Virus record (IMG/VR): IMGVR_UViG_3300028832_000095
Span: 64,001-128,000 of that record
Direction: 5' to 3' (one strand)
DNA from: a virus
Lineage: Duplodnaviria; Caudoviricetes
DNA length: 64,000 nucleotides
Positions 1 through 64,000 of the stretch are shown here, piece by piece. Position numbers and translations under genes: made by a program. The notes beneath the pieces are model-generated. The model had not been told where the DNA came from. It was given only the letters and a program-made list of their open reading frames with translations, and searched no databases. How positions within the stretch are numbered: position 1 is the stretch's first letter; each line of letters begins with the position of its first letter.

Positions 1-1
1 T

Positions 2-406
2 TATGAAACAAAAGTCTATGACAAAGAACATAACATTATATTCCTTTGTGATGGCATTATAAAGTATAAGAACAGGCTTTTTGTGTTTGAGTGTAAAACA
101 GAATCTTCTTTTAAAGCTATGGGAAGATCGGGTGTAGATGATTCTCATAAGTATCAAGCCTATACATACGCCCTTGAATTTGGAATTGATGATGTGTTGT
201 TTGTATATGAGAATAGAGATATTTGCACCAAGAAAAGTTATATTTTACACGTTACAGATGAGAATAAACAGTTTATTTTAGATAGGATTAGTAGTTGTGA
301 TGATTATGTAAAAATGAATATTGTTCCTCCAAAAGAGGAAACAGTGGATAAGAAGATTTGTCAGTATTGTGAATATAAAACACAATGTAAGGTGGATAAA
401 GCATGA
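2..406 (+). CDS. PD-(D/E)xK nuclease, Cas4/RecB-like (5' partial)
   Basis: Frame open from position 2; CDGII..FECK, QAYTY and C-terminal CQYCEYKTQC. Confidence 0.7.
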   Translation, partial: YETKVYDKEHNIIFLCDGIIKYKNRLFVFECKTESSFKAMGRSGVDDSHKYQAYTYALEFGIDDVLFVYENRDICTKKSYILHVTDENKQFILDRISSCDDYVKMNIVPPKEETVDKKICQYCEYKTQCKVDKA

Positions 407-915
407 GAGCCGTAAATAGAGGAAAGGATTTTGAAAAAGCCATAAAGGAATGTTTTGAATCTGTTGAGAATGTTTCTTTTGACAGACTTCCTGATCCAAT
501 GGCAGGTTATTCAGGAGTTCGCAATATTTGTGACTTCTCTATGTATCATTATCCTAATATGTTTTATCTGGAATGTAAATGCTTATATGGAAATACTCTT
601 AACTATGCCGGAGCCATTACAAAGAATCAATGGGAAGGTATGTACGAAAAGAGTAAAATATTTGGTTGTGTTGCAGGAGTATGTGTTTGGTTTATTGACT
701 ATGATCTAACGGTATTTGTAAATATCAAGGATCTATGGGAACATAGAAACTCAGGAGCTAAATCATTGAACATTCAGGATATTACTGGAGAGAACAGTGT
801 TCCTCATTTCATTATAGACGGAGTTAAGAAAAAGGTAATGTTTAGATATTTCGGTGAGAGTGCTTTGAACAAACTTCATACAATAGCAAAAGAAACATGG
901 GGTGATTCTAAATGA
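403..915 (+). CDS. RecU-like Holliday junction resolvase
   Basis: NRGKDFE..CDF..LECK pattern; next to recA. Confidence 0.65.
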   Translation: MRAVNRGKDFEKAIKECFESVENVSFDRLPDPMAGYSGVRNICDFSMYHYPNMFYLECKCLYGNTLNYAGAITKNQWEGMYEKSKIFGCVAGVCVWFIDYDLTVFVNIKDLWEHRNSGAKSLNIQDITGENSVPHFIIDGVKKKVMFRYFGESALNKLHTIAKETWGDSK

Positions 916-1433
916 GTTGGAAAGACAGCTTGAACGAATATTTAGATAAAAGTGAATCCGATGCTGAGTATATTGATGATATTGTTTTTGCTATAACGAC
1001 CGATATCTGTAAAAAACTTGACGGATATGTTTCTTATGTTTCTCAGATTCTAAAAGATACCTCACACGCAATAACAGACGAAGAATTAGATGATATTATA
1101 ATGACAATACCAACATTAGTTTACTTTGTCAGTGAAGCACAGGAACGTATGGGAATCAGACAGGATGTGTCAGAAACTAATTACAAGAATCTATATAATA
1201 AGTATTATACACAAGCAGAAGGTACTGCTCAAATAAGAAAGTCTTATTGTGAGGGGTTATTAGAAAATGAAGCATTGGTATCCATAGTTTATAAGAAAGC
1301 GTATGATATTATTAAACAGAAAGTATCTATTGCGATTGAGTTGCTTCAATCTTCTAAAAAAGTTCTTTCTCGGAGGATGTCTGCAGCTGAACTTGAAAGA
1401 TCTGCACCGAATAAAGATAGGAGTGTGTTTTAA
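912..1433 (+). CDS. helical protein, possibly UvsY-like recombination mediator
   Basis: Coupled between resolvase and recA; function inferred from context only. Confidence 0.3.
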   Translation: MSWKDSLNEYLDKSESDAEYIDDIVFAITTDICKKLDGYVSYVSQILKDTSHAITDEELDDIIMTIPTLVYFVSEAQERMGIRQDVSETNYKNLYNKYYTQAEGTAQIRKSYCEGLLENEALVSIVYKKAYDIIKQKVSIAIELLQSSKKVLSRRMSAAELERSAPNKDRSVF

Positions 1434-2587
1434 TGTCTAAAACAGAGACACTGTTCAAAGAGTTTAATAAAAAGTGTAAAGCCGAATTATTCACAGTTGG
1501 TACAGCGGTACATAATTGTGAAAGAATACCTTTTAGTAGCCCTAGGGCAAACTATATGCTTTATGGAGGTATTCCAAGAGGTCGTATTACAGAATTTTCC
1601 GGAGAGGAAGGCTCGGGAAAAACAACTTCATCTATTGATATAGCCGCAAATGCACAAAAGATGTTCGAAACATCTTGGCAAGAAAAAATCAATAAGTATG
1701 AATCAATGGATAAGCTAACAAAAGAACAATCAACAGAATTATTAGAACTTCGTGATCGTGGTCCTCTTAAAGTGTTTTGGGTAGATTGTGAAAATACATT
1801 TGATGAAGAATGGGCAAGAGTTTTAGGACTTGATGTATCTAAAATATATTATATGTCTCCAGAATCACAAAGTGCAGAAGAAATATTTGAAATGGTAACA
1901 CAAATCATAGATACCGGGGAAATCGGTCTTTGTATCATTGATAGTCTTGGTATGATGGTATCACAACAGGAAATGGATAAGACCATTGAAGATTCCACAT
2001 ATGGTGGTATTTCAAGAGCTTTGACAAAATTCTCAAAGAAAGTTGAAACAGTTTGTGCCAGAACTAATTGTGCCTTAATTGGAATCAACCAAGTAAGAGA
2101 TAATCTTAATGCCGGATATGGTGGACCCACAACAGTCACTCCTGGTGGAAGATGTTGGAAGCACGTCTGTTCAGTTCGCTTACAGTTTAGACAAGGTACT
2201 CCATTTGATGAGAACTTTAAGGATGTTAAAAAAAGTGCAGAGAATCCATATGGACATAGAGTTCAGATTCATGTAGTAAAAACAAAGGTATGCAAACCAG
2301 ATAGGAAATTAGGTTTTTATACTCTTACTTATGATAAAGGAATAGTTCCTCTTGTAGATATTATTGATATTGCAATTTCTAGAGATGTTATTCATCAAGC
2401 CGGACCTTGGTTTACGTTTATTGATATTGATTCCGGAGAAATTCTTTGTAAAGAAGAAGATGGAAAACAAATTGAAATAAAGGTACAAGGTCAGGCAAAT
2501 CTAATACCCTTTTTACAAAAAGAGGAAAATGCTTATATTCTGGATATGATTCAGAGGTATGTAGACAAATTTACATATAATAAGTGA
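1433..2587 (+). CDS. recA: RecA-family recombinase
   Basis: GGIPRGRITEFSGEEGSGKT Walker A, IIDSL, INQVR, TPGG motifs. Confidence 0.95.
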   Translation: MSKTETLFKEFNKKCKAELFTVGTAVHNCERIPFSSPRANYMLYGGIPRGRITEFSGEEGSGKTTSSIDIAANAQKMFETSWQEKINKYESMDKLTKEQSTELLELRDRGPLKVFWVDCENTFDEEWARVLGLDVSKIYYMSPESQSAEEIFEMVTQIIDTGEIGLCIIDSLGMMVSQQEMDKTIEDSTYGGISRALTKFSKKVETVCARTNCALIGINQVRDNLNAGYGGPTTVTPGGRCWKHVCSVRLQFRQGTPFDENFKDVKKSAENPYGHRVQIHVVKTKVCKPDRKLGFYTLTYDKGIVPLVDIIDIAISRDVIHQAGPWFTFIDIDSGEILCKEEDGKQIEIKVQGQANLIPFLQKEENAYILDMIQRYVDKFTYNK

Positions 2588-2597
2588 GGATTATGTT

Positions 2598-2972
2598 ATG
2601 ACAAATAAGGAACAACAATATTTGAAATCCCTTAAAGATTTAGAAAGCACTGCATCTGAAGGCGTACTAGAAAAATTATCTAAAGAAGAACGTGAAATAG
2701 TTTTAATATATAACGAAGCAGAAGGTTTCTGGGTAGCAGAAACAAGTATTCCAAAGTATTGGAGAAAATTAGAAAATAAGAATTGGATCTGCACAGGTAC
2801 TCAATACTATAAAGATGGAACCATATGCAGCAAAACCTTTAAGGGCAGCAAAAAAGGTGTGTCTGTTACAGATCCTTTCAAGGTTAGGGAAGTATCGGAA
2901 GAGAATCGTCAAAAAGCCCGAGAAAGGTTTATGAAAAGGAAATCGGAGGACACAGAGGATGAAGCTGAGTAA
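2598..2972 (+). CDS. hypothetical protein
   Basis: ORF with GAGG RBS. Confidence 0.6.
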   Translation: MTNKEQQYLKSLKDLESTASEGVLEKLSKEEREIVLIYNEAEGFWVAETSIPKYWRKLENKNWICTGTQYYKDGTICSKTFKGSKKGVSVTDPFKVREVSEENRQKARERFMKRKSEDTEDEAE

Positions 2973-4224
2973 ACAGCAACAAGAAATAGTTGACAGTACA
3001 TCTAAAAATATAATTGTAGATGCCGGATCCGGTTCTGGTAAGACTAGAACCTTAACTGAAAAAGTTAGGAAGATTCTAAATGACGGTGTTAATCCAAAAT
3101 CAATTGTAGTGATTACATTTACAAATCTAGCTGCTGATGAATTGAGAAGAAGAATATCTGACATTCCAAAATCAGATAAATGTTTTATTGGAACAATCCA
3201 TTCCTATGCAAATAAGCTACTCAAAAAGACAGGATACGAATACGACATATTCTCAGAATTCCACCAAACGGAGTTTATGAAAGCCCTTATACCAAAATAT
3301 GCAAGATATTGCACAATGGACGATTACTGTTTATTTGTAAAATACAGAAATAAGGTTCAAAGAGGAACAATGTCTGAATCTGAAATGCCGTATAAGTTTA
3401 CAGACATAAAGGTATATAAAGAAATACGTTATCTTCTTGGTGAGGAATCTAATTATAATTATACTGAAACTGTTAAAACATTATGTGAGTTAAACCACAT
3501 AATAACATTTGACGAGTTACTAAGACTTAGCACTTCCTATTTCGAGGATTCAAAAACAGTGTTAGAATATCTTTTTGTAGATGAATTACAAGACATCGGT
3601 TGGCTTGAATATGATTTTCTTAAAGGGTTAAATGCAACTCATAATTTCTGGATAGGAGATGACTTCCAATCAATATATGGGTTTAAGGGAGGGGATGTTA
3701 AGATATTCCTTTCTATTATGAATAATCCTGACTGGAAAACATACTATCTAACAGAGAATTATAGAACCCCAAAACTTGTTATGAACTATGCCAATATAAT
3801 CGTATCTAATGCCAAGAGTATAATAAAGAAAGATTGTATTTGTATGAGTAAGGTTAAGGGAGAGTTAAAGTTCAACTCAAAGAGTCAAATTGAGTCCTTT
3901 ATAGCATCTTTAGATAAAAATGAAAACTGGACATTCTTAACCAGAACAAATAAAGAATTATATGAGTTAGAAGGTAAATTCAAAAAACTAAAAGTACCAT
4001 ATTATTCTTTACAGCAACCAATAGAGTCAGAAGAAAAACGAAATCAGATTATGTCCGATAACAAAATAAAGTTAATGACAGTTCATAAGTCAAAAGGTTT
4101 GGAAGATGATAATATAGCCATATATGGAAAGTTTCCGATTAAGCCCACAAAGGATGAGGATGAGTATAAGGTATTCTATGTGGGGATAACAAGAACAAAA
4201 AATAAGTGTATTATTTTTGTGTGA
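2959..4224 (+). CDS. UvrD/PcrA-like SF1 helicase (compact)
   Basis: AGSGSGKT, ITFTN, VDELQD, GDDFQSIYGF, ENYRT, TVHKSKGLE, YVGITR. Confidence 0.9.
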   Translation: MKLSKQQQEIVDSTSKNIIVDAGSGSGKTRTLTEKVRKILNDGVNPKSIVVITFTNLAADELRRRISDIPKSDKCFIGTIHSYANKLLKKTGYEYDIFSEFHQTEFMKALIPKYARYCTMDDYCLFVKYRNKVQRGTMSESEMPYKFTDIKVYKEIRYLLGEESNYNYTETVKTLCELNHIITFDELLRLSTSYFEDSKTVLEYLFVDELQDIGWLEYDFLKGLNATHNFWIGDDFQSIYGFKGGDVKIFLSIMNNPDWKTYYLTENYRTPKLVMNYANIIVSNAKSIIKKDCICMSKVKGELKFNSKSQIESFIASLDKNENWTFLTRTNKELYELEGKFKKLKVPYYSLQQPIESEEKRNQIMSDNKIKLMTVHKSKGLEDDNIAIYGKFPIKPTKDEDEYKVFYVGITRTKNKCIIFV

Positions 4225-4236
4225 TGGAGGTTTATT

Positions 4237-4833
4237 ATGTCAGATTTAAGAAAAGAGTTTATTGATCTTGTTGTTGACAATATTAACAGGGAGGGCATTG
4301 ATAACTTGCTTCGGTACCTTGACGAAAGTGGTTTTTATACATCTCCGGCAAGTACGAGGTATCATGGTTCTTATGAAGGTGGTCTTGTTGAACACAGCAT
4401 CAATGTCTACTATTCTCTCAAAGATATGTTAAAGTATATCTTTGCAGATACTCCAATTCCATATTCAGATGAAACTATTGCTATTGTATCACTATTCCAC
4501 GATCTGTGTAAGATTGGTAAATATAGAAAAGGTTTTAAAAATGTTAAAAATTCTGAAACTGGACAATGGGAGAAAGTAGAGTGTTTTGAGTACAATACAG
4601 AACACGATCCATTAGGACACGGTCCAGCATCTGTGTATAAAATTCAGAACTATATTAAGCTAACAGTAGAAGAGCAGCAAGCTATCCATTGGCATATGGG
4701 AGGATTTGATCTATCACAATATAATACAGTCGGAGATATGGGTAATACATATGAAAAGAATACACTAGCATTTGCTTTACATATAGCAGATATGATGTCA
4801 ACTTATGTCGTGGAGAATAAAAACTTACAATAA
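4237..4833 (+). CDS. HD-domain phosphohydrolase (YhaM-like)
   Basis: PAS..YHG..GGLVEHS, FHDLCK, HWHMG, HIADM. Confidence 0.85.
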   Translation: MSDLRKEFIDLVVDNINREGIDNLLRYLDESGFYTSPASTRYHGSYEGGLVEHSINVYYSLKDMLKYIFADTPIPYSDETIAIVSLFHDLCKIGKYRKGFKNVKNSETGQWEKVECFEYNTEHDPLGHGPASVYKIQNYIKLTVEEQQAIHWHMGGFDLSQYNTVGDMGNTYEKNTLAFALHIADMMSTYVVENKNLQ

Positions 4834-4834
4834 T

Positions 4835-4945
4835 TTGTATACTTTATACAAAAATCCTCCTAGATAATAGGAGGATTTTTTATTTCCAATTTCAAAAATC
4901 TACTTGACTTTTTTGAAGATATGTGTTATACTATATTTACAAGTT
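4835..4945 (+). promoter_or_regulatory. palindrome + terminator hairpin + sigma-A promoter module
   Basis: TTGTATA-CTT-TATACAA; AAAAATCCTCCTA/TAGGAGGATTTTT; TTGACT(4904)-N17-TATACT(4927) with extended -10. Confidence 0.85.
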
Positions 4946-4988
4946 AAACACTTGTATATCTTTATAAAATCTAGAGGAGGATTTCAAA

Positions 4989-5525
4989 ATGGCTTACAAT
5001 TTTAATAAACAGGGTTATTCATTACAGGAAGTATCCCAAATTCTTCATTGTAGTTACAGTACCACTCTTAGGCTGGTAGACAGTGGGAATCTCAACGCTC
5101 TTATTCAGGACGAGCTTACTGAAGGTGGTAGACGTAGAATAAGAATTACTCGTGATCAGTTGATAGATTATATGAGAAGAAATAGGAATAAAATTGCTCC
5201 TGAAACATTGGAAGCATTTAATGCACTCGACACGGCTGCTGAGAATTCTAATAAGGAACAAAGCACATCTAATTGTTTTATAAAGGGAGCCACAACAGAA
5301 CCTTGTGGTGTTTGGGCATCCCTTTATAAAAAGGAGTCTAAAACAGAGGAACCAAAAACAGAGAAAACAAATACAATCAAGGATAAGAAAACGTGTTCAA
5401 TCCTTGTTAATGGGAGAATTTGTGTATCTAACATTCTTCCGGAAACAGCAAGGACTATTATGGATGCCTTATTGCAGGACACGAATATTTCAATGAATTC
5501 TTTAACAATCGAATTCAAATATTGA
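4989..5525 (+). CDS. excisionase/MerR-like HTH DNA-binding protein
   Basis: YSLQEVSQILHCSYSTTLRLVDSGNL..RIRITR. Confidence 0.7.
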   Translation: MAYNFNKQGYSLQEVSQILHCSYSTTLRLVDSGNLNALIQDELTEGGRRRIRITRDQLIDYMRRNRNKIAPETLEAFNALDTAAENSNKEQSTSNCFIKGATTEPCGVWASLYKKESKTEEPKTEKTNTIKDKKTCSILVNGRICVSNILPETARTIMDALLQDTNISMNSLTIEFKY

Positions 5526-5585
5526 TTTGTATACTTTGTATAAAAACTCAATTAAAAATCTTTTCTATTTTTACATATATACATC

Positions 5586-5614
5586 TTGACAAAACAAAGA
5601 AAATATGTTATACT
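5586..5614 (+). promoter_or_regulatory. sigma-A promoter
   Basis: TTGACA-N17-TATACT, extended -10. Confidence 0.8.
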
Positions 5615-5669
5615 ATATATGTAAGTTAAAGGAAATAAAAAACCTTATAAATACTGAGGAGGGTATAGT

Positions 5670-5843
5670 ATGCATCAGGATAATAGAGACTACTTCGACT
5701 CCAAAACTTATAAAGTGGATAACATAAAGAGTGAATTAATTTCCTTATCCTACGATCTTGAGGAACATGGTTTTGTCCGTAAAGCCAAAAGTCTCAGAAC
5801 TATCGTAGAGAAGTTGGAACAGTGGGAACATACAAAAAAGTGA
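5670..5843 (+). CDS. small hypothetical protein (57 aa, not in ORF track)
   Basis: GAGGAGG RBS, MHQDNRDYF..EHTKK, behind a promoter. Confidence 0.65.
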   Translation: MHQDNRDYFDSKTYKVDNIKSELISLSYDLEEHGFVRKAKSLRTIVEKLEQWEHTKK

Positions 5844-5906
5844 TGTGTGGTCTTTTTGTAGATTGTTTTGTGTAACAAATAGAAATAAAAAAATTTCAAA
5901 AACTAC

Positions 5907-5935
5907 TTGACAAAAATGAAATAATATGTTATAAT
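5907..5935 (+). promoter_or_regulatory. sigma-A promoter of tRNA operon
   Basis: Consensus TTGACA-N17-TATAAT with extended -10. Confidence 0.9.
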
Positions 5936-6054
5936 ACAATTACACTAAGATGTGAATTGTACTTCTTATAGGGTATGGAGAGGGAAGAAAAAACCTTAAC
6001 ACTCAGGTTTTTCTAAATCATATGTTTGGATTTAGTTTTTTGAGAGTGTATTGA

Positions 6055-6127
6055 GTACCAGTAGCTCAGTTGGTAGAGCATATCCCTTTTAAGGATAGGG
6101 TCAAGGGTTCAAACCCCTTCTGGTACA
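6055..6127 (+). tRNA. tRNA-Lys(UUU)
   Basis: Cloverleaf GTACCAG/CTGGTAC; anticodon loop CTTTTAA. Confidence 0.95.
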
Positions 6128-6134
6128 TTTTGAT

Positions 6135-6222
6135 GGATCCTTAGCTCAACAGGTTAGAGCCAGCGTCTTATAAACACTAGGCCCTTACAAGGTATATCTG
6201 GGTTCGAGTCCCAGAGGATCCA
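6135..6222 (+). tRNA. tRNA-Ile(UAU) with long variable arm
   Basis: GGATCCT/AGGATCC; loop CTTATAA; 19-nt variable region with CCTT/AAGG stem. Confidence 0.85.
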
Positions 6223-6229
6223 CTCAAAT

Positions 6230-6302
6230 TACTCCGTGGTGAAGTGGTAAACACATACGGCTTTGACCCGTACATTCGTTGGTTCAAATCCAACCGGAGT
6301 AA
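6230..6302 (+). tRNA. tRNA-Gln(UUG)
   Basis: TACTCCG/CGGAGTA; loop CTTTGAC. Confidence 0.95.
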
Positions 6303-6309
6303 TTCTTTT

Positions 6310-6384
6310 CGGAATGTAGATCAGTTTGGCTAGATCGCCACATTTGGGATGTGGAAGTCGCAGGTTCAAATCCTGTCATTCCGA
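6310..6384 (+). tRNA. tRNA-Pro(UGG)
   Basis: CGGAATG/CATTCCG; loop TTTGGGA. Confidence 0.95.
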
Positions 6385-6385
6385 T

Positions 6386-6528
6386 TATGTAATATAAGTG
6401 CTCCGGTTTTATACTACCTTGACGCTAGATAGAGGTGGAGGAAGGTGTAACAGAGTTACTTAAAGCTATTGCCTTTGAAAATCCAAGCAGGAGTTAAATG
6501 GAGTTTGATGAACAGCTTATATTATATA
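6386..6528 (+). ncRNA. putative structured spacer RNA
   Basis: 14-bp closing stem (2 G-U) filling the Pro-Leu spacer, internal hairpins. Confidence 0.5.
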
Positions 6529-6529
6529 T

Positions 6530-6615
6530 GCTACTGTGATGGAATGGCAGACATGAAAGACTTAAAATCTTTTGCCGGATACGGTGTGCGGGTTCAAGTC
6601 CCGCCAGTAGCACCA
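6530..6615 (+). tRNA. tRNA-Leu(UAA)
   Basis: GCTACTG/CAGTAGC; loop CTTAAAA; long V-arm; encoded CCA. Confidence 0.95.
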
Positions 6616-6685
6616 ATCCTCAAATTGTTGAGGATTATGTCATTTTCGTTTTGTTGTCTCCTTTTTTACTAATCTTATCTTTTTA

Positions 6686-6874
6686 TTGTGGGAAAGTCAG
6701 CAGTACAAGAAACTATGTTTTAAAAAGAGTGCATTCTTCTTTTACATAGTTTATGATTTCTCCTGTTTCCGGATCAATCATACTCTTGTAAATTGAATAT
6801 TTATAAGTCGGATTTCCTGTCTCCATTAAAATCTATTGATTTTTAATATTCACGAAATACTGACTTTCCCGCAA
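6686..6874 (+). ncRNA. putative multibranch ncRNA with C/U-rich loops
   Basis: 15-bp closing stem TTGTGGGAAAGTCAG/CTGACTTTCCCGCAA enclosing nested helices. Confidence 0.6.
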
Positions 6875-6890
6875 ACCTTATTTTCAGAAA

Positions 6891-7316
6891 GTGGTGTTGA
6901 AAGTGATACAACAAGAATCGTTACAAATTCCATGTGAAGGAATATTTTGGGTAATAGATAATTGCTTAGTCTATTTTGCAGATAAGGTAAATCCAAAAGA
7001 TCCTTATGATTCAACAGATCTTCTACATAAAGATACATGGAGAGAAATAAAAGACGAATATCTTGTAGACGGAAAACAGGTTTCCTTTGATTATTTTCCT
7101 CGTGGAAGAGTTGAAACATTAGTAATTCAAGATACTGACGGAACCTTAGATCACTATGAAGCGACTATATATTTAGATAAATGTATCAACAATAAAGAAT
7201 TGATCTCGGAGGTTATAGATACGTTTAGACTATACCTTCCAAATGTGAAGGTTGAAAATGGAGGTCAGTTATTTATAGATGGTAGTCACTATACTTGTAA
7301 TAAGTGTAGAAAATGA
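6891..7316 (+). CDS. hypothetical protein, paralog of 46389..46814
   Basis: GIFW..H..W..Y(F/Y)PRGRVE..DGS(D)HY.C shared. Confidence 0.75.
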   Translation: MVLKVIQQESLQIPCEGIFWVIDNCLVYFADKVNPKDPYDSTDLLHKDTWREIKDEYLVDGKQVSFDYFPRGRVETLVIQDTDGTLDHYEATIYLDKCINNKELISEVIDTFRLYLPNVKVENGGQLFIDGSHYTCNKCRK

Positions 7317-7319
7317 TAG

Positions 7320-7437
7320 GGAATCTTCGTTTAAAAGTGATTAGCAACCAAAAAGAAAGACTGAATTATCAGTTTAGTTAATCCGAAGACAGTTCCTGAT
7401 CAGAACTATGTAAGGTACAAACTTACAGATTCCACCA
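7320..7437 (+). ncRNA. tRNA-like RNA with acceptor stem, T-like arm and CCA end
   Basis: GGAATCT/AGATTCC-A-CCA; GTAAG-GTACAAA-CTTAC arm; no canonical D arm. Confidence 0.6.
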
Positions 7438-7443
7438 ATATTT

Positions 7444-7516
7444 GCCGTGGTAGCATAAATGGATATGCAACATCCTTCTAAGATGTCAGATACGGGTTCG
7501 AGTCCTGTCCACGGTA
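7444..7516 (+). tRNA. tRNA-Arg(UCU)
   Basis: GCCGTGG/CCACGGT; loop CTTCTAA. Confidence 0.95.
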
Positions 7517-7522
7517 TGTTAT

Positions 7523-7676
7523 GTAGGAGTGGCGCAAGAGGTAAGACACACCGGATATAGAATCCGGTGGAAGAATTAAACATTGGTGAGTTCGACTATA
7601 ACCTAGGATGATGTCAGAACAAAATGTCCCTTGTTTATGATATCCTGTGTAGGTTCGAATCCTACCTCCTACACCA
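7523..7676 (+). tRNA. tRNA-Leu(UAG)-like RNA with 81-nt variable-arm insertion
   Basis: GTAGGAG/CTCCTAC-A-CCA; CCGGA-TATAGAA-TCCGG; GTAGG-TTCGAAT-CCTAC. Confidence 0.75.
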
Positions 7677-7680
7677 ATAA

Positions 7681-7798
7681 GTCCAGACCCAAACTCCGTA
7701 GAACAATATGGGGTTTAAACGGGGAAAAATAAGTGATTAGCTTATGGAGAAAGGTGGACGCACTTGATGACGGTTTGCAAGGGCTTTACGTCATCCAC
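7681..7798 (+). ncRNA. putative structured spacer RNA
   Basis: GTCCA/TGGAC enclosing two hairpins, then GATGACG/CGTCATC hairpin. Confidence 0.4.
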
Positions 7799-7804
7799 AA
7801 ATAT

Positions 7805-7877
7805 TCCCTGTTAGATCAATCGGTAGATCAACTGACTGTTAATCAGTGGGTTGCTGGTTCAAGTCCAGCACAGGGAG
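7805..7877 (+). tRNA. tRNA-Asn(GUU)
   Basis: TCCCTGT/ACAGGGA; loop CTGTTAA. Confidence 0.95.
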
Positions 7878-7881
7878 TTCA

Positions 7882-8092
7882 GATAAGAGTGTTTAGGTTT
7901 GTTGATTTAGACGTTCATTCTTATCACCTGTAAAAGTATCTTTTGGTTTTTCGGTTTGCGTTTCCATTGGTAGCCATGCAGGTGCCTCCTTTCTTAAAAA
8001 TCAACTGAGGAAACAACACCTTTGGTGAATGGTGTGAAATACACCAGGCTCTGTGAAAACATTTACCTCACTTTCTGTTTTCACAGAGCTTT
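7882..8092 (+). ncRNA. structured trailer of tRNA operon with anti-SD elements
   Basis: GATAAGAGTG/CATTCTTATC, CACCTGTA/TGCAGGTG, CCTCCTTTCTT, 14-bp terminal hairpin. Confidence 0.45.
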
Positions 8093-8126
8093 CCTAAATT
8101 ATATCAATATTTCGGAGATGATAGAT

Positions 8127-8615
8127 ATGCGTGAAGATCTTATTCTAAGACTTAATGATAACATAGAATATTTAGAGGAATTAAAAAAGGTGTTACAGGA
8201 ATCTAAACCATCTAATATCGTTTTAGATTATTATGAAACATCTTATGTCGATACAATTGCAGATCACATCTACAAACCTAGGGCAGTATTTGATATACCA
8301 GAACCTTGTGAGAAGTGTAATGGAACAGGCGTTATTCAAGTATCTTCCGATAAAGATATTCACTATAAAATGTGTGATTGTTTCTATTCAACAAGGAAGT
8401 ATGTTGTAGAACCCCTTGCAGTAAGATCCATTGTAGATGCCGAAACACCTTATTATATGTGTTTTGACGGACTTGATATTATTTGTATTCCAATTCAAAG
8501 CGTAAAGAATTCTTTTTGTGTTGAAGATGTATATAATGAATATTATTATAAGAATAAAGAGGACTGTGAGAAAGCCTGTGATTGCTTGAATGGGGGTTGT
8601 ATAAATGACAAATAA
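8127..8615 (+). CDS. hypothetical protein with DnaJ-like Cys motif
   Basis: CEKCNGTG; start moved to ATG behind GGAG. Confidence 0.6.
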   Translation: MREDLILRLNDNIEYLEELKKVLQESKPSNIVLDYYETSYVDTIADHIYKPRAVFDIPEPCEKCNGTGVIQVSSDKDIHYKMCDCFYSTRKYVVEPLAVRSIVDAETPYYMCFDGLDIICIPIQSVKNSFCVEDVYNEYYYKNKEDCEKACDCLNGGCINDK

Positions 8616-8946
8616 TAAAAACTCAACACGTTATTATAGTGACAGACATGAAAAAAGAACTGCTAAGAATATCGGCGCAAAGGTTCAAACAAGCAGCGGA
8701 TCAAGTTCTTTTCTAAAAGGTGATGTTATTTCTGCAAAATGTCTTATCGAGTGTAAAACAAGCACATCCGAGAAGAAATCATTTTCAATCAAAAAAGAAT
8801 GGTTGGAGAAGTTGGAAGAACAGTGTTTTGCAATGGGAAAGAAACATCCGATATTAGTGTTTGACTTTGGTGACGGTAATAATTACTACATTCTAAACGA
8901 ACAGATGATAAGGAAGTTTGTTGAATTTTTAGATGGTGAAGAATAA
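8605..8946 (+). CDS. small PD-(D/E)xK nuclease (Hjc/resolvase-like)
   Basis: E..SGS..KGDV..LIECK. Confidence 0.65.
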   Translation: MTNNKNSTRYYSDRHEKRTAKNIGAKVQTSSGSSSFLKGDVISAKCLIECKTSTSEKKSFSIKKEWLEKLEEQCFAMGKKHPILVFDFGDGNNYYILNEQMIRKFVEFLDGEE

Positions 8947-8952
8947 GAAAAT

Positions 8953-9031
8953 AAACCTTGCTAATTTTTAGCAAGGTTTTTCATTTATTTTTTATAAAAC
9001 ACTTGACTTTTTTGTGTAAATGTGTTATACT
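8953..9031 (+). promoter_or_regulatory. terminator + sigma-A promoter
   Basis: AAACCTTGCTA/TAGCAAGGTTT; TTGACT(9003)-N17-TATACT. Confidence 0.8.
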
Positions 9032-9071
9032 GTAATTACAGATTTTTAGTTTACAGGAGGTATATTATTGT

Positions 9072-11309
9072 ATGGAAACATTGGCAGTAAAGTATAGACC
9101 TAAGACATTTGATGATATGGTAGAACAAAGTGTTGTAAAAGACATTTTGATGAATCATATTAAGGAGAAGAAAGTAAGAAATGGTTATCTGTTTAGCGGA
9201 AGCGCTGGCTGCGGAAAAGCACAACCTTTGTATAGCAAGGTACTAACTCCTAAAGGTTACATTGCTATGGGTGAGGTTTCTGAAGGAACAGAAGTTATAA
9301 CACATACGGGATCAGTTGCATCCGTTTCGGAAGTATTTCCACAGGGAGAACGTGACATTTATGAGATACAGTTTAGTGATAGAACAAGTATTCGTGTGGC
9401 AGATAATCACCTAAATGTTGTATATAGGTACAATCAAAATAAGAAAATGAGAGAAGATTTTGTATTAACAACAATGGAGCTTATAGAACTATTAAAAAAA
9501 TCTAAAGATAAGATTAGAGTTGACCTTCCTGTGGTTGACTTTGATAAGACGGATGTTCCAATTGATCCATATCTATTAGGTTGCTTAATAGGTGACGGAT
9601 CACTCCATAATAATTTTGGTTTTTCTAATTCAGAAAAAGATGTTATTGATAAAGTATCCGGTATAGTTAGTAAGTATGATTGTTGCTTAGTACACAAATC
9701 TGGTTGTGATTATGCTATAAGTAGAACAACAGATTCTTTTAAAAATTACTATGTTTTTGAAGGAATTACTTATAAAGGACCTTATAAATTGATTGATAGA
9801 CTTGTTGAATTGGGTTATCCGAAATTTGATTCTGAAACAATTTTACAATTATCTTGCAATAAGGCGAAGATTATAGTTTCTAGGTATCCTGAACTCATCG
9901 GTAAAATAACCAAGATAACCAATGAAAATTATAATCAGCAAAATAAACTTTTAACACTCATAAAGAATATGGGTCTTGACGTTGGATCTAAGGACAAATT
10001 TATACCGAAAGAATATCTTATAAATGATGCCAATACAAGACTTCAAATTTTACGAGGTCTTTATGATACCGATGGATATACATCGTCTGGTGGGGAAACA
10101 AGTTTCTCCACATCTAGTAAAAAACTGTCCGATGATTTTGCTTTTTTAGTTAGATCTTTGGGTTGTCGTGATACGGTTATTGTTAAAAAATGTGGATACA
10201 GAAATCCAAATGGTGATTATGTAGAGTGTAGCAATAGTTATGAGCACTATATTAAATTTCCAAATAATTTAGTATATTGTTCTTCTGAAAAACATTTAGC
10301 TAGACGTAAAGAAAGACAACACGATCCAATCAAGAGTATTGTAGATATTAAATATGTAGGAAAAGAATTTTGTCAGTGTATTTATGTAGATCATGAAGAT
10401 CATACATACATTTCGGATGATTTTATTCCTACACATAATACAACCTCGGCACGTTGTTTCGCAAAGAGTCTTAATAGTTCTATAACAGAGCTTGACGCAG
10501 CTTCCCATAGTAGTGTGGATGATGTAAGGGATCTTATTAAAGATTCAAGACTGAAACCGATGGGAACTGATTATAGAGTATACATCATAGATGAAGCGCA
10601 TTCGCTTAGTAATCAGGCTTGGCAAGCTCTACTCAAGACATTGGAAGAGCCAACACCAACAAGCATTTTTATTTTTGCTACAACAGATCCTCAAAAAATT
10701 CCAAATACAATTTTATCCAGAATTCAAAGGTATAACTTCAAAAGAATTTCACATAAAGGAATTGTAAACAGATTAAAATACATACTTGATTCTGAAAATA
10801 AGAATGGTTGTAACTATACATATACCGAAGATGCCATTGATTATATCGCAAAATTATCTGAGGGTGGTATGAGAGATTCCATAACACTTATGGAGAAGTC
10901 ATTAGGTTATTCTGATAATCTTACAATGGAATCTGTAACAAAGGCTCTCGGAACTGTTGACTATGAAACAATGTTCACACTCACGGACAGCATTTATAAT
11001 ATGGACAGAAAATGTGTTATTTCGTGTATTGAGGAAACACATAGGGAAGGTCTTGATCTAAAACAGTTTATCAAGAATTATAGCTTTTTTGTTCTTGACC
11101 TTTGTAAATATGATGTATTTAGGTCTTTTGAGTATCTTCAGATGCCGAATACATATGAAGATAGGATGAAGAAGTATACACCAGATCACTATAAGTTCTT
11201 TACAGACTTACTCAATACAGTAATGCAACTCAATACAGATATTAAATGGGAATCTACTCCGAAGCCACTTATTGAATCAACACTTGTTCTTCTTTGTTCG
11301 GAGGGGTGA
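9072..11309 (+). CDS. dnaX: DNA polymerase III gamma/tau clamp-loader subunit, intein-containing
   Basis: LAVKYRPKTF, GCGK|TT, ELDAAS, IIDEAH, LLKTLEEP, TILSR, GGMRD. Confidence 0.93.
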   Translation: METLAVKYRPKTFDDMVEQSVVKDILMNHIKEKKVRNGYLFSGSAGCGKAQPLYSKVLTPKGYIAMGEVSEGTEVITHTGSVASVSEVFPQGERDIYEIQFSDRTSIRVADNHLNVVYRYNQNKKMREDFVLTTMELIELLKKSKDKIRVDLPVVDFDKTDVPIDPYLLGCLIGDGSLHNNFGFSNSEKDVIDKVSGIVSKYDCCLVHKSGCDYAISRTTDSFKNYYVFEGITYKGPYKLIDRLVELGYPKFDSETILQLSCNKAKIIVSRYPELIGKITKITNENYNQQNKLLTLIKNMGLDVGSKDKFIPKEYLINDANTRLQILRGLYDTDGYTSSGGETSFSTSSKKLSDDFAFLVRSLGCRDTVIVKKCGYRNPNGDYVECSNSYEHYIKFPNNLVYCSSEKHLARRKERQHDPIKSIVDIKYVGKEFCQCIYVDHEDHTYISDDFIPTHNTTSARCFAKSLNSSITELDAASHSSVDDVRDLIKDSRLKPMGTDYRVYIIDEAHSLSNQAWQALLKTLEEPTPTSIFIFATTDPQKIPNTILSRIQRYNFKRISHKGIVNRLKYILDSENKNGCNYTYTEDAIDYIAKLSEGGMRDSITLMEKSLGYSDNLTMESVTKALGTVDYETMFTLTDSIYNMDRKCVISCIEETHREGLDLKQFIKNYSFFVLDLCKYDVFRSFEYLQMPNTYEDRMKKYTPDHYKFFTDLLNTVMQLNTDIKWESTPKPLIESTLVLLCSEG
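9219..10439 (+). mobile_element. Ala-starting (class 3-type) intein with LAGLIDADG endonuclease
   Basis: AQPLYSKVLTP..CQCIYV..IPTHN/T; LLGCLIGDG and LRGLYDTDG; 407 aa inside the P-loop. Confidence 0.9.
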
Positions 11310-11311
11310 TT

Positions 11312-12160
11312 ATGTATATCTGTGGACAAAAAGAATTATTAAGTAGGATTGATTCTTTAATAGGTAGAAATAGATTTCCAAGATTTTGTATTTTAGTTGC
11401 ACCGGAAGGATATGGAAAAAAGGTATTATCTGAGTATATTGCAAACGAGCTTGAATGTACTTTTGTTCCATGTGAAACAAAAGTAGAGAGTGTTAGAGAA
11501 ACAATCTATAATTCTTATAACATATCATCTAAGATGCTTTATATGTTTTTCGATTGTGATGATATGTCTGTAAACTCTAAGAATGCGTTATTGAAAGTAA
11601 CGGAGGAACCACCAAATAATGCTTATTTCATAATGACAGTACAGAATCTATCTACTGTGCTACCAACGATCATAAGTAGAGCAACAATATTCAATCTTGA
11701 AAATTATTCTATTTCCGAACTGGAAGAATATGTAAAACAAAATAAGTATGAATTTGATAAGGAAACAAAAAAGATCATATATCAAGTATCAACTTGTCCG
11801 AAGGACATAACCACATATACAGAGGTTAATTTGAAAGAAGTATATAGTCTTGCGGATAAGTTCATACAGTATATCGGTTCTGTATCACTGTATAATGAGT
11901 TTAAGATAGGGTATTCGTTGAACATAAAAACAGAAACAGATAAGGTTGATCCTGTTCTGTTTATGCGGTGTATTATGTTCGTGTGTATGGATTATATTGA
12001 ACGTGGTTGTGAAAAAGAAGATTATAAAATATTCAATACAATAATAAAGCAAACAAGCAAATACCTTTCAGAGCTATGTCAAAAAGGAAGCAGTAAGCAA
12101 ATCGTTATTGACAACTGGATATTAAACACTCACCTTGAAATATCCGGAGGTGCATTATGA
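11312..12160 (+). CDS. holB: clamp-loader delta-prime-like subunit
   Basis: GYGKK, NALLKVTEEPP, LPTIISR. Confidence 0.8.
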   Translation: MYICGQKELLSRIDSLIGRNRFPRFCILVAPEGYGKKVLSEYIANELECTFVPCETKVESVRETIYNSYNISSKMLYMFFDCDDMSVNSKNALLKVTEEPPNNAYFIMTVQNLSTVLPTIISRATIFNLENYSISELEEYVKQNKYEFDKETKKIIYQVSTCPKDITTYTEVNLKEVYSLADKFIQYIGSVSLYNEFKIGYSLNIKTETDKVDPVLFMRCIMFVCMDYIERGCEKEDYKIFNTIIKQTSKYLSELCQKGSSKQIVIDNWILNTHLEISGGAL

Positions 12161-13098
12161 ATTTAATGGAATTGAAATCAAGTATGGCAAACAAAGATAT
12201 ACACAATTTGTATATTTTTTATGGCGCGGAATATGCCATACTTGAAATATATATCAAGAAACTGAAAGATATTGTAGGTGGTCAGTATGTTCAATATGAT
12301 GATGTAGCATCATTATACAGAACACTAGACAAGAAAGATATGTTTGGATCCCAAAAGAAGTTTGTTCTTATTAGGGAGGACAAAGATTTTTTAACATCTG
12401 AATCTATGTGGAAAGACTTTGAATCTAAACTAAGTAAGAAGGATATAACACTTGTATTGAAATATTCCAGTATAGACCAACGATCTAAGTTCTCAAAAGC
12501 ATTTTCTGACAGGATGACTGAGTTTACATACCTCTCAAAAGAAGTTCTTACAAAGTATATCAAAAAAGAAATTGATATTACTGATTCTTGCTGTCAGTAT
12601 TTGTGTGATATTACACATAATGATTATGGTAGGATTCTTTTAGAAGTAGACAAAGTAAAAAGTTATGCACAGATAAAGAATATTTCCGATATGGATGCAT
12701 TCAAACAGTGTTATAGTGAGAATGTATTTCATTGTGATGTTGAAGGTGAAGTATACGATCTTGTAAATGCCATAATGATTCGCAGTATAAAGGATATTCA
12801 TTATCTGTTACAGGAATCGAAAGAACGTAAAGATAATCCAATCATGGTATTAGCAATTCTCCATAATAATGTAAGAACTCTTTTACAGTTACAGTTAGCC
12901 GGAGATGTAAAGGATCTGGCAGATCGAACAGGACTTACTGGTTTTCAGATAAAGAATGGAAAACAGTTTGTAGGTGTTTATGACAATAAAGAACTTGTGA
13001 GATTTATGAAGTATATTAGATACTGTGAAAAAGGAATAAAAAATGGACTGTTGAATTCGGACAATGCCATTGATTATTTACTGATAAATGTTCTGTGA
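12157..13098 (+). CDS. holA: clamp-loader delta-like subunit
   Basis: LYIFYGAE, IDQRSKF, EVDKV, VYDLVNAI; synteny with dnaX/holB. Confidence 0.75.
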   Translation: MNLMELKSSMANKDIHNLYIFYGAEYAILEIYIKKLKDIVGGQYVQYDDVASLYRTLDKKDMFGSQKKFVLIREDKDFLTSESMWKDFESKLSKKDITLVLKYSSIDQRSKFSKAFSDRMTEFTYLSKEVLTKYIKKEIDITDSCCQYLCDITHNDYGRILLEVDKVKSYAQIKNISDMDAFKQCYSENVFHCDVEGEVYDLVNAIMIRSIKDIHYLLQESKERKDNPIMVLAILHNNVRTLLQLQLAGDVKDLADRTGLTGFQIKNGKQFVGVYDNKELVRFMKYIRYCEKGIKNGLLNSDNAIDYLLINVL

Positions 13099-13109
13099 GG
13101 TGTTATATA

Positions 13110-13292
13110 ATGAGTTCTGAGAATAGCAATATAGATGATAAAGTTATTTATTGTAGAAGATGTGGAAGACCACTAAAAGGTTTTTCAAGTCGTGAACTTG
13201 GTTTCGGTCCTAGATGTTATTCGTTATGGAAAAAGGAACGGAACCAACAGATGCCATTATTTGACAGTAAGGAGATAGACAAGAATGAATGA
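13110..13292 (+). CDS. small zinc-finger protein (DUF6011-like)
   Basis: CRRCGRPL..S..LGFGPRC. Confidence 0.65.
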   Translation: MSSENSNIDDKVIYCRRCGRPLKGFSSRELGFGPRCYSLWKKERNQQMPLFDSKEIDKNE

Positions 13293-14031
13293 TAGTGGAA
13301 TAGAGAAAGGGAAACAAAGAAGCAAGGGAGTTATGGAGATCGAACATAGATTAACGTGGCTTGCAGAAAATGACCCTTATAATGAAGAAATGTATAAGCT
13401 ATTAAAATCATTAGCCGGGATATTCATAAATCAAAATAAATTTGTATATGGATATAGTGGTGTTGATGATGTTTGTCATGATGTAGCAGCGGATGTGTGG
13501 ATGAGTGTTCTGAATGGTAAAAAGATAAACGCTTGGATATATTATATCGGAAAGATGATAAAACTAACCTATGTCACAAGACAAAAAAAGATTGAGCATG
13601 AAATTATAAATGTTGAACATGATCCTCACCTGAGAGAAAATGTCAAAAAGATGTGTGCCAGTTCATCTATGTCATGTGTTAAAGAATTTGATGATATGGA
13701 ACGTAGACTGATGCTTGAAAATGTTCCTGCAATGATACAGCGAACAATGTCACATACAAAGTTCACACAAGGTACAAAAGAGTGGCTTGGTGTTTATACA
13801 AATGTCTGTCTTAATCTTCTTAAAGACATTGAACGTAAGCCCAGAAAGTATTTTAGAATTGATGACTCTTTAATACCTTATGTGGATATTATCATCGAGC
13901 AGTTTAAGAAAGATTTTAGAGTATCCGGTTTTAATTCATCAATTATGGATAATGTAGAAACGGATCTTGAAATGACACTTCTTGCAGACGAATCCTTTAT
14001 GAAAGAGAATGGGGGTCACTACAATGTCTGA
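13285..14031 (+). CDS. putative sigma-factor-like protein
   Basis: VDDVCHDVAADVW..INAWIYYI resembles ECF sigma region 2. Confidence 0.4.
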   Translation: MNDSGIEKGKQRSKGVMEIEHRLTWLAENDPYNEEMYKLLKSLAGIFINQNKFVYGYSGVDDVCHDVAADVWMSVLNGKKINAWIYYIGKMIKLTYVTRQKKIEHEIINVEHDPHLRENVKKMCASSSMSCVKEFDDMERRLMLENVPAMIQRTMSHTKFTQGTKEWLGVYTNVCLNLLKDIERKPRKYFRIDDSLIPYVDIIIEQFKKDFRVSGFNSSIMDNVETDLEMTLLADESFMKENGGHYNV

Positions 14032-14407
14032 GAACGCTAATGAGATTATTGGCAGATTAAAGGACAGGGATGTATATTCTATTCTGTGTAGTCTTCTTTT
14101 TGATATTAGACATATTCCTCAGTATTCAACATTATCTGAATTATGTTATATTTTGGATGTTGATTCGTTCTTAAATCTTATTCAGTATATGGAGGGTAAG
14201 ACAATCACGATTCCTACAAAAAAAGAATTCGCAGATTGCATTCAAACACTTAGACTGTTTCAGTATTCTGAGATTGAAAAAAGACCTTGGAAAGATTGTG
14301 TGTTGTTGGCGGGTTTCAAACCGGGTGAGGGAAAACTTGCTAAATGTAAGCTCAACAGACTTTTGCAAACACTTGAAGAAACAAATATTGGTAACAGAGA
14401 ATATTAA
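14024..14407 (+). CDS. Mor-like transcription regulator (putative)
   Basis: DSFLNLIQYMEGKTITIPT resembles the Mor motif. Confidence 0.4.
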   Translation: MSENANEIIGRLKDRDVYSILCSLLFDIRHIPQYSTLSELCYILDVDSFLNLIQYMEGKTITIPTKKEFADCIQTLRLFQYSEIEKRPWKDCVLLAGFKPGEGKLAKCKLNRLLQTLEETNIGNREY

Positions 14408-14412
14408 GGTGG

Positions 14413-14694
14413 TTGCATATGACAAATGGTATAATATTGGATTGCTGTGAAACGCTTGAAAATAGATTAAATAGTAATATGTCAAAAGAGGATTTCTTCA
14501 TATCTTGTGTGAAAGAGAAAATGAATAAGATATACAATCGAGAAAATGAAGATTATGACACATTGCTGCGGAAATTAGAAGTGTATATTGATTATAACGA
14601 TCCACAAGGGGTTAAACAGTGCGTAGTTAAAATATTAAAACTTCTATCAAAGAATAGAAAAGTATTATTACATACATTAAAGGAGTTGAGTTAA
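14413..14694 (+). CDS. hypothetical protein
   Basis: ORF with RBS in operon. Confidence 0.55.
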   Translation: MHMTNGIILDCCETLENRLNSNMSKEDFFISCVKEKMNKIYNRENEDYDTLLRKLEVYIDYNDPQGVKQCVVKILKLLSKNRKVLLHTLKELS

Positions 14695-14695
14695 A

Positions 14696-15127
14696 TTGGC
14701 AAGGTTAAAAGGCAGTGTTTCTTCAAAAGAAGCTAAGACAATCTCACAGGAAATAGAGCAAATACAAGGAAGTTCATATAGATACAATTTTGATTTTCTT
14801 AGGCTTATCGAACTTCTGATATCTTATAAAATAGCTGAATCTGTTGCAGAATATAAGAAAGATACTCCATTAGATGAAATGTCCGTCACAGTAGAAATAC
14901 CACTTATAGGGGAACTTGAAATAGTTCCAAGGTATTTTCATGAAAAACATAGACTGACAGACGAACCCTCTTTACATTTTGATTTTAATTTCACTCCGAC
15001 AAGTGCTTTCAAATCTGATGTTATGAGGGCTTTTACAGTAAAGGATTGTGATCTAAAAGATGTAGCTGCTTCTATATACTCAGATAGATTACAGGAGCTA
15101 TATAAGAGATTTCAGAATGGAGAATAA
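14696..15127 (+). CDS. possible HU/IHF-fold protein
   Basis: VEIPLIGELEIVPR..FTPTSAFK resembles the HU beta-arm. Confidence 0.3.
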   Translation: MARLKGSVSSKEAKTISQEIEQIQGSSYRYNFDFLRLIELLISYKIAESVAEYKKDTPLDEMSVTVEIPLIGELEIVPRYFHEKHRLTDEPSLHFDFNFTPTSAFKSDVMRAFTVKDCDLKDVAASIYSDRLQELYKRFQNGE

Positions 15128-15129
15128 AT

Positions 15130-15672
15130 ATGGAAGAGAATGTTCTTAAATTAAAGGAACCGGAAGCATCATCAAAAGCACTTATGAAGCAGTTGGCAGA
15201 CAATGATCCAGAATTACTTGTTGACATAAACGGTGAACAACTTGTAGCACGAACAAAACTGTTTGTTATTGCACAAGCAAGAAACAATCTAAATAGAATA
15301 ATCAAACTTACTAACTTCTTGGAAAAACTGGAAGATAAGTTTATAGAAGCTGTTAGCAACAGACTTGAAAACGAACCTGAAAGTATTTCTATGATCTCCC
15401 TTGCAATGGAAACAATAAGCAAGTGTTTAGCGGATGCAAATGAAACAGTTACACAAGTATTGAAGGATGACAGACTACAAAACATAGTTATCAATACTAC
15501 AAATATTATAACACCTGATGGACAGTCTGCAACCGTTGTTGATGCTGATTCCAGAGATGCAATTAGAAACCTTGCCGGAAGTTTGTTATCTCAATTGTCT
15601 AAACTATCTGATGAAACAGAACAGCAGGTAGTTGATGTAGAATATAAGGAAGAGGGCAGTAAAGATGTTTGA
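15130..15672 (+). CDS. hypothetical helical protein (weak terminase small subunit resemblance)
   Basis: Helical core followed by NIVINTTN segment; weak. Confidence 0.3.
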   Translation: MEENVLKLKEPEASSKALMKQLADNDPELLVDINGEQLVARTKLFVIAQARNNLNRIIKLTNFLEKLEDKFIEAVSNRLENEPESISMISLAMETISKCLADANETVTQVLKDDRLQNIVINTTNIITPDGQSATVVDADSRDAIRNLAGSLLSQLSKLSDETEQQVVDVEYKEEGSKDV

Positions 15673-16177
15673 TGAATTTAGGGAACTACATGATAACAGA
15701 GAAAGTGACAGTATTCAATATTTCTCTTTTTATGATATAGAAGGTAGTCTAATCCGAGGAGATTCAATTTCCGTATCAATAGATGAAAACGGGCAGTTTA
15801 ATGAACTTTCCGTAACGGTTGACAATATCACAACCACATATGAAAGAAATCTATATACTTATACAACTGAATGCTTATATGTTCTCGGTATAGGTTTTCT
15901 ACTTCCAGGTGACATTGTTAAATTAAAAATAGATTATTGTAAAGAATATGAGCTTAACTATGGTTGGCATACAAATGTATCAGGTCAAACTATATATTCT
16001 TGGTATCTTGTTCCACATCCTGTAAAAGATTATTTCAAAGAAGATAGACAAGGACTTTTTCACAATGTAGATCCAAATATAACAAATACTGGAATTCTAA
16101 CATTTTATAAGGAATATTTAGATACAATAGAAGTTGTGGAGTTTAGAAAGGACAGAAACTCATTCAGCATTATTTGA
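15665..16177 (+). CDS. hypothetical protein
   Basis: Coupled ORF. Confidence 0.6.
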   Translation: MFDEFRELHDNRESDSIQYFSFYDIEGSLIRGDSISVSIDENGQFNELSVTVDNITTTYERNLYTYTTECLYVLGIGFLLPGDIVKLKIDYCKEYELNYGWHTNVSGQTIYSWYLVPHPVKDYFKEDRQGLFHNVDPNITNTGILTFYKEYLDTIEVVEFRKDRNSFSII

Positions 16178-16187
16178 GGTGATATGA

Positions 16188-17516
16188 ATGGCGTATGCGG
16201 TTAGCACATCATACCCGAATGTTATTAGAAGCGGTGATCCACTTCTAATTAGACTTAATGAATATGCTTTATTAGCTGGAAATAATAATTTCTGGGCTAA
16301 GTTTAAGTTCGGTATACAATTCAAAGGATATCTCATCTATGTTTCTGGAATTAGTATGCCTATAATGGAAATTAAATTTGAAGAGAATCAACTCAACGGA
16401 ACAGGTGGAACAAAAAGAAGTGATGCATTTCAACTTGACATTATACACAGATCGGCAAAAGAATGGTTTGATGATCTAGAAGAACAGTTAGCAAATAAAC
16501 CAAATGACGATTCCTTAAAGAAAGCTATTGATAGGTTTTGTTGGCAGATGCACTATGACATTACAGAATCTCCGACCAATTTTGCAACTACATTTGCTGA
16601 AGATGATTTCTCCAATGTTCGTATTGATACAAAAACAATATCTACATTCAACACACTCCCTGATACAGTTGAAGATGGATGTGTTCTTGTTAGAGATTCT
16701 ATTAAAGGAACTTCTGATGGTACATTATCTTATGCTATGAATAAGGTGGCTGAGAACCTTAGAGGAACAGGTGAATACACTATATCTAAGGCATTGCGTG
16801 ACAGTGATGATTCTACTGCTTATGGTGGAACTGTAAGATCTGTTTCATGTTCTGTAAAATTACAGACCGATGTTGAAGAAGCAAATTTTAATGAAATCAG
16901 CGTAAATCAATTAGGTGCATTTGGCGTTACAAATAGTCATAGAACATTATACGATACTGTTGGTTCTTATGCAGCTTCTGGAAATGATACACTTTCAGGA
17001 ACATTAAATACAGTTGATACAAAGATTGGAACAAATAGTGATTCTTCCTCAACCACCGTTTTTGGTGGAGTAAATAAAACTCTTGACAGAATCGGTCAAT
17101 TCAAAGACAATGCGTATCCGGGAGGAGTTTCAGATAGTTCTGTAACATTGTTTGGTTTGATCGGAGATAGTGATAGAGATGGTAAAAATCTACCTAGTGA
17201 CAATTATAAGACAGTTATGTATAATATTCTTAGAAGATCCGGTTCAAGAGACATGAATGGTGCATTGTTACAGTCTAACTCTGTCGCACAGAAGATAATT
17301 GATGGTGCCGGTTCTGGATCAACATCTACGATCAATACAATAGACACAAATGTTAGTACGATTATGTCAAGACTTGGTACACCTTCTTCCGGCAACACTA
17401 TTTGGAGTGGTATTGATTGGATTAGTGGATCCGTTGTTAATCAGAATGTAAACGGTGCAACATTTAGAGTTTCAAGATCAACATTACCTGTAAATTATGA
17501 ATCAAATTTGTGGTGA
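16188..17516 (+). CDS. putative virion fibre-like protein
   Basis: G/S/T/D/N-rich with recurring (K/R)(I/L)G..S..T(V/L/I)(F/W) units. Confidence 0.4.
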   Translation: MAYAVSTSYPNVIRSGDPLLIRLNEYALLAGNNNFWAKFKFGIQFKGYLIYVSGISMPIMEIKFEENQLNGTGGTKRSDAFQLDIIHRSAKEWFDDLEEQLANKPNDDSLKKAIDRFCWQMHYDITESPTNFATTFAEDDFSNVRIDTKTISTFNTLPDTVEDGCVLVRDSIKGTSDGTLSYAMNKVAENLRGTGEYTISKALRDSDDSTAYGGTVRSVSCSVKLQTDVEEANFNEISVNQLGAFGVTNSHRTLYDTVGSYAASGNDTLSGTLNTVDTKIGTNSDSSSTTVFGGVNKTLDRIGQFKDNAYPGGVSDSSVTLFGLIGDSDRDGKNLPSDNYKTVMYNILRRSGSRDMNGALLQSNSVAQKIIDGAGSGSTSTINTIDTNVSTIMSRLGTPSSGNTIWSGIDWISGSVVNQNVNGATFRVSRSTLPVNYESNLW

Positions 17517-17522
17517 TATTAA

Positions 17523-18113
17523 ATGAATACAATATTAGAAATATCTAATTGGAATCAATTAGTAAAAGCAAGATCAGAAAACTATCCTAATCTGAGAATA
17601 GTTGTAACACAATATAACTCAGAAGAATTAGTTGGAACAAAAATATCTGTTGTAGACTATAACACTAATGATATTTATTTCTCGGCGTTTGCCACAGATA
17701 TGTCTTCCACTATTATTCCGGAAACCGGAACAATGTGGAACGATGATATAATGAAAGTTCTAAATGATTTTGAGTTTAACGTGAAGTTCTCAGAGCCAAT
17801 TGCTGTATCTCAAAATGTTATGACAATTCTGGAAGGACTGTATGCCGGAGGATATCGTTATATTTATAAGCATTATATTCCCTGTATTGGGTATGTAAGC
17901 CCTGAAAAATACGGTTATGATTTCAAGAAGTATGTAAAGCGTGAAATGGATATTTATGCTTCTGTGAACATCAACAACGATGGGGAGAATATTCCTGTAT
18001 CTAAAATTCCGGAATTTCATAGGGATGAATGGGAATGGGTTAAAGCATTTACATCATACCCAATAAAAGATATAATTGATACAGGAACAGTACCAAATGG
18101 ACAACCTATATAA
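17523..18113 (+). CDS. hypothetical protein
   Basis: ORF in operon. Confidence 0.6.
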   Translation: MNTILEISNWNQLVKARSENYPNLRIVVTQYNSEELVGTKISVVDYNTNDIYFSAFATDMSSTIIPETGTMWNDDIMKVLNDFEFNVKFSEPIAVSQNVMTILEGLYAGGYRYIYKHYIPCIGYVSPEKYGYDFKKYVKREMDIYASVNINNDGENIPVSKIPEFHRDEWEWVKAFTSYPIKDIIDTGTVPNGQPI

Positions 18114-18462
18114 TCAAAATTTAGAAATACCAATAGATAACAAATTATCCTCTTATTACATTGTTGACAGTGATCTTAGATATCTATCTACTGTGAAAGA
18201 AGAATACTATTATTTATTTTATGTAGATTCAGGTGTTTTAGGGGAGTTGATTAGTGAAACAGTCAATGAATATGAATTTGATTGTTTTGTAATAACTAAT
18301 CATACACCAATACTTTCTGCGGTATGTGAGATAAAAAAGGATGTTCGTTATGTAACTATAAAGACACAATCGGGAAACTTTAAGCATAAGAAGTCCAGAA
18401 AATCACAAGAGGATAATGTGTTATCACGGTATACAAATAAAAATAAAACTAAACTATTCTAA
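18097..18462 (+). CDS. hypothetical protein
   Basis: ORF in operon. Confidence 0.55.
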   Translation: MDNLYNQNLEIPIDNKLSSYYIVDSDLRYLSTVKEEYYYLFYVDSGVLGELISETVNEYEFDCFVITNHTPILSAVCEIKKDVRYVTIKTQSGNFKHKKSRKSQEDNVLSRYTNKNKTKLF

Positions 18463-18465
18463 GGA

Positions 18466-19185
18466 GTGATCTTATTGGCACGACCGAAGAAAGTTGAAAC
18501 TTGTAAAGATGTACCACAAACTCTTCAAGAACATCCTTTTTATGGATTTCAACTAGACGATGATCAGAGAAATTTCAGAGATTGTATCTGGGATGAAAAG
18601 AAACGTATTGTCTTCTGCAACGCCAAGGCGGGATCTGGGAAGAGCCTTATGGCATTTGCAACAGCAAATCTACTTTATGAATATGGATTATATGACGGAA
18701 TTATATATGTCGTAAGTCCATACGGTGAAGGTAAACAAGGTTATTTACCGGGAGATATTACAGAAAAGTCAGAGGTTTATTTTGAACCAATATATCAAGC
18801 AATGATAAAGTGTAATATCTTTCCACCAAAAGCCGTATATAGTGAATCCCTTGCAACTTCTAATAAAGAATCAACAGGATATGTTAAATGTCTAACACAT
18901 ACATACTTGAGAGGAACTAACTTTGAGAATAAGGTAGTTATCATTGATGAAGCACAAAATGTAGGATTTCCGGACTTAAAGAAAATCTTGACCCGTGTAA
19001 ACGATAATTGTAAAGTCATTGTGATAGGACACAATTTGCAGAAGGATATTGCTGATCCGAAAGACTCCTTTGTGCGATATATGAATTATTTTGAAAGCCT
19101 TAATGATGACCGTGTTGCTATATGTAAGTTGACAAAGAATTATCGTGGATGGATCAGTCAAACAGCAGATTCATTTGAACTATGA
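18466..19185 (+). CDS. phoH: PhoH-family ATPase
   Basis: AGSGKS, GYLPGD, YLRGTNF, IIDEAQN, ILTR. Confidence 0.9.
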   Translation: MILLARPKKVETCKDVPQTLQEHPFYGFQLDDDQRNFRDCIWDEKKRIVFCNAKAGSGKSLMAFATANLLYEYGLYDGIIYVVSPYGEGKQGYLPGDITEKSEVYFEPIYQAMIKCNIFPPKAVYSESLATSNKESTGYVKCLTHTYLRGTNFENKVVIIDEAQNVGFPDLKKILTRVNDNCKVIVIGHNLQKDIADPKDSFVRYMNYFESLNDDRVAICKLTKNYRGWISQTADSFEL

Positions 19186-19188
19186 TAA

Positions 19189-19272
19189 TATATTGGTGTG
19201 TTTATATTTAATGAACACACCAATATTTTTTTTGAATTATAACTTGACTTTTTATTACTATTGTGTTATAAT
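19189..19272 (+). promoter_or_regulatory. terminator + sigma-A promoter
   Basis: ATATTGGTGTG/CACACCAATAT; TTGACT(19244)-N17-TATAAT. Confidence 0.8.
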
Positions 19273-19295
19273 ATAAAAGAAAGAGGTGTTGAACG

Positions 19296-19556
19296 GTGTT
19301 AGATGCTGTTTTTAGTAAAACATTTTATCTTAATATGATTAGAGCTAAGCAGTCGGAAATTCAAAAAGATGTAGATTCTTTATATAAGGAAGTTGATATT
19401 CTTTCAGCAAGAATGGCAACTGTATCAAAAATAGACAAAGAAAAGCATACACAATTAAGCAAAGAAAGAAGACATTTATATTATCTTATAAACAGGGGTA
19501 ATAAAAAAATAGCTAAACTGGAACAGGATTATAAAAGGTTTGATAGAATGATGTAA
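19296..19556 (+). CDS. hypothetical coiled-coil protein
   Basis: GAGGTG RBS. Confidence 0.55.
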   Translation: MLDAVFSKTFYLNMIRAKQSEIQKDVDSLYKEVDILSARMATVSKIDKEKHTQLSKERRHLYYLINRGNKKIAKLEQDYKRFDRMM

Positions 19557-19563
19557 CCGTTAG

Positions 19564-21762
19564 GTGGTGTGTATACAATTGGAAGAGAGATATGTGAAGT
19601 TTTTTGATCTACTACCAAAAACAGCACAATTATCATTACGAATGCTTGTGCCGAATAAGTATGAAAAACTAGACACGGAAATATTATCATGTGTTTGTAT
19701 TCAGCAAGGAATTCTAAAAAAGACAGTAATAGATAATCTAAAAGAAACAGCAGATCGTGTTGTCAACAATATAGCAAAACAGGATTCTTCATGTAAGAAA
19801 GAAATCAAGGAGTTTTCAGATCTTGAAATAACTGATGAATTTGCGGAGTTCCTTGATAACTATTTATTCTTCACAAGCGTATACGGCGATAAATTAAATT
19901 CAAACCTTATAACATACTATGTCACATATCTTCTGGTTTCAAATAAACATTTGAAAAGTCATACATTCTTTGACGCACATCTATATGTAAAATATAAGTC
20001 AAAAGTAGAATCGGAACTAATGCAAGTGATACTTTCAAGCATAGGAATAGTATTATCCGAAGAACTTATCAAATATGGTGATTATATAACGAATCCTCTT
20101 ATGTTAAATCAGTATCCATGTTTTGGAAGGGATACCGAGGTAAAACAATGTGTAGATACTTTATGTAGATTTAAGAAGTCGAATGTAATTCTTGTTGGAC
20201 AACCGGGAGTTGGAAAGACAAGTATCGTATACGGTTTGTGCAATTATCTTCAATCTCCGCATTGTCCAAAACAACTTAAAGGAAAAAGTATATTTTCCCT
20301 AAACGTGAATAGACTTATTAGCGGAACCACATACAGGGGTGATCTTGAAAAAAGAATTTCCGATGTTATAAAGGAACTTGAATCAAATAGAAACATAATT
20401 CTATTCATAGATGAGATACATACATTATTCAATAAACCTACCGGAGATGACACATCTGCATCAATACAGAATGTTTTTAAGCCGTATCTTGCGGAAAATT
20501 CTATGGTAGTTGGATGCACAACTGAGAAAGAGTATAAGATCATAGAATCTGATAGAGCCTTTGAAAGAAGATTTCAGAAAATTCAGGTAAAGGAAACAGG
20601 TGTTGAACAAACAGTTAAGATCATTATGTCCGTGAAAGATAAATATGAGAAATTTCATGGAGTATCCATACCAGATAGCATTTGTAATTATATTGTGAAT
20701 CAATGTGATACCAGAATTCGTAATAAGTTCTTTCCAGATAAAGCCTTTGATATATTGGATAAGAGCTGCGTTATGTGTAAGAATAAAGAAGTAGATATTT
20801 CAACTGATATTATTGACAACAGTATATCCGATTATATGAATATAAACGGATCGGATTCAGTTGATGTTGAAAGCATAAGAAGTCGTATAAAATCAAAAAT
20901 ACTCGGTCAGGATGAAGCAGTAGATACTGTTTTTAGATATATCCAAAAATATCTATTTGGAATAGTATCTGATAAAAAGCCATTAGGTTCTTTTTTGTTT
21001 GTAGGACCAACAGGAGTTGGAAAAACAGAATTGTGCCGTCAATTGGCATCTGAATTATTCTCCCCAGAAAGTTTTATAAGATTAGATATGTCTGAATTCA
21101 TGGAAGCACATTCTGTTTCTAAACTTATAGGATCTCCACCGGGATATGTTGGTTTTTATTCAGGTGGAAGTCTTACAGAAAAAGTAAAGAACAATGCTCA
21201 CGCTGTAATACTTGTAGACGAAGTAGAAAAAGCACATAAGGATGTTTTGAATATATTTCTTCAAATAATGGATGATGGTAGACTAACTGATTCAAGTGGA
21301 ACAACTATTGATTTCAGAAATACATTCATAATAATGACTTCAAATATAGGATGTAAGGAATATCTGGAACATAAGAATATTGGGTTTAACTCTGTTTCGG
21401 AAGATACTGATATCCTGAAAAAGAGTGTTGAACAATACTTCTCCCCTGAGTTTTTGAATAGACTGGATGAAGTTATATACTTTAATTCGATCACCGAGGA
21501 ATCATGTAAAGATATCACAAATATAATTATTGATAATAGGATAACTATGTATGATAAAAAAATGTCATTAGGTATATCTGTTTCAGATAAGGCAAGGATC
21601 AGGATAGCAGAAATGAGTTATAATAAAAAATATGGCGCAAGGTATACTGAACGAAAAGTAAATGATATTCTTGATGATGTTATTCTATTTAACAATAATG
21701 AATGTTTTATATTAGATAAGAATAATGATATTTGGTCTGTGGAGGTTAAAGATGAAAAGTAA
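19564..21762 (+). CDS. ClpA/B/C-family double AAA+ ATPase
   Basis: GQPGVGKT, FIDEIH, DRAFERRF, FPDKA, GPTGVGKT, RLDMSEF, GSPPGYVG, DGRLTD. Confidence 0.93.
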   Translation: MVCIQLEERYVKFFDLLPKTAQLSLRMLVPNKYEKLDTEILSCVCIQQGILKKTVIDNLKETADRVVNNIAKQDSSCKKEIKEFSDLEITDEFAEFLDNYLFFTSVYGDKLNSNLITYYVTYLLVSNKHLKSHTFFDAHLYVKYKSKVESELMQVILSSIGIVLSEELIKYGDYITNPLMLNQYPCFGRDTEVKQCVDTLCRFKKSNVILVGQPGVGKTSIVYGLCNYLQSPHCPKQLKGKSIFSLNVNRLISGTTYRGDLEKRISDVIKELESNRNIILFIDEIHTLFNKPTGDDTSASIQNVFKPYLAENSMVVGCTTEKEYKIIESDRAFERRFQKIQVKETGVEQTVKIIMSVKDKYEKFHGVSIPDSICNYIVNQCDTRIRNKFFPDKAFDILDKSCVMCKNKEVDISTDIIDNSISDYMNINGSDSVDVESIRSRIKSKILGQDEAVDTVFRYIQKYLFGIVSDKKPLGSFLFVGPTGVGKTELCRQLASELFSPESFIRLDMSEFMEAHSVSKLIGSPPGYVGFYSGGSLTEKVKNNAHAVILVDEVEKAHKDVLNIFLQIMDDGRLTDSSGTTIDFRNTFIIMTSNIGCKEYLEHKNIGFNSVSEDTDILKKSVEQYFSPEFLNRLDEVIYFNSITEESCKDITNIIIDNRITMYDKKMSLGISVSDKARIRIAEMSYNKKYGARYTERKVNDILDDVILFNNNECFILDKNNDIWSVEVKDEK

Positions 21763-22066
21763 TATCAAAAGAGCTATTGCTAAGAAAGCGTCACAATCAC
21801 TTCTTACATTTGATAATATTGGACATGGGTTGAAAGTTGCACATCTCAGTTATCTTGGAAAATCCGCTGTTGAATCAAAACTCAATTCTGTACTAACCAT
21901 AAAGAAATGGGTATATGACGAAGAATCTTCTTTGTGGTTTGCCCATGTTACAACTCTTGGAGGAACTGAGTTTGATGTGGAAGCGTCCTCTATGGAAGAA
22001 GTTATTGAGGAATGCAATAACTATTATGAAGAAATTTCTAAAAAGTCCTTGACAAATGAGCAATAA
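21752..22066 (+). CDS. hypothetical protein
   Basis: GGAGG RBS. Confidence 0.6.
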   Translation: MKSNIKRAIAKKASQSLLTFDNIGHGLKVAHLSYLGKSAVESKLNSVLTIKKWVYDEESSLWFAHVTTLGGTEFDVEASSMEEVIEECNNYYEEISKKSLTNEQ

Positions 22067-22077
22067 TGTGTTATACT
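22049..22077 (+). promoter_or_regulatory. sigma-A promoter
   Basis: TTGACA-N17-TATACT. Confidence 0.75.
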
Positions 22078-22096
22078 ATAATTGTAGATTGTGTAG

Positions 22097-22510
22097 GTGA
22101 CATATATGGACTTCAAGGAACTATATAAAGAAGTATTTGATACTGTTCTGGATTCTGATATACTGAGGAATTCAACAGTTCTAATGCTTGGAAAAGATCT
22201 AACCGAATCAGATAGGCTTGAAATCTTGGAACATTTATCTTTAAGACTTCAAGTTGAGTTTGGAAAAACAGTTCGATTCATTTCATCATATGGGGATAAA
22301 AGTGACATTCTAATACAAAAAGGATACGATTCAAGTTACCTTCCAACAGAATTCAATCCCCAAGAAACAGCATTCATAGCGAATGTATATGTAGGTAATT
22401 TCAATAGGTTAAACAGTTGGGAAGTTGATATGCTATCTCAATTAGCTTACTATAAATTTCCTGTATACGGTTTTAGTTCATACCAGTCAATTAAGGTTTA
22501 CGAACCTTAA
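22097..22510 (+). CDS. hypothetical protein
   Basis: ORF behind promoter. Confidence 0.55.
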   Translation: MTYMDFKELYKEVFDTVLDSDILRNSTVLMLGKDLTESDRLEILEHLSLRLQVEFGKTVRFISSYGDKSDILIQKGYDSSYLPTEFNPQETAFIANVYVGNFNRLNSWEVDMLSQLAYYKFPVYGFSSYQSIKVYEP

Positions 22511-22538
22511 AAATAAATAACATTGGAGGTTTTCCACC

Positions 22539-22736
22539 ATGACTAACAAGCCTATTGTTCACGGTTGTTTTGATCCGACTGAGGTTCCTTATTGGTGCAG
22601 AAGGTGCATTCATTATAAGAGTGGGAAAGGTTTACCGTTTCCTGTTTGTGATAAAAGGGAAGATGGAAAGTTTAAGCCCGAAATGGGTAATACTTGTCTG
22701 AGATTAAGACCCGTAAAGGAGGAACCTAAAGAATGA
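22539..22736 (+). CDS. small Cys-rich hypothetical protein
   Basis: GGAGG RBS; CRRC..C..C. Confidence 0.6.
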   Translation: MTNKPIVHGCFDPTEVPYWCRRCIHYKSGKGLPFPVCDKREDGKFKPEMGNTCLRLRPVKEEPKE

Positions 22737-23098
22737 TTGAATGTGAAGGATATATTGCCTATCACGGTGATATGGAAATAACTCCAATGAATCCAGATAT
22801 TGAACCATTTACTATTTATAATAAAGATTTTCTGTATAAGCCTGATACCGGATGTTGGTATGGAAACGGAAGAAGTTTTCCAAAAGAAATCGTATCTGGA
22901 ACATTTGAGTATATAGAAAAACAAGATAAGAAATGTGGCAATAGTTTCACGGTATCTGATGGTGTGGATGAAGTAGATCCATGTCTTTATGATGTTATTG
23001 AAACTCATAGAAATGTGACCGTTGAAGTTTTGAAGTGCTGCAACTGTGGTCACATTGAAGTATCTTGGCATGAAGATTGGGGAGATCAGGAGGTTTGA
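22733..23098 (+). CDS. hypothetical protein with C-terminal Cys motif
   Basis: DPC..KCCNCGH. Confidence 0.6.
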   Translation: MIECEGYIAYHGDMEITPMNPDIEPFTIYNKDFLYKPDTGCWYGNGRSFPKEIVSGTFEYIEKQDKKCGNSFTVSDGVDEVDPCLYDVIETHRNVTVEVLKCCNCGHIEVSWHEDWGDQEV

Positions 23099-23103
23099 AA
23101 TAA

Positions 23104-23676
23104 ATGAAAAAGTTAAAGATAAACATAGATATTGATAATACTGTAAATGACTTTATTGAAAAGTTTGTTCACTTCTGCAATGGAATGCGACCAATTGAAA
23201 ATCAATTCTATGTAGATGCTATGGTGGAATACTCTCTTGAAAAGGATACAAATATAAATGATTCTGTGCTATCAACGCTGTTCTTTAAGAATCCGTCTTT
23301 TTACAAACAGTTAAAACCTCTTAAAGATGCCGAATGGGTAATTGAAAATCTAAATAAAGAACATATAGTAAAATTTGTAACTTCTATTGACTATGATGTT
23401 ATTGATGCCAGAATACAGTTTATAAATAGATACTTCCCGTCAGTGGATATCGGAAAGCAACTTCTTGTTACAAACGATAAACATTCTATTTATGCTGATA
23501 TTGTTATTGATGATTATATCAAACATATGAATAACGTGAATCCAAACTGCAAATTCCTACTATATGATCAGCCGTGGAATAGAAATTTCAATGAGAGGAT
23601 TGCAAGAACAGATGTAAAACGTGTTTTCTCTTGGGAAGAAGTATATAAATATATAACCGAGATTACTTATTTTTGA
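23104..23676 (+). CDS. 5'(3')-deoxyribonucleotidase (HAD, NT5C-like)
   Basis: IDIDNTV, VTS, DIVIDD, QPWN. Confidence 0.85.
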   Translation: MKKLKINIDIDNTVNDFIEKFVHFCNGMRPIENQFYVDAMVEYSLEKDTNINDSVLSTLFFKNPSFYKQLKPLKDAEWVIENLNKEHIVKFVTSIDYDVIDARIQFINRYFPSVDIGKQLLVTNDKHSIYADIVIDDYIKHMNNVNPNCKFLLYDQPWNRNFNERIARTDVKRVFSWEEVYKYITEITYF

Positions 23677-24104
23677 GGAATTTGTTAAATATGACTAATA
23701 AACTGTTAAACAGTCTTTGTAGAATGTATGATTACATATATACTGATAAGCCCTATAAACATACAAAGACCGTTTCCTTTCTTATCTATAAAGGAAAAGT
23801 GGTTAGCTTTGGGATAAATTCAGATAAGACTTCACCTCTACAAAATAAGTATAGGCTTACCACGAAGTTAAGATATGTTGAAAATTTTGTTGATAAGGAA
23901 CATTCCGAGATCAACTGTCTTGGAAAAGTTCATCCAAAATTCAGTTTTAGTAAATGTGAAATAGTTATTATATCTAAAAAACGTGATGGAGAATTTAGAC
24001 TTGCAAGACCATGTGATGTGTGTATGGCTTGTATAAAGGATCTTGGAATTAAAAAAATATACTATACAAACAGGAATCAAACATTTAGCTTTGAAAAGGT
24101 GTGA
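23673..24104 (+). CDS. zinc-dependent cytidine/dCMP deaminase-like
   Basis: HSE..ARPCDVC..GIKKIYY. Confidence 0.8.
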   Translation: MRNLLNMTNKLLNSLCRMYDYIYTDKPYKHTKTVSFLIYKGKVVSFGINSDKTSPLQNKYRLTTKLRYVENFVDKEHSEINCLGKVHPKFSFSKCEIVIISKKRDGEFRLARPCDVCMACIKDLGIKKIYYTNRNQTFSFEKV

Positions 24105-24110
24105 TGTGTT

Positions 24111-24671
24111 TTGGAAACGATTGAGCGACTAAGAGGCTATGGATTTACATATAATCAAACTCTTAATCAACTGATAAAAAATGACACAGACTGTAAGCAT
24201 ATATTCTGGACAATTATTGATCTAACAGAAAGCACATTTCAGTTTATTTTATATAGTCATGAACGGTTTGAGAATTCTGTATATGGTTCGGTGTTATATA
24301 GAATACCGGATTACAGATCCAGAAAGTTGTATATTGATGTTGAAAATTTGGATCATGATAAAATAGTAGAGTTGTCAGACAGATGTTTCCGAGAGTATCT
24401 AAGTAAATATATTAGAAAGAATATCAAAGTCGGGGATGTAGTAAGACATTTCAAATCGAATCCGGAAATCGGAGATCACATTTATAGGATTATAGCAATC
24501 TCACTTGATTGTGTATATGAATCCAAAGAACCACTTGTCACATATCAAGATATAAATAATAATGAAAATTCGTATGTTCGTAAATATTTTGAGTTTATGA
24601 GTTTTGTAGATTTCGACAAATATCCGGATGCCAGACAGGATTATAGATTTGAGATTATTGAACAAAGGTGA
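24111..24671 (+). CDS. protein with C-terminal DUF1653-like domain
   Basis: GDVVRHFK..LVTYQ..YVR..FMS..KYPDARQDYRFE. Confidence 0.7.
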   Translation: METIERLRGYGFTYNQTLNQLIKNDTDCKHIFWTIIDLTESTFQFILYSHERFENSVYGSVLYRIPDYRSRKLYIDVENLDHDKIVELSDRCFREYLSKYIRKNIKVGDVVRHFKSNPEIGDHIYRIIAISLDCVYESKEPLVTYQDINNNENSYVRKYFEFMSFVDFDKYPDARQDYRFEIIEQR

Positions 24672-24678
24672 GGGAGAA

Positions 24679-25095
24679 ATGAGAATAACTGAGCGTGTAT
24701 ACGATTATAATAAACATACGTTCTGGAATGACTGTTATAGTCCAGATATTGAAAATCTGACAATAAAGGAGAAAGCCATCTCTTTTATTCCTAGCTTCGT
24801 GCAATTATATGATGTTATATATGATAAGAAAAGTTATGTGGTTGTTGAATATCAGTATGAGGATACTGAAAAGCTGCTTCTTATAAATATGTCAGATCCA
24901 ATGTTCAATGTTGAGGATATTTATAACTCCGGAGCATTATTTATTGAAATGGCTATCAAAAAAGACACGATTGATCTTTTTAGATATGAGGGTAAAAAGA
25001 ACACGGCATACAAAGTTATAACCCAAAATGGATTCTCTCAATACTACCACTTAAAACAATTTTCCGAAGAATTGAGAGAGGTGAATAATAAATGA
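24679..25095 (+). CDS. hypothetical protein
   Basis: GAGGGAG RBS. Confidence 0.55.
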   Translation: MRITERVYDYNKHTFWNDCYSPDIENLTIKEKAISFIPSFVQLYDVIYDKKSYVVVEYQYEDTEKLLLINMSDPMFNVEDIYNSGALFIEMAIKKDTIDLFRYEGKKNTAYKVITQNGFSQYYHLKQFSEELREVNNK

Positions 25096-25376
25096 CAGAA
25101 GAAGATCGGAAATATTGGAATGACTTTTGGAATAAAATAGCACAGCATGAATATGAATTCCTTGATTCAAAGGATCTACTACCTTACATAGACAAGGATA
25201 AAGATATCTATGATATTATGTGTGATATTGAGAATGCCTTTGAAGATGAATATTTATCGAAACATGAAAATGATGAATGTTTGTTTAACATGATTTCATC
25301 TGATGAATTTGTCAATTATATTTGCAATAGATATAAATTAAAGACCAGAGAGGAAACAAAACTGTTCTTTTGTTGA
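25092..25376 (+). CDS. hypothetical protein, paralog of 47819 C-terminal domain
   Basis: Y.(F/Y)LD..DL..ED.YL.K..ND..LFN.I...EFV.YI..RY. Confidence 0.65.
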   Translation: MTEEDRKYWNDFWNKIAQHEYEFLDSKDLLPYIDKDKDIYDIMCDIENAFEDEYLSKHENDECLFNMISSDEFVNYICNRYKLKTREETKLFFC

Positions 25377-25483
25377 ATATATACAAAAATCCACACAAAT
25401 ACTGTGTGGATTTTTTATTCTTATTTTTTCAAAAACAACTTGACATTTCTTGAAATATGTGTTATACTATATTTACAAGGTTA
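25370..25483 (+). promoter_or_regulatory. palindrome + terminator + sigma-A promoter module
   Basis: TTGTTGAATATATACAA; AAAATCCACACA/TGTGTGGATTTT; TTGACA(25440)-N17-TATACT. Confidence 0.85.
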
Positions 25484-25518
25484 AGCAATACGAATAGGAA
25501 TTTAGGAGGTATATAAAG

Positions 25519-26361
25519 ATGAAAGCATATAAGGCATTTAATAAGGATATGACTTGTAGAGGATTTCAGTTTGAAGAAGGAAAAGAGTATGAGGAACAGA
25601 GTGCTGTTCTTTGTAAATCTGGTTTTCATGCTTGTGAAAATCCTCTTGACTGTTGGAACTATTACGATATGCTTAATAGTGATATTCACGAAGTAGAACT
25701 TGATGGTGTATCTGATGAACGCAATATGGATACAAAAGTCTGTGCGAAGAAGATCAAGATTGGTGTTAAGATGTCCTTGTTTGACATTGTAAAGGCATCT
25801 ATTGATTATGTCAAGGAATCCATAACTAAGGAAGATAATAGGTCTGATAATGTTGACTTTGCTCAACTCGCAAACTCCGGCAATTGGGCAAAACTCGCAA
25901 ACTCCGGTGACTCGGCAAAACTCGCAAACTCCGGTTACTCGGCAAAACTCGCAAACTCCGGTGACTCGGCAAAACTCGCAAACTCCGGTTACTCGGCACA
26001 ACTTGCAAACTCCGGTGACTCGGCAAAACTTGCAAACTCCGGTGACTCGGCACAACTTGCAAACTCCGGCAATTGGGCACAGCTTGCAAACTCCGGCAAT
26101 CGGGCACAACTTGCAAACTCCGGTGATTGTGTAACTATTAGATCAACTGGAAAGAATTCAGTCCTTGTTTGTTCTGGCTATCATAATAAAGTAAGTGCTA
26201 TGAAAGGATCTTGGATCACACTTTCGGAGTGGAAACAGGACGAGGAAGGACATTGGATTCCTGTTTGTGTAAAAACAGAACAGGTTGATGGAGTAAGAAT
26301 TAAAGAAAATGTTTTGTATTCAATTAAAAACGGTGAGTTTGTTGAAGTTGGGGAGGACTGA
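25519..26361 (+). CDS. phage protein with nonapeptide repeats
   Basis: MKAYKAFNKDMTCRGFQFEEGK..GFHAC domain plus 10 A(K/Q)LANSGxx repeats. Confidence 0.8.
   Translation: MKAYKAFNKDMTCRGFQFEEGKEYEEQSAVLCKSGFHACENPLDCWNYYDMLNSDIHEVELDGVSDERNMDTKVCAKKIKIGVKMSLFDIVKASIDYVKESITKEDNRSDNVDFAQLANSGNWAKLANSGDSAKLANSGYSAKLANSGDSAKLANSGYSAQLANSGDSAKLANSGDSAQLANSGNWAQLANSGNRAQLANSGDCVTIRSTGKNSVLVCSGYHNKVSAMKGSWITLSEWKQDEEGHWIPVCVKTEQVDGVRIKENVLYSIKNGEFVEVGED
25861..26130 (+). repeat. 10 x 27-bp in-frame tandem repeat
   Basis: GCA(A/C)AACT(C/T)GCAAACTCCGG units without spacers. Confidence 0.95.
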
Positions 26362-26364
26362 ATT

Positions 26365-26637
26365 ATGAAGATCACAAAGGAAATTGTGGAAACATTGAAC
26401 ACAAAACTTGAAAAACTAGGTTGTAATTTCTGTTATGAGATGATGGAAACAAATGATTATGTTCCTACAATTCGTAGAACGATGAAGGATACTATTGGTT
26501 TTGTTGACAGTGCAACGATTAACTGCACAGCTAAATTCTACGATTGGTTAAATTCTTTCTTTGCAGAGTATGGTATCAAGCTCCAATATAATAATACTAT
26601 GGAGATATGTTGGAGCAAAGATTATTCGATGTTTTAA
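26365..26637 (+). CDS. hypothetical protein
   Basis: GGAGG RBS. Confidence 0.6.
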   Translation: MKITKEIVETLNTKLEKLGCNFCYEMMETNDYVPTIRRTMKDTIGFVDSATINCTAKFYDWLNSFFAEYGIKLQYNNTMEICWSKDYSMF

Positions 26638-26655
26638 GATAGGAGGATAATTAAA

Positions 26656-27086
26656 ATGATGCTTTTGAAAGATGTTCTTAAAATGTTTGAAAGGGATCAG
26701 ATTTTAGATTTTTACGATATGGATGGAAAGATCATCTGTGATACAATGGTTATTACCGTTGAACGTGACGGTGCAACAAACTTTGGAATATCTGAAAATA
26801 CAAATGTTCACAGAGTTGAGTTTGGGATAATGTTATTAAGGTGTTTGTTGATAATGTTAGAATCCTCGAAAAAGGTAAGGAATATTATTTTCAGGTTATT
26901 CAGGCAGCAGAAGGATATTCTTACGGCTATGTTAAGATGACATCTGAACAAGCAAGATTTGTCAACTATGTTACAAATCAAAATAATTGGAAATTGTCAG
27001 AGTTGGATAGCTATGACGGTTCATTTATTGTTAATCTTAACGATTGGAAAACAGTAGAAGAGGTAGAAGGGGATGATTCGGCATGA
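26656..27086 (+). pseudogene. frameshifted gene (26656 + 26841 ORFs), paralog of 27694..28173
   Basis: One extra T at 26821-26823 joins HRVEF-WDNVIKVFVDN; shared YYF..G.VK.T.EQAR.V..NWK..WKTV..VE. Confidence 0.65.
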
Positions 27087-27391
27087 TTATTCCAGAGGTA
27101 ATGAAAAATTTAAATAAGGATATTAAAGAATTTTGTGATAGATTGTATTTCAAATATAGTCCATTTTCAGACATGGATATTATTGCAAATATTGTTTATA
27201 GTGGGATGTTGACATATAGTAGTGACTTGAGAATGAAAGAAGAGTTTGACAGGATAGATAAATGTAAATATAGAAATCTTGCAATTGAAGTCGAGAAGAA
27301 AGTACAAAAAGAAGTTGAACAAGAGATAAAAAGTTATTTATCTGATAGATTTGGAGGATATTGTAATGCCGTACAAAGCGGAAAAGATTAA
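27083..27391 (+). CDS. hypothetical protein
   Basis: Coupled ORF. Confidence 0.55.
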   Translation: MIIPEVMKNLNKDIKEFCDRLYFKYSPFSDMDIIANIVYSGMLTYSSDLRMKEEFDRIDKCKYRNLAIEVEKKVQKEVEQEIKSYLSDRFGGYCNAVQSGKD

Positions 27392-27704
27392 ACTTCCTGA
27401 ACAGTATGACAGAAGAAGAAAACTGACAGAATCTCAAAAAAGTGAAATTAAAAGTAAATACGAAACAGGTTTTTACAGTCTTAACGGTCTTGCCAGAGAA
27501 TATACAGTGAGTAAGAAAACAATTCTTCTTATTGTAAATCCCGAATCTAAGAGAAAGAACGACCAACATATCAAAGATCATTGGAAAGACTATGTAAGAC
27601 CTAAACAGGAAAGAAATGAGATTATAAAAGAACATAGACATTATAAGCAAGAATTATATAAGAGTGGCAAGATTAAAATGGAGGAACTGAATAATGACTC
27701 TTAA
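27366..27704 (+). CDS. HTH DNA-binding protein
   Basis: RKLTESQKSEIK..SLNGLAREYTVSKKTI. Confidence 0.65.
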   Translation: MPYKAEKIKLPEQYDRRRKLTESQKSEIKSKYETGFYSLNGLAREYTVSKKTILLIVNPESKRKNDQHIKDHWKDYVRPKQERNEIIKEHRHYKQELYKSGKIKMEELNNDS

Positions 27705-28173
27705 AAATTTCATTGAAAAGAAACTTCCAAAATGTACTAACGGAGTTATCTCATTTAAGGTTTTTGAGAAAGTTGGTAATGAAGTTATTGATAGTCCATT
27801 GTTCACTAACAAGGAATGGGATGCTGAAACTTTTGATAAAAAATGGTTAAAAGCTGAAGTTGTGCATTATAGCATCGGTTATGGAATTTGTAATGATTTT
27901 ACTGAGGTTTGCTACATTTATGTTTATGATCCAGATAAGCCAGTAGAAGGAAGACCTTATTACTTCTATATGGATTCTTGTGGAGATGGTGTTTCTACTG
28001 GATCCGGTTGGGTAAAACTTACTCCGGAACAAGCTAGATGGGTTGCATTTGCTTTGGATAAAAGTAATTGGAAAGATTGGGTTCCCGGAGTTCCAATGGT
28101 TGACGGCGATACAAGAATTCATCTTGATAAGTGGAAAACAGTTAGTCAGGTTGAGAAAGGAAAGAAAAAATGA
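27694..28173 (+). CDS. hypothetical protein (paralog family with 26656)
   Basis: Shared C-terminal domain. Confidence 0.65.
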   Translation: MTLKNFIEKKLPKCTNGVISFKVFEKVGNEVIDSPLFTNKEWDAETFDKKWLKAEVVHYSIGYGICNDFTEVCYIYVYDPDKPVEGRPYYFYMDSCGDGVSTGSGWVKLTPEQARWVAFALDKSNWKDWVPGVPMVDGDTRIHLDKWKTVSQVEKGKKK

Positions 28174-28427
28174 AAGTATATGCAGTAGAAAGATATGTAA
28201 GGGATGGACTCTTGAAATCTTTTACCGCCACTCTTTTAGATATTTTTGAAACTCGTGAAGCCGGATTGGAATTCTGCAAAGAGTTTGTAAGGAAAAGTGA
28301 TATGAATTCTAAGAAAGATGGAATTAGCTTAGTAGAAACACAAAAAGACGGAGCAGATTTGATCTGTAATTCTCATGTTGGAAGATTTGAATTCTTAAAA
28401 GGTTACTGGAAGGAGGTTAAAAAATGA
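28170..28427 (+). CDS. hypothetical protein
   Basis: Coupled ORF. Confidence 0.55.
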   Translation: MKVYAVERYVRDGLLKSFTATLLDIFETREAGLEFCKEFVRKSDMNSKKDGISLVETQKDGADLICNSHVGRFEFLKGYWKEVKK

Positions 28428-28792
28428 GTATAATCGAAAATGCAAAGATCAAGGATGTTTCTATTTCTATGGCAGATCACGGAGTTCTTACTTTTACTAT
28501 TTTTGTTGAGGGTTCCGGATGGTGCTGTGGTATTGGGCAGTATGTAAATGGCGTTGGTTATCTTGGCGCAGATTACTGGAAAGGTAATGGCTCTGCTATT
28601 GTGGCAATGATGAAAATTATGGACACAGTTGGAGTTGAAAAGTGGGAAAACTTACAGGGCAAATATATCCGTATAGAGTCTAAAGGTTGGGGTTCTTCTA
28701 TTCATAAGATCGGAAATATAATTGAAGATAAATGGTTTGATCTTAAAGAGTTTTTTGAAAACACCGACGGAAAGCCCTTATATTTTAGATGA
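28424..28792 (+). CDS. hypothetical phage protein
   Basis: AGGAGG RBS; NAKI..DHG..VGVEKWE.L.GKYIR..IGNII.DKWF. Confidence 0.65.
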   Translation: MSIIENAKIKDVSISMADHGVLTFTIFVEGSGWCCGIGQYVNGVGYLGADYWKGNGSAIVAMMKIMDTVGVEKWENLQGKYIRIESKGWGSSIHKIGNIIEDKWFDLKEFFENTDGKPLYFR

Positions 28793-28806
28793 GAGGGTAG
28801 GAAAAA

Positions 28807-29289
28807 ATGAATGAATATCTAAAAGATATAAAGATTAACAACTATACATTAAATATATCGAAACTTAATTTAACACAAAAAGACTTTGAAATCGCAAAAG
28901 AAGAATATGAACGGAATAGAATTATCTATAACTTAGCACATGATCTGGAACAGCATTTATATGATTTCAATAACAAAGTTTATCTTGTAATAGACAAACT
29001 TGTATTTGACACCTTTCGAGATATAGGTGGATGTTATAATCCAGAAACAATTCTTCAAGCAATGACAGATTTATCACTTCTTCAAAGAGTTATCAAATCT
29101 GTGAATGAACAAATAAAAATGCTTGATGTATATGAAGCAACACTCACACAAACCGAACAAGGAACATGGCAATATAATCCTATACATGGATATCAATTAG
29201 CTGTTCCAAAAGAACCGTTCAAACCAACAGAAGAATTGTTTACATCTATTAAAAATAGGTGGGAGGAGATTTATGGAAAGTACATATGA
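28807..29289 (+). CDS. hypothetical protein
   Basis: ORF in operon. Confidence 0.55.
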   Translation: MNEYLKDIKINNYTLNISKLNLTQKDFEIAKEEYERNRIIYNLAHDLEQHLYDFNNKVYLVIDKLVFDTFRDIGGCYNPETILQAMTDLSLLQRVIKSVNEQIKMLDVYEATLTQTEQGTWQYNPIHGYQLAVPKEPFKPTEELFTSIKNRWEEIYGKYI

Positions 29290-29551
29290 AACACTAATAG
29301 AATTATGTAATATAAAATCACAATTGGATGACTCACTCAATAAAACGGATAATGAAATTTTGCAAAAACTTGTCTTTCAGCAAAAACTAAATGAGCTGGT
29401 TCAAACAATAATGGATGATACATCTGTTATTAAACCTCCGGTGGAAATACCAAATCCTCCATTACCACCACTTAAACATGACGAAGTTGATCATGAAAAA
29501 TTAGATTGGATAATTCCACCAATTTCAGTAAGAAAGGATAATGAAAAATGA
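29273..29551 (+). CDS. hypothetical protein
   Basis: GGAGGAG RBS. Confidence 0.55.
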   Translation: MESTYETLIELCNIKSQLDDSLNKTDNEILQKLVFQQKLNELVQTIMDDTSVIKPPVEIPNPPLPPLKHDEVDHEKLDWIIPPISVRKDNEK

Positions 29552-29763
29552 ATTTTACAATGGAAGAATTGATGATGCTTTATGCATCTGTTGGATGTTT
29601 TCATGAAAGAGCTGCCAGACAATTCGCAGATTCATTGGCAGATAAAACAGAAGAAGATAAAACAATAAGCCCAGAAGAATTCTCAGAAACAAATGAAGCA
29701 ATTATGAAACTATATGATAAACTTGAAAATGAAATAAAAAGAATTGCGGAAGAAAATAATTAA
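29548..29763 (+). CDS. hypothetical protein
   Basis: Coupled ORF. Confidence 0.55.
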   Translation: MNFTMEELMMLYASVGCFHERAARQFADSLADKTEEDKTISPEEFSETNEAIMKLYDKLENEIKRIAEENN

Positions 29764-29888
29764 AAACAAATAACAAATAAAAGAACAATAGATGGAATAT
29801 AGAAAAAACATCTATCGTTCTTTCTTTATATGCGAAAAAAGAAACAATATAAGTAGAATTTTTATCCCTTAAAGGAGTTGATCTATTT

Positions 29889-30857
29889 ATGGCATATACA
29901 GGAACAGGAACACAAGCAGATCCTTTTATTCCAACGACAATAACAAGTTTATATGACGTTTTAGATATATGTAATAATGATGAAAGTTCATTTGGTGTGG
30001 CTGGTTATTATATTAAGTTGACATCCAATCTTGATTGCGCGAGTGATACTGATTATGTCGGATACTCTAATACGCCTATAACACTAACTTCATATGTTAA
30101 TAAACTATATTCTGATAACGGATATAAGATTATCGGTCTGTGCGTAAAAGCACAGTATTTCATAAATGCTTTTGCTACAGCAAATAATTATGTTATAGAT
30201 AACATTGGATTTGAGAATTGTTTTTGGAAACCACCAGCAGCAGGAGTTTGTTTCTATTTAACAAGTAGTGGTAGTTCTACTGATGCTGTAAAGCATATGT
30301 ATAGAGTTTCATCAAGTATTTATGTAGCTGCTTCGGATAATGATACACAGTTTATATCTTTTCAATATGGCTCTATGCCTTTTTCAACAATAGAGGAAAG
30401 TTCTCTTTATTTTGATTTTAGCAATTCTGTTAATATTGATTGTAGTCAACAAAATCTTATGTTCTCTCACTTTATAAATACAAATATAATTATAACAAAT
30501 GCATATTTGTATGGTATTGGAGGAACACCTTATATTATTACGGCTTACTTAAATCACCATTCCCCATATAATAGCTTTATTTTTAAGAATTGTACTATAC
30601 GTGCAGGTAATAATGGAGATTTTAATCTAATTGCAAATCTTGATTATAGTTACGCGGCTTTTATTGATTGTACGTTTAGTGCAAATACTTTATCAGGTGT
30701 TGGCACAGCAAATAAATATGATTGTTCTCATTGCGTTGTAGCATCCGATAATTATACTAATGTTAATCACACTGATGACCCAACTTATGTGAATTATTTA
30801 ACAATACAGGAACTACAAGATAATCAAAAGTTAATTGATATAGGATTTTTACCATAA
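29889..30857 (+). CDS. putative virion beta-solenoid/adhesin-like protein
   Basis: N-terminal GTGTQADPF, YYIKLTSNLD; N/S/Y/F-rich. Confidence 0.45.
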   Translation: MAYTGTGTQADPFIPTTITSLYDVLDICNNDESSFGVAGYYIKLTSNLDCASDTDYVGYSNTPITLTSYVNKLYSDNGYKIIGLCVKAQYFINAFATANNYVIDNIGFENCFWKPPAAGVCFYLTSSGSSTDAVKHMYRVSSSIYVAASDNDTQFISFQYGSMPFSTIEESSLYFDFSNSVNIDCSQQNLMFSHFINTNIIITNAYLYGIGGTPYIITAYLNHHSPYNSFIFKNCTIRAGNNGDFNLIANLDYSYAAFIDCTFSANTLSGVGTANKYDCSHCVVASDNYTNVNHTDDPTYVNYLTIQELQDNQKLIDIGFLP

Positions 30858-30875
30858 TTAGGTTAGGGTGATATT

Positions 30876-31628
30876 ATGTCTTGGTCAAGTACAAATTGGA
30901 AGTTATTGGACGGTTCAAATTTTAGTCTACCATATCCATCTGTATTAACACAAATCGTAGATACGATTGATAACTCTAATATAAAATTTTGCTTCTATAA
31001 ATATGGAGTTGAAAATTATGGTCTGCCGAAATCAATTCCATATAATATAAATATACCGGGAGCTTGCAAAGGATTAAGTAATTTAACATCTGTGACAATA
31101 CCTGATTCTGTAAAATATATAGATCATTATGCATTTTGGGATACTGGATTGACTTCTGTAACACTATCATATAAAACAAAATATCAAAGTACATCATTTC
31201 CCCAAAACTGTACTATAAATATAATAGATGACAGACCGTTTTCATGTGATTCTGAATATTATATAGACACAGAAGTTGAATACGTTATAAATGGAAATTA
31301 TTATTATAAGTATAATGACGAACCATCAGTAGGTATGATAGTAATAATAAATGCAGGTGGCATATATTATACAACAGGTTTATTTATATCTCCTTACTCA
31401 GAAAGTGCTGTAACCTATAAAACGCAATATGGTTATGTGTGTACTTCGGTTGGAAGCATAATATATGATGGGGTTACATGGTGGTATTCTTCCGCTGATT
31501 ATGCTATTGGAGGTCAGTATCAGGGCAGCGGTATGGAAAATTATTCAGATATAGTAAATTTCCCATACACTCAACAAATTTTAACAAATATTTTACAATC
31601 AATACACGCATCTATGAATAATAATTAA
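30876..31628 (+). CDS. protein with BspA-type leucine-rich repeat
   Basis: NLTSVTIPDSVKYIDHYAFWDTGLTSVTL. Confidence 0.7.
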   Translation: MSWSSTNWKLLDGSNFSLPYPSVLTQIVDTIDNSNIKFCFYKYGVENYGLPKSIPYNINIPGACKGLSNLTSVTIPDSVKYIDHYAFWDTGLTSVTLSYKTKYQSTSFPQNCTINIIDDRPFSCDSEYYIDTEVEYVINGNYYYKYNDEPSVGMIVIINAGGIYYTTGLFISPYSESAVTYKTQYGYVCTSVGSIIYDGVTWWYSSADYAIGGQYQGSGMENYSDIVNFPYTQQILTNILQSIHASMNNN

Positions 31629-31643
31629 AACAAATATTTATTT

Positions 31644-31682
31644 ACAAACCACTTGACAAAATCAGGTGGTTTGTGTTATAAT
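31644..31682 (+). promoter_or_regulatory. sigma-A promoter overlapping an inverted repeat
   Basis: TTGACA(31653)-N18-TATAAT overlapping ACAAACCACTTGA/TCAGGTGGTTTGT. Confidence 0.7.
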
Positions 31683-31718
31683 ATATTTAAGAGTAATCAC
31701 AAAGGAGGAAATGTAATA

Positions 31719-31889
31719 ATGCCAGAAAAAGAATTATCAGAAAAAGAAATAGAACAACAGATAAAAAATCTACTTATAGATAATGTAAATATAAAAGAAC
31801 TAATGGATCTGGGAAAACAAGTCTCAGAAAAATATGATGTAGATCCAGAACTATATGAATTTTTCCATAGAGAAGTGGTAGAAGTTTAA
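31719..31889 (+). CDS. small hypothetical protein
   Basis: AAAGGAGG RBS. Confidence 0.6.
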   Translation: MPEKELSEKEIEQQIKNLLIDNVNIKELMDLGKQVSEKYDVDPELYEFFHREVVEV

Positions 31890-31993
31890 GTATATAAAAA
31901 AACAAATAATTAAACTATAAACAAAACAATCTAGAACTATAAACGATGTAACTCGTTATAGGACGGGACATTATGTGAAAAGGGGATGGTCTT

Positions 31994-32358
31994 ATGGTAA
32001 GAAGATTAAACGAAGATATATATATAAGGATAATGAGTATTATAACGAATTTCAACAGTGGTTAGACAACGATTATCCTAATCTTATCAGGGAAGTTGAG
32101 GAATATGTAGAAGAAGGATTCACAACAGAAGCTGCAATAGAGATTGTCTGTGATTATTATGGAATATATAATGACCAAGGTGAAATTGACGATATTTGCA
32201 AGTTATTTGGAGTTAGAAGAAGACGCGATTATACACCTCAGGATATGCTTCTAGCATTTGATAAAAATATGCTAGATGTTACAAATGAATACATTGATGG
32301 ATATAGAGATGCCTGCAAAGGGATCAAGGAACTGTATGGAATAAATTTGAATATTTAA
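31994..32358 (+). pseudogene. L-x-E leader family protein, frameshifted at a TA repeat
   Basis: RBS + MVRRLNEDIY at 31994 is out of frame with the body KDNEYYNEF.. Confidence 0.6.
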
Positions 32359-32371
32359 GGGAGATGTTTCT

Positions 32372-32776
32372 ATGAAACTTATTATTGAAGATATTGGTAA
32401 TTATAGGTTTGCCATTATTATTAAAAATGATTCTGGCAGAAGTTATAATTTTGTGGAATGGGCAGATTCTTTACAAGATGGTAAATCAACCGCTAGGGAA
32501 TACTATGATAGTGATTTTTATCATCGTACTCATTCAGAGTATTGGCTTTATGATACAAAGAAACATAGAGCTTATTTACCACAAGGGTTTAGTTCTACAG
32601 ATCAGCAATTTGATAATTCCTTACCTATTTATAAAGAGGATGATGAGGGTAGATATGAACTTCTTGTTGATTATGTAGATGATAAGATATATGGAATGAA
32701 AGAGTCCGTTCAGCCTGATGGTAACTCGGTCAGAAAGGCATGGGCAGAAAAACTAGGAGTAGACCAAAACTATTGA
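32372..32776 (+). CDS. L-x-E leader family protein (5' part)
   Basis: MKLIIE, internal MKES; probably continues into 32740 ORF. Confidence 0.55.
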   Translation: MKLIIEDIGNYRFAIIIKNDSGRSYNFVEWADSLQDGKSTAREYYDSDFYHRTHSEYWLYDTKKHRAYLPQGFSSTDQQFDNSLPIYKEDDEGRYELLVDYVDDKIYGMKESVQPDGNSVRKAWAEKLGVDQNY

Positions 32777-33231
32777 GATCTAGTTGCAAAGGAAATTCGT
32801 GTACTATTACAATCAGTGCATTGAATATGTTTAGTGTATACGAAAAAGGTCTTAGTAATAAAGATATTGAAGATGCTGGAAATGATGTTATCAAAGAAAT
32901 GTCATTAAATGGAAAATGTTATATCACAGATCTTGGAAATTATAGTGGAGCTAAATTAAAGTTCGAGACAGTTACAAATGAATGCATGGTTAAAGAATCT
33001 GCTATGCTGATTGGTTGGAATAAAGTAGAAGATATTTGTAATAACTTCAGATTCACAGGAGACTGGTTCAAAGATTTACATAAACTTTGGGATCGACTTG
33101 ATAAATATTATTATAATGAAGTTGAAGTTTATAATGAAAATATCATTAAAAGAATCAAGGATAAGGTAACAGAAGTTATCATTAGCAAGTATCCAGAGTT
33201 TGAAGAAGAAATTAAAGAAGAAATTTGGTAA
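32740..33231 (+). CDS. probable 3' part of 32372 gene
   Basis: Overlaps in the -1 frame; internal VKES. Confidence 0.5.
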   Translation: MGRKTRSRPKLLRSSCKGNSCTITISALNMFSVYEKGLSNKDIEDAGNDVIKEMSLNGKCYITDLGNYSGAKLKFETVTNECMVKESAMLIGWNKVEDICNNFRFTGDWFKDLHKLWDRLDKYYYNEVEVYNENIIKRIKDKVTEVIISKYPEFEEEIKEEIW

Positions 33232-33277
33232 TAAATTAAGAATCATACAAAGTATAAAATACTTAATAAACTTAAAT

Positions 33278-33398
33278 CTAGTATAATATACAAAAATGTC
33301 ACAAGGAATTCTACATTCTTTGTGACATTTTTTATTGAAAAACTTTTAGAAAACACTTGACTTTTTCTCTAAAATATGTTATACTATATTTGTAAGGT
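33278..33398 (+). promoter_or_regulatory. palindrome + terminator + sigma-A promoter module
   Basis: AAAAATGTCACAA/TTGTGACATTTTT; TTGACT(33357)-N17-TATACT. Confidence 0.85.
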
Positions 33399-33435
33399 AA
33401 AGGAAGCACAAACAACAAATAAGGAGGAAAAGAAA

Positions 33436-33774
33436 ATGACTACATCCCAGGAAAGAAAAGTTGATTATCTCCGTAGAGAAGCTGAGAAGATGGCTTCCGA
33501 GTATCATAACAACGGTGAGATTAAGAAGTTTGAAGTTGTAGATCACGGTTCCTTTGTTTCTGTTTACATTGAGGTTGGGGACACAAAAGACGAAGGAACA
33601 CTGGCAGCTTTTATTTGCCGAGAGAAAGCACACATCTTTATAGGCAAGCGTGGAGCAATGGAATTTCCGGTATGGGATGCTAAAAGATGTGACCAAAGAT
33701 ACAAGAAGTTCAGATCTTTGTGGTGTGCTTACTACGATCAGGAAAATAATGTGGTTAAAGGTTCTTATAAATAA
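33436..33774 (+). CDS. hypothetical early protein
   Basis: AAGGAGG RBS. Confidence 0.65.
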   Translation: MTTSQERKVDYLRREAEKMASEYHNNGEIKKFEVVDHGSFVSVYIEVGDTKDEGTLAAFICREKAHIFIGKRGAMEFPVWDAKRCDQRYKKFRSLWCAYYDQENNVVKGSYK

Positions 33775-33786
33775 GGAGGGTTTATT

Positions 33787-34011
33787 ATGGAAGCCACTGT
33801 AAGAATTCTTATTAATGATATTGATAAACAGGTCGTTCGTGGAAAGAATAGATTTATCAAGGATTGTTTCTATAAGGTTTGGGATGAGATATATAAACCA
33901 AATAAGCCCGTCACAGATTATGATATTGTCTGGTTTAAGAATGAATTGGAATATAGATATTCGATCTTCATTCTTTGGTCGGCACTGGATAAATTCTTTG
34001 GAGAGTTTTGA
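33787..34011 (+). CDS. hypothetical protein
   Basis: AAGGAGG RBS. Confidence 0.6.
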   Translation: MEATVRILINDIDKQVVRGKNRFIKDCFYKVWDEIYKPNKPVTDYDIVWFKNELEYRYSIFILWSALDKFFGEF

Positions 34012-34023
34012 AAGGAGTTTATT

Positions 34024-34200
34024 ATGAAAATGTTTGTTGTTTACTCTCATGGAGATTTTGAGGAAGAATTTAATGCATATTCTGAAGCCAGACAGTATGT
34101 AAAAGATCTGATTAAAGGTACAGCAGAGTGCTATGGTATTACACAAAAAAGAGCTAAAGAGGAACTGGAACTCACGATTGAAGAGGTTGAATATATTTAA
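34024..34200 (+). CDS. small hypothetical protein (58 aa, not in ORF track)
   Basis: AAAGGAG RBS; MKMFVVYSHG..EVEYI. Confidence 0.6.
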   Translation: MKMFVVYSHGDFEEEFNAYSEARQYVKDLIKGTAECYGITQKRAKEELELTIEEVEYI

Positions 34201-34217
34201 TTTTGGAGGTTTTGATT

Positions 34218-34499
34218 ATGTTTACAGTGACTAGACAAGTTTATAACACCACAATGAAATATCTTTCCAAGAACGGACTTCTTTATAAATCTTATGATCT
34301 GTTTGAGTTGTGTGAATATGATCCTGAGATTCCCGAAGACATTAAACAGTGGTCTGAAAATGATGATTATTATGAGTGGGCGCAGTGTCAGCTTGACGTT
34401 ATTCTAGCTAAACATGAACTTAAAGAAGCTCAGAAACAGCTTGATAAGAAGAATAAAAATCTTATGAATTCTGAAAAGAACATACATTTCACTGATTGA
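34218..34499 (+). CDS. hypothetical protein
   Basis: GGAGG RBS. Confidence 0.6.
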   Translation: MFTVTRQVYNTTMKYLSKNGLLYKSYDLFELCEYDPEIPEDIKQWSENDDYYEWAQCQLDVILAKHELKEAQKQLDKKNKNLMNSEKNIHFTD

Positions 34500-34569
34500 T
34501 GATGTTTCTAAATGAAACATCATTTTTTTTCAAATCAATATTGACTTTTGAACAATTATATGTTATACT
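34498..34569 (+). promoter_or_regulatory. terminator + sigma-A promoter
   Basis: GATGTTTC/GAAACATC + T-run; TTGACT(34541)-N17-TATACT. Confidence 0.8.
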
Positions 34570-34592
34570 ATATGTATGGAGGTGATCTGTTC

Positions 34593-34949
34593 ATGAGTTT
34601 GAAATCAATTCTTACAGATTATGGAATTAAGGATGAAGAAGGTCTTAGGTTTGTTCTGGATCAATATGGAAAGATTATTCAGGAACTAAGCCACAATGAA
34701 TTATCTAAACTAACATACGATGCAAATTATCTATTGGAACACTTTGAATATAAATTCAAAGAGTATATCAAGCCGTGGGAATATGATGGATTCCCACAGA
34801 ACTTCCGATCAATTGTTTTTGAGACAAACAAGGGGGATGTCTTCTCAGGGTATTTCGATGTTGAAAAACATTTGTTTATAAATTCTAACAAACAAACTTG
34901 TGATGAGTTCTACGAAGATGAAGTTTGTGGTTGGTTCTATGATAACTGA
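34593..34949 (+). CDS. hypothetical protein
   Basis: GGAGGTG RBS. Confidence 0.6.
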   Translation: MSLKSILTDYGIKDEEGLRFVLDQYGKIIQELSHNELSKLTYDANYLLEHFEYKFKEYIKPWEYDGFPQNFRSIVFETNKGDVFSGYFDVEKHLFINSNKQTCDEFYEDEVCGWFYDN

Positions 34950-34964
34950 TATTGGAGGTAATGT

Positions 34965-35558
34965 ATGCTTATTCCGGCACAATTGAGACAGGATGAATTA
35001 AAGCAGTTATTCATAAACACATGGTATGATGAAAAGTTCAAATACTATTGGGATGGAACAGGAAGATCTGTGTATCAGAGTGATGATAACTGCTATTATT
35101 CTCGGCAGTTTACATCGGTAGATAAAGATAACAATATCATCGGATATATTGGATATTCCTATAACAATGATAATCGTTCTGCCAATAACTTTGGATTATG
35201 TGCTTTTAACGGAACAAATAAAATATTTTTTGATGATGTGATCCTGTGTATATACGAGATATTCTATAAGTTTCATCTTAATAGAGTAGAGTTCTGTGCC
35301 TTTGAAGGTAATCCTGCTATAAAAGGATATAGAGCTTTTCTTAAAAGATATGGTGGTAAAGAAGTAGCACATCTCCATGAAGTTTGTAGGCTTATGGACG
35401 GAAAGTTACACGATTCATTTATATTTGAATGTTTAAGAATGGATCTGAAAGTAGAACACCATATCAATTATAATGCTGAATATGAGTTTGAAACTGTATT
35501 GGAACGAGATGCCACAAAAATTATAGAAAGACGTAAACAGGAGGAAAATAAGAAATGA
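34965..35558 (+). CDS. GNAT (RimJ/RimL-like) acetyltransferase
   Basis: IIGYI..LNRVEF..GNPAIKGY..GG..DGKLHD. Confidence 0.65.
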   Translation: MLIPAQLRQDELKQLFINTWYDEKFKYYWDGTGRSVYQSDDNCYYSRQFTSVDKDNNIIGYIGYSYNNDNRSANNFGLCAFNGTNKIFFDDVILCIYEIFYKFHLNRVEFCAFEGNPAIKGYRAFLKRYGGKEVAHLHEVCRLMDGKLHDSFIFECLRMDLKVEHHINYNAEYEFETVLERDATKIIERRKQEENKK

Positions 35559-36154
35559 TTTTATCTGATAGAGGAATTAAAGAAGCAATCGAAAAAAGAA
35601 CTATTATTGTAGACCCCTGTGATGACATTTGTATTCAACCTGCCAGTCTTGACATTAGACTAGGTAGAAGTTTTGCAACACCTGAAACAAAGAAATATGA
35701 TGTTATTCCTTTCGACAAAGAAATCAAATACAAAAGAGTTATTGCAGATAGATTCATTCTAATGCCGGGTGAGTTTGTTTTAGGAACTACTATGGAAGCT
35801 ATTAGACTGCCAAATAATATCACGGCATTCGTAGAGGGAAGAAGCTCTATCGGTAGACTTGGTTTATTTGTTCAAAACGCAGGATGGGTAGATCCTGGTT
35901 TCTGTGGTGAAATTACATTGGAATTATTCAATGCCGGAAATCACTGTATTGAACTTATTGCCGGAACTAGAATCGCACAGCTTGTATTTGCCTTAATGGA
36001 TCAAAATGCTGAAAATCCTTATAATGGAAAATATCAAGGTCAGGGTGGTGCAACAGGTTCTATGATTTATAAGGATTTTAACGTACAACCAAAGCAAGTA
36101 AACTATTCAACTGATTATCCTAGTTATATGGGAATGAGAGAATATGATGACTAA
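35555..36154 (+). CDS. dcd: dCTP deaminase
   Basis: MILSD, QPASLDIRL, EGRSSIGRLG, DPGFCGEITLE, YNGKYQGQ. Confidence 0.93.
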   Translation: MILSDRGIKEAIEKRTIIVDPCDDICIQPASLDIRLGRSFATPETKKYDVIPFDKEIKYKRVIADRFILMPGEFVLGTTMEAIRLPNNITAFVEGRSSIGRLGLFVQNAGWVDPGFCGEITLELFNAGNHCIELIAGTRIAQLVFALMDQNAENPYNGKYQGQGGATGSMIYKDFNVQPKQVNYSTDYPSYMGMREYDD

Positions 36155-36524
36155 TATAAAATTATATAATGGTGACTGCTTAACTGAAATGAATAACATA
36201 GAAGATTATTCAATTGACTGTATTATATGTGATCTTCCTTATGGAACAACTAAGTGTGAGTGGGATACTGTTATTGATTTTACGGACTTGTGGAATTGCT
36301 ATAACAGAATTTTGAAACAAAATTCAACAGTGGTCTTGTTTGCAAGCGGATTATTTACTTATCGGGTATATCAAAGTAATGTGAAAGATTATAGGTACAA
36401 ACTTATATGGAAGAAGAATGTTCCAACCGGAATGACAAGTGCAAAATATAGACCAATGAAATATTATGAAGAAATGTTGATATTTCAAAAAGGAAATCCT
36501 ACATACAATTTGATTCTAATGTAA
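36144..36524 (+). pseudogene. truncated N4/N6 DNA methyltransferase (5' half)
   Basis: GDCL..DLPYG..IWKK..PTYN then stop; no FxGxG motif. Confidence 0.8.
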
Positions 36525-36988
36525 GTTCATGCAATCTGTTTGATCCTGAATTTAATGAGAGAGTTGAGGTTTGTGCTTCACGAGCGTTAGTTCCACATAA
36601 AATGTCTGCAAAAAATTCTATTCTGACAGAATGTTTTGATGCATCCATTAAAGATAGAATGATTAAATACGGTGAGAGATATGAAAAAGAATTCTCATGT
36701 AGATTTCAACAGATTAAAAAGGGTTGTTTTGATCGCTTAGTATATGTTATATTCTTTAAGGATGTTGCTGTTGTTTATATGACATATTCAAAAGAATTGA
36801 ATAAAGATATGGGTGTGGCTAACACACAGCATAAGAATTCAGTGAATGAGTGTCAGTTCTCTGTGAATAATTTCAATATTGCAAAACACGAAAAGAACAT
36901 CTCTGCTGTTTTTACATATGATAAGATTCTTGATTATCTAAGTTATGATGCGGAGGAAACAGAGAATGAAGCCATTAAAGCAAAGTAA
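36510..36988 (+). pseudogene. restriction-endonuclease-like remnant
   Basis: Frame open upstream of 36602: NLFD..RVEVCASR, a degenerate D..ExK core; FQQIK..FD..QHK. Confidence 0.4.
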
Positions 36989-37520
36989 ATATGTAATAAC
37001 AAATGGAGAAGATTATGTAGCAAATTCAACAGGAACATCTTTCAAAGTAAATAAAGAGGATGCCTATATGTGGTCAACAGAATCAGCAGCTAATAATGTT
37101 CTAATCAATCAGATGGGGCATAAGAAGTCTTATATGGTAAAAGAGATCACTGTTTATAAATCAGATATTGCTCCTGATATAACTATGGATGTAGAAGTCA
37201 TCCAGAACTTTCTTGATATAGTTATGGATAGTGCAGAACATGAAGAAGAACTAAGATCACAACTTAGAAAAACAGATAGGTCTATATCTGATATTTTACA
37301 TTATATAGAAATGACTGATCTTAATGCCCGTGATGGGTATATGGTTTATAAGCAACTAAAAGCCTATCAGAGATCGCGGAGAGAGATTAAGAATAGGTTG
37401 AAGATTGTAGAAAGTGTGAACTCACTTTCAATTGATCCACAAGTCTTGAAGTCTGTAATTTCATTTTTCAAGGAAAGAAGTTATAGACCGAGAGAACTTG
37501 ATTTTGATGATATGTGGTAA
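36966..37520 (+). CDS. hypothetical coiled-coil phage protein
   Basis: DILHYIE..NARDGY..RREIKN..YRPR. Confidence 0.6.
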   Translation: MKPLKQSKYVITNGEDYVANSTGTSFKVNKEDAYMWSTESAANNVLINQMGHKKSYMVKEITVYKSDIAPDITMDVEVIQNFLDIVMDSAEHEEELRSQLRKTDRSISDILHYIEMTDLNARDGYMVYKQLKAYQRSRREIKNRLKIVESVNSLSIDPQVLKSVISFFKERSYRPRELDFDDMW

Positions 37521-37535
37521 ATGGAGGTAGTGTAT

Positions 37536-38771
37536 ATGAGAGCAACTATTATTTCAGAATCTACGGAAGATCAAAAGTTTAGCTTTCTTCCAAATCTAAC
37601 AAAGGCAAAAACATTTTCCGGAAAGATGGCAGCAATCTGTTATCTTAAAGATAAATACTTTAATACAAATGCTTCTGATAATGCTAAATCATATGACAGA
37701 TTTATGCGTGTAGCAGAAACAGGACATCACAGTATTGCGGATCATTATTTTGTAACGGTTCTTTTTGAGAACATTCCAAAAATGACAGCAATGATTCTAA
37801 ATAGTCTTGGGTTCTATAATACCTCCGAGAAAAGCGGAAGATATACAGTTATGAACGCCGATGAAGAAGATATGATTAAATATCATAAAAATTATGAACT
37901 GTATAACAAATGGATTCCAATCCTAACAGAACTTATTAAAAAAGAATATCCCACAATGGATGATAAACTGGTAGAAAAACTATCACTTGAAAATGCACGT
38001 TATATGCTTAGTGTATTCTCACATAGCACAACGATGTCATATACAACCTCTTTCCGGATGTGGAGTTATATTAAGTGTTATTGCGATAGGCATATTATGA
38101 CACATGAATCTAATTATGATAATATGACGCAGTTTGAAAAAGACTTGTTTGACTGTATTAAGGAACTAAGGAATTGTATTGAGGAAATGTATTTATTCTC
38201 AAATGATCTTATTGAGAATAAAGGAAGAGGTTTCTATTTCCTCGCAAAACAAACATTCTTTAATACAGACAATATGAGAGAGTGCATTGGTGATGCCTAT
38301 TTGATTAAATACGGATCATCCTTTGCCGACCTTGCACAACAGCAGAGACATAGAAACATCAAATATTATATGAACTATGACGGAAAGTACCATCAATTCT
38401 ATGTTCCAAAAATTATTAAGGACACGGAGTATGAATCACAGTGGGTAGAAGATTTAATGTCTATTGCAGAAACAACACCGATTGCAACAAAAGTTCAGGT
38501 GGTGGAGACAGGTTTTATTGGTGAGTTTTTACTGAAATGTGATGAAAGACTTTGTGGAAGAGTGCAGCTTGAAACAATGAATACTATCACACAAAATCTA
38601 ATTAGATTTGCAAGAAACCGTGGTAATTCACCGTTCATGAAAGATATGTTATCTAAATATATTGATATTGACAACTACAATGAACAAACAGTTAAGACTA
38701 AGTGTTGTAGAGTAAACTGCAAAGAACCTTGTTTCTTTGGCGCAAAGAACGGGATCACAAGAAAGATTTGA
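37536..38771 (+). CDS. thyX: flavin-dependent thymidylate synthase
   Basis: GHHSIADH, SEKSGRY, ENARY, QQRHR. Confidence 0.75.
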   Translation: MRATIISESTEDQKFSFLPNLTKAKTFSGKMAAICYLKDKYFNTNASDNAKSYDRFMRVAETGHHSIADHYFVTVLFENIPKMTAMILNSLGFYNTSEKSGRYTVMNADEEDMIKYHKNYELYNKWIPILTELIKKEYPTMDDKLVEKLSLENARYMLSVFSHSTTMSYTTSFRMWSYIKCYCDRHIMTHESNYDNMTQFEKDLFDCIKELRNCIEEMYLFSNDLIENKGRGFYFLAKQTFFNTDNMRECIGDAYLIKYGSSFADLAQQQRHRNIKYYMNYDGKYHQFYVPKIIKDTEYESQWVEDLMSIAETTPIATKVQVVETGFIGEFLLKCDERLCGRVQLETMNTITQNLIRFARNRGNSPFMKDMLSKYIDIDNYNEQTVKTKCCRVNCKEPCFFGAKNGITRKI

Positions 38772-38774
38772 TAT

Positions 38775-38872
38775 TTAGTGATATTATACAAAAACTCCTA
38801 CATCTATTTGTAGGAGTTTTATTTTATATCCTATTGACTTTTTCTTATAAATGTGTTATAATATATTTGTAA
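38775..38872 (+). promoter_or_regulatory. palindrome + terminator + sigma-A promoter module
   Basis: AAAACTCCTACA/TGTAGGAGTTTT; TTGACT(38834)-N17-TATAAT. Confidence 0.85.
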
Positions 38873-38908
38873 ACTAGATAAATAACTATCAGATCGGAGG
38901 TATTTGTT

Positions 38909-39298
38909 ATGACGTTTACTGATGCTCAGATCAATGAATTTAAGGAAAAGGTGTCCGAATTGTTTATGGATAAGTTCTATGAATTTATTGATGATGTAAA
39001 AGAAACTCGCGGAGATGGAAAAGACTTTGCATGGAAGTATGGTTTCACTATTCGCCCTAAATTCATCGAGAAGTGGACAAAGAATACAATGACTAACGCA
39101 AATAAGTTCGCATCTCAGGTTTTTAATGGAGGAACTATTGATTTCTGGATGAATAACGGTCTTGAAAAGGAAATGATCTGGAAACTGGTGTCAGAAGGAT
39201 TCCTTTCTGAATCTACTGCATGGAAAAGTGGCTCTAAGACATTCTACTTTCTCAAGCAAGATATTATAAAGGAAATTTTTAAGCAGTATAGACGATAA
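38909..39298 (+). CDS. hypothetical early protein
   Basis: GGAGG RBS. Confidence 0.65.
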   Translation: MTFTDAQINEFKEKVSELFMDKFYEFIDDVKETRGDGKDFAWKYGFTIRPKFIEKWTKNTMTNANKFASQVFNGGTIDFWMNNGLEKEMIWKLVSEGFLSESTAWKSGSKTFYFLKQDIIKEIFKQYRR

Positions 39299-39335
39299 TT
39301 AAGAAGTATTATTTGATTAAAGGAGGATTACTGAA

Positions 39336-39473
39336 ATGGAGTTTATTATTAGTGTTATGAGAGAGGAACTTGACAGACTTCCGGGCGGTATTGAGGATCA
39401 AGCTAGGGAGTTTCTTAGCAGAGTTTGCAAAACTGATGAAAGTGCGGAGGATAGTGAAAATGATTACAATTAA
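39336..39473 (+). CDS. small hypothetical protein (45 aa, not in ORF track)
   Basis: AAAGGAGG RBS; MEFIISVMREE.. Confidence 0.55.
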   Translation: MEFIISVMREELDRLPGGIEDQAREFLSRVCKTDESAEDSENDYN

Positions 39474-39795
39474 GAAATCTGATTTGTCCGATCTGTTTAA
39501 CTATATTAGGTGGACTATTGATAATCCATCTCCATGTATGAAATGTTATAGTTATGGAACACCCGAATGCTGTGGATGTATTCAGGATAGTGACTATCGA
39601 GAAAAGAAACATTCTCTTCCCGGATCATCCGTATATAATAATATGAACTATCAGAAACTTGCAGATGCTTATGTAAGAAAATATATAGCAGAAAAAGCAA
39701 AAGAAGAAGCAATCAAGAATTATAATAAAGAAGCGTCAGTGTATGAATCAGTGCTACAAGAATATGATGTAGTTTGTGAAGAAACCACTAAATAA
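39460..39795 (+). CDS. Cys-rich hypothetical protein
   Basis: PCMKC..CCGC; start revised behind GGAGG. Confidence 0.6.
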   Translation: MITIKKSDLSDLFNYIRWTIDNPSPCMKCYSYGTPECCGCIQDSDYREKKHSLPGSSVYNNMNYQKLADAYVRKYIAEKAKEEAIKNYNKEASVYESVLQEYDVVCEETTK

Positions 39796-39801
39796 AGGAT
39801 T

Positions 39802-40125
39802 TTGCGTATGAATCAAAATGAATTATATGATGAAATACCTCACGAACTTAAAGAGTGTGGAAGAGTTCAGATTAAAAATATTTTTCGTGATGCTGGATAT
39901 GTTGTATTCCGTGATCATGTTGTTGATCATACTGGATATTATATATTCAAAGAAGTATTTACTAAAAATGACATTATAAACCCAATTCGTTATAAATATC
40001 TAGGTTGGTATAAACTACTTAAACAGGTCATGTATGAAATTAAAAATGATTACATGGATTCATGTAGGCATTTTGAAGTAAATGTGACTAGCGTTCTGGA
40101 GGTATATGATAATGAAGTGTCTTGA
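39802..40125 (+). CDS. hypothetical protein
   Basis: ORF in operon. Confidence 0.55.
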   Translation: MRMNQNELYDEIPHELKECGRVQIKNIFRDAGYVVFRDHVVDHTGYYIFKEVFTKNDIINPIRYKYLGWYKLLKQVMYEIKNDYMDSCRHFEVNVTSVLEVYDNEVS

Positions 40126-40271
40126 ATTTCCACCAATGTTGTTTGATGAGTGTGAATTCGATTTCCCAGATGACATGAGAAGACTTCTGAATCTTCTTGA
40201 AATGGATTACTATTGGGATATTAAAGATTATGTATACAGACCTTGGGATAATGATAAGGAGTATGAATAAT

Positions 40272-40976
40272 ATGTATTCAAATGTAATGGCGAATATTAA
40301 AAATAATAATAAGTTCCCTGTTTGCTGTAATCAGTCTAAGTTAAATTATAATAAATACAAACAACTCTGTGAACAGAGTCAAGAAAAAGCAGAGTTGTGT
40401 GACAAAATCAGAAATGATTTTGGTGAGGAATACACAAGTGACGCTAAGCGTGAATGGAGAAAAATCGCTAAAGACCGTGACACTGTATGCACTTGTCTTA
40501 AACTAAATAAAGTTATGGATTCTTTGATGCAAGAAATCATAGATGAATATTCTTTGGAATTTATTGGTAATGGCAGTAAGGAATGTGACGGATCGCAAGG
40601 TTTAGTTCACTTGTGGAATCATGATAATGCTTCATGTTTCAAAGCAAAAGCGAAAGATGCATATATTCTGATGGAGCACAGCGAGAATATATTCAACGGA
40701 TATTACTTCATTGATTTCGATATCCATTATGTATTTTCAAATTCAGTTGAATGTGCATTGTTGGAATGGGATTTGAGAAAGCACGATGACTATTTTAACT
40801 TTTCTGATGAACCGAATCGTATTGGATTTGTCGATCTTCATTATGATGTATATGAGAAAGCAGAATATTTTTATATGCAAAAAAAGCTAAAGGAAAAGCT
40901 TGAACAGTTCTTTGAACAACATAGGTTAGATATCATTCTTTGGGAAGAACTCGAAAATGATGAATCCGGAAAATAA
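40272..40976 (+). CDS. hypothetical protein
   Basis: AAGGAG RBS; start revised. Confidence 0.6.
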   Translation: MYSNVMANIKNNNKFPVCCNQSKLNYNKYKQLCEQSQEKAELCDKIRNDFGEEYTSDAKREWRKIAKDRDTVCTCLKLNKVMDSLMQEIIDEYSLEFIGNGSKECDGSQGLVHLWNHDNASCFKAKAKDAYILMEHSENIFNGYYFIDFDIHYVFSNSVECALLEWDLRKHDDYFNFSDEPNRIGFVDLHYDVYEKAEYFYMQKKLKEKLEQFFEQHRLDIILWEELENDESGK

Positions 40977-41164
40977 CTTCTTCATATGGGATATAATCAA
41001 CAACATCCCTCATGAACTAACTCTATTTAGAATAAGTTTGAAAAGGCATACTGTATGATTAAATAAGATGACAGATATGCAACTACACATAATCTTATAG
41101 AGAATTCGTGATATTAAAAAACAACTCTATTTATTATGACGGAATCACAAGAAAGATATGATGC

Positions 41165-41282
41165 TTAGTAAATATATACAAAAACTCATGCAAATATTTG
41201 TATGAGTTTTATTTTATAAATTTCAAGAAAACACTTGACAAAATCAAAAATATATGTTATACTATATTTACAAGGTTAAGTA
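41165..41282 (+). promoter_or_regulatory. palindrome + terminator + sigma-A promoter module
   Basis: AAAACTCATGCA/TGTATGAGTTTT; TTGACA(41235)-N17-TATACT. Confidence 0.85.
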
Positions 41283-41321
41283 ACGAATAATAAAGCCAAA
41301 AACATTGAGGAGGATCTAAAA

Positions 41322-41549
41322 ATGGAAAACAAGAAAACCTGTACTTTTGTGTTCTACAAGTTTATTGACAAAGAGGAAAACTATGCCAAGGTTAGATGTA
41401 CCAACTGCGGTGATTTTGCTATTGCTCAGTACATTCACAGATGGGAAACAGAAAGACTTAATGATCTTATGCGGATCAAGTTCTGTCCTCATTGTGGTGC
41501 CGAGGATACTCTGTACGATAGAGTATGGAGTGGTGAGTTTGACGATTGA
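41322..41549 (+). CDS. zinc-ribbon protein
   Basis: CTNCG..FCPHCGA. Confidence 0.65.
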   Translation: MENKKTCTFVFYKFIDKEENYAKVRCTNCGDFAIAQYIHRWETERLNDLMRIKFCPHCGAEDTLYDRVWSGEFDD

Positions 41550-41564
41550 TGGAGGATATTAAGT

Positions 41565-41933
41565 ATGAAAATCATTGAGATTAAATATTTTGAAAACCTT
41601 AGAGAAGTAATGAAAGATCCTAAATATCGTAGAAGCCATATCGGAGTATATGTCGCTTATAAGAACTATATGGAATCCGTCAGACTTGGTGCAGAGGAAT
41701 TTGAAGTTTCTGATCCTCCGTATAATGAAGAAGATATGCGGGAATTTATCAAAACTCTGGAAGCCGCCGGAGTAAATAGATTCTGCTATACTGCCAAGAA
41801 CACCATTACAATTGATTTCCTTCATGTATGTACCGATATGTGGTGGCAGAATATTCATGTTGGATCTATTCACAGAACTAATGAAATTTTCGGAGAAGAA
41901 GATGTAAAAGGAATATGGGTAGAGATTTCTTGA
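41565..41933 (+). CDS. hypothetical protein
   Basis: GGAGG RBS. Confidence 0.6.
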   Translation: MKIIEIKYFENLREVMKDPKYRRSHIGVYVAYKNYMESVRLGAEEFEVSDPPYNEEDMREFIKTLEAAGVNRFCYTAKNTITIDFLHVCTDMWWQNIHVGSIHRTNEIFGEEDVKGIWVEIS

Positions 41934-41947
41934 AGGAGTGTATAAAA

Positions 41948-42325
41948 ATGATTATGTGTGTTTGGTTAGATGATATCAGGGAAATTCCGGAAATAAATAT
42001 TCGTCATTGTGTTCGTGAAGAACCTGAGTTTGGAATGAACACATATATCACATACAGAGCTAAATCTGTAAATTATGCAAAATCTCTTATTGAGAGTGCG
42101 GTAAAGCAGAATAGGTATGACGGATATCTTCTTGATCTTGACCATGATCTTGGAGACTATTCAAAAGACGGCGGAGATGCCTATAAGCTGATCCTGTGGA
42201 TGATTGAAAATGGATATGTAAGCAATAAATTCAAATTCAGACTGCATACAATGAATCCGGTTGGTAGAGAGAACATGAAAGAACTTATTATCCGTTATTT
42301 TGGAAAGGAAAATTATTATGATTGA
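41948..42325 (+). CDS. cyclic-phosphate-processing receiver-like domain protein
   Basis: WLDDIR..LDHDLG..HTMNPVGRENM. Confidence 0.7.
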   Translation: MIMCVWLDDIREIPEINIRHCVREEPEFGMNTYITYRAKSVNYAKSLIESAVKQNRYDGYLLDLDHDLGDYSKDGGDAYKLILWMIENGYVSNKFKFRLHTMNPVGRENMKELIIRYFGKENYYD

Positions 42326-42560
42326 CAGACATTGGAATGAAGTAAGAGAATTGGGTGAGAAGATCGGATATGGGAAACTAATGACAGTTGCTTCTATCCT
42401 ATGGGCATCAAAACTTATTGATGCCGGACTACCAGATAACGGAGCATTTTATCCAACAGGTTTATTTAATATGAAGGATTCGACAACAACAAAAGATCAA
42501 GTCGAATATCGTAAAGCATGGCTTGAATTTTATAGGAAGAATATAGTATACAAAGAATAA
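42318..42560 (+). CDS. hypothetical protein
   Basis: ORF in operon. Confidence 0.55.
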   Translation: MIDRHWNEVRELGEKIGYGKLMTVASILWASKLIDAGLPDNGAFYPTGLFNMKDSTTTKDQVEYRKAWLEFYRKNIVYKE

Positions 42561-42573
42561 GGAGGATATAATA

Positions 42574-42990
42574 ATGGATCTTAATCTCAAACTCAAAGAT
42601 CATACCCTTATAAAAATTACATCTGAACTTGACACAGAAAGAGTTTATGATTACTACGGTGATTATGATCGTCCAACTCAGGACATTAGATTTATTTTCG
42701 ATGACGGAATGATAGTTGATTTTTTGTCAATTAGAGATGACAGTGCTTCCTTTACATATCTTGCAAGTTTCTTCTACCAGAAAGATTTTTCAGAATACAC
42801 AAAAGATCAATTTATTTCTGAATTTTCGGAATATGTTAGTGTGAAACCATCAGTTATGAGAATAAATTGGCGTGATCAATATAATTCTAACTGCTCAGTT
42901 ATGAAGTCTGACCATTATGCAGTTTTCAGAGATATTGAATCTCCGAAAGAATCAACTGGATATGCTAACTATGACGGTAGAGAATTTTAA
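42574..42990 (+). CDS. hypothetical protein
   Basis: AAGGAGG RBS. Confidence 0.6.
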   Translation: MDLNLKLKDHTLIKITSELDTERVYDYYGDYDRPTQDIRFIFDDGMIVDFLSIRDDSASFTYLASFFYQKDFSEYTKDQFISEFSEYVSVKPSVMRINWRDQYNSNCSVMKSDHYAVFRDIESPKESTGYANYDGREF

Positions 42991-43004
42991 GGAGGACTAA
43001 CACA

Positions 43005-43244
43005 ATGAAAACATACTATCCAATGGCTACTTATGATGGACAGACAGATAATTTTCATACGCTTACTACATACGATAGTCAATTTACTGTTAATGAGTGT
43101 TTGATTGCAATTCGTAATTGGATTTCTGCCGGGTTCAAAATTGATAAATGTTGGATTCAAGAATATGATACAGATACGAATGTTCCGAGAAATATCTCTG
43201 TTCACATTGTAGGCAGAGAACCTAAAGTTATTTATAGTAGATAA
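43005..43244 (+). CDS. hypothetical protein
   Basis: AAGGAGG RBS. Confidence 0.6.
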   Translation: MKTYYPMATYDGQTDNFHTLTTYDSQFTVNECLIAIRNWISAGFKIDKCWIQEYDTDTNVPRNISVHIVGREPKVIYSR

Positions 43245-43257
43245 AGGGGGGTTAATT

Positions 43258-44028
43258 ATGAAAAAAGAATGGGTTGAGAAGAAAGAACAGGAACGTAAAG
43301 TAAGAATTAAAGAACTTACAAAACAAATCATGGATGCACTAACTTCTTTGGAAGATTTTACGGATAAAGAAAGAGATATGTTTGTTGAAAGATTTTACGA
43401 GATGAAAAATATTGGCATGAGTGATGCTCATATGTATATGCCGCATATTAAAGGAAAGTTCAAATACAGAGATGACCTATATAATAAGATAATGGATATT
43501 CTCAAAGAACTTCCGTTTGATCAACTTATCATGACCGAGCGTTATAGTTATGAAAATTATCTTGATTCTGAACATAAACATTTTACCGGAGATATTATTA
43601 TCACAGATCCTTGTTATATTGCAAAAGAAAATGAATGGCCCGATTATCTTGATGATGCGTATGATAATGAGGATCATCCTTTAAGGACTTTCATTGAACG
43701 TGGAACCATTTATGGTGACTGGTCTTGTACTACATTTGATACTGTTAATAGTTGGAAACCCATTGGAAACTTTTGTGCGGATGCTGGATGGGTCGGCGTG
43801 TTTGATCTTTCAGAAGTTTTAGCATATAACCCGAATTTTAACTATCATATAGAAAGACCTTGGACAACAACACTAATTAAGAATTTTGACGGTACTGTTT
43901 GGTTTGAAGTTGATGAGCACTACGATGAAGACTACGGATATGAATACTCTGTTCATGTTATTGGTAAAGGGGTTAATACAGAGACCGGAGAGCCTATTGA
44001 GTTCAGGACAACTCAGACAGGACTTTGA
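43258..44028 (+). CDS. hypothetical phage protein
   Basis: GDIIITDPCY..TIYGDW..FCADAG motif. Confidence 0.65.
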   Translation: MKKEWVEKKEQERKVRIKELTKQIMDALTSLEDFTDKERDMFVERFYEMKNIGMSDAHMYMPHIKGKFKYRDDLYNKIMDILKELPFDQLIMTERYSYENYLDSEHKHFTGDIIITDPCYIAKENEWPDYLDDAYDNEDHPLRTFIERGTIYGDWSCTTFDTVNSWKPIGNFCADAGWVGVFDLSEVLAYNPNFNYHIERPWTTTLIKNFDGTVWFEVDEHYDEDYGYEYSVHVIGKGVNTETGEPIEFRTTQTGL

Positions 44029-44042
44029 AAGGATTTTACATT

Positions 44043-44369
44043 ATGAAAACTGTTTTGGTTTACAGTCTTAACGAAATTAGAGATATTCTTTTGAAATATC
44101 TTCCGCCTGATTCAGAGTCGTACATTGAAGACGCTCTGTTTGAGTGGGCTAGATATGAACGATTTATTCATATTAACGTAGATAAACTCGAAAACATTTC
44201 CGTTGAGTATGAGGAAGGTGGGTTACGCGCATCAAATGATGGTGCTGTGCCTAAGAAAATTCAGAAATGGATTGACATTATCAATGAATTGATCCTAATT
44301 ATTGAGAATATGGAACTTCCGGAAGAGTTCATTATTGACTATGAATCAGACATTTCTATTTATAAATAA
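44043..44369 (+). CDS. hypothetical protein
   Basis: AAAGGA RBS. Confidence 0.55.
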   Translation: MKTVLVYSLNEIRDILLKYLPPDSESYIEDALFEWARYERFIHINVDKLENISVEYEEGGLRASNDGAVPKKIQKWIDIINELILIIENMELPEEFIIDYESDISIYK

Positions 44370-44381
44370 AGGTGAATTACT

Positions 44382-44945
44382 ATGGTTGGATATAAAATTG
44401 CAGTTGGTATTGACTCCGTAGACGGTCCGTTTCTTGTAGTAGTTAAACTAGAGACATTACCAGAATCTACTATTGTTACACCAAATAATAAAATTCAGTT
44501 AGCAGCAGAATGTTCTATTCTCTATTACGTTGAAGAAATATTAAATGTATGTAATTTTTATTATATACCAGATAAAAAAGAAATTCAACAATATAGAACA
44601 GATGCTGCAATCGTAACGGGAATTGCACCTATTAAATTAGATTATAAACCTAATAATTGGAATAATAAGGCGTATTCTATTCACGACATTTCAAATAGAC
44701 TTGAATTGCCAGCAGCATATTCAGACAGTTCTGCTTTTACATATATGAATTGTAATAAAGTTTATTCCAATCTTGATTTAAGACCCGAAAATACTTGTGG
44801 GTATGGAATACATTTCTTTGAAAGTTTAGAGGATGCTATTTATTATTTTGCATATGATTATGAGTCTTATATAGTAAATAATTTTCGTCAGATAAAAGGC
44901 GCTTGGAGAAGAGAATCTAAATTATTAAAGGAGTTAGTAAAATGA
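44382..44945 (+). CDS. DUF5758-like protein, tandem paralog 1
   Basis: GYKIAVG..VKLE..RTD.A..AYS..C..GIHFF. Confidence 0.6.
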   Translation: MVGYKIAVGIDSVDGPFLVVVKLETLPESTIVTPNNKIQLAAECSILYYVEEILNVCNFYYIPDKKEIQQYRTDAAIVTGIAPIKLDYKPNNWNNKAYSIHDISNRLELPAAYSDSSAFTYMNCNKVYSNLDLRPENTCGYGIHFFESLEDAIYYFAYDYESYIVNNFRQIKGAWRRESKLLKELVK

Positions 44946-45505
44946 TTGGATATAAGATTGCAGTTGGAATAGATCGAAAGAACGGACCGTTTCCAGTATT
45001 GGTTAAACTTGAAGTTCCGGAAGATGCAACAATAGTAAGACCTTTTGATGGAATTAAACTTGAAATACTGAATCGCTGTTTCTTTTCAGAAAGAACACTT
45101 CATCAATTAAGAACTGATAAAGCAAAAGTTCTTGAAATAAATCCCGTGTCAACGTGGGAAAATTATTTAGAAGACTGGAATGGAAAAGCATATTCAGTTT
45201 ATAGCTTATCAAGAGATATTAACATGAATATCTCCGGTCATGTTTTTTGTTACGAAGAAGGAAAAGAAGTTTCAAGTTATCTTGATCTCGACGAAAGATA
45301 TTCGTGCGTTCCGGGAATTCATTTATTTGAATCAAATGCAGATGCTGTTGAATATCTACTCTTTGATGATTATTTTATGAATTGCATAAATAAGTTCAGT
45401 AAAGTGTGGACATATAAAACAAATTGGAATGATCCTTGGGATGATGAAGACTACCAACAATATGCAAATTCCTGTAAAAATCATCTTATTGATCTAAGTA
45501 AGTAA
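44942..45505 (+). CDS. DUF5758-like protein, tandem paralog 2
   Basis: Same motifs, also 187 aa. Confidence 0.6.
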   Translation: MIGYKIAVGIDRKNGPFPVLVKLEVPEDATIVRPFDGIKLEILNRCFFSERTLHQLRTDKAKVLEINPVSTWENYLEDWNGKAYSVYSLSRDINMNISGHVFCYEEGKEVSSYLDLDERYSCVPGIHLFESNADAVEYLLFDDYFMNCINKFSKVWTYKTNWNDPWDDEDYQQYANSCKNHLIDLSK

Positions 45506-45610
45506 AGACAAAATAGATGTAGAATAAACTCTACATCCATTGTTTATTTTATATAAAAAATGTGCAAATACTTTATTATTGTTTTTACATATAAAATTAT
45601 TCAAAACCTA

Positions 45611-45650
45611 TTGACTTTTTGAGCATTATGTGTTATACTATATTTACAGG
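45611..45650 (+). promoter_or_regulatory. sigma-A promoter
   Basis: TTGACT-N17-TATACT-ATATTTACA; upstream GATGTAGA/TCTACATC hairpin. Confidence 0.8.
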
Positions 45651-45681
45651 ATAACACAATAATTCAAGGAGGATAAAGGTT

Positions 45682-45951
45682 ATGAAAAACACGATTATTG
45701 GAAATGAAACTTGGTTCGATATGTGGTTCTCCGACAAGCAGAATATGCTTGATACAATGGTAAGAAATATGCAAGCCGATCTGGATTGCGGATATGATTA
45801 TTTTGGAAAGTCTATCACTTCTCAGCGAGAGATGATTGATGAGTACAAGAAGAACTTTGATGATCAGATGGACAAGTTCAAGGAAATGGAAGATAAAGCC
45901 GTCAATAGATGGTGCTATTACGATATGAAGAAACGTGGAGTTATTGAGTGA
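45682..45951 (+). CDS. hypothetical early protein
   Basis: AAGGAGG RBS. Confidence 0.65.
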   Translation: MKNTIIGNETWFDMWFSDKQNMLDTMVRNMQADLDCGYDYFGKSITSQREMIDEYKKNFDDQMDKFKEMEDKAVNRWCYYDMKKRGVIE

Positions 45952-45964
45952 AGGGAGGATTATT

Positions 45965-46372
45965 ATGGTTACAGTGGTTTTGGGGTATAGTTGTCTTGTT
46001 CTATTTACATATTCTGCTATAATTACTCTTATTGTTTTCGACAAAGAACGTAAACAGAAGAAAGAACCGGAACCGGAACTTTTTGACGGAGATATAATGA
46101 GAGAAATAAGCAAGGCAAATGAGGGTATGTATAAGTTTGAATATTCTTCAGAACAGAAGAAGATCTTAAAAGAATTGGTTGCTATCATTAAAAACTCCGC
46201 CGAAAAAGGATTCACATCTGTAAACCTATTAAAATGTAGGAATCTTAATTATCGGATACAGAACTATTTTACAAGACAGCAAATTCTTGATTATTTCGAG
46301 CCTAAGAAATATACAGTAAAATTTGAAATGGATTCAGAAAATACTTCTTATATTGAGAAGATAACGTGGTAA
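45965..46372 (+). CDS. membrane-anchored hypothetical protein
   Basis: N-terminal hydrophobic helix. Confidence 0.55.
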   Translation: MVTVVLGYSCLVLFTYSAIITLIVFDKERKQKKEPEPELFDGDIMREISKANEGMYKFEYSSEQKKILKELVAIIKNSAEKGFTSVNLLKCRNLNYRIQNYFTRQQILDYFEPKKYTVKFEMDSENTSYIEKITW

Positions 46373-46388
46373 AAAGGAGAAATAAATC

Positions 46389-46814
46389 ATGTTATTAAAA
46401 GAAGATAAACAGTTATACAGAGGTATATTCTGGATTCCGGATATTGATAATGTGAAATCATCTAATCTATATTTTACAATTCCTTGTGATGTTGATGGAT
46501 ATATAAACGATACTGAATTTCAGATTTCCGATATTGTATCTTCTACTGGATCAGATAATTATAACCATAAAAAACTGTGGAAATCTTTGGGAAATAAATA
46601 TACAAATGGAAAGGACTTTTCTTATTATCCTAGAGGTAGAGTTGAAATTAGCAATGGAATTGCAAAAGTATTTCATTCTCCACATATTCCACAAGATGAT
46701 CTTAAAAGATTTGTTATTGATAAATTTAATCTAACTCCGTCAAACGGAATCAAGAAGATTAAAATGATTGCTGATGGAAGTGACCATTATAAATGTTATT
46801 TAGATGAGGAGTGA
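46389..46814 (+). CDS. hypothetical protein, paralog of 6891..7316
   Basis: GIFW..NHKKLW..YYPRGRVE..DGSDHYKC. Confidence 0.75.
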   Translation: MLLKEDKQLYRGIFWIPDIDNVKSSNLYFTIPCDVDGYINDTEFQISDIVSSTGSDNYNHKKLWKSLGNKYTNGKDFSYYPRGRVEISNGIAKVFHSPHIPQDDLKRFVIDKFNLTPSNGIKKIKMIADGSDHYKCYLDEE

Positions 46815-46820
46815 TATTAT

Positions 46821-47258
46821 ATGAATATTTACAGACTAACTATTTGTAAAATTACTTGCTATCAATACGAAGATACATGGTATGAGTGGTTTTTAACAGA
46901 AGATGAAATGAAAGCATATAAAGAGAAATATGAAAAAGAACATAGACGGGAAAACGGAGATTATATTCCACATATTACTGATATTTCATATTATGAAGAT
47001 ACAATGACATTAGAGGAAGCGAGGGAATCAGATACATTTACAGTGAATGACTTTGAAGAATTGTTTAATGTTGATGTTACAAATTTATTAACAAATGAAA
47101 CAGATTGGTATCTTGATGAGGATGGATAAATTAGATGTTCTTACTGTGACGAAAAGTCTTATATTCAGGATCCGTCTTTGAACAGAGAATGCTATTGTTC
47201 TATTTGTGGAAATAAGATGTCAAATAAAATTCTTCCAGAAAAAACTATAACCAAGTAA
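46821..47258 (+). pseudogene. gene with in-frame TAA cutting off a zinc ribbon
   Basis: WYLDEDG*IRCSYC..YCSICGNKM. Confidence 0.55.
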
Positions 47259-47300
47259 GAGGAGAGTATAAATTATTCCTATCAAACCGGAGGTAGATGA

Positions 47301-47492
47301 ATGAAAAATTCTTTGTGCGCTCACTGTCTTAATTGCAGTGAGATCAAGTATGATGGATTCTTTTGTGACGAGACTGGATATACAGAAAGTAAAGATATTT
47401 CTGATGGATGTGAAATGTTCAAAGATGATTCAGTTAAATTTTTCGCAGAAAAGTTAGCATATACGTTTAATGATAAGGAGGAGGAAGAATAA
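47301..47492 (+). CDS. small Cys-rich protein
   Basis: GGAGG RBS; CAHCLNC. Confidence 0.55.
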   Translation: MKNSLCAHCLNCSEIKYDGFFCDETGYTESKDISDGCEMFKDDSVKFFAEKLAYTFNDKEEEE

Positions 47493-47815
47493 TGAAAGTA
47501 ATTACAATTTATGAGGCGTTTGACGGTGAACAGTTTGATGACGAAATTGACTGCTTAGAGCACGAACTTATCTTTAAAGAAAAGACTACTACACTAAGAG
47601 CTTACGGTAAACGTAATAAACGACTTTATGATCTTTACAAAGACGATACATATAATGAAACAATGAAAATTGTTATTCCTGATACTGAGGCTCTTAAGAT
47701 GCTAATGGAACTTCAAGATTATTGTGGTTTCTATTTTGATATTCCTGCTGTTGCATCCAGCATTGGAACATGGAAGTATGATGAAAAGGAAGATCATTGG
47801 AAGAAGGTCGGATAA
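47492..47815 (+). CDS. hypothetical protein
   Basis: YEAFDG..F.DE..C..HE start. Confidence 0.6.
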   Translation: MKVITIYEAFDGEQFDDEIDCLEHELIFKEKTTTLRAYGKRNKRLYDLYKDDTYNETMKIVIPDTEALKMLMELQDYCGFYFDIPAVASSIGTWKYDEKEDHWKKVG

Positions 47816-47818
47816 ATT

Positions 47819-48244
47819 ATGGCTATCATAGCAATTAAACAACCTAACGGACAATTGATGATGTTTTCATCTCTATGTTCCGTTCCAATTGAAATGATCC
47901 TTACACAAGAAGATTTTATAAGTTTAGGAGTATTGAAAATGAAATTTGAAGATTATCGTAATTGGCTAAGAGAACATGATTGGCTAGGAGCGCAAGAATA
48001 TGATTATTTAGATACACTTGATCTAGGTGTAATTCTGTGTGCAAATTCAGATAAGACTTGCAGAGAGATTATGGAAATCATTGCTGATAAGTATGAGGAC
48101 GATTATCTAGCGAAATATCCAAATGATCAGGAATTATTTAATAGTATTCCGGAAAGTGAATTTGTTGATTATATTCATTGGCGTTATGGAATTCCAGTTA
48201 GCGAGGAAGTTATATATAGGTTTAATATTGGGGAGAAAAAATAG
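47819..48244 (+). CDS. hypothetical protein, C-terminus paralogous to 25092
   Basis: See 25092. Confidence 0.6.
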   Translation: MAIIAIKQPNGQLMMFSSLCSVPIEMILTQEDFISLGVLKMKFEDYRNWLREHDWLGAQEYDYLDTLDLGVILCANSDKTCREIMEIIADKYEDDYLAKYPNDQELFNSIPESEFVDYIHWRYGIPVSEEVIYRFNIGEKK

Positions 48245-48258
48245 GAGGAAATAAAAAA

Positions 48259-48561
48259 ATGAAAATCTCTATTAAATTTCTTAATGATCTAATTGCCAAG
48301 AACAATATTCCTGAAACCGCAACACTTCAAACCGATACTGATTGGAAATGTTGGGAATGTGGTCCAGTTGATTGTTATAGTGTTTATTATAACCCAAAAG
48401 AAAATACAATCATTCTACACGGAGAAAATAATTCCATGTATCATAGAGAAGGATGTATTCAGCTATTTTCTGATGATAATCATAAAGAATCGTTTTATGG
48501 AGTTTTTCGATACTATGTAAAGGATGATACAAAAGAAGTTTGTGTAGAAAGACAGAGGTAG
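48259..48561 (+). CDS. hypothetical protein
   Basis: AGGAGG RBS. Confidence 0.55.
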   Translation: MKISIKFLNDLIAKNNIPETATLQTDTDWKCWECGPVDCYSVYYNPKENTIILHGENNSMYHREGCIQLFSDDNHKESFYGVFRYYVKDDTKEVCVERQR

Positions 48562-48564
48562 TAT

Positions 48565-48759
48565 GTGATTCTAACTACTATTCAATTTGTGAAATATAAT
48601 TATATTGTAGAGTTCATAAATAAGCGTCTGAAATATTCATTATGTCCTTTTGATGATATGTTTGAGGTGTTTCAGGTAGGAGCGTTTTCAAAACCTTTGG
48701 AACCGTCCGGAGAACTTGAGAATAAACTTGTAATAGAGTGGGAAAGGGTAATGTCATGA
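48565..48759 (+). CDS. hypothetical protein
   Basis: Short ORF in operon. Confidence 0.4.
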   Translation: MILTTIQFVKYNYIVEFINKRLKYSLCPFDDMFEVFQVGAFSKPLEPSGELENKLVIEWERVMS

Positions 48760-49238
48760 AATATTCAAACATTGAAATTCCTGAGATAGATATAAACGAT
48801 GTTTCGCCGGAAGTTTATTTTTTTGATGTAATCTGTCCTAATTGCAAATGTCCGTTATGTTCAGATGAAATTAGAGTTGCTAATATATCTACGGGGCATA
48901 GTTTTGGTAGTATTGAAACCACTTCTATGGCGCACTGTAGATGCAAAGTCTGCAAAACTAAATTTGATGCAGAAACAACTATTTACTCAAAGTTTAGTAT
49001 TGGCTTGTTTGCTCATATGATTTGTTGTATTGTGATGACCGTTGCATTTATTTTAACTGGAACGAGTCTTATCGGTATTTTAATTACAGAACTAATGAAA
49101 GAATATTCTATCAGAAACAATATATTTGCGGTTTTTATAGTTTCTTTGTGCATCTTAATTGTTTCTGGTATTATTGGCTCTATTCTGGAAACGTGTAATG
49201 ATGATTGTTGCAAATATGTCAAAACATTTAATAAATGA
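48756..49238 (+). CDS. zinc-ribbon + two transmembrane helix protein
   Basis: CPNC..CKVC then two hydrophobic helices. Confidence 0.6.
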   Translation: MKYSNIEIPEIDINDVSPEVYFFDVICPNCKCPLCSDEIRVANISTGHSFGSIETTSMAHCRCKVCKTKFDAETTIYSKFSIGLFAHMICCIVMTVAFILTGTSLIGILITELMKEYSIRNNIFAVFIVSLCILIVSGIIGSILETCNDDCCKYVKTFNK

Positions 49239-49335
49239 AATGAGGGTAAATGTATATGAACGCTGATATTGAAAAGCTACGAATCTTGTATAACAAAAAA
49301 GACGAGATATTATCAGAAACATAGGAGGTAATTAT

Positions 49336-49725
49336 ATGCTAACATTTATTAAATATCCAAAAGGAATAGATAGAACTGAGTTCATTAAATATATTGAAGG
49401 TGATATGGTACAGTCTGTAATGAAATGTAGAGGAATTCCTATTGTTGGACATGGATGTGTTTACTACTCAGATTCACCTAATAATTTTATTGAAGTATTT
49501 CTGTCTCCTGACAGATACCTTGGTTATGTGAAAAACATAACATTTGATCCTATCCCTCCAAATATGGATTATATTGAATTTGATTTACTTGATAACCAAG
49601 CCGGAAGACTTGCAAAAGAACTTGTCATGGATCAAGAAACAGAATATTCAATCAGTCCATGTTGCATCGTAAATCCTTTGGATGGAAGTATTAGACTATT
49701 AGGATTCACTATTCATTTTGAATAA
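49336..49725 (+). CDS. hypothetical protein
   Basis: AGGAGG RBS. Confidence 0.6.
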   Translation: MLTFIKYPKGIDRTEFIKYIEGDMVQSVMKCRGIPIVGHGCVYYSDSPNNFIEVFLSPDRYLGYVKNITFDPIPPNMDYIEFDLLDNQAGRLAKELVMDQETEYSISPCCIVNPLDGSIRLLGFTIHFE

Positions 49726-49738
49726 TTTGGAGGTCTTT

Positions 49739-50470
49739 ATGAAGATTGACATAAATAGTGATGTATTAAATCTATTTAATAATATAACATTGGATATTCG
49801 AGATTATATTTCCTATAAAGCGCAGGAACGGCATTGCGGTTGGGAGTGCTGTTTACAAACATATAATCAAGTTATTTTTAGTTTGTCAGATAATTATGTC
49901 ACGATTGAGATTGCAAAAGACGAGAAAGAAAGAGACTATGTAAAGCTGTTTACCGGAAACAGATATAGCAGTATTCTTCTTGTTAATACAGAACATAATA
50001 AATTTCTAGTTGTTCCATATACAGGGAAAAATAAGTTATTATATTATTGGAATGAAAAAGATTTAGATAAATTCATAGATATCGTGAGAACAAGATTTCA
50101 CGAATATTTAGTAAAGATAAATTCGGAACAAAAAGAACATAATTTCAAGCTCAGAATCATTACAGATGCTATTGATCCATATGTTGATAATTTGTCTTAT
50201 ACCGATATTGATAATCTTGTATCCCAGCTTAGATTAACATTAGATTGGGTAAGAAAGAATGAGGATAATAAAATGGTTGACGATTCTAATGTAAAATATT
50301 TGGAAGATAGAATTAAAGAACTTAAACAACAGATTGAAGAAATTGAACAAAGACATTATGAAGAACTAGATCCAGTTAAACAGGAACTTGAAGATACAGA
50401 GTGGGAGTTGGCATCCGCCCGTGTAATATTTGAGAGTCAAAAGAATGAGGATGTTGTAGATGATGAATAA
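49739..50470 (+). CDS. hypothetical protein with C-terminal coiled coil
   Basis: GGAGG RBS. Confidence 0.6.
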   Translation: MKIDINSDVLNLFNNITLDIRDYISYKAQERHCGWECCLQTYNQVIFSLSDNYVTIEIAKDEKERDYVKLFTGNRYSSILLVNTEHNKFLVVPYTGKNKLLYYWNEKDLDKFIDIVRTRFHEYLVKINSEQKEHNFKLRIITDAIDPYVDNLSYTDIDNLVSQLRLTLDWVRKNEDNKMVDDSNVKYLEDRIKELKQQIEEIEQRHYEELDPVKQELEDTEWELASARVIFESQKNEDVVDDE

Positions 50471-50903
50471 TCAAAATAACATAGTCATTACATATGATGA
50501 CATATATAATATCTTAAAGTGGATGTACGCAAAATACAGGGAACAAAGATATAATTGTCTTGTAAATTTCGATATCGAACAAAAGCATTGGGTATTTCCA
50601 AATGTATTTGGTGTGAAGAAACTTTACCTTTATTGTCCGGAAAATAAGAAAGAGAATGAGATCGCATATATTGGATTCTGTGAAACACATATTGATGATC
50701 CAGATACAATTCTACAAGACTATCCACCTATTATAACAGTGACAGATGAAACGATTAGTTTTACATACAATAGAGATTTAATGCCAGTTTGTGAAGAAGA
50801 GTTTGTTCTTGAAATGGTAAATAACCTTATAAGGGTAAATAACCTTATAAGGGCAAATGAAGAACTATATCGTGAGAAAGAACTGCAAGAAAGTGAACAA
50901 TGA
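50460..50903 (+). CDS. hypothetical protein
   Basis: Coupled ORF; 18-bp internal duplication near 50820. Confidence 0.55.
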   Translation: MMNNQNNIVITYDDIYNILKWMYAKYREQRYNCLVNFDIEQKHWVFPNVFGVKKLYLYCPENKKENEIAYIGFCETHIDDPDTILQDYPPIITVTDETISFTYNRDLMPVCEEEFVLEMVNNLIRVNNLIRANEELYREKELQESEQ

Positions 50904-50950
50904 TACTATATCTAGTATAATATAGTATTACACATAACAACATATAGTTA
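50903..50950. promoter_or_regulatory. tandem NrdR-box-like sites
   Basis: ACTATATATCTAGTAT and TAACAACATATAGTTA, 32 bp apart, upstream of nrdD. Confidence 0.55.
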
Positions 50951-51138
50951 ATTCTTTACTTTATCAATAAAATAAACATACAATATTTCCATCAATTTTT
51001 GTGAAAGTAGTAGAATCTAAAAATCTTGATTTTTATTTCACAAAAAGAGATGGAAATATTCTTATGTGACCTACTATAACAAATACAACTCCATTTGGAG
51101 GATGGGGAAATATAGAATTAAGAGAGGATTGATCCATT

Positions 51139-54100
51139 ATGTATCAAATTAAGAAACGAAGCGGAGAGTTAGAACTATTTGAACTATCAAAAATCAAGAC
51201 AGCAATAAAAAGGACATTTGATTCTTGTAATAGAAATTATCAAGAGTCTATTATAGAAACAATATCAATCAAATCAGTGGCAGATGCAGAAACAAAGATA
51301 AAGGATAATGTTCTCAATGTAGAAGATATACAAGACAGTGTAGAAAAAGTCTTAATGACATATGGATATGAAGATGTAGCAAAAGCATATATTCTATATA
51401 GAAAACAACATGAAAAAGCAAGGAATGCTAAAGAGACATTATTGAATTATAAGAAAACTATCGAAAGTTATAAGAACAGAGATGACTGGCGTGTAAAAGA
51501 AAACTCTACTGTCACCTATTCTCTTGGAGGTCTTATTCTAAATAATAGTGGAGCTATGACAGCTAACTATTGGCTTTTTGAAATATATGATGATGAAATT
51601 GGAAATGCTCATAGAAATTGTGAAATGCACATACATGATCTTTCTTTTCTATCTGCTTATTGTGCCGGATGGTCACTTAAACAACTAATACAAGAAGGAT
51701 TAGGTGGAGTACCTGGAAAAATCAGTTCAGATCCGGCATCTCACTTATCTACATTATGTAATCAAATGGTGAATTTTATAGGTATACTCCAAAATGAATG
51801 GGCAGGAGCACAAGCATTTTCAAGTGTGGATACATATTTAGCACCTTTTGTAAAAGTAGATAATCTTTCTTATAAAGAAGTAAAGCAGTGCATCCAGTCT
51901 CTTGTGTTTGGTCTTAATACTCCTTCAAGATGGGGATCACAATCACCTTTTAGTAATTTTACCATGGATTGGACAGTTCCGGATGATCTTGCAGAACTTA
52001 ATTGTATCGTAGGAGGTAAAGAGTTAGACTTCCGTTATAAAGACTGTAAACGTGAAATGGATATGGTAAATAAAGCATTTATGGAAGTTATGATGGAAGG
52101 TGATGCAAACGGTAGAGGTTTTCAATACCCCATACCGACTTACTCAATAACAAAAGAATTCGATTGGGATCCTGAAATCCCAAATAATAAACTTCTATTT
52201 GAAATGACAGCAAAGTATGGAATTCCATATTTTAGTAATTATGTTAATAGTGATATGTCCCCCTCAGATCTGAGAGCAATGTGTCTACATCCAGATACAG
52301 AAGTTAGATTTAAATACGACAAGGTTTTTGTAGAAACATCTATTCAGGATATGTATGATAATTACGATGTTAATAAGATTCAAATCCTAACAAAATTTGG
52401 TCTTAGACCTGTGAAAGAAGTACAACGATTTGGTTATACTGGAAAACTACTTAAATTTACATTTGATAATGGTACTACGTTAATCACCACACCTGATCAT
52501 GATCACGTTATTTATGAATTTACAGGTGTTCGTAGATATACCAACGGGGAAAAAGGTGGCTTCTTTGAATATGGAAAACAGCCTGAAGGTTGGTATCTAA
52601 AATCAAAATCACCTGTCATAGACGGTAAATGTCATCTTATTAAAAGAAAGGCTTCAGATCTTAAAGTAGGGGATTATTTATCTGTAAGATCTAAAAACGG
52701 TGGTGAATATCGTAGAGGAAAGACTTATGAAGAATCATACGGTGAGGATAAAGCAAAACAATTAAAACAAATGTTTAGCAAAGATCGAAAAGGTCGTGTT
52801 TCTTGGAATAAAGGTATACCAACTCCCTTAGAAGTAAGAAAGAAGATATCAGAAGCTGAAATTGGACATTATGTATCTGAGAAATGCCGTAAAGCATCCT
52901 CCGAAAGATGGAAAGGATCCAAAAACCCATATAATAAAAATGGCGTGAGGGTTTCTGGAAGAAGCGCTAGTATTAGTAACTATGAAATAGATTTTGAAAA
53001 AGAGTTATTAGCACTGGACACAGAATTTGTAAAACAGTATCCAGTTTTAAATAATAACAAAACCTATATTTGTGATTTTTATATCCCAGAAAAAAATCTT
53101 ATTATAGAACTGGAAACTGATTATAGATATAGTGAGTGTTCTTATAATAACACTGAAAAAGTTTTTATATCCCACCTGAAAAACAAATATGACGATATCA
53201 TAAGTTCCGGTTATAATCTTTTAGTAATTAATCCAAAGATAGATAAATCTTCTTATAGATGCCATATAAATAATCATACTCAAATCATAAACATTGAATC
53301 CATTGATTATGATGGTTATGTGTATGATCTAGAAGTAAATTGTGATGACGTTGGTGGTGATACTACATTATATCATACTTTCTATGCTAATAATATCTTA
53401 ACTGGGAATTGCTGTAGATTGCGTTTAGATCTTCGTGAACTTAGACGTAAATCAGGAGGATATTTCGGTAGTGGGGAATCCACTGGAAGTATTGGAGTTG
53501 TAACATTAAACCTTCCAAGAATAGCATATACATCAAAAACAGAAGAAGAATTCTTTACTAAGCTAGATAAACTAATGGATATAGCGGCAAGATCATTAAA
53601 TATAAAAAGAACAGTTGTATCACAGTTATTAGAACAAGGATTATATCCCTATACAAAGAGATATCTAGGATCTTTTAATAATCACTTCTCTACAATTGGA
53701 ATTGTTGGTATGAATGAATGTTGCTTAAATGCTAATTGGATTGGTTATGATATCTCTACAAAGATTGGGTATGAATTTTCTAAGAAGGTTTTAGATCATA
53801 TAAGGGAACGACTTTCGGATTATCAAGAACAGTATGGTGATCTATTCAACCTTGAAGCAACACCTGCGGAAAGCACTTCATTTAGATTTGCAATGCATGA
53901 TAAGAAAGATTTTCCAAATATAATCACAGCCGGAGATAAAACAGATGGAGCACCTTATTATACAAATAGTTCTCATCTTCCAGTAGGTTATACAGATGAT
54001 ATTTTTGAAGCACTGGATCACCAAGACGATTTACAAACTAAATATACTTCTGGAACTGTATTTCATGCTTTCCTAGGAGAGAAACTTCCTTCTTGGCAAG

Positions 54101-54657
54101 CTGCTATGAATCTTACTAGAAAAATAGCAGATAATTATAGACTTCCTTATTTCACATTCTCTCCCACATATTCTATTTGTCAGGAACATGGATATCTAAC
54201 AGGGGAACAATGGAAATGTCCTCACTGTGGAAAAGATACAGAAGTATATAGCCGTGTTACAGGTTATTATCGTGCTGTTCAAAACTTCAATGATGGTAAA
54301 GCACATGAGTTTATGGATAGAAAAGAATATACAGATTTTTCCAGAGAATTTGCAACACCAGAGATAAACTATTCTGAAACAAAAGAAGTAAATACAGAAG
54401 AAGTAAAACTTGAAAGACCAATTCTCTTTACCACATCAACCTGTCCAAATTGTAAAATAGTAAAACAGATTCTTGAAGAACATGGATTTGTATATGATGT
54501 AGTAGTTGCAGATCAGGATATGGAAACTGCAAGAAAGTTCAATATCAATCAAGCACCAACTCTTGTTGTTCAAGATGAAGAAGGAAATCTAATTAAAGTA
54601 GCAAATGTATCTAATATAAAGAAGTTCCTTGAAGAAACAGAGGAATCAGAAGAATAA
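51139..54657 (+). CDS. nrdD: anaerobic ribonucleoside-triphosphate reductase (ATP cone, intein, C-terminal glutaredoxin-like domain)
   Basis: HIHDL, YCAGW, AGAQA, M|CCRL, EATPAES, YSRVTGYY, CPNC. Confidence 0.95.
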   Translation: MYQIKKRSGELELFELSKIKTAIKRTFDSCNRNYQESIIETISIKSVADAETKIKDNVLNVEDIQDSVEKVLMTYGYEDVAKAYILYRKQHEKARNAKETLLNYKKTIESYKNRDDWRVKENSTVTYSLGGLILNNSGAMTANYWLFEIYDDEIGNAHRNCEMHIHDLSFLSAYCAGWSLKQLIQEGLGGVPGKISSDPASHLSTLCNQMVNFIGILQNEWAGAQAFSSVDTYLAPFVKVDNLSYKEVKQCIQSLVFGLNTPSRWGSQSPFSNFTMDWTVPDDLAELNCIVGGKELDFRYKDCKREMDMVNKAFMEVMMEGDANGRGFQYPIPTYSITKEFDWDPEIPNNKLLFEMTAKYGIPYFSNYVNSDMSPSDLRAMCLHPDTEVRFKYDKVFVETSIQDMYDNYDVNKIQILTKFGLRPVKEVQRFGYTGKLLKFTFDNGTTLITTPDHDHVIYEFTGVRRYTNGEKGGFFEYGKQPEGWYLKSKSPVIDGKCHLIKRKASDLKVGDYLSVRSKNGGEYRRGKTYEESYGEDKAKQLKQMFSKDRKGRVSWNKGIPTPLEVRKKISEAEIGHYVSEKCRKASSERWKGSKNPYNKNGVRVSGRSASISNYEIDFEKELLALDTEFVKQYPVLNNNKTYICDFYIPEKNLIIELETDYRYSECSYNNTEKVFISHLKNKYDDIISSGYNLLVINPKIDKSSYRCHINNHTQIINIESIDYDGYVYDLEVNCDDVGGDTTLYHTFYANNILTGNCCRLRLDLRELRRKSGGYFGSGESTGSIGVVTLNLPRIAYTSKTEEEFFTKLDKLMDIAARSLNIKRTVVSQLLEQGLYPYTKRYLGSFNNHFSTIGIVGMNECCLNANWIGYDISTKIGYEFSKKVLDHIRERLSDYQEQYGDLFNLEATPAESTSFRFAMHDKKDFPNIITAGDKTDGAPYYTNSSHLPVGYTDDIFEALDHQDDLQTKYTSGTVFHAFLGEKLPSWQAAMNLTRKIADNYRLPYFTFSPTYSICQEHGYLTGEQWKCPHCGKDTEVYSRVTGYYRAVQNFNDGKAHEFMDRKEYTDFSREFATPEINYSETKEVNTEEVKLERPILFTTSTCPNCKIVKQILEEHGFVYDVVVADQDMETARKFNINQAPTLVVQDEEGNLIKVANVSNIKKFLEETEESEE
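52282..53409 (+). mobile_element. intein with NUMOD3-like motifs and Vsr/DUF559-like endonuclease
   Basis: CLHPDTEV..TTPDH..VYDLEV..FYANNILTGN/C; WNKG..RKKISE; CDFYIPEKNLIIEL. Confidence 0.88.
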
Positions 54658-54660
54658 TTG

Positions 54661-54752
54661 TAGTAATAATCCACAAATAAGTTCTGAAATAATAGGACTT
54701 ATTTGTGGGTTATTTTGTATTGACATTTTTATGTTTTTGTGTTATACTATAT
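54661..54752 (+). promoter_or_regulatory. terminator + sigma-A promoter module
   Basis: CCACAAATAAGT/ACTTATTTGTGG; TTGACA(54720)-N17-TATACT. Confidence 0.8.
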
Positions 54753-54884
54753 TATATAGACAGAATAATATAACTATAACATTTAATTCGGTTTAACTTG
54801 AAAAAAAAAGACAAATGATTAACAATATGTATTGAGTTCGGTAAGATACCGACAATACAATAAATAAGAAAGGTTGAATGACTT

Positions 54885-55466
54885 ATGGTAAAGAAATTAA
54901 GATTGGACGAATCAAATCAGAAACCTGTTGTAAATGAGATTTTGTCCGACAACCTGGAATTATACCTCCAAGATTTTGCACAGGAATACGGTGGTATTGA
55001 TTATAACGATATTTCAGATCTTAGTAAATGTTGGGATAAACTTGAGAATGCTACGAAGTCCAGAATCAGAAAGTTTGTTTCGGAGATCAAAAAAGCCTGT
55101 AAAGAAACAGGAATGGATGCTTACGAACTTTCCCAGGAATATCCGGAAGATAAAGAAAATTGTGAAAACCTTGTAAAGCATATCAAAAATGCTATTAAGG
55201 GATGTAAGAAAGAATCTGTAAACGGAAAGTTAAAAGAATATGTCACAGTTAGTACAAATGTTAAGGAAGAAATAAACACTACCTTAAGTAGACTTCAAGA
55301 TACTCTTAAAGGCCTGTACTTTATGAAAGACGAATTTTATAAGGACGAATATGTAGCAAGACTTGTAGATAATCTAGACACAATAAATGATTGTATATCT
55401 AGAATTCAGTATGACGAATCAGATGCTTGGCAACATGACAATAATGGAAAAGAAATAAATTGGTAA
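54885..55466 (+). CDS. L-x-E leader family protein
   Basis: MVKKLRLDE; linker KKESVNGKLKE. Confidence 0.7.
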   Translation: MVKKLRLDESNQKPVVNEILSDNLELYLQDFAQEYGGIDYNDISDLSKCWDKLENATKSRIRKFVSEIKKACKETGMDAYELSQEYPEDKENCENLVKHIKNAIKGCKKESVNGKLKEYVTVSTNVKEEINTTLSRLQDTLKGLYFMKDEFYKDEYVARLVDNLDTINDCISRIQYDESDAWQHDNNGKEINW

Positions 55467-55602
55467 GAAACGGTCTTAACATTAGAAATTTAATTTGTAA
55501 GAAATACAAAAAAAAAACAAATACCTACAATAAATAGTGGTACAAGAAGAGAAGTTGTTATTAGTACCACATAAAAATAATTTTAGAAAGGAATTATGCG
55601 TT

Positions 55603-56283
55603 ATGGTTAAGAAATTAAGACTAAGTGAAGCTAATACTCAAAGAATTGACCAGGTAATGACTAAAAAAACTATTCAAAACAAACTCGATGAGATTCGTGA
55701 TGATGTTTTTCGTCGAGGAACATACAGAATGGATGGAGTAGACCATAAAATTAAAAGTGTAAGATGTACCATCGAGGATGTGTGGGATGTTCCTACTAAG
55801 CCTGGTATTTGGGATATACTGGGTTATGTTGATATTAGATGGGACTACGATGAAGATTCAGATACAGTTGGAACACAAGATAATTTTAGTTTTTACTATG
55901 ATCCGGAAAAAGATGTTATTATAGAGAAAACAGACGAGTCTAAATTGAGAAAAAGATATGGGCATAGATTAAAAGAATCCGAACGTATGTTAAAAGAAGG
56001 CAACCAGGAATGGTTTGATAAACAACTAACTACCGCGAAAAGATATCTGACAGACATTATAGATGCTGCGGAGAACGCTAGAGATCAATTATCCCAGTAT
56101 GTTACAGATGTTGAAGACGAGGTAGGAATTTCTGACGACCCAGAAAGACTGTTAGCTTTGGCTGGAAACCTAATAGCTAAAGCAAATAGAAAACTTGGGC
56201 AAGCAACAGAATTAGTTAATTCGTCTGACGTTTATTTTGATTTGTATTACTATAAACATGGTGGAACAGACGATGATATCTGA
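55603..56283 (+). CDS. L-x-E leader family protein
   Basis: MVKKLRLSE (revised start); linker DESKLRKRYGHRLKESERMLKE. Confidence 0.7.
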   Translation: MVKKLRLSEANTQRIDQVMTKKTIQNKLDEIRDDVFRRGTYRMDGVDHKIKSVRCTIEDVWDVPTKPGIWDILGYVDIRWDYDEDSDTVGTQDNFSFYYDPEKDVIIEKTDESKLRKRYGHRLKESERMLKEGNQEWFDKQLTTAKRYLTDIIDAAENARDQLSQYVTDVEDEVGISDDPERLLALAGNLIAKANRKLGQATELVNSSDVYFDLYYYKHGGTDDDI

Positions 56284-56290
56284 TTAGTAT

Positions 56291-56393
56291 ATAGTGAATA
56301 TACACAAAAACCCTTACATATATTTGTAAGGGTTTTTATTTTTGTCCTATTGACTTTTTCTATAAAATGTGTTATACTATATTTGTAAGTTAA
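56291..56393 (+). promoter_or_regulatory. palindrome + terminator + sigma-A promoter module
   Basis: AAAAACCCTTACA/TGTAAGGGTTTTT; TTGACT(56350)-N17-TATACT. Confidence 0.85.
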
Positions 56394-56424
56394 ACGGAAC
56401 AACAACCAACAGGAGGAAAAGAAA

Positions 56425-56631
56425 ATGAGTAAAACAAGATGTAGGAAGACAAGATACACGGTTACGTTTGAGATATTTTCTAATAATGGTGAACACAGAA
56501 AGTTCAATGAAAACTTCTGTTCCTATGATCCTGAAAAGTACATTGAAACATATGTGAAACGTGTTAAAAGGAAGTGGGCATATGCTGGTCTTTCCATTTC
56601 CATTAAATTCTATGATCTAAAAGAAAGATAA
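56425..56631 (+). CDS. hypothetical early protein
   Basis: AGGAGG RBS. Confidence 0.6.
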   Translation: MSKTRCRKTRYTVTFEIFSNNGEHRKFNENFCSYDPEKYIETYVKRVKRKWAYAGLSISIKFYDLKER

Positions 56632-56648
56632 TTAAGGAGGATATCAAT

Positions 56649-56912
56649 ATGAAACAGATAAGATTTGTAATTAGTAATGATACCTTTGGAAGAAACTATC
56701 TTGCTATTAGTGCGTGGAATTGTACGTTGGATGATCCGGTCGGTGTTTTTTGGACTTCTTTTGTGAATTGGGAGATTCTTCAAAAGGAGATTGCAAAACA
56801 TTCTGATTTTGGAAGAGTTACAGCGTTCAAAACAAAAGAAGAGGCAGAATCTGTTTGTCGTGAATTTGAAATCAAAGACTATACTATCCGTGAAATTATT
56901 ATGGATGTTTAA
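56649..56912 (+). CDS. hypothetical protein
   Basis: AAGGAGG RBS. Confidence 0.6.
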   Translation: MKQIRFVISNDTFGRNYLAISAWNCTLDDPVGVFWTSFVNWEILQKEIAKHSDFGRVTAFKTKEEAESVCREFEIKDYTIREIIMDV

Positions 56913-57001
56913 TAATATGAAATTCAAGAAATTTATTGGAAATCTCACACTTTGTATTTGACGAATAATGAATAGTCATGAACCGAATGAGGAGGTACTT
57001 T

Positions 57002-57220
57002 ATGACATTAACAGATATTTTATCCATGCCACAAGGATACACTCCAGAACAGTGGCAGAAAGAATTAGACCGTAAAAAGAGAATTGAAAAGAAGTTGAGG
57101 AAGTTGTCTACTGATCTTGATTTCTACTTAGACGGTTATGATATGACAGGGAAAGAAAAGTTCAAAGAACAGGCAGATCAGATTAAGTTTGAAATGGATA
57201 AGTTGAAGAAGAATTTATAA
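57002..57220 (+). CDS. hypothetical protein
   Basis: AGGAGG RBS. Confidence 0.6.
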   Translation: MTLTDILSMPQGYTPEQWQKELDRKKRIEKKLRKLSTDLDFYLDGYDMTGKEKFKEQADQIKFEMDKLKKNL

Positions 57221-57230
57221 GGAGGATATT

Positions 57231-57512
57231 ATGGCAAAGGGTTTTACAGATTATGTTTTTAATAATCTCAAGAGTAGTGGTTTTTACCATAACTATGATT
57301 ATCGTCATTATCCAACGGAAACACTTCCATACGATAACCATGTGAACAGACATATTGAAATTTATCTTCTTGTCAAAGAATATGTCGATCTTTATGAAGA
57401 TGGAAAGAACGCTTCTGAAGCTACTGCGAAACTTATCAAGGAACGTCTGAATGAAATAGCTAAGAAATTAGCAAAGACTTATTATATCGTAACAGAAGAT
57501 GAGTTGAAGTGA
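57231..57512 (+). CDS. hypothetical protein
   Basis: AAGGAGG RBS. Confidence 0.6.
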   Translation: MAKGFTDYVFNNLKSSGFYHNYDYRHYPTETLPYDNHVNRHIEIYLLVKEYVDLYEDGKNASEATAKLIKERLNEIAKKLAKTYYIVTEDELK

Positions 57513-57619
57513 CACAATGTTATGATGAGATTATACTTATGGAAAAGTTGAGAATAGTAAGGAGTTTGTAAAATCTCCTTATACATTCTATTCTAGCTAT
57601 ATGGAAGGTAGGTAAACAA

Positions 57620-57871
57620 ATGAACTACTATCTTATAAGAGAAACAATAGAATATAATAATAAAGTCACAACAGAAAAAATATGTGTCTCTGCCGGAGTT
57701 TTCAAAACAAAAGAATCCGCATGGAACTATGCAAAAGAACTTATTGATTCATGTGGAGAATTTGGGAAAACAGTAAGAACAAAGACATATGAAAAAATGA
57801 GACTTGTGTGTAATTATTGGGATGGAACAGAATTTACATATTCACTTGTTCCGGTAAGAGTTATGGAGTGA
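57620..57871 (+). CDS. hypothetical protein
   Basis: ORF with weak RBS. Confidence 0.55.
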   Translation: MNYYLIRETIEYNNKVTTEKICVSAGVFKTKESAWNYAKELIDSCGEFGKTVRTKTYEKMRLVCNYWDGTEFTYSLVPVRVME

Positions 57872-57878
57872 TATAATT

Positions 57879-58226
57879 ATGATTACAAAAGAAACATTCA
57901 AAAACGGTAAGGATACCCTTGTTGGTCTTCCGGCAAAAGAAGTGATTGAATTCATTAAAAACTCAGAAAAGTTTTCCATAGATTATATAACGGATAACGC
58001 TTATCCGATGGATTTTAATAGATATGGAAGAATTGTTTTTGATCTTCCTAGTGGATATGAACGTATTGGAGGAACTGGAAGAGGACATATCTCTATTCAC
58101 TTTAAGTATGTTCAAATAAATCCTAAATCATATCGTTTCAATGTTTCTAATCTGTTTAGAGTTATCATGGAAGTAGATAAGATCACAGAATCACAAGTAT
58201 ATCTTCCGGAAAATTTTGAGTTTTAA
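57879..58226 (+). CDS. hypothetical protein
   Basis: GGAGTG RBS. Confidence 0.55.
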   Translation: MITKETFKNGKDTLVGLPAKEVIEFIKNSEKFSIDYITDNAYPMDFNRYGRIVFDLPSGYERIGGTGRGHISIHFKYVQINPKSYRFNVSNLFRVIMEVDKITESQVYLPENFEF

Positions 58227-58339
58227 GAACTATGTAATTCAAAATACATTGATAATACATCTGACTATTATGATACGGCAGATGAGTTAATTAGATACTT
58301 CAATGAGATGCAGCGGAAAGGTAAGAATTATAGAGATGA

Positions 58340-58945
58340 ATGTTTGTTGAATTGAAAAGTTATGTTGCGGATACATTTTCAGTATCCGCTGATAGTATAT
58401 CCGAATCAATGTTTATACTTCCATATGATGAAGGTTCTTATCAAATAAATGAACAAATAGAAGATCCAATAAAAACAAGTATATTCTATAATGTAGATAA
58501 AGAGAATGGAATAATCAAATCAAGTATTTGTTCTGATATAGAGTATATTCCTGGTGAAGGTTATGTTAGTTTCAAATCTGCTGAGATAGAGGATTATAGA
58601 AGTTCAAGAAAACAAGAATTTTCTATTCCACAAGAACTGTTAGACATAATACCAAAAAGAGATGAACAGGGTAAAAAAGGATCTTCCGGAGCAAAAGCAC
58701 CCGTTGGTAGTTCATATTATATATTCGATGACGGAACTAATTTTACAGAAATTACATCATATGAGAATCTTGCAGATGCCGTGGATGATGAGAAACAAAG
58801 AGGCAATATATTCACAAAAACAAATATAATAGGACGAAGCGGAGGAATCTTATATATTCAATCTTGGGGATTCCAAAACATATACAAAATGATTCCATAT
58901 ATACAATTCATTCCAAGAAAGTATTTCCTATATACCGGAGAGTAA
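58340..58945 (+). CDS. hypothetical protein
   Basis: 201-aa ORF. Confidence 0.5.
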   Translation: MFVELKSYVADTFSVSADSISESMFILPYDEGSYQINEQIEDPIKTSIFYNVDKENGIIKSSICSDIEYIPGEGYVSFKSAEIEDYRSSRKQEFSIPQELLDIIPKRDEQGKKGSSGAKAPVGSSYYIFDDGTNFTEITSYENLADAVDDEKQRGNIFTKTNIIGRSGGILYIQSWGFQNIYKMIPYIQFIPRKYFLYTGE

Positions 58946-59076
58946 GAAATATTCAGTTTAGGTTATAATTTTAATCAGTATTAAACACAAAAAAACCCCA
59001 AGACTTTACATTAAGTAGTGAACAGCAATTATGTTCACTACTTAATTTTTTGTAATATGAAAGGAATTGATTATAT

Positions 59077-59655
59077 ATGATAAGAAGATTGAATGAGAAT
59101 AATGCCCGTGAAGAAATGATAAAAGATGATATTGAATACATAACAAAACAGGGTGGAGATATTTATGAGGTAGCCGATTATCTTGAAAATCTTGGATTTG
59201 AAGAAGGTGGAAGCACCGCACTTAAAGATAACCAAACAGGTAAAACAGAAATAACAACATTTTACAAAGATAGCGGTAGTAATATGTCTGTTGGTGTTAC
59301 ACATGAACCTTTATATAAAGGAGGAATGGTTCTAGGTACTCGCTTTACATATGGTGGAGGAACTAGAAATAAACTTGAATCTGTAAGAAGAAAACGTATT
59401 GTAAAAGAATCAGCAAAAACAGAAAAATTTGAAAAAATACTTGATATGCTTAGTGGATTAGGTTATGAGGGTAATGTAAATATTGTTGAGGCAGATCTAT
59501 CGAAAGGTAAAACAGTAGGAACTGTTAAAATTTTCAGATCTTCATATAGAATAGATTCTGATACATATGATGAAGACGATATTCTAAATGCCACCTGTTT
59601 AGGTCTTTCTCAAAAGAATGGCGGGGCTATTGATAGATTTTATATTTCTATCTAA
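59077..59655 (+). CDS. L-x-E leader family protein
   Basis: MIRRLNE; linker LESVRRKRIVKES. Confidence 0.7.
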   Translation: MIRRLNENNAREEMIKDDIEYITKQGGDIYEVADYLENLGFEEGGSTALKDNQTGKTEITTFYKDSGSNMSVGVTHEPLYKGGMVLGTRFTYGGGTRNKLESVRRKRIVKESAKTEKFEKILDMLSGLGYEGNVNIVEADLSKGKTVGTVKIFRSSYRIDSDTYDEDDILNATCLGLSQKNGGAIDRFYISI

Positions 59656-59773
59656 GTTGATCTTTATTAAACACAAAAAAAAAACAAAGAATAACAATAT
59701 CCATGTAGACTGATATGGTAAACAGTTTACATTGATATTTTTCAGTAATATGAAATAGAAAGGATAATGATAT

Positions 59774-60316
59774 ATGATTAAGAGATTGAATGAAATTACG
59801 GACGGAAAAACTTTTCTTGAAAAATCTATAGAACTCGCAAGGTGGTTATACGGTCATACTGCAAATTATGAAATGTCATCTGAGAGTAGACTGGATTTAC
59901 AGATGGAGCTTTCTAAACTTATTGCAATGATTGAAGGAGCAAATAATTATTATTTAGATGTAAAGAAAGAATCTAAATCAAGAACTAGAAAAAGAAGTAT
60001 TAAAGAAGGAATTGAACAAGTAGATGGCTATGCTGTTCAAATACATGATATGGGTAAGGGTTATATTCATCTTCTTCTTTTTAATGACGAATCGACAGCA
60101 GAAGAAGTATTAGAGTCACTTGAATATTTAGAATCAGCAGAAGATATTGATGAAGAAATGTTTTATGCCGAAGTTGATTATAATGTTGATATTGCCGATG
60201 ATGTTGTAAATGAAATTGATTGGAGAAGAGAAGTTGATAATAACGATGTATGGACTGCCTCTGACGATACAAAATACAAAATTATTGGCAGTGTTGATCT
60301 TTGGTTGTATTGGTAA
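59774..60316 (+). CDS. L-x-E leader family protein
   Basis: MIKRLNE; linker KKESKSRTRKRSIKEG. Confidence 0.7.
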   Translation: MIKRLNEITDGKTFLEKSIELARWLYGHTANYEMSSESRLDLQMELSKLIAMIEGANNYYLDVKKESKSRTRKRSIKEGIEQVDGYAVQIHDMGKGYIHLLLFNDESTAEEVLESLEYLESAEDIDEEMFYAEVDYNVDIADDVVNEIDWRREVDNNDVWTASDDTKYKIIGSVDLWLYW

Positions 60317-60333
60317 TTTCACATCATTGTTAA

Positions 60334-60442
60334 TTAGTAATAATACACAAAAACTTCCTAATTTATGTTAGGAAGTTTTTATTTTTCTATTTCAGGAAAA
60401 CACTTGACTTTTTAGATTGTTTGTGTTATACTATATTTACAG
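60334..60442 (+). promoter_or_regulatory. palindrome + terminator + sigma-A promoter module
   Basis: AAAAACTTCCTAA/TTAGGAAGTTTTT; TTGACT(60404)-N17-TATACT. Confidence 0.85.
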
Positions 60443-60469
60443 TAATACGTTTTAGGAGGTAACTGTAAT

Positions 60470-60718
60470 ATGCCTAATATCAAAAAACAGGAAGTAGAAT
60501 TTCTCCGGTCACTGGTTGATAAGATTGAGAACTGTAAAGATATGGAACAGGAAGCGTTCACTCTCCAAACAATCCTGAACAGACTTGATGCTAAACAGGA
60601 AGAAGCAAATAAAAGAACTCTTGAAATTGTTACAGAGAAGAGGGAACAAGATCCTTGTTACGGCAGATCAAAAGAAGAAAAGGAACGGATTAAGAATAGA
60701 AAGCGAGGTAAGAAATAA
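60470..60718 (+). CDS. hypothetical early protein
   Basis: AGGAGG RBS. Confidence 0.6.
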   Translation: MPNIKKQEVEFLRSLVDKIENCKDMEQEAFTLQTILNRLDAKQEEANKRTLEIVTEKREQDPCYGRSKEEKERIKNRKRGKK

Positions 60719-61308
60719 TGGAATCCTATGTAGTGATGGAACTTGAAAAAGAAAGACAGAAGTTATATGATGAATTCAGATCTATTGAGATTAGACTTTG
60801 TGCAATTACAAAGGAACAAATCGAAGAAAGAAAAAGAGCTATTGAGAATCCGGATAATGGATTGGTTTATATTCTGAATGCTTGTAGAGATTACTTAAAG
60901 GCATCGGATCAGTTGGAACACAGTAAATGTATCAATAGGGCAGAAGTACATCTTGCAGATTTCTTTGGAAGTAAGCAAGTATCTGTTGCTGACATTATTG
61001 GTCATGGATATGACGATAGAGAGATTACAATTAGATTCACTTGTCGGGAAAGTAATCTTGAATGGGAACTTGTAATTGCAAATCCAGAAAGTAATTATCG
61101 GATCAATGATAAGTCTGTTATTTATGCTACATATAATGATTATCTTAAAGTATTTTCTCTTACGGCAACTTTAAGGTACATAAAAAGATCTTCTGAATAT
61201 GCATCCTATTCTGTATCATTCAAAGATATATTTCTTGATAAAGATTTCCAAGAAGTTGTGATTAAAACAAATAAGGAGGATATTGAAAATGGCACTGATG
61301 AAGATTGA
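60718..61308 (+). CDS. hypothetical protein
   Basis: Coupled ORF. Confidence 0.6.
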   Translation: MESYVVMELEKERQKLYDEFRSIEIRLCAITKEQIEERKRAIENPDNGLVYILNACRDYLKASDQLEHSKCINRAEVHLADFFGSKQVSVADIIGHGYDDREITIRFTCRESNLEWELVIANPESNYRINDKSVIYATYNDYLKVFSLTATLRYIKRSSEYASYSVSFKDIFLDKDFQEVVIKTNKEDIENGTDED

Positions 61309-61591
61309 TTCCGGTAGAGTTAGTGCGGTAGGTCTTTTGACTTCCTCACTGGATTTGTTTAATATCTCATATGAGGTTTATTATGTTGCGGATCAGAATG
61401 GCTTTATGGTTGTATTCCCTAATTTGAAAGATCGTAAAGGTGATGTTGTTCTACACGATTTTTCCTACGGTCACGAAGGTAATCTGTTTGAAGGTTATGG
61501 GGAAATGAGTACAGTTGATGGAGATGTTTGTGTGTTTGAAAGTCTTGGGGAGATTGTAGAACTCGCAAAGCAGAAAGGTTTTTATTTTTAA
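61289..61591 (+). CDS. hypothetical protein
   Basis: AAGGAGG RBS; HDFSYG motif. Confidence 0.6.
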   Translation: MALMKIDSGRVSAVGLLTSSLDLFNISYEVYYVADQNGFMVVFPNLKDRKGDVVLHDFSYGHEGNLFEGYGEMSTVDGDVCVFESLGEIVELAKQKGFYF

Positions 61592-61604
61592 GGAGGAAGA
61601 ATAA

Positions 61605-62117
61605 ATGATACCGTTAATTAAAGAAGATAGTTTTATGGAAATGGCGAAACTGATTCCAGATTATGCCGATGAATTGCTTTGTGGAGACTTTGGAGATTTT
61701 ATATATTTTTCTCCAAAACTACATCCGGCAGGTCCAAGAGTAAAGTTCTATGGTGGAACCAAAGAAACATCGACAACAAGAAAAGCACCTACACTTGCTT
61801 TTACAAATACAGGTGAAACAACTCTTGAATTAGCTAATTGGATGAACAAGAAGAATTGTCCAAATGCATTTGATTCTGAATATGTTGAAAAAGTACATAA
61901 CTTTGTAAACAGACTTCTTCCGATTCTACTTCTTGTTTGGTATGGGAAATTAGACGAAGCCCGCGCATTGAAGTATTTTGAAGGGGCTATTACATTAACA
62001 AAATTATTGTCGTATCTTAGGGAGATTCCTGAAAATCATCTTAAATATCTAAGAACTTGTGAGACATTGGATCAGATACAGGAATATTGTTTGAAGAATA
62101 ACCTATATAAATCATAA
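61605..62117 (+). CDS. hypothetical protein (possible L-x-E leader: MIPLIKE)
   Basis: AAGGAGG RBS. Confidence 0.6.
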   Translation: MIPLIKEDSFMEMAKLIPDYADELLCGDFGDFIYFSPKLHPAGPRVKFYGGTKETSTTRKAPTLAFTNTGETTLELANWMNKKNCPNAFDSEYVEKVHNFVNRLLPILLLVWYGKLDEARALKYFEGAITLTKLLSYLREIPENHLKYLRTCETLDQIQEYCLKNNLYKS

Positions 62118-62131
62118 GGAGGAAAAAATAA

Positions 62132-62602
62132 ATGAGATTTGTTTCAGAACTGGAATATGACAGATGGATTACAGATATGTATGATTCATATCAAAATAGA
62201 GGTAAAGAGTTTACTAATGTTCGTGTTCTAACTTTACAGGAAAGAGAAGCAACAAAAAGAACAATTATTATGAATATTATGACAGGAAGAACATCAGTCG
62301 CAAAATGCCACAAAGATGATAAATTCTCTTATACTATTGGAGTAGCAATCGCTTGGGCAAAATATAGGAACATGGAAATTCCTATTAAATCTAGTATTGT
62401 CAGTATCCATGATCTTGAACCCGGAGATGAATTCTATTTCAGACATAATTTCTCAAAGTCACACATTTTCATCGGTTTCCACTCTAACGGAGTTGAAGGA
62501 GATGATGTTATTCTATATAAGAATACAAGAAAGTCGAAGAAGATTGAAATTGAACCCTTGTCACAGTTCAAAGAACCGTTGACAGTTTATAAGGTATTTT
62601 GA
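62132..62602 (+). CDS. hypothetical phage protein
   Basis: VAKCHKDDKFSYTIGVAIA motif. Confidence 0.6.
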   Translation: MRFVSELEYDRWITDMYDSYQNRGKEFTNVRVLTLQEREATKRTIIMNIMTGRTSVAKCHKDDKFSYTIGVAIAWAKYRNMEIPIKSSIVSIHDLEPGDEFYFRHNFSKSHIFIGFHSNGVEGDDVILYKNTRKSKKIEIEPLSQFKEPLTVYKVF

Positions 62603-62618
62603 GTGGAGGTAAATAATT

Positions 62619-63101
62619 ATGAAGAAAACAATTGAAGTAGAAGTTCCTATTACAGTAGATGATATTGTAGAATTCCTTTCATCCGGATCAGCATCAGCAG
62701 TAAAGGAACTAGCAACTAAACTTAGCATTAATACTTTGTCTTATTTTGCATCACGATATGTAAATAGAGTAAATGAAGAAGATCCGGAAACATATGAAAA
62801 ATTCGTACAGTATCTTCCTACAATTAAGCCCACAGTAAAAACAGAGTCAAAGAATATGGAAGATAAAAAAGAAGAACAGAAACCAAAATATGAGCTTGGA
62901 TACAGGTTTAAGATACAGTTGACAAATATATTCGGTAATAAGAGTGAAACAGAGTGTTGTATCTCAGCGATTACAAGAACAGAGAGATATGGAAGATATA
63001 GATATTCATACACAATCTCAACAAACAGATTTCCTTATGAGTGGACATGGGATGAAAATACGTTGAGGAAGTACATAGAGGATGGAAAGACATTCTTGTG
63101 A
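62619..63101 (+). CDS. hypothetical protein
   Basis: GGAGG RBS. Confidence 0.6.
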   Translation: MKKTIEVEVPITVDDIVEFLSSGSASAVKELATKLSINTLSYFASRYVNRVNEEDPETYEKFVQYLPTIKPTVKTESKNMEDKKEEQKPKYELGYRFKIQLTNIFGNKSETECCISAITRTERYGRYRYSYTISTNRFPYEWTWDENTLRKYIEDGKTFL

Positions 63102-63211
63102 AAAGTATACAAAAATACCCACATAACTTTGTGGGTATTTTTTATTCTAATTTTTTCTAAAACACTTGACATTTTACTATAAATATGTTATACTATATTT
63201 GTAAGGTTAAG
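63096..63211 (+). promoter_or_regulatory. palindrome + terminator + sigma-A promoter module
   Basis: TTGTGAAAAGTATACAA; AAAAATACCCACA/TGTGGGTATTTTT; TTGACA(63166)-N17-TATACT. Confidence 0.85.
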
Positions 63212-63238
63212 GTGTTACACGCGAACAGGAGGTACAAT

Positions 63239-64000
63239 ATGAAGACTTATACAACAACAAAGGTTAAGTTCACCGAACTGGAAAAGAAACTCAACAGATT
63301 GTTCAAGAAACTGGATGCAATCGGTGCAGACTACACATTCAATAAGATCAGAGACTTCGCAGATGATGTTCCTGTTTACGCAATTGATGAGCTCACTCAG
63401 ACCAAAGTTAAGGTTGATACTGTTAAGGTTGAGTGTGTTGAATTTGAACTGGATTTCGACACATACAAGGTTGGAGATTACAGAGTAGCAGCAGTTCTGG
63501 AAAGAACAACTGATGAGAATGACAACCTTGTTTACACTCTGGATGAAGCACTGGATTATAAGAAATATGCCCATACCGCACTCCGTTGCGATCACTGCCA
63601 TACTGCACATAACAGAAAAAGAGCAATCGTACTTATCGACAATAATAATGGTAATGAAATCGTAGTCGGTAAGACCTGTGTAAAGGACTTCATTGGTATT
63701 TGCACAGATACTTTTAGCAATTACCTTTACGGAATCACTGAGATCCTGAATGACATTGACGATGGGATTTGGGATAACGAAATGCACCTTTACACAAGAG
63801 TTATTGATCATGTTGAGTATCTGGCAAGATGCATCGAACTCACAGAGAAAAAGGGTTATTACAAGAGCCTTAAAGCAGATTCCCTTTACAACCTCAAGAA
63901 CCATGTTAATGATAAGTATTATGATCTTGCTAAGAAGGTAGTAGACTTTTACGAGAACTATGAGACTGTTGACAACTTTGAACACAATATTCGGATGTTC
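63239..64000 (+). CDS. early phage protein with Cys motif (3' partial, not in ORF track)
   Basis: AGGAGG RBS; MKTYTTTKV..CDHC..VGKTCVKDFIG; open to window end. Confidence 0.8.
   Translation, partial: MKTYTTTKVKFTELEKKLNRLFKKLDAIGADYTFNKIRDFADDVPVYAIDELTQTKVKVDTVKVECVEFELDFDTYKVGDYRVAAVLERTTDENDNLVYTLDEALDYKKYAHTALRCDHCHTAHNRKRAIVLIDNNNGNEIVVGKTCVKDFIGICTDTFSNYLYGITEILNDIDDGIWDNEMHLYTRVIDHVEYLARCIELTEKKGYYKSLKADSLYNLKNHVNDKYYDLAKKVVDFYENYETVDNFEHNIRMF

Follow-up and report, generated by a model that had tools for sequence, protein, structure and literature searches.

Conserved structured RNAs between the tRNA genes of a large gut- or rumen-type phage

Background

Phage tRNA clusters are usually read only as sets of tRNAs that supply codons or counter host defences, and the question raised by the present locus is what the long stretches between its tRNA genes encode. 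The locus lies in a window of 64,000 nt (positions 64,001 to 128,000 of IMG/VR record IMGVR_UViG_3300028832_000095) from a gut- or rumen-type phage of about 200 kb, whose record of 201,895 bp is estimated to be 84% complete. Shine-Dalgarno (SD) usage and a G+C content of 33% suggest a host among the Firmicutes. The original prediction held that the spacers of the array are filled by base-paired RNAs of the tRNA strand, transcribed from one strong promoter and released by tRNA processing as tRNA mimics and as a battery of small RNAs (sRNAs) that block ribosome-binding sites (RBSs).

We describe from this single operon at least five RNA families that have strong covariation and no Rfam match, apart from one borderline tRNA (T8). 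They include tRNA frames that would no longer decode yet carry conserved grafted modules, which would make them a natural example of the tRNA-scaffold principle of RNA engineering. At 100-220 nt, the families are small, concrete targets for structure probing, pull-downs and deletion genetics.

Results

The array and its transcription unit

The array would form one transcription unit, running from the promoter to the last terminator-like hairpin in Table 1. It holds seven canonical tRNAs, three ORFs and five or more conserved structured RNAs, all on the + strand, which carries every gene of the window. The expected strong promoter was recovered as a single consensus promoter upstream of the array with 12 of 12 consensus matches and an extended -10 element (a pattern match only). 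The first four tRNAs score 55-74 bits on RF00005 and encode no CCA, which is absent from six of the seven tRNA genes of the window; tRNA-Ile(UAU), at 89 nt, has a long variable arm.

The 141-aa ORF embedded in the array had no match in Pfam or PHROG, and none by tblastn in 50,697 phage records, against which blastn of positions 5900-8200 returned tRNA matches only. Its structure model has a pLDDT of 89.7; no usable match was found for the fold in the PDB (Foldseek best E 0.026; VIA-align wide best Z 4.4) or for the ORF in an ESM Atlas feature search. This ORF served as the anchor with which related loci were found, and an intein-bearing clamp loader used as anchor yielded no relatives.

Table 1. 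Features of the tRNA array and its surroundings, in window coordinates
Feature	Position	Strand	Basis or remark
sigma-70/sigma-A-type consensus promoter	5907-5935	+	TTGACA, 17 nt, TATAAT, TG extension
tRNA-Lys(UUU), Ile(UAU), Gln(UUG), Pro(UGG)	6055-6385	+	ARAGORN, Rfam RF00005
S1, 144-nt RNA with long terminal stem	6385-6529	+	fold z, covariation, model R3
tRNA-Leu(UAA), CCA encoded	6530-6615	+	ARAGORN, Rfam RF00005, CCA check
Terminator-like hairpin with U-rich tail	6615-6668 (hairpin 6615-6636)	+	behind tRNA-Leu
S2, orphan 189-nt multibranch element	6686-6874	+ (putative)	fold only; 14-bp closing stem
Embedded ORF, 141 aa	6891-7316	+	conserved family
S3, tRNA-shaped RNA, ACCA-ended	7320-7437	+	covariation, model R1
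tRNA-Arg(UCU), no CCA encoded	7443-7517	+	ARAGORN, Rfam RF00005, CCA check
T8, decayed tRNA-Leu(UAG) frame	7523-7676	+	RF00005 borderline, alignment of relatives
S4, structured RNA	7681-7798	+	fold z, homologues, covariation
tRNA-Asn(GUU), no CCA encoded	7804-7878	+	ARAGORN, Rfam RF00005, CCA check
S5, two-domain leader	7879-8100	+	between last tRNA and next ORF
S5 5' domain	7879-7984	+	hairpin H1 (~7882-7925), stem P2 (~7926-7981)
Invariant CCUCCU, predicted single-stranded, anti-SD-like	7985-7990	+	11 aligned loci
S5 3' domain, four-way junction	8004-8100	+	P3, P3a, P3b, P3c
ORF162, 162 aa, CxxCxGxG motif	8127-8615	+	downstream, same transcription unit
ORF, 113 aa, Holliday-junction-resolvase-like	8605-8946	+	overlaps ORF 8127-8615, same transcription unit
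Intrinsic-terminator-like hairpin	8953-8979	+	ends transcription unit; only strong terminator-like site

Structured RNAs on the tRNA strand

All five spacers that had been said to hold base-paired elements fold better on the + strand than their dinucleotide shuffles, with z scores of -2.2 (6386-6529), -6.7 (6686-6874), -2.8 (7320-7437), -3.0 (7681-7798) and -5.0 (7882-8092). Four of the five, and also 7523-7676, have homologues with compensatory changes in the tRNA arrays of related metagenomic phages. The alignments comprise no more than 3 to 11 loci each, and of the pair counts given below two were made on alignments fitted to a model, which favour that model's structure. The assignment of the stems to the + strand was borne out by the covarying helices of five alignments, in which G.U cells outnumber A.C cells by 96 to 5. 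It is very likely that the spacers of this tRNA array encode real, conserved, + strand structured RNAs.

In Rfam, tRNA alone reached its gathering score in the window, with T8 (7523-7673) at the border, and a scan of 5800-8300 at E <= 10 returned tRNAs and chance-level matches only (U8, and YrlA over tRNAs). Among 19 related loci, the best 150 of 160 Rfam matches were tRNA and one RAGATH-18.

S1 exactly fills the gap between tRNA-Pro and tRNA-Leu and has a conserved 3' motif, AAAUGGAGUUUGAnGAACAGC. Compensatory changes affect 15 of its 45 pairs across three loci (MAFFT plus RNAalifold) and 19 of 45 in another count, and 93% of cells are paired, against about 40% with the partners slid. Model R3 finds the full element in the window and in loci L008 and L005, where its 3' end likewise abuts the next tRNA, and variants in L004 and L042. 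S4 has a fold z of only -0.2 on the minus strand, and its homologues in L003 and L010 give 11 compensatory pairs out of 19; the 3' hairpin combines a covarying 7-bp stem with a conserved 16-nt loop, GUUUGCAAGGGCUUUA.

The hairpin behind tRNA-Leu has homologues, together with an identical 21-nt tail, behind the orthologous tRNA-Leu of L012 and L037. S2 is similarly stable on both strands (fold z -6.4 on the minus strand). No homologue of it was found in 100 loci, in its own genome or in an exact-arm pattern scan of viral contigs (0 matches), so that the case for its structure is a purely thermodynamic one, and S2 may be something else entirely.

The spacers might instead be decaying tRNA pseudogenes together with incidental, functionless hairpins such as processing sites and terminators. 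Among relatives, tRNA content and order vary widely from array to array and HNH endonuclease genes are present, and turnover is therefore high; moreover, the D arm and anticodon loop of T8 are degenerate and S2 is an orphan. Neutral decay, however, predicts neither helix compensation nor invariant loops, and at 60-80% sequence identity the helices are kept by many compensatory changes while unpaired motifs and apical loops are invariant. Decay is already disfavoured because of this covariation, and we regard it as highly improbable.

Two tRNA frames with extra modules

S3 is built of a 7-bp acceptor stem, a 4-bp D stem, an anticodon-like arm, a 5-bp T-like arm and an encoded A73 plus CCA. The loop of the anticodon-like arm, CUGAUCA in the window with a pyrimidine at position 37 (C37), is kept in four lineages. 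The T-like loop is non-canonical (non-TPsiC): it is GUACAAA in the window and GUACAAA, GUAAAGA or GGUAACGU across members. The variable loop has 2-3 nt, and in place of the D loop stands a long arm of 60-110 nt with an invariant unpaired A-rich run, CAAAAAGAAA, which reads GACCAAAAAGAAA in most members and AACC in the window.

Model R1 comprises seven distinct S3 members. In all seven the acceptor/T frame has 7 + 5 bp with ACCA, and six of the seven acceptor pairs covary. With MAFFT plus RNAalifold 13 of 35 pairs are compensatory; a second count gives 26 of 35, with 99.6% of cells paired against about 40% when slid. S3 had no match to RF00005 at E <= 10, and neither S3 nor T8 was called by ARAGORN, intron search included. 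Model R1 scores T4 tRNA-Thr at 23.6 bits. Judged by its cloverleaf geometry and this score, S3 is probably a former tRNA gene; with C37 and its non-canonical T-like loops it would not be expected to decode.

T8 keeps the acceptor stem, a canonical T arm and ACCA, and its variable arm carries a conserved 81-nt insert ending in the loop UAUAACCUAGGAUGAU. The insert stem shows compensatory changes, the 16-nt apical loop is identical, and the proximal insert is conserved more than the tRNA body. On RF00005 the element (7523-7673) just passes the gathering score of 29, at 29.9 bits and with mismatches in two D-stem pairs, and canonical tRNA-Leu(UAG) genes of relatives can be aligned to its 5' half. 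In the window the anticodon loop reads UAUAGAA, with A at position 33; the orthologue in L003, 81% identical, has a 6-nt loop, AAGGGA, and gave no match to RF00005 at E <= 1. From the tRNA-Leu(UAG) alignment and the 29.9 bits, T8 is by all appearances a former tRNA gene as well, and A33 and the 6-nt loop in L003 speak against a functional decoder. T8 was not on the list of spacer elements drawn up originally, and is a conserved structured element in its own right.

Thus the tRNA mimics of the original prediction have two candidates with an encoded ACCA, 7320-7437 and 7523-7676; ACCA is encoded in all S3 members and in both T8 copies. As far as can be read from sequence, both elements present the features of an RNase P-type substrate, namely acceptor, T-type stem, discriminator and 3' CCA. 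Recognition of S3 by RNase P is only assumed, because its T-like loop lacks the canonical T-loop sequence.

The extra modules could also be intervening sequences that are removed, leaving an ordinary tRNA-Ile(GAU) from S3 and tRNA-Leu(UAG) from T8. Inserts do occur in related arrays: the L012 orthologue of the uninterrupted tRNA-Leu(UAA) at 6530-6615 has 48 nt inserted in its anticodon loop, other, otherwise good tRNAs have anticodon-loop inserts of about 65 nt, and the CUGAUCA loop of S3 is conserved in its four lineages. We know, however, of no bacterial or phage mechanism that removes small inserts from a D loop or variable arm, and the phage has no RtcB. In T8 the anticodon loop has decayed (A33; 6 nt in L003) and the insert is the best-conserved part, and S3 without its insert would still have neither a canonical T loop nor a normal variable loop. 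We consider removal very unlikely.

A conserved leader with an exposed CCUCCU

S5 is present once in its own genome and, by model R2, in 11 loci, in each of which it separates the last tRNA from the next ORF. In its 5' domain, H1 has a conserved apical motif, GUUUGnnGAUUUAGA, and P2 closes a variable region; seven of 18 pairs are compensatory, and there are invariant U.G and G.U pairs. The CCUCCU that follows is identical in 11 of 11 aligned loci and unpaired in nine of ten independent minimum-free-energy folds of the downstream domain. In the four-way junction, P3 is of the GGAA/UUCC type, P3a is an invariant CACC-NNN-GGUG, P3b has 7 bp and an AAA loop, and P3c is a hairpin of 10-16 bp. Seventeen of the 25 junction pairs are compensatory in an unbiased alignment (MAFFT plus RNAalifold), and 92% of cells are paired, against 30-46% when slid. 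S5 probably acts on translation, whether of its own downstream ORF or more broadly.

An action in cis is possible. S5 would then be a riboswitch-like or protein-binding leader that controls translation of the ORF at 8127, and the four-way junction with its UUCC strand, or the upstream CCUCCU, might alternately free and sequester the RBS; we consider this reading, leader and switch alike, less likely than not. S5 lies directly upstream of the orthologous ORF in all 11 loci, with no terminator or promoter in between. The 3' strand of P3 (UUCC), 11-25 nt upstream of the SD, can pair with GGAA or with the SD, and the fold of the full-length window element pairs the UUCC stretch with the SD region. 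On the other hand, of the four loci for which it was computed, three give a probability of about 0 that CCUCCU pairs with the SD, and we can name neither a ligand nor a binding protein. Behind the array of L008 the next ORFs come without an S5 match, and they may or may not include an ORF162 orthologue.

Pyrimidine tracts and translational silencing

If the spacer RNAs acted in trans, C/U-rich loops would pair with the SD sequences of host or phage mRNAs. The five pyrimidine tracts on which the silencing idea was built are indeed present (6656, 6759, 6816, 7985, 8063), and CTCC is enriched: the 1082 nt of spacer contain seven copies, where shuffles give 2.2 (P ~0.006), and its density is about fivefold that of the genome + strand. 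Three of these seven, however, are helix partners of GGAG. Three tracts had been placed in hairpin loops; in minimum-free-energy folds this is so for 6816 and 8063, while 6759 is half paired and 6656 and 7985 lie outside hairpin loops. The 6656 tract, GTCTCCTTTTTT, belongs to the U-rich tail of the terminator-like hairpin after tRNA-Leu, those at 6759 and 6816 lie in S2, and the one at 8063 sits in the P3c loop, which differs in sequence in every relative. Only the 7985 tract is conserved as such, contrary to the battery of RBS-blocking sRNAs that had been envisaged, and a conserved unpaired C-rich motif is found in S5 and is lacking in S1, S3, S4 and T8, whose CTCC copies pair with GGAG in helices.

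The tracts and the A-rich loop of S3 were compared with 261 phage translation starts. Duplexes were significant against plain shuffles and mostly not when the CUCC core was kept in the controls, so no clear specific target emerged. With that control, the best partner of the S2 loop at 6816 was the start region of a gene at 23104 (p ~0.025), and that of the 6656 tract was a gene outside the window (genome start 182655; p ~0.013); the S5 tract gave p = 0.14 and no specific phage target. The 14 nt at 6639-6652 that are complementary to a gene start some 16 kb upstream were set aside as a chance-level blast match (E 0.53).

For S5 itself, a CAU stands 7-11 nt upstream of CCUCCU in eight of ten loci, so that on the + strand the RNA is complementary to a generic SD-spacer-AUG. 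No terminator follows S5, which is therefore part of the mRNA of the next ORF, and since CCUCCU lies within that 5' leader it is as likely to act in cis as in trans. The RBS-blocker idea would hold, weakly, for at most one spacer RNA, and trans-acting silencing by the spacers as a set is in our judgement quite unlikely.

Read on the minus strand, the same arrangement is AGGAGG followed 7-11 nt later by ATG in the eight loci, and the CCTCC tracts could accordingly serve as RBSs for small genes on the minus strand, such as the 17-aa ORF at 7924-7977. The encoded peptides, however, are of 7-20 aa and unrelated in sequence, two loci have no ATG, promoter-like matches in the scanned region are no commoner than in shuffles, the G.U pairs of the flanking helices fit the + strand only, and the genes of the window all lie on the + strand. 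This explanation is scarcely credible.

Discussion

Proposed release and scaffold role of the spacer RNAs

We lean towards the reading that the array encodes tRNA mimics and scaffolded non-coding RNAs (ncRNAs) in one unit, processing and scaffold role included. S3 and T8 would be former tRNA genes in which the features recognised by tRNA-processing enzymes survive, namely the stacked 7-bp acceptor stem and T-type arm, the discriminator A and an encoded CCA; their decoding parts would have decayed and a conserved extra module grown, in S3 from the D loop and in T8 from the variable arm. S1 and S4 would be free-standing folded RNAs whose ends abut the neighbouring tRNAs, and S5 a two-domain leader displaying its invariant unpaired CCUCCU. 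RNase P may cut at the tRNA-type 5' ends and RNase Z after the CCA-less tRNAs; in Bacillus subtilis, RNase Z cleaves CCA-less precursors and is blocked by CCA. Excision by tRNA processing is plausible because element ends abut tRNA ends, and through both activities the spacers could be freed as discrete small RNAs protected by their structure. The function of the tRNA frames would then be that of scaffolds for processing and stability, offering the conserved modules to a partner from host or phage. Family searches of the phage genome, whose record is estimated to be 84% complete, found no Ro/TROVE protein, RtcB or CCA-adding enzyme, and no partner protein for the spacer RNAs is evident there.

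In a more far-reaching version, which we think rather unlikely, decayed tRNA genes would be natural scaffolds throughout this phage clade, with grafts in the D loop (S3), the variable arm (T8) or, in relatives, the anticodon loop as the working parts, while the acceptor/T half secures processing and stability. The modules might be decoys for host defence nucleases that target tRNAs or for other tRNA-binding factors, or might self-associate through the palindromic apical loops UGAUCA, CCUAGG and UUGCAA, and S5 would mimic the 3' end of 16S rRNA and compete for SD sequences. The palindromic hexamers were set aside as evidence for kissing dimers because the canonical T loop UUCGAA is palindromic too and the observation was made after the fact.

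Relation to known RNAs

Because of the scaffold mechanism proposed above, the elements are best read as stable ncRNAs of the kind of T4 RNAC and RNAD (species 1 and 2 stable RNAs), and not as general RBS blockers. These too are small RNAs from the tRNA region of a large lytic phage, lie inside the tRNA cluster on the tRNA strand, and adjoin tRNA genes and a homing-endonuclease gene. RNAC has a canonical T arm near its 3' end and is thus a partial tRNA look-alike like S3 and T8. Their folds, however, differ from that of S3. In S3 the cloverleaf is complete and the D loop enlarged, and in T8 it is the variable arm of a tRNA-Leu frame that has grown. Model R1 detected no homology between T4 rnaC and S3 (4.3 bits, E 2.4, in the T4 tRNA region with filters off), and the host group of T4 is probably different too. 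The roles of RNAC and RNAD are still unknown (PMC3014915, PMC9697503), and more such families therefore widen the material for study.

GOLLD and ROOL are structured RNAs of unknown function, often near tRNA genes, in phages and prophages; ROOL was first seen in cow rumen metagenomes (PMC5737381), and long ncRNAs adjoining tRNAs in phage K have been compared with both (PMC9241854). GOLLD and ROOL are very large (581 nt on average for ROOL) and ornate, unlike the elements described here, and neither reached a gathering score in the window or appeared among the best 150 of 160 matches from the 19 related loci. YrlA and other bacterial Y RNAs have a tRNA-like module and also occur in phages, and one is an RNase P substrate to which CCA is added (PMC4201824). 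In YrlA, however, the 5' and 3' ends form the Ro-binding stem, whereas here the ends form an acceptor stem, and the YrlA gene adjoins a Ro60/Rsr gene, while the present record has no TROVE match. No GNCGAA motif was seen by eye at the 5' end of S1, and the best match to RF02553 (YrlA) scored 22.1 bits against a gathering score of 69 and lay over two ordinary tRNAs.

To our knowledge, no natural tRNA with a D-loop replacement of 60-110 nt or an 81-nt variable arm has been described. The tRNA frame is known to tolerate large variable-arm additions and can stabilise a foreign RNA module (PMC7609411, PMC7590224). The present elements differ from such non-canonical tRNAs and engineered scaffolds in that their anticodon loops are not in decoding form.

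S5 invites another comparison. In the RNAIII, RsaE/RoxS and LhrC sRNAs of Firmicutes, an exposed C-rich motif between helices pairs with RBSs, and the unpaired invariant CCUCCU is likewise flanked by stable helices. Unlike them, S5 is the leader of an ORF and not a terminated stand-alone sRNA, and it has one anti-SD motif where such sRNAs have several. If its exposed CCUCCU acts on ribosome binding, S5 would offer a compact, phage-encoded handle on translation initiation.

Structured RNAs in the spacers of the tRNA operon

The gaps of the tRNA operon contain structured RNAs, designated S1, S3, T8, S4 and S5, which appear to represent undescribed families, and a further candidate, S2. Every gap folds with a better energy than its dinucleotide shuffles, and the + strand is usually the better of the two (see table). 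Five structural alignments hold 96 G.U cells versus 5 A.C cells, and the structured RNAs are therefore assigned to the + strand, as had been proposed. The presence of structured RNAs in the spacers was confirmed and extended; alignments of S1, S3, S4 and S5 with relatives contain compensatory pairs. In Rfam searches, tRNA was the only family to reach its gathering score in the window. For 19 related loci, the listed Rfam matches were tRNA and a single RAGATH-18 RNA (54.1 bits; gathering score 44.9), which lies within a related tRNA array.

The window (bases 64001-128000 of the 201,895-bp virus record) has a G+C content of ~33%, and its long ORFs are all on the + strand. No close relatives were found among deposited phage genomes; the window NrdD shares 65% identity with its counterpart on an unannotated phage contig from human faeces. 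ARAGORN and Rfam identified seven tRNAs in the array, the only tRNAs of the genome. The original prediction of co-transcription was right, in that one promoter (a perfect TTGACA-17-TATAAT with a TG extension) is followed by a sole strong terminator-like site; the unit thus comprises the tRNAs, three ORFs and long non-coding gaps. The 141-aa ORF embedded in the array has 37 homologues with 46-69% identity. Their contigs, together with those from viral and metagenome contig scans with an alignment of the ORF family, make up the 100 related loci. The closer loci share the synteny of an HTH protein, a tRNA array with the embedded ORF and a clamp loader; tRNA content and order vary widely between loci, and HNH endonuclease genes occur in several.

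Positions of features in the window and in related loci (L), with fold z-scores of the gaps against dinucleotide shuffles
Feature	Position	Strand	z (+)	z (-)	Remark
Repeated module, copy	5883-5955				promoter region
Promoter	5907-5935
Leader	5936-6054				118 nt, promoter to first tRNA
Hairpin and U6	~6016-6044				hairpin AU-rich
Seven tRNAs	6055-7878
tRNA-Ile(UAU)	6135-6223				89 nt
Same tRNA-Ile(UAU) form	L001:2584-2672; L003:705-793
S1	6385-6529
S1 gap	6386-6529		-2.2	-2.2
tRNA-Leu(UAA)	6530-6615				uninterrupted
Terminator-like site	6615-6636				weak
Pyrimidine tract	6656				hairpin and U-rich tail, kept behind orthologous tRNA-Leu in L012 and L037; flagged terminator-like
S2	6686-6874		-6.7	-6.4
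Pyrimidine tracts	6759, 6816				inside S2, without relatives
Embedded ORF	6891-7316	+
S3	7320-7437		-2.8	-1.35
11-mer in S3	7338-7348
S3 loop palindrome	7396-7402				UGAUCA
T8	7523-7676
T8, Rfam tRNA match	7523-7673
T8 loop palindrome	7600-7605				CCUAGG
S4	7681-7798		-3.0	-0.2
11-mer in S4	7731-7741
S4 loop palindrome	7769-7774				UUGCAA
S5	7879-8100
S5 gap	7882-8092		-5.0	-2.35
Pyrimidine tract	7985				invariant CCUCCU of S5
Pyrimidine tract	8063				in P3c loop of S5; loop different in every relative
ORF	8127-8615	+
ORF	8605-8946	+
Terminator-like site	8953-8979				strong
Clamp-loader subunit	9072-11309
NrdD	51139-54657				1172 aa
tRNAs with anticodon-loop inserts	L012:2317-2451; L037:1802-1943; L042:6812-6951
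RAGATH-18 RNA	L009:5591-5652

tRNA-shaped RNAs

The anticipated tRNA mimics are present in two forms, S3 and T8. Homologues of S3 were identified by blastn in L001/L003, L012 and L037, and a plain MAFFT alignment folded with RNAalifold gave a cloverleaf; three distinct sequences show compensatory changes at 13 of its 35 pairs. Its parts occur in the order of a 7-bp acceptor stem, 2 nt, a 4-bp D stem, a 4-5-bp anticodon-type stem, a 2-3-nt variable loop, a 5-bp T-type stem, A and CCA. In place of the D loop there is a helix of 7-8 bp, followed by an internal loop whose A-rich run (CAAAAAGAAA; GACCAAAAAGAAA in most members) is invariant, and by a variable hairpin. The S3 covariance model, R1, added members in L006, L005 and L009. 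When the seven distinct members are compared, standard pairs make up 99.6% of pair cells (30-45% when partners are slid by 1-3 columns) and both sides have changed at 26 of 35 pairs; this alignment is model-fitted and so leans towards the structure, but the same effect was already present in the unbiased alignment. Four lineages have CUGAUCA as their anticodon-type loop, on a stem that covaries; the loop has an Ile(GAU)-like reading, yet position 37 is C. No member has a TPsiC-like T-type loop, S3 had no match to the Rfam tRNA model at E <= 10, and the genome holds one copy.

T8 was found as an eighth tRNA-type match (Rfam in E-value mode; 29.9 bits, gathering score 29) with an insert of ~80 nt. 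In the Rfam alignment its acceptor stem is perfect, its T arm is canonical and A73 and CCA are present; its D stem is poor, its anticodon loop is UAUAGAA (A33) and 81 nt fall in the variable region. The sole homologue found, in L003, is 81% identical, has a 6-nt anticodon loop and gave no Rfam tRNA match. The two inserts agree at all but three of their first 46 nt, two of the three differences forming a compensatory pair, and the 16-nt apical loop UAUAACCUAGGAUGAU is identical. The 5' half of T8 aligns to canonical tRNA-Leu(UAG) genes of relatives. From this alignment and the conservation of the insert, T8 is a tRNA-Leu derivative whose insert is more constrained than its decoding part.

Related loci also contain otherwise good tRNA genes (47-62 bits, RF00005) with structured anticodon-loop inserts of 48-70 nt, far below group I intron size; that of L012 is the orthologue of the window's tRNA-Leu(UAA).

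S1, S4, S2 and the S5 leader

Three full homologues of S1 (the window, L008 and L005) gave compensatory changes at 15 of 45 pairs (MAFFT and RNAalifold). Its covariance model, R3, added variants in L004 and L042 with a common closing stem and the motif AAAUGGAGUUUGAnGAACAGC. For S1, 93% of cells are paired versus 36-46% when slid. The 3' end of S1 abuts the 5' end of the next tRNA in three loci. S4 has homologues in L003 and L010; 11 of 19 pairs in its 3' half are compensatory, and a 7-bp stem is wholly changed around the conserved loop GUUUGCAAGGGCUUUA. S2 has the strongest fold energy of the gaps, with both strands folding equally well, and no homologue was found in the 100 loci, the phage's own genome or the viral-contig scan. 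In relatives, a tRNA gene often stands in its place immediately before the embedded ORF.

The 11-mer AAGUGAUUAGC is common to S3 and S4, and the shorter GAUUAGC also occurs in the L042 anticodon-loop insert. The conserved apical loops of S3, T8 and S4 contain 6-nt palindromes that could allow loop-loop self-pairing; this was a post hoc observation, and UUCGAA, the canonical T loop, is also palindromic.

S5 separates the last tRNA from the next ORF and could be aligned across 11 loci. In its 3' domain, P3, an invariant P3a (CACC-NNN-GGUG), P3b (7 bp, AAA loop) and a long P3c form a four-way junction. Independent minimum-free-energy folds gave this junction in 9 of 10 loci, and so did RNAalifold when run on a plain MAFFT alignment, where compensatory changes occur at 17 of 25 pairs. 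Of its cells, 92% are paired versus 30-46% when slid. The covariance model of this domain, R2, matches only at the syntenic place of S5, with one copy in the phage's own genome. A hairpin in the 5' domain covaries and carries a conserved motif at its apex. Between the domains, CCUCCU is identical in 11 of 11 loci and unpaired in the folds. On the minus strand this reads AGGAGG, followed after 7-11 nt by ATG in 8 of 10 loci; the encoded peptides, of 7-20 aa, are unrelated to each other, and a minus-strand gene is very unlikely. In three of four loci, CCUCCU has a predicted probability of ~0 of pairing in cis with the Shine-Dalgarno sequence of the ORF that follows. S5 thus keeps a conserved anti-SD-like sequence that may pair in cis or in trans.

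Functional interpretation

It had been hypothesized that the spacers deploy a battery of RNAs that block ribosome-binding sites through pyrimidine tracts. CTCC is indeed more frequent in the spacers than in shuffled sequence (7 versus 2.2, P ~0.006), with a + strand density of 6.5 per kb compared to 1.2 per kb genome-wide; three of the seven pair with GGAG within helices. In duplex scans, the best partners among 261 predicted phage translation starts scored better than plain shuffles. When CUCC (and CCAUG) cores were kept in the controls, S5 had a p value of 0.14, the S2 loop 0.025 and the 6656 tract 0.013, which is not convincing given several tests. As only one of the five named tracts (7985) is conserved and the duplex scans are unconvincing, the battery is wrong or at least unsupported. 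The most likely reading is that of tRNA scaffolds and stable non-coding RNAs, with S5 as a translation-related leader.

Release of the spacer RNAs by tRNA processing is probable from the operon layout and established enzyme rules. RNase P cleaves at tRNA-type 5' ends, and Bacillus subtilis RNase Z cuts CCA-less precursors directly after the discriminator, CCA blocking cutting. An encoded CCA is missing from six of seven window tRNAs and present in 45 of 137 tRNA genes (13 loci), in all S3 members and in both T8 copies. Cuts by the two enzymes would free S1 and S4, as well as S5 at its 5' end, precisely at the helices that close them; S3 and T8 would themselves be handled as tRNAs.

Phage T4 encodes RNAC and RNAD, two RNAs without a known role (PMC3014915, PMC9697503), within its tRNA cluster, adjoining tRNA-Arg and the segB homing endonuclease gene. 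RNAC has a canonical T arm. The two are of the same kind as the window RNAs but of different families; the S3 model did not recognize rnaC (4.3 bits; T4 tRNAs up to 23.6 bits). GOLLD and ROOL share the tRNA and prophage neighbourhood (PMC5737381), although they are far larger. YrlA is a tRNA mimic tied to Ro60 with a Ro-binding stem (PMC4201824), whereas no TROVE protein was found in the phage genome, and RF02553 had no meaningful match in the window tRNA region.

Additional features of the genome

The embedded ORF family (135-145 aa) lies inside the tRNA arrays of relatives, in >100 metagenomic loci besides the window, with the invariant motifs Pro-Arg-Gly-Arg and His-Tyr-x-Cys-x-x-Cys. Its AlphaFold model is confident (pLDDT 89.7); there was no Pfam or PHROG match, and even the best PDB match (Z 4.4) was unconvincing. 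The tRNA-Ile(UAU) has a C-A mismatch in the anticodon stem and a ~20-nt, class-II-like variable arm, unusual for an Ile tRNA. The hairpin and U6 of the leader form a putative terminator-like signal right before tRNA-Lys. The promoter region is one copy of a 50-75 nt module repeated at ~25 other places over the 202-kb genome (71-86% identity), apparently a set of strong promoters of the early type whose flanks are conserved. LAGLIDADG/Hom_end homing-endonuclease domains in the clamp-loader subunit, whose relatives are uninterrupted (~340 aa), suggest an intein, and alignment of NrdD to its relatives as two pieces suggests a second.

Follow-up and report, generated by a model that had tools for sequence, protein, structure and literature searches.

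The 189-nt region at positions 6686-6874 of the window (the whole 64,000-nt stretch of DNA analysed here, i.e. bases 64001-128000 of a 201.9-kb, 201,895-nt IMG/VR rumen jumbo-phage contig) is, on balance, probably best explained as a conserved intergenic RNA hairpin, termed hp2, the tip of which has been replaced by a 159-nt two-domain insert, with a processing, stability or insulator role of the hairpin and a dispensable interior. Judged from the alignment of related phages, the conserved and covarying unit is the basal hairpin, which corresponds to the closing stem P1 of the element and is the only helix under visible selection, and the 159-nt interior is a lineage-specific replacement of the 4-28-nt tip of hp2. 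Uncultured jumbo phages from the rumen are documented here to carry a conserved, covarying hairpin module in their tRNA islands, and the tip of hp2 tolerates, or exchanges, large structured inserts. It was the comparison with close relatives that revealed selection on the basal stem only, and the case calls for caution, as an extreme folding z-score together with a repeated loop motif failed to predict conservation.

The window has a GC content of 32% with a positive GC skew throughout and carries almost all large ORFs on the + strand, and the neighbourhood of the element is a replication module that encodes a UvrD-like helicase, an HD phosphohydrolase, an HTH protein, a resolvase and an intein-containing clamp loader. 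A sigma-70 promoter of perfect consensus (TTGACA-17-TATAAT with TG; 5907-5935, + strand) drives a first tRNA sub-operon of tRNA-Lys, Ile, Gln, Pro and Leu(UAA). The final gene of this sub-operon, tRNA-Leu(UAA) (6530-6615, + strand), is followed by the hairpin hp1 (AATCCTCAA/TTGAGGATT, 6615-6636), which together with its T-rich tail (6615-6663, + strand) was interpreted as an intrinsic terminator. This tail passes into a box, TTCGTTTTGTTGTCTCCTT (6645-6663), that is conserved and common to the related contigs L048, L004, L019/20 and L021, whereas the stem sequence of hp1 is different in each lineage. Further 3' of hp1 follow the element, ORF141, a tRNA-like RNA, tRNA-Arg, a 154-nt tRNA with a giant variable arm, and tRNA-Asn. 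A sigma-70-like promoter was not found between hp1 and ORF141 (6636-6903), and transcription of the element would therefore depend on read-through of hp1, unless a phage promoter has escaped recognition. P1 itself was not called as a terminator, as the U-run begins 8 nt past its stem.

On the + strand, the region 6686-6874 folds with a minimum free energy (MFE) of -54.2 kcal/mol, as compared to a mean of -29.3 +/- 3.7 kcal/mol for dinucleotide shuffles (z -6.8; 0/200 shuffles as good), and a second set of dinucleotide shuffles gave a z-score of -7.7. The remaining spacers of the island show only moderate folding (z -1.1 to -4.6), and the element is an outlier among them. One of these spacers, the 144-nt stretch between tRNA-Pro and tRNA-Leu (6386-6529), is closed as a whole by a stem of ~20 bp, with a z-score of only -1.9, and is ~91% conserved in a sister strain.

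In a preliminary description of this DNA, the region had been described as a 189-nt multibranch RNA, and every stem listed there is present in the MFE structure. The closing stem P1 (14-15 bp; 6686/7-6700 with 6860-6873/4) consists of a 5' arm at 6686-6700 with the core GGGAAAGT and a 3' arm at 6860-6874 with the core ACTTTCCC, which are the two arms of the conserved hairpin hp2, and it encloses the 159-nt interior at 6701-6859, at the place of which the sister strains have 28 nt. The interior is arranged as a junction CAG, the domain P2 (6704-6790), a junction AAU, the domain P3 (6794-6852) and a junction CGAAAUA. Domain P2 is a three-way junction, in which the stem P2 (6704-6710 with 6784-6790) carries the hairpins P2a (6711-6751) and P2b (6752-6782), and domain P3 is a stem (6794-6801 with 6845-6852) that bears the hairpin P3a (6805-6842). 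The interior helices are near-perfect, and the three-way junction contains just one unpaired nucleotide. A loop motif is found twice, as CCTGTTTCC in the loop of P2b (6762-6770) and as CCTGTCTCC in P3a (6816-6824), where it is mostly unpaired; all these features are given for the + strand.

The minus strand of the same region folds equally well (-57.7 kcal/mol, z -7.2), and the mirrored + strand structure scored on the minus strand gives -57.4; z is thus about -7 on either strand, and thermodynamics cannot assign the strand. It had been argued earlier that a G-U pair favours the + strand. The G-U pairs do fit the + strand, on which the fold has four of them as compared to two in the minus-strand fold. 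The imperfections of the helices on the + strand are all G-U pairs, and A-C mismatches were not seen inside the helices. There is thus a weak preference for the + strand, which carries all genes and tRNAs and on which the fold has G-U pairs that would turn into A-C mismatches on the opposite strand.

The comparison with sister strains separates the basal stem from the interior. Five contigs from different rumen assemblies (L048-L052), found via the 90% cluster of ORF141, are 91-94% identical to the window over 6278-6700 and 6897-8700 and have no alignment to 6701-6896. At the position of the element, 5/5 of them have a simple hairpin, TGGGAAAGTT-A-GATAATT...AATTATC-AACTTTCCCA, with a length of ~57 nt, roughly 23 bp and -24.7 kcal/mol, the outer stem of which is P1 of this phage. 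Between this phage and L048, the pair C6696-G6864 of P1 is replaced by U-A, i.e. by a double compensatory change, and U6689-G6871 is also replaced by U-A. More distant syntenic relatives have a hairpin there as well. The hairpin arms of L019/20, TTTAGGGAAGT/ACTTCCCTAAA, differ from those of this phage by two further double changes and by the coordinated loss of one A-U pair. The hairpin of L021 reads TAGGAAATA-GTAA-TATTTCCTA, and that of L004 has the arms GCGTAAGA/TCTTACGC, followed by a 3' flank, AACCTATTTTT, as in this phage, where a similar sequence, AAACCTTATTTT, lies directly 3' of the 3' arm of P1. The hairpins of L048-L052, L004, L019/20 and L021 all lie at one fixed position past the conserved box. 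The module that is common to the syntenic relatives thus consists of tRNA-Leu, hp1 with its lineage-specific stem, the box TCGTTTT(T)GTTSTCTCCTT, a T-rich spacer and hp2, and is followed on the 3' side by tRNA-Leu, or by ORF141 and then more tRNAs. If hp2 is defined by its fixed position after hp1 and the box and by covarying arms, it is found in this phage, in L048-L052, in L004, in L019/20 and in L021.

How may hp2 function? In the preferred reading, hp2 would act at the RNA level, in a + strand transcript whose existence and ends we infer, and it would serve as a determinant of processing or stability or as an insulator between the first tRNA sub-operon and the unit of ORF141 and the distal tRNAs. 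An RNase III-type stem, an exonuclease-blocking stem or a 5'-leader stem would be examples of such roles. Between lineages, however, hp2 ranges in length from 9 to about 23 bp, and one strict requirement of the RNase III type would not agree with this. Internal duplication probably contributed to the growth of the branched interior, as the two motif-bearing hairpins P2b and P3a share GAUUUC..CUGUYUCC; they can be aligned as GATT(TC)TCCTGTYTCC, with a local alignment of marginal significance (108/2000 shuffles as good). The interior would then be a tolerated and dispensable passenger, and its processing could release a stable by-product RNA, like T4 RNA C or RNA D. As the dispensability is deduced from one sister lineage, whose entire intergenic segment (about 6663-6896) has diverged, the two alleles could also be alternative functional versions that are swapped by recombination. 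In a second assembly (protein P0042; 133.8-kb contig; up to 201.8 kb in the cluster table), the distance from the start of the HTH gene to the start of ORF141 is 1914 nt, as here, and from these coordinates the long allele probably persists in at least one further sample.

Beyond this, the interior is an orphan, strain-level feature, possibly without function. Rfam 15, including the models for 6S, CsrB/Rsm, Y RNA/YrlA, GOLLD, ROOL, drum, RAGATH and hammerhead/twister/pistol/hatchet, returned tRNAs only, with gathering thresholds as well as at E<=10, and gave no match to 6686-6846 on either strand; the sole Rfam overlap with the element was a chance match to SNORD63 (6847-6918, minus strand, 21 bits, E 1.1); the same library does detect drum and RAGATH-18 in the tRNA islands of relatives. 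A blastn search against a phage collection returned tRNA matches only. With R1, a covariance model built from the single sequence of the element and applied to 27 sources and to 4 whole phage records, as well as with blastn and nhmmer, the interior was matched only by itself, be it in the genome of this phage, in three whole records of related phages or in 26 related loci. Likewise, nhmmer and blastn with the 189 nt found nothing in 13 IMG/VR relatives, identified via the HD-phosphohydrolase gene and ORF141, and in 11 syntenic loci identified via ORF141 homologues. Pattern searches gave a similar result: a two-loop pattern had 2 matches in IMG/VR, both in repetitive coding sequence, a two-hairpin pattern had 6 matches in JGI metagenomes, all in tandem repeats or coding sequence, and patterns for the long and the short allele of hp2 had 0 matches in IMG/VR. 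A pattern for the conserved box found the L004 contig only, besides unrelated chance matches in IMG/VR. Genome-wide, long-range inverted repeats were not enriched (83 seeds versus 45-69 in shuffles) and revealed no second element, and a 200-nt sliding fold scan found no family of similar elements.

Several known classes of RNAs and mobile elements were considered for the element and rejected. The length would fit that of 6S RNA (180-200 nt), but the fold is a two-domain multibranch structure without a central bubble, and there is no covariance-model match. A retron msr/msd RNA could be suspected due to the inverted repeat P1, but an RT domain is absent from the neighbouring ORFs. The three-way junctions lack the core motifs of a hammerhead, for which a covariance-model match is likewise missing. 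An origin of the interior from tRNA was dismissed after alignments to the T-arm region of the giant-arm tRNA and to antisense tRNA-Leu, which looked suggestive at first but were no better than those of shuffles. A MITE-like or otherwise repeated palindromic mobile element does not agree with a single copy in the 202-kb genome, no copy in related records and the lack of a terminal duplication; moreover, the supposed terminal inverted repeat, P1, is homologous to a resident hairpin in relatives, which also counts against such an element.

What alternatives exist for a hairpin with a passenger at its tip? The interior looks more designed than a neutral passenger should, with its near-perfect helices and a motif that is repeated and found nowhere else in the genome, and a functional, lineage-specific small RNA has to be weighed, in which hp2 would be the scaffold for two UCCUGUYUCC loops that bind a protein or an RNA, be it as anti-SD-like antisense RNA or as decoy or sponge for an RNA-binding factor of the host or the phage. 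We regard this as unlikely, albeit as an option to be taken seriously. In the whole 201,895-nt genome, CCTGTYTCC has only two + strand copies, at 6762 and 6816, i.e. in the two loops, and chance would give about 0.15 copies per strand, as estimated from base composition. The z-score of about -7, the G-U pairs that fit the + strand and the long allele that seems to be kept in the second assembly (P0042) would agree with such a module, and ornate RNAs beside phage tRNAs are a known theme, as exemplified by GOLLD and ROOL (PMC5737381). On the other hand, the interior is absent from the sister strains and every other relative examined, has no demonstrable covariation and has neither promoter nor terminator of its own, the similarity between the two hairpins is only marginal, and no convincing target was found in the phage.

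The anti-SD idea itself, which came from the preliminary description, is not supported, and it fails by a condition set in that description, for which unconserved loops would be a refutation: both loop-bearing domains are missing from sister strains with 91-94% identical flanks. It had further been stated that both loops contain TCTCC and CCTGT. A motif, CCUGUYUCC, is indeed shared, but the UCC (6761-6763) of the CUCC in loop 1, i.e. in P2b, pairs with GGA (6771-6773) with a probability of about 1, and the free part of this loop is UGUUUCC rather than 17 nt. The exact complements of the motif on the + strand, GGARACAGG, all lie inside coding regions and none at starts, a duplex scan of the phage for targets of the loops gave no standout site at translation starts, and the best duplexes were formed with coding sequences of the D-x-x-T-G-E-I type, not with start regions. 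As the + strand contains 231 AGGAG and 235 GGAGA strings of the SD type, a CUCC(U) of 4-6 nt would pair with nearly every SD of the phage, and there would thus be no specificity.

RsaE/RoxS-type sRNAs of Firmicutes with C-rich loops, and other anti-SD antisense RNAs, possess a promoter and a terminator of their own, contain conserved CCCC/UCCC motifs and act on defined targets. The element may be compared to them by its pyrimidine-rich motifs in two hairpin loops, which could pair with G-rich Shine-Dalgarno sequences, but it has no promoter or terminator, its motif is CUCC, with one copy paired, there is no conservation, and no target was found. An RsaE/RoxS-like anti-SD sRNA was thus rejected, given that the motif is absent from sister strains, and an RsaE/RoxS-like independent transcription unit was rejected as well, as there is no promoter-like site at 6636-6903 and P1 was not called as a terminator. 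A reading of the loops as CsrA-site-like on the minus strand, also mentioned earlier, and thus a sponge of the CsrB/RsmZ type, was discarded: there are only two loops, no minus-strand promoter or terminator is found nearby, and nearly all large ORFs are on the + strand.

In a more specific form, a strain-specific ornate RNA would have been grafted onto the hp2 scaffold, and its two identical loops would act in trans, either as decoy or sponge for a host RNA-binding defence or translation factor or as antisense regulator. This appears quite improbable; if true, the hairpin tip would be a hot-swappable slot for RNA “accessory genes”, and an insert that proved functional would exemplify modular RNA innovation in phages at the level of strains.

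A second alternative is that the interior arose at the DNA level and has no function as RNA, being the product of a palindromic expansion or a scar left by recombination at a hypervariable intergenic hotspot, where fragments may also have been captured. The equally good folding of both strands is compatible with this, and the tRNA island is a hotspot of indels, as seen for an HNH endonuclease gene of L048 that is missing here. In addition, the reverse complement of P2b shares 23/27 positions with a RecA-like gene of the related phage L006, in the stretch that codes for IDPETGEI (blastn E 0.002), and the peptide encoded on the minus strand reaches a score of 52 with this RecA-like protein, which 0/500 shuffles reach. 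This similarity is limited to about 27 nt, however, and the phage's own RecA-like gene reads IDIDSGEI and gives no significant match. The interior is present as a single copy, with no terminal duplication or further copies, and the absence of A-C mismatches from helices whose imperfections are all G-U on the + strand does not favour a DNA-level product. The covariation of the basal helix between lineages requires that pairing be under selection. An origin without RNA function is, in our view, rather improbable. The minus-strand peptide belongs to an open frame of 37 codons on the minus strand of 6686-6874, METGNPTYKYSIYKSMIDPETGEIINYVKEECTLFKT (METGN...IDPETGEI...), which reads both loops as E-T-G and matches the C-terminal region of the L006 RecA-like protein with its IDPETGEI. 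The frame is probably not a gene, as it lacks an SD and lies on the non-coding strand, and the 37-aa ORF was treated as a by-product.

Thirdly, the element could be a cis-acting 5' leader of ORF141, serving either as a translational operator, with the ORF141 protein as its ligand, or as a structure that gates a weak start. ORF141 (137 aa from the GTG at 6903; 6903-7316, + strand) starts 28 nt after P1 with a weak GTG and a GGTG-type SD, and its family always occurs inside tRNA clusters, which suggests RNA-related work. Yet the SD and the start codon are outside the fold, ORF141 shows >90% identity to its counterparts in the sister strains, which do not have the interior, in most relatives it directly follows a tRNA or another gene without such a leader, and its structural model has no recognisable RNA-binding fold, with no Foldseek match at E<=0.001. 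A leader function of this kind is therefore very unlikely. With respect to the protein itself, homologues (P0002-P0037; 135-145 aa) are located inside the phage tRNA cluster in every relative examined (the L004 copy at 9339-9767), and their invariant residues include H42, W46, P66-R67-G68-R69, D126, H129, Y130 and C132. There is no match in Pfam or PHROG, and the AF2 model, which is confident (pLDDT 89, pTM 0.83), found nothing convincing in the PDB (best VIA Z 4.3, Foldseek E>=0.015). From its genomic position, ORF141 may be an uncharacterised tRNA- or RNA-related protein.

Coming back to hp2 and its passenger, which known RNAs are comparable? T4 RNA C and RNA D are small stable RNAs of unknown role from the T4 tRNA region (PMC3014915). 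The element could be likened to them as a structured non-tRNA RNA on the tRNA strand, and it is likewise located within a phage tRNA cluster; in contrast to RNA C and RNA D, it follows a terminator-like hairpin, is not directly flanked by tRNAs, and is strain-specific instead of being conserved across a phage genus. GOLLD and ROOL are ornate multi-helix RNAs that often lie beside tRNA genes in phages or prophages, and ROOL was first found in samples from the rumen, which is the habitat also of the relatives of this phage (PMC5737381). However, these RNAs are 580-800 nt long and widely conserved with covariation, whereas the element has 189 nt and is an orphan that matches no Rfam model. Comparable in architecture are apical expansion segments or variable arms, in which a conserved basal helix carries a lineage-specific structured insert at its tip, with the difference that the host helix of the element is an intergenic hairpin and not an rRNA or a tRNA.

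Other structured RNAs were seen in these islands. The 154-nt tRNA unit at 7523-7676 scores 29.9 bits as tRNA and has a branched variable region of ~81 nt, and a 132-nt tRNA match of 46.8 bits is found in L021 at 2317-2448; structured inserts into RNA loops seem to be recurrent in this phage group. L021 also has a drum RNA (3886-3988; Rfam, 44.9 bits) immediately upstream of tRNA-Arg, and a RAGATH-18 RNA is located in the tRNA island of L025 (4591-4652; Rfam, 54.1 bits), which shows that these islands are rich in structured RNAs. In the phage studied here, the slot before tRNA-Arg is occupied by a 118-nt CCA-ended tRNA-like RNA (7320-7437) without a match to drum. In L048, an HNH endonuclease gene and a 136-aa ORF (1104-1742) lie between tRNA-Lys and tRNA-Ile, both of which are missing here (about 6130), and L019-L021 as well as L025 have HNH genes in their islands, too; the tRNA island is thus a hotspot of indels by mobile endonucleases.

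Two observations concern the contig as a whole and its replication module. The contig ends with a repeat of its first 136 nt, in which 127/136 positions are identical; the record is labelled linear and 84% complete, but given this terminal repeat the genome may be essentially complete and circularly permuted or terminally redundant. The clamp-loader gene (DNA pol III gamma/tau-like, 9072-11309) contains an interrupting intein that bears a LAGLIDADG/Hom_end domain, and among the relatives its homologues carry the intein in L024 and L026 and are free of it in L017, L021, L022 and L048.

What the first reader, a model, noticed from the sequence alone, without database searches (positions are those of the whole stretch)
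7320..7437. 118-nt CCA-terminated tRNA mimic with an alternative fold
Seen: GGAATCT pairs perfectly with AGATTCC followed by A-CCA, stacked on a 5-bp/7-nt arm (GTAAG-GTACAAA-CTTAC), i.e. the tRNA top half with a non-canonical T loop. The interior lacks a D stem and has an interrupted long helix (GATTAGC/GTTAATC, AGACTGA/TCAGTTT) plus a 5-bp hairpin with 7-nt loop CTGATCA, an anticodon-like GAT. The 5' end can alternatively pair with CGAAGA..TTCC (7384-7396), which excludes the acceptor stem. It is not tmRNA (no G3-U70, far too short). Inference: an undescribed tRNA-like ncRNA, possibly switchable.
Basis: partly seen in the sequence, partly recalled or inferred. Interest (0 to 1): 0.8.

Follow-up and report, generated by a model that had tools for sequence, protein, structure and literature searches.

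The report
Conserved tRNA-shaped phage RNA, expanded D-loop
A large cattle-gut phage carries, inside its tRNA gene cluster, a conserved 118-nt RNA that keeps the tRNA cloverleaf and CCA end but has a long rod with an invariant A-rich loop growing out of its D-loop; it is a new family of the little-understood tRNA-like small RNAs first seen in phage T4.

Summary
Window 7320-7437 (+) folds as a four-way junction: a 7-bp acceptor stem with A-CCA, a 4-bp D-type stem, a 5-bp arm with loop CUGAUCA, and a 5-bp T-type arm with loop GUACAAA.

It is not a chance fold or a decayed tRNA. A covariance model found eight more copies, seven lineages in all, in tRNA islands of related ~200-kb phages from bovine and sheep gut metagenomes. 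Across the nine sequences, 26 of 35 base pairs show compensatory changes and 98.1% of cells pair, against 30-44% in slid controls.

The "long helix" is a 45-96-nt insertion inside the D-loop. It carries an invariant loop, ACCAAAAAGAAA, and a hairpin of variable length.

The proposed alternative 5' pairing is not conserved, so a switch is unsupported. The anticodon-like loop differs between lineages and has C at position 37, so decoding is unlikely.

Rfam 15 and ARAGORN do not recognise the element. The closest known analogues are T4 RNAC and RNAD (species 1 and 2), whose functions are unknown.

Best reading: a non-decoding tRNA-like stable RNA, cut out by RNase P. No RNA evidence was obtained, so expression and function remain inferred. 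This scan had noted the same stretch before.

The parts
7320..7326 (+). Acceptor stem, 5' strand (RNA positions 1-7). G1 is the predicted RNase P cleavage product end.
   Evidence: Pairs with 7427-7433. Six of 7 pairs show compensatory changes and 100% of cells pair. Position -1 is U in 7 of the 9 sequences (G in this window, A in L038, L063 not listed there).
7327..7328 (+). Two-nucleotide connector U8-C9. U8 is invariant, as in tRNA.
   Evidence: Invariant T in the 9-sequence alignment.
7329..7332 (+). D-type stem, 5' strand (positions 10-13, GUUU).
   Evidence: Pairs with 7387-7390. Two of 4 pairs show compensatory changes (GUCA/UGGC in L036, GUCU/GGAC in L063) and 100% of cells pair.
7333..7338 (+). 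D-loop, 5' part (A14 A15 A16 A17 G18 U19). A14 and A15 are invariant.
   Evidence: Alignment A8. The assignments U8-A14, A15-U48 and G18-U55 are inferred by analogy with tRNA.
7339..7345 (+). Basal helix of the D-loop insertion, 5' strand (positions 20-26).
   Evidence: Pairs with 7377-7383. Six of 7 pairs show compensatory changes. The G25-U59 wobble is kept in 8 of 9 sequences, which fixes the + strand as the RNA strand.
7346..7357 (+). A-rich asymmetric internal loop (positions 27-38, A-ACCAAAAAGAA). This is the most conserved single-stranded motif and the candidate effector site.
   Evidence: ACCA-AAAGAAA is invariant in all 9 sequences apart from one A to G change in L053.
7358..7375 (+). 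Apical hairpin (positions 39-56). Its length varies between lineages.
   Evidence: The stem's first 7 pairs show 5 with compensatory changes. The part beyond the stem is 2-53 nt long. One strain has G44-C51 changed to G-U.
7377..7383 (+). Basal helix of the insertion, 3' strand (positions 58-64).
7387..7390 (+). D-type stem, 3' strand (positions 68-71).
7391..7407 (+). Anticodon-like arm (positions 72-88) with 7-nt loop CUGAUCA at 7396-7402.
   Evidence: Four of 5 stem pairs show compensatory changes. The loop is CUGAUCA or UUGAUCA in 3 lineages, CCGAUCA in one, GGCGCUAUU in L051/L053 and UACGCGG in L063.
7408..7409 (+). Two-nucleotide variable region (A-U), invariant.
7410..7426 (+). T-type arm (positions 91-107) with loop GUACAAA at 7415-7421.
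   Evidence: Three of 5 stem pairs show compensatory changes. The loop pattern G-U-A-M-A-N-A holds in 8 of 9 sequences; L036 has an 8-nt loop, GGUAACGU.
7427..7437 (+). Acceptor stem 3' strand (7427-7433), discriminator A (7434) and genome-encoded CCA (7435-7437).
   Evidence: CACCA is invariant in all 9 sequences. Of the window's seven ARAGORN tRNAs only tRNA-Leu has an encoded CCA (read).
5907..5935 (+). Consensus sigma-70-type promoter (TTGACA-17-TATAAT with TG extension) ahead of the tRNA island. Probable source of the transcript.
   Evidence: 12 of 12 consensus matches. A terminator-like hairpin at 6615-6636 lies in between, so read-through is inferred.
6903..7316 (+). ORF141 (137-aa form), a conserved hypothetical protein. 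Its stop codon lies 3 nt before the RNA.
   Evidence: 37 homologs. All ten homologs whose surrounding DNA was fetched and scanned, except the 1.75-kb contig L050, lie in tRNA islands; G002 (L002) is a second case without nearby tRNAs. No known family or fold.
7443..7517 (+). tRNA-Arg(UCU), 5 nt downstream. RNase P cleavage at its 5' end would free the 3' trailer of the element.
   Evidence: ARAGORN and Rfam.

Best explanation
The element is the gene for a non-decoding, tRNA-derived small RNA that belongs to a conserved family in the tRNA islands of ~200-kb ruminant-gut phages. Shown: it sits in the tRNA array like a tRNA, with 4-7-nt spacers to the next tRNA in four of the lineages. All six helices of a cloverleaf-type four-way junction are maintained by compensatory substitutions. 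The 3' ACCA, U8, A14, A15, the T-type loop pattern and a 12-nt A-rich loop are invariant or nearly so. Inferred: the RNA is co-transcribed with the tRNAs. RNase P cuts it at G1, using the 12-bp acceptor/T-stem stack, the RCCA end and U at -1 in most copies. Its 3' end is trimmed back to the encoded CCA after RNase P cuts the next tRNA. It folds into an L-shape whose D-loop carries a 45-96-nt rod. tRNA mimicry provides processing and stability. The rod's invariant ACCAAAAAGAAA loop, and in most lineages the CUGAUCA loop, are the sites that engage a partner. The partner is most likely a protein or RNA that normally handles tRNA, so the RNA would act as a mimic, decoy or scaffold rather than as an adaptor in decoding. 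The CCA is probably genome-encoded because the altered elbow (G54, A56, expanded D-loop) would make the RNA a poor substrate for the host CCA-adding enzyme. The partner itself is not identified.
For: The MFE fold is the cloverleaf-like junction, z = -3.07. Model R1, built from three strain variants, finds homologs at 90-109 bits in L038/L039/L040, L049, L051 and L053. Model R2 adds L036 (73 bits) and L063 (74 bits). On nine sequences, 26 of 35 pairs have changes on both sides and 98.1% of cells pair, against 30-44% when partners are slid. None of 500 shuffles reaches any of the five measures. A structure-blind MAFFT alignment shows the same compensatory pairs. Close strains differ at 2-3 of 118 positions in the element against 6-10% in the adjacent ORF. 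The changes fall in loops or convert G-C to G-U. Ordinary tRNAs score 10-22 bits over the whole of model R2, which shows the shared geometry. The flanks match tRNA-array spacing. CCA is invariant in the family, whereas most tRNAs in the window lack it. T4 has an analogous arrangement: an ORF, tRNA-Arg, then RNAD (119 nt) and RNAC (139 nt). RNAC folds with a long arm at the D position, a hairpin and a T arm.
Against: There is no expression evidence. The only RNA library that shares words with the operon covers 7811-8060, not the element. The family was found in only some relatives: G001, which is 89% complete, and loci L037, L041, L050 and L052 have none. It is therefore dispensable or replaceable. 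A terminator-like hairpin (6615-6636) lies between the consensus promoter and the element. No partner, target or aminoacylation identity could be named. No + strand complement of the A-rich loop exists in the phage genome. The pair counts were made on model-fitted alignments, which lean towards the structure.
Confidence: 0.6

Rival explanations
1. It is purely a cis-acting processing and stability signal. The tRNA-like fold recruits RNase P to separate the ORF141 mRNA from the downstream tRNAs and to give that mRNA a defined 3' end. The excised RNA itself has no role.
For: It starts 3 nt after the ORF141 stop codon and ends 5 nt before tRNA-Arg. In L049 it also directly follows the ORF141 homolog.
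Against: An ordinary tRNA does the same job in relatives: tRNA-Leu, Trp or Gly follows ORF141 in L036, L037 and L041. In L063 the element lies upstream of ORF141, after another ORF. In L038 and L051 small ORFs separate it from ORF141. An invariant 12-nt A-rich loop, a conserved CUGAUCA loop and a covarying rod are not needed for RNase P recognition.
Confidence: 0.15
2. It is a working, aminoacylated tRNA, for example tRNA-Ile(GAU), with an oversized D-loop, comparable to other functional non-canonical tRNAs.
For: It has a complete cloverleaf, U8, A14, discriminator A73, CCA, and a 7-nt loop with U33 and GAU in three lineages. Functional tRNAs without G18G19/T-psi-C and with very short variable regions exist, such as tRNA-Pyl (PMC7609411).
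Against: Position 37 is C, whereas a purine is nearly universal in tRNAs (established knowledge). L049 has C33. L051/L053 have a 9-nt loop, GGCGCUAUU, and L063 has UACGCGG, so no anticodon is conserved. Acceptor pairs 2-7 vary freely. Rfam's tRNA model gives no hit at E <= 10. ARAGORN fails even after the insertion is deleted in silico.
Confidence: 0.08
3. It is a tRNA gene interrupted by an excisable insertion (an intron-like element) in the D-loop. The mature product would be a ~73-nt RNA.
For: Removing positions 20-64 leaves a 73-nt core with a normal-sized 9-nt D-loop. The insertion varies in length from 45 to 96 nt.
Against: 45-96 nt is too small for group I or II introns, and no intron family is hit. 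Bacteria lack the bulge-helix-bulge splicing endonuclease (established knowledge). The trimmed core is still not recognised as a tRNA. The insertion holds the most conserved nucleotides of the whole RNA.
Confidence: 0.05
4. It is a conformational switch between the acceptor-stem fold and an alternative 5' pairing (positions 1-10 with 65-77).
For: The alternative 10-bp pairing is possible in the window sequence and its two strain variants.
Against: On the 7-sequence alignment, pairs 2, 6 and 9 of the alternative are broken in all four sequences of the other lineages. Only 75.7% of cells pair, against 73.6% in shuffles, and the covariation score equals that of the slid controls. The acceptor stem is 100% paired, with 6 of 7 pairs covarying.
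Confidence: 0.03
5. It is a decayed tRNA pseudogene or a chance fold with no function.
For: tRNA finders do not call it. It is absent from several relatives.
Against: 26 of 35 pairs change by compensation across lineages whose primary sequence has fallen to 53-76% identity. Loops are invariant. In close strains it is better conserved than the adjacent protein gene.
Confidence: 0.02

Closest known systems
Phage T4 RNAC (species 1 RNA, 139 nt) and RNAD (species 2 RNA, 119 nt)
   Same: These are small RNAs encoded inside a phage tRNA cluster next to tRNA-Arg and downstream of an ORF embedded in the cluster. They are similar in size, 119 and 139 nt against 118 and 154 nt for the two tRNA-like elements here. 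RNAC's predicted fold (z = -4.57) has paired termini, a ~60-nt long arm at the D-arm position, a hairpin at the anticodon position and a T arm. Their biological role is unknown (PMC3014915, PMC9697503).
   Different: There is no detectable sequence or profile similarity: model R2 finds nothing in the T4 locus L048. RNAC has a canonical UUCGAAU T-loop and no encoded CCA in the annotated span, whereas this family has GUAMANA and an invariant encoded CCA. RNAD shows no significant tRNA-like fold (z = -0.83). The host range and phage lineage differ.
Canonical tRNA (Rfam RF00005)
   Same: It shares a 7-bp acceptor stem, a 2-nt connector with U8, a 4-bp D stem, A14, a 5-bp anticodon-type arm with a 7-nt loop in most lineages, a 5-bp T arm with a 7-nt loop holding U55 and A58, discriminator plus CCA, and placement in a tRNA array. 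Real tRNAs score 10-22 bits on the family model.
   Different: The D-loop carries a 45-96-nt insertion and the variable region is only 2 nt. The T-loop is G54-U55-A56 instead of T-psi-C. Position 37 is C and the loop sequence is not conserved between lineages. It has no Rfam or ARAGORN hit.
The neighbouring tRNA-like RNA at window 7523-7677 (giant variable arm)
   Same: It lies in the same operon, is CCA-encoded and tRNA-shaped with one hugely expanded element, and is conserved in the relative G001.
   Different: Its expansion is in the variable arm, not the D-loop. It keeps a canonical T-loop and D-arm and reaches Rfam's tRNA threshold (29.9 bits). It is not a paralog: R2 finds only 7320-7437 in the window.
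tmRNA tRNA-like domain
   Same: It has an acceptor stem with CCA and a T arm, a non-canonical D region, and is an RNase P substrate by analogy.
   Different: It has no G3-U70 (A3-U70 here, and the pair varies freely), no tag reading frame and no pseudoknots. It is 118 nt long and is not called by ARAGORN's tmRNA search or by Rfam.
drum, ROOL and GOLLD RNAs (structured ncRNAs found beside tRNAs in phages and prophages)
   Same: These are ncRNAs of unknown function that travel with phage tRNA arrays (PMC5737381). drum RNA (RF02958) sits immediately 5' of tRNA-Arg in two relatives that also carry this element.
   Different: Their structures are unrelated and not tRNA-like. The element itself hits none of these families.

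Membership tests
tRNA (RF00005) | Scores at or above the Rfam gathering threshold (29 bits), or is called by a tRNA finder. | tested here: not met
   No RF00005 hit at 7320-7437 even at E <= 10. The homologs are not hit either. ARAGORN makes no call on the native sequence or on cores with the insertion deleted.
tRNA (RF00005) | Cloverleaf with a 7-bp acceptor stem, D stem, 5-bp anticodon stem and 5-bp T stem. | tested here: met
   All four stems are present and supported by covariation.
tRNA (RF00005) | D-loop of about 7-11 nt with G18G19, paired to a T-psi-C T-loop. | tested here: not met
   The D-loop holds a 45-96-nt helical insertion and the T-loop is GUAMANA.
tRNA (RF00005) | 7-nt anticodon loop with U33 and a purine at 37, and an anticodon conserved within an isoacceptor family. 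| tested here: not met
   Position 37 is C. L049 has C33. L051/L053 have a 9-nt loop and L063 has UACGCGG.
tRNA (RF00005) | Aminoacylation and use in translation. | not testable with these tools
   This needs charging assays.
T4 RNAC/RNAD-type phage small stable RNAs | Encoded within a phage tRNA cluster, adjacent to tRNA genes, on the same strand. | tested here: met
T4 RNAC/RNAD-type phage small stable RNAs | About 120-140 nt with tRNA-like terminal pairing plus a T arm and an extended internal arm (RNAC). | tested here: met
   The folds show the same order of elements. This is an architectural resemblance only.
T4 RNAC/RNAD-type phage small stable RNAs | Sequence or profile homology to T4 rnaC or rnaD. 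| tested here: not met
   R1 and R2 find nothing in T4 locus L048. blastn against 50,697 phage records gives only chance hits inside coding regions.
T4 RNAC/RNAD-type phage small stable RNAs | Accumulates as a stable processed RNA during infection. | not testable with these tools
   The only RNA run available did not cover the element.
tmRNA | G3-U70 alanine identity pair, tag-peptide ORF and pseudoknots. | tested here: not met
   Pair 3-70 is A-U, G-C or U-A. There is no ARAGORN tmRNA call or Rfam tmRNA hit.
drum RNA (RF02958) | Rfam score at or above 43 bits. | tested here: not met
   There is no hit on the element or its homologs. drum hits lie elsewhere in L049 and L051.

The most novel reading that the evidence does not exclude
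The RNA is a tRNA-scaffolded effector. The phage uses an authentic tRNA core to get the RNA processed, stabilised and accepted by tRNA-handling machinery. The D-loop rod with its invariant A-rich loop then does something tRNAs do not do. It might sequester or redirect a host tRNA-binding factor such as a defence nuclease, a CCA-end-modifying toxin, a T-box leader or a synthetase. It might also assemble into a homodimer through its anticodon-like loop, which holds a self-complementary tetramer in every lineage (GAUC, GCGC or CGCG). If so, it would give a first handle on the function of the T4 RNAC/RNAD class.
Probability: 0.25. Interest if true: 0.8.

Novelty: new variant of a known kind. Interest (0 to 1): 0.6.

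Why it matters
Phage tRNA clusters have been known since the 1970s to encode tRNA-like small RNAs (T4 species 1 and 2) whose role is still unknown. This element defines a second, unrelated family with the same placement and general architecture. Unlike the T4 RNAs, it comes with clear comparative evidence: every helix covaries, and the likely functional sites are the invariant A-rich loop, the CCA end and the variant T-loop. That gives concrete mutational targets and a covariance model for wider searches. It also shows that a tRNA core can carry a 45-96-nt insertion in the D-loop under selection, something a review of natural non-canonical tRNAs (PMC7609411) does not list. Together with the neighbouring giant-variable-arm RNA and the drum RNAs in relatives, it suggests that the tRNA islands of large gut phages serve as expression platforms for non-coding RNAs.

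Tried and rejected
1. An exact-acceptor pattern scan of IMG/VR gave 26 hits, all chance.
2. Scans for the T-arm-plus-acceptor string and for two conserved motifs found nothing in viral contigs, nothing in genome contigs and one hit, L053, in two metagenome scans.
3. The search for related loci with the flanking HTH protein and the helicase found no relatives. With ORF141 it found two loci, neither carrying the element.
4. blastn against GenBank phages gave only chance hits in coding regions. tblastn with ORF141 gave none.
5. Whole-record model scans of G001 and G002 found no copy.
6. The RNA library X24 laid on the operon covers 7811-8060 only and gives no cover on the element, so it says nothing about expression. 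The substitution table of that call was cut off, so strain variants were fetched instead.
7. The alternative fold was rejected.
8. ARAGORN on cores with the insertion deleted made no call.
9. The complement of the A-rich loop has no + strand match in the phage genome, so an antisense role against the phage's own mRNAs is rejected.
10. ORF141 function: Pfam, PHROGs, Foldseek-PDB and VIA-wide gave nothing usable (best Z 4.3).
11. The phage encodes no CCA-adding enzyme and has only a sub-threshold ligase-like hit.
12. Resemblance of CUGAUCA plus GAAA to a hammerhead core was rejected: the order and sequence are wrong and there is no Rfam hit.
13. Complementarity of UGAUC and AGAAAG to the 16S 3' end is not conserved in L051 or L063 and was left as a coincidence.
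14. The first ORF141 homology search timed out and was repeated successfully.

Full report
**What is there.**

- The window is part of a 201,895-bp IMG/VR virus record. It has about 32% G+C and almost all genes lie on the + strand.
- Positions 6055-7878 form a tRNA island with seven ARAGORN/Rfam tRNAs: Lys, Ile-UAU, Gln, Pro, Leu, Arg-UCU and Asn.
- A perfect TTGACA-17-TATAAT promoter lies ahead of the island at 5907-5935.
- The finding, 7320-7437, begins 3 nt after the stop codon of a conserved 137-aa ORF ("ORF141") and ends 5 nt before tRNA-Arg.
RNAfold returns the same four-way junction as the MFE structure (-25.6 kcal/mol; z = -3.07).
- Neither ARAGORN nor any of the 4,227 Rfam families matches it, even at E <= 10.

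**Finding relatives.**

- Direct DNA scans failed, as did a blastn against 50,697 phage records.
- Public runs showed that the operon occurs in bovine, sheep and other gut metagenomes from at least 14 studies.
- Contigs of three such runs carry a strain about 7% diverged in ORF141, with few changes in the element.
- ORF141 has 37 homologs at 46-69% identity. I fetched the DNA around ten of them and around members of the query's own 90% cluster.
- Of the ten fetched homologs, all but the 1.75-kb contig L050 lie in tRNA islands. G002 (L002) is another copy with no tRNAs nearby.
- Two strain variants (L042-type and L047) differ from the window at 3 and 3 of 118 positions. Five sites vary in all. 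Four are in loops, and one turns G44-C51 into G-U.

**A conserved family.**

- A covariance model built from these three sequences and the cloverleaf (R1) found full-length matches in four places:
  - L038/L039/L040 (108.9 bits, 125 nt);
  - L049 (95.9 bits, 152 nt);
  - L051 (92.5 bits, 147 nt);
  - the 206-kb contig behind L053 (90.1 bits).
- A second model (R2) added L036 (73 bits, 169 nt) and L063 (74.4 bits, 117 nt).
- That makes nine distinct sequences in seven lineages, all inside tRNA islands.
- The element lies 4-7 nt upstream of the next tRNA in G000, L038, L049 and L036, and 3 nt in L063.
- A structure-blind MAFFT alignment already shows compensatory changes in the acceptor, T-type, anticodon-type and rod helices.
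- On the model-guided 9-sequence alignment:
  - 26 of 35 pairs have changes on both sides;
  - 98.1% of cells are standard pairs, against 30-44% when the 3' partners are slid by 1-3 columns;
  - none of 500 column shuffles reaches the observed value on any of the five measures;
  - each of the six helices has at least two covarying pairs.
- The conserved G25-U59 wobble and other G-U pairs fix the + strand as the RNA strand.
- In close strains the element is 97-98% identical while ORF141 is 90-94% identical. In distant lineages the primary sequence falls to 53-76% while the pairing is kept.
- This rules out a chance fold or a decaying pseudogene.

**Anatomy (RNA numbering; window position = 7319 + n).**

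- The acceptor stem is 1-7/108-114. G1-C is invariant and pairs 2-7 vary freely.
- U8 is invariant.
- A 4-bp stem, 10-13/68-71, occupies the D-stem position. It covaries in L036 (GUCA/UGGC) and L063.
- The D-loop begins A14 A15 R A G18 Y19. It is then interrupted by a rod made of helix 20-26/58-64, an asymmetric internal loop and an apical hairpin.
- The internal loop's 5' side, ACCAAAAAGAAA, is invariant apart from one A to G change in L053.
- The apical hairpin has 2-53 nt beyond its covarying stem.
- After the D stem come a 5-bp arm with a 7-nt loop, an invariant 2-nt "variable region" (AU), and a 5-bp T-type arm.
- The T-type loop reads G54-U55-A56-M-A58-N-A, followed by A73-CCA.
This is a tRNA core whose D-loop has been expanded.
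- By analogy with tRNA I infer that U8-A14, A15-U48 and G18-U55 are kept and that G19-C56 is replaced by U19-A56 in seven of the nine sequences. These tertiary pairs cannot be tested here.
- Real tRNAs score 10-22 bits over the full R2 model, in line with the shared geometry.

**What it is not.**

- The anticodon-like loop is CUGAUCA (UUGAUCA in one strain) in three lineages, namely G000-type, L038 and L036.
- It is CCGAUCA in L049, GGCGCUAUU (9 nt) in L051/L053, and UACGCGG in L063.
- Position 37 is a pyrimidine, and no anticodon is shared by the whole family, so an adaptor role in decoding is unlikely.
- Deleting the insertion in silico still gives no ARAGORN call.
- It lacks every tmRNA hallmark.
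Pairs 2, 6 and 9 are broken in all four other sequences tested, and the covariation equals the controls. A switch is therefore not supported.
- The rod is too short for a group I or II intron, and it contains the best-conserved nucleotides.
- No + strand sequence in the phage genome is complementary to the A-rich loop.

**How it probably works.**

- Shown: array placement, a selected cloverleaf with an extra rod, and an invariant ACCA.
- Inferred: co-transcription with the tRNAs, and 5' cleavage by RNase P. The substrate features are present: a 12-bp acceptor/T stack, RCCA, and U at -1 in most copies.
- Also inferred: 3' trimming to the encoded CCA after RNase P cuts the following tRNA.
- Among the window's seven tRNAs only tRNA-Leu encodes CCA, and the phage has no CCA-adding enzyme.
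- The invariant encoded CCA suggests that the RNA needs this end but, with its altered elbow, may not be a substrate for the host enzyme.
- I therefore read it as a stable, non-decoding tRNA mimic. Its rod (A-rich loop) and, in most lineages, its CUGAUCA loop would contact a partner that handles tRNA. Confidence is 0.6.
- The partner is unknown.
- Every lineage's anticodon-like loop contains a self-complementary tetramer (GAUC, GCGC, CGCG), which could allow kissing dimers. This is a post hoc observation, and such tetramers also occur in some of the T-type loops, so I give it little weight.

**Comparison with known systems.**

- T4 has the same layout: tRNAs, an embedded ORF (segB), tRNA-Arg, then RNAD (119 nt) and RNAC (139 nt).
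- RNAC folds into paired termini, a long arm at the D position, a hairpin and a T arm (z = -4.57).
- The roles of RNAC and RNAD are still unknown (PMC3014915, PMC9697503).
- There is no sequence or profile similarity between these RNAs and the present family.
- I therefore class the element as a new variant of that kind, not as a member of a T4 family.
- Relatives that carry the element also carry Rfam drum RNA directly 5' of tRNA-Arg.
- The window itself holds a second tRNA-like RNA with a giant variable arm at 7523-7677.
- These islands thus host several non-coding RNAs, as noted for GOLLD and ROOL next to tRNAs (PMC5737381).

**Limits.**

- No transcript evidence was obtained. The one RNA run available did not cover the element.
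- Nine sequences from seven lineages is a small set.
- The pair counts rest on model-fitted alignments, though the MAFFT alignment agrees.
- The family is absent from several relatives.
- ORF141, its frequent neighbour, has a confident predicted fold (pLDDT 89.7) but no recognisable family or structure match.
- Earlier notes of this scan had flagged this same stretch and the operon as an array of structured RNAs. I tested those readings independently.

Noticed in passing
window 7523-7677: A second CCA-encoded tRNA-like RNA. It reaches Rfam's tRNA threshold (29.9 bits) with a ~78-nt insertion in the variable region and the loop UAUAGAA. It is 80% identical to a copy in relative G001, whose loop differs and which has no encoded CCA.
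   Followed up: partly
L049:1192-1296 and L051:3886-3988: Rfam drum RNA (RF02958; 46.7 and 44.9 bits, gathering score 43) lies immediately 5' of tRNA-Arg(UCU) in two relatives that also carry the element. The window has none.
   Followed up: partly
window 6903-7316 (ORF141): A conserved 137-aa protein with 37 homologs. All but one of the ten fetched homologs lie in tRNA islands of these phages. The AF2 model is confident (pLDDT 89.7), with invariant PRGR and HYxCxxC motifs, but there is no Pfam, PHROG, Foldseek or VIA match.
   Followed up: partly
window 7910-8060: A 151-nt contig from a size-fractionated bovine-gut RNA library is identical to the trailer after tRNA-Asn. This hints that the region is present as small RNA, although DNA carry-over is not excluded.
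   Followed up: no
window 6665-6897: A long-range inverted repeat (about 6692-6702 with 6862-6872) encloses ~160 nt upstream of ORF141. In strains from runs X4 and X5 this 231-nt stretch is replaced by 107 other letters.
   Followed up: no
L047:1856-2188: In one strain tRNA-Arg is cut off after its first 11 nt and followed by unrelated sequence. This looks like an insertion or recombination breakpoint just after the element.
   Followed up: no
L003:5593-5668 (relative G001): A ~75-nt tRNA-like sequence with a canonical T arm (UUCGAUU), ACCA, a mismatched acceptor stem and a 7-bp hairpin with a 13-nt loop. ARAGORN does not call it. It lies upstream of the ORF141 homolog.
   Followed up: no
L051:2317-2448 and L036:982-1126: Further over-long tRNA hits (Rfam tRNA ~46 bits over 132-145 nt) occur in relatives, so expanded tRNA-like genes recur in this phage group.
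   Followed up: no
window 9072-11309: The clamp-loader (DNA pol III gamma/tau-like) gene is interrupted by a LAGLIDADG/Hom_end homing-endonuclease domain, probably an intein. Some relatives have uninterrupted ~340-aa versions.
   Followed up: no
L063:1375-1447: ARAGORN calls a 73-nt 'tRNA-SeC' with anticodon UCA in a relative's tRNA island. It may be a UGA-reading suppressor tRNA.
   Followed up: no
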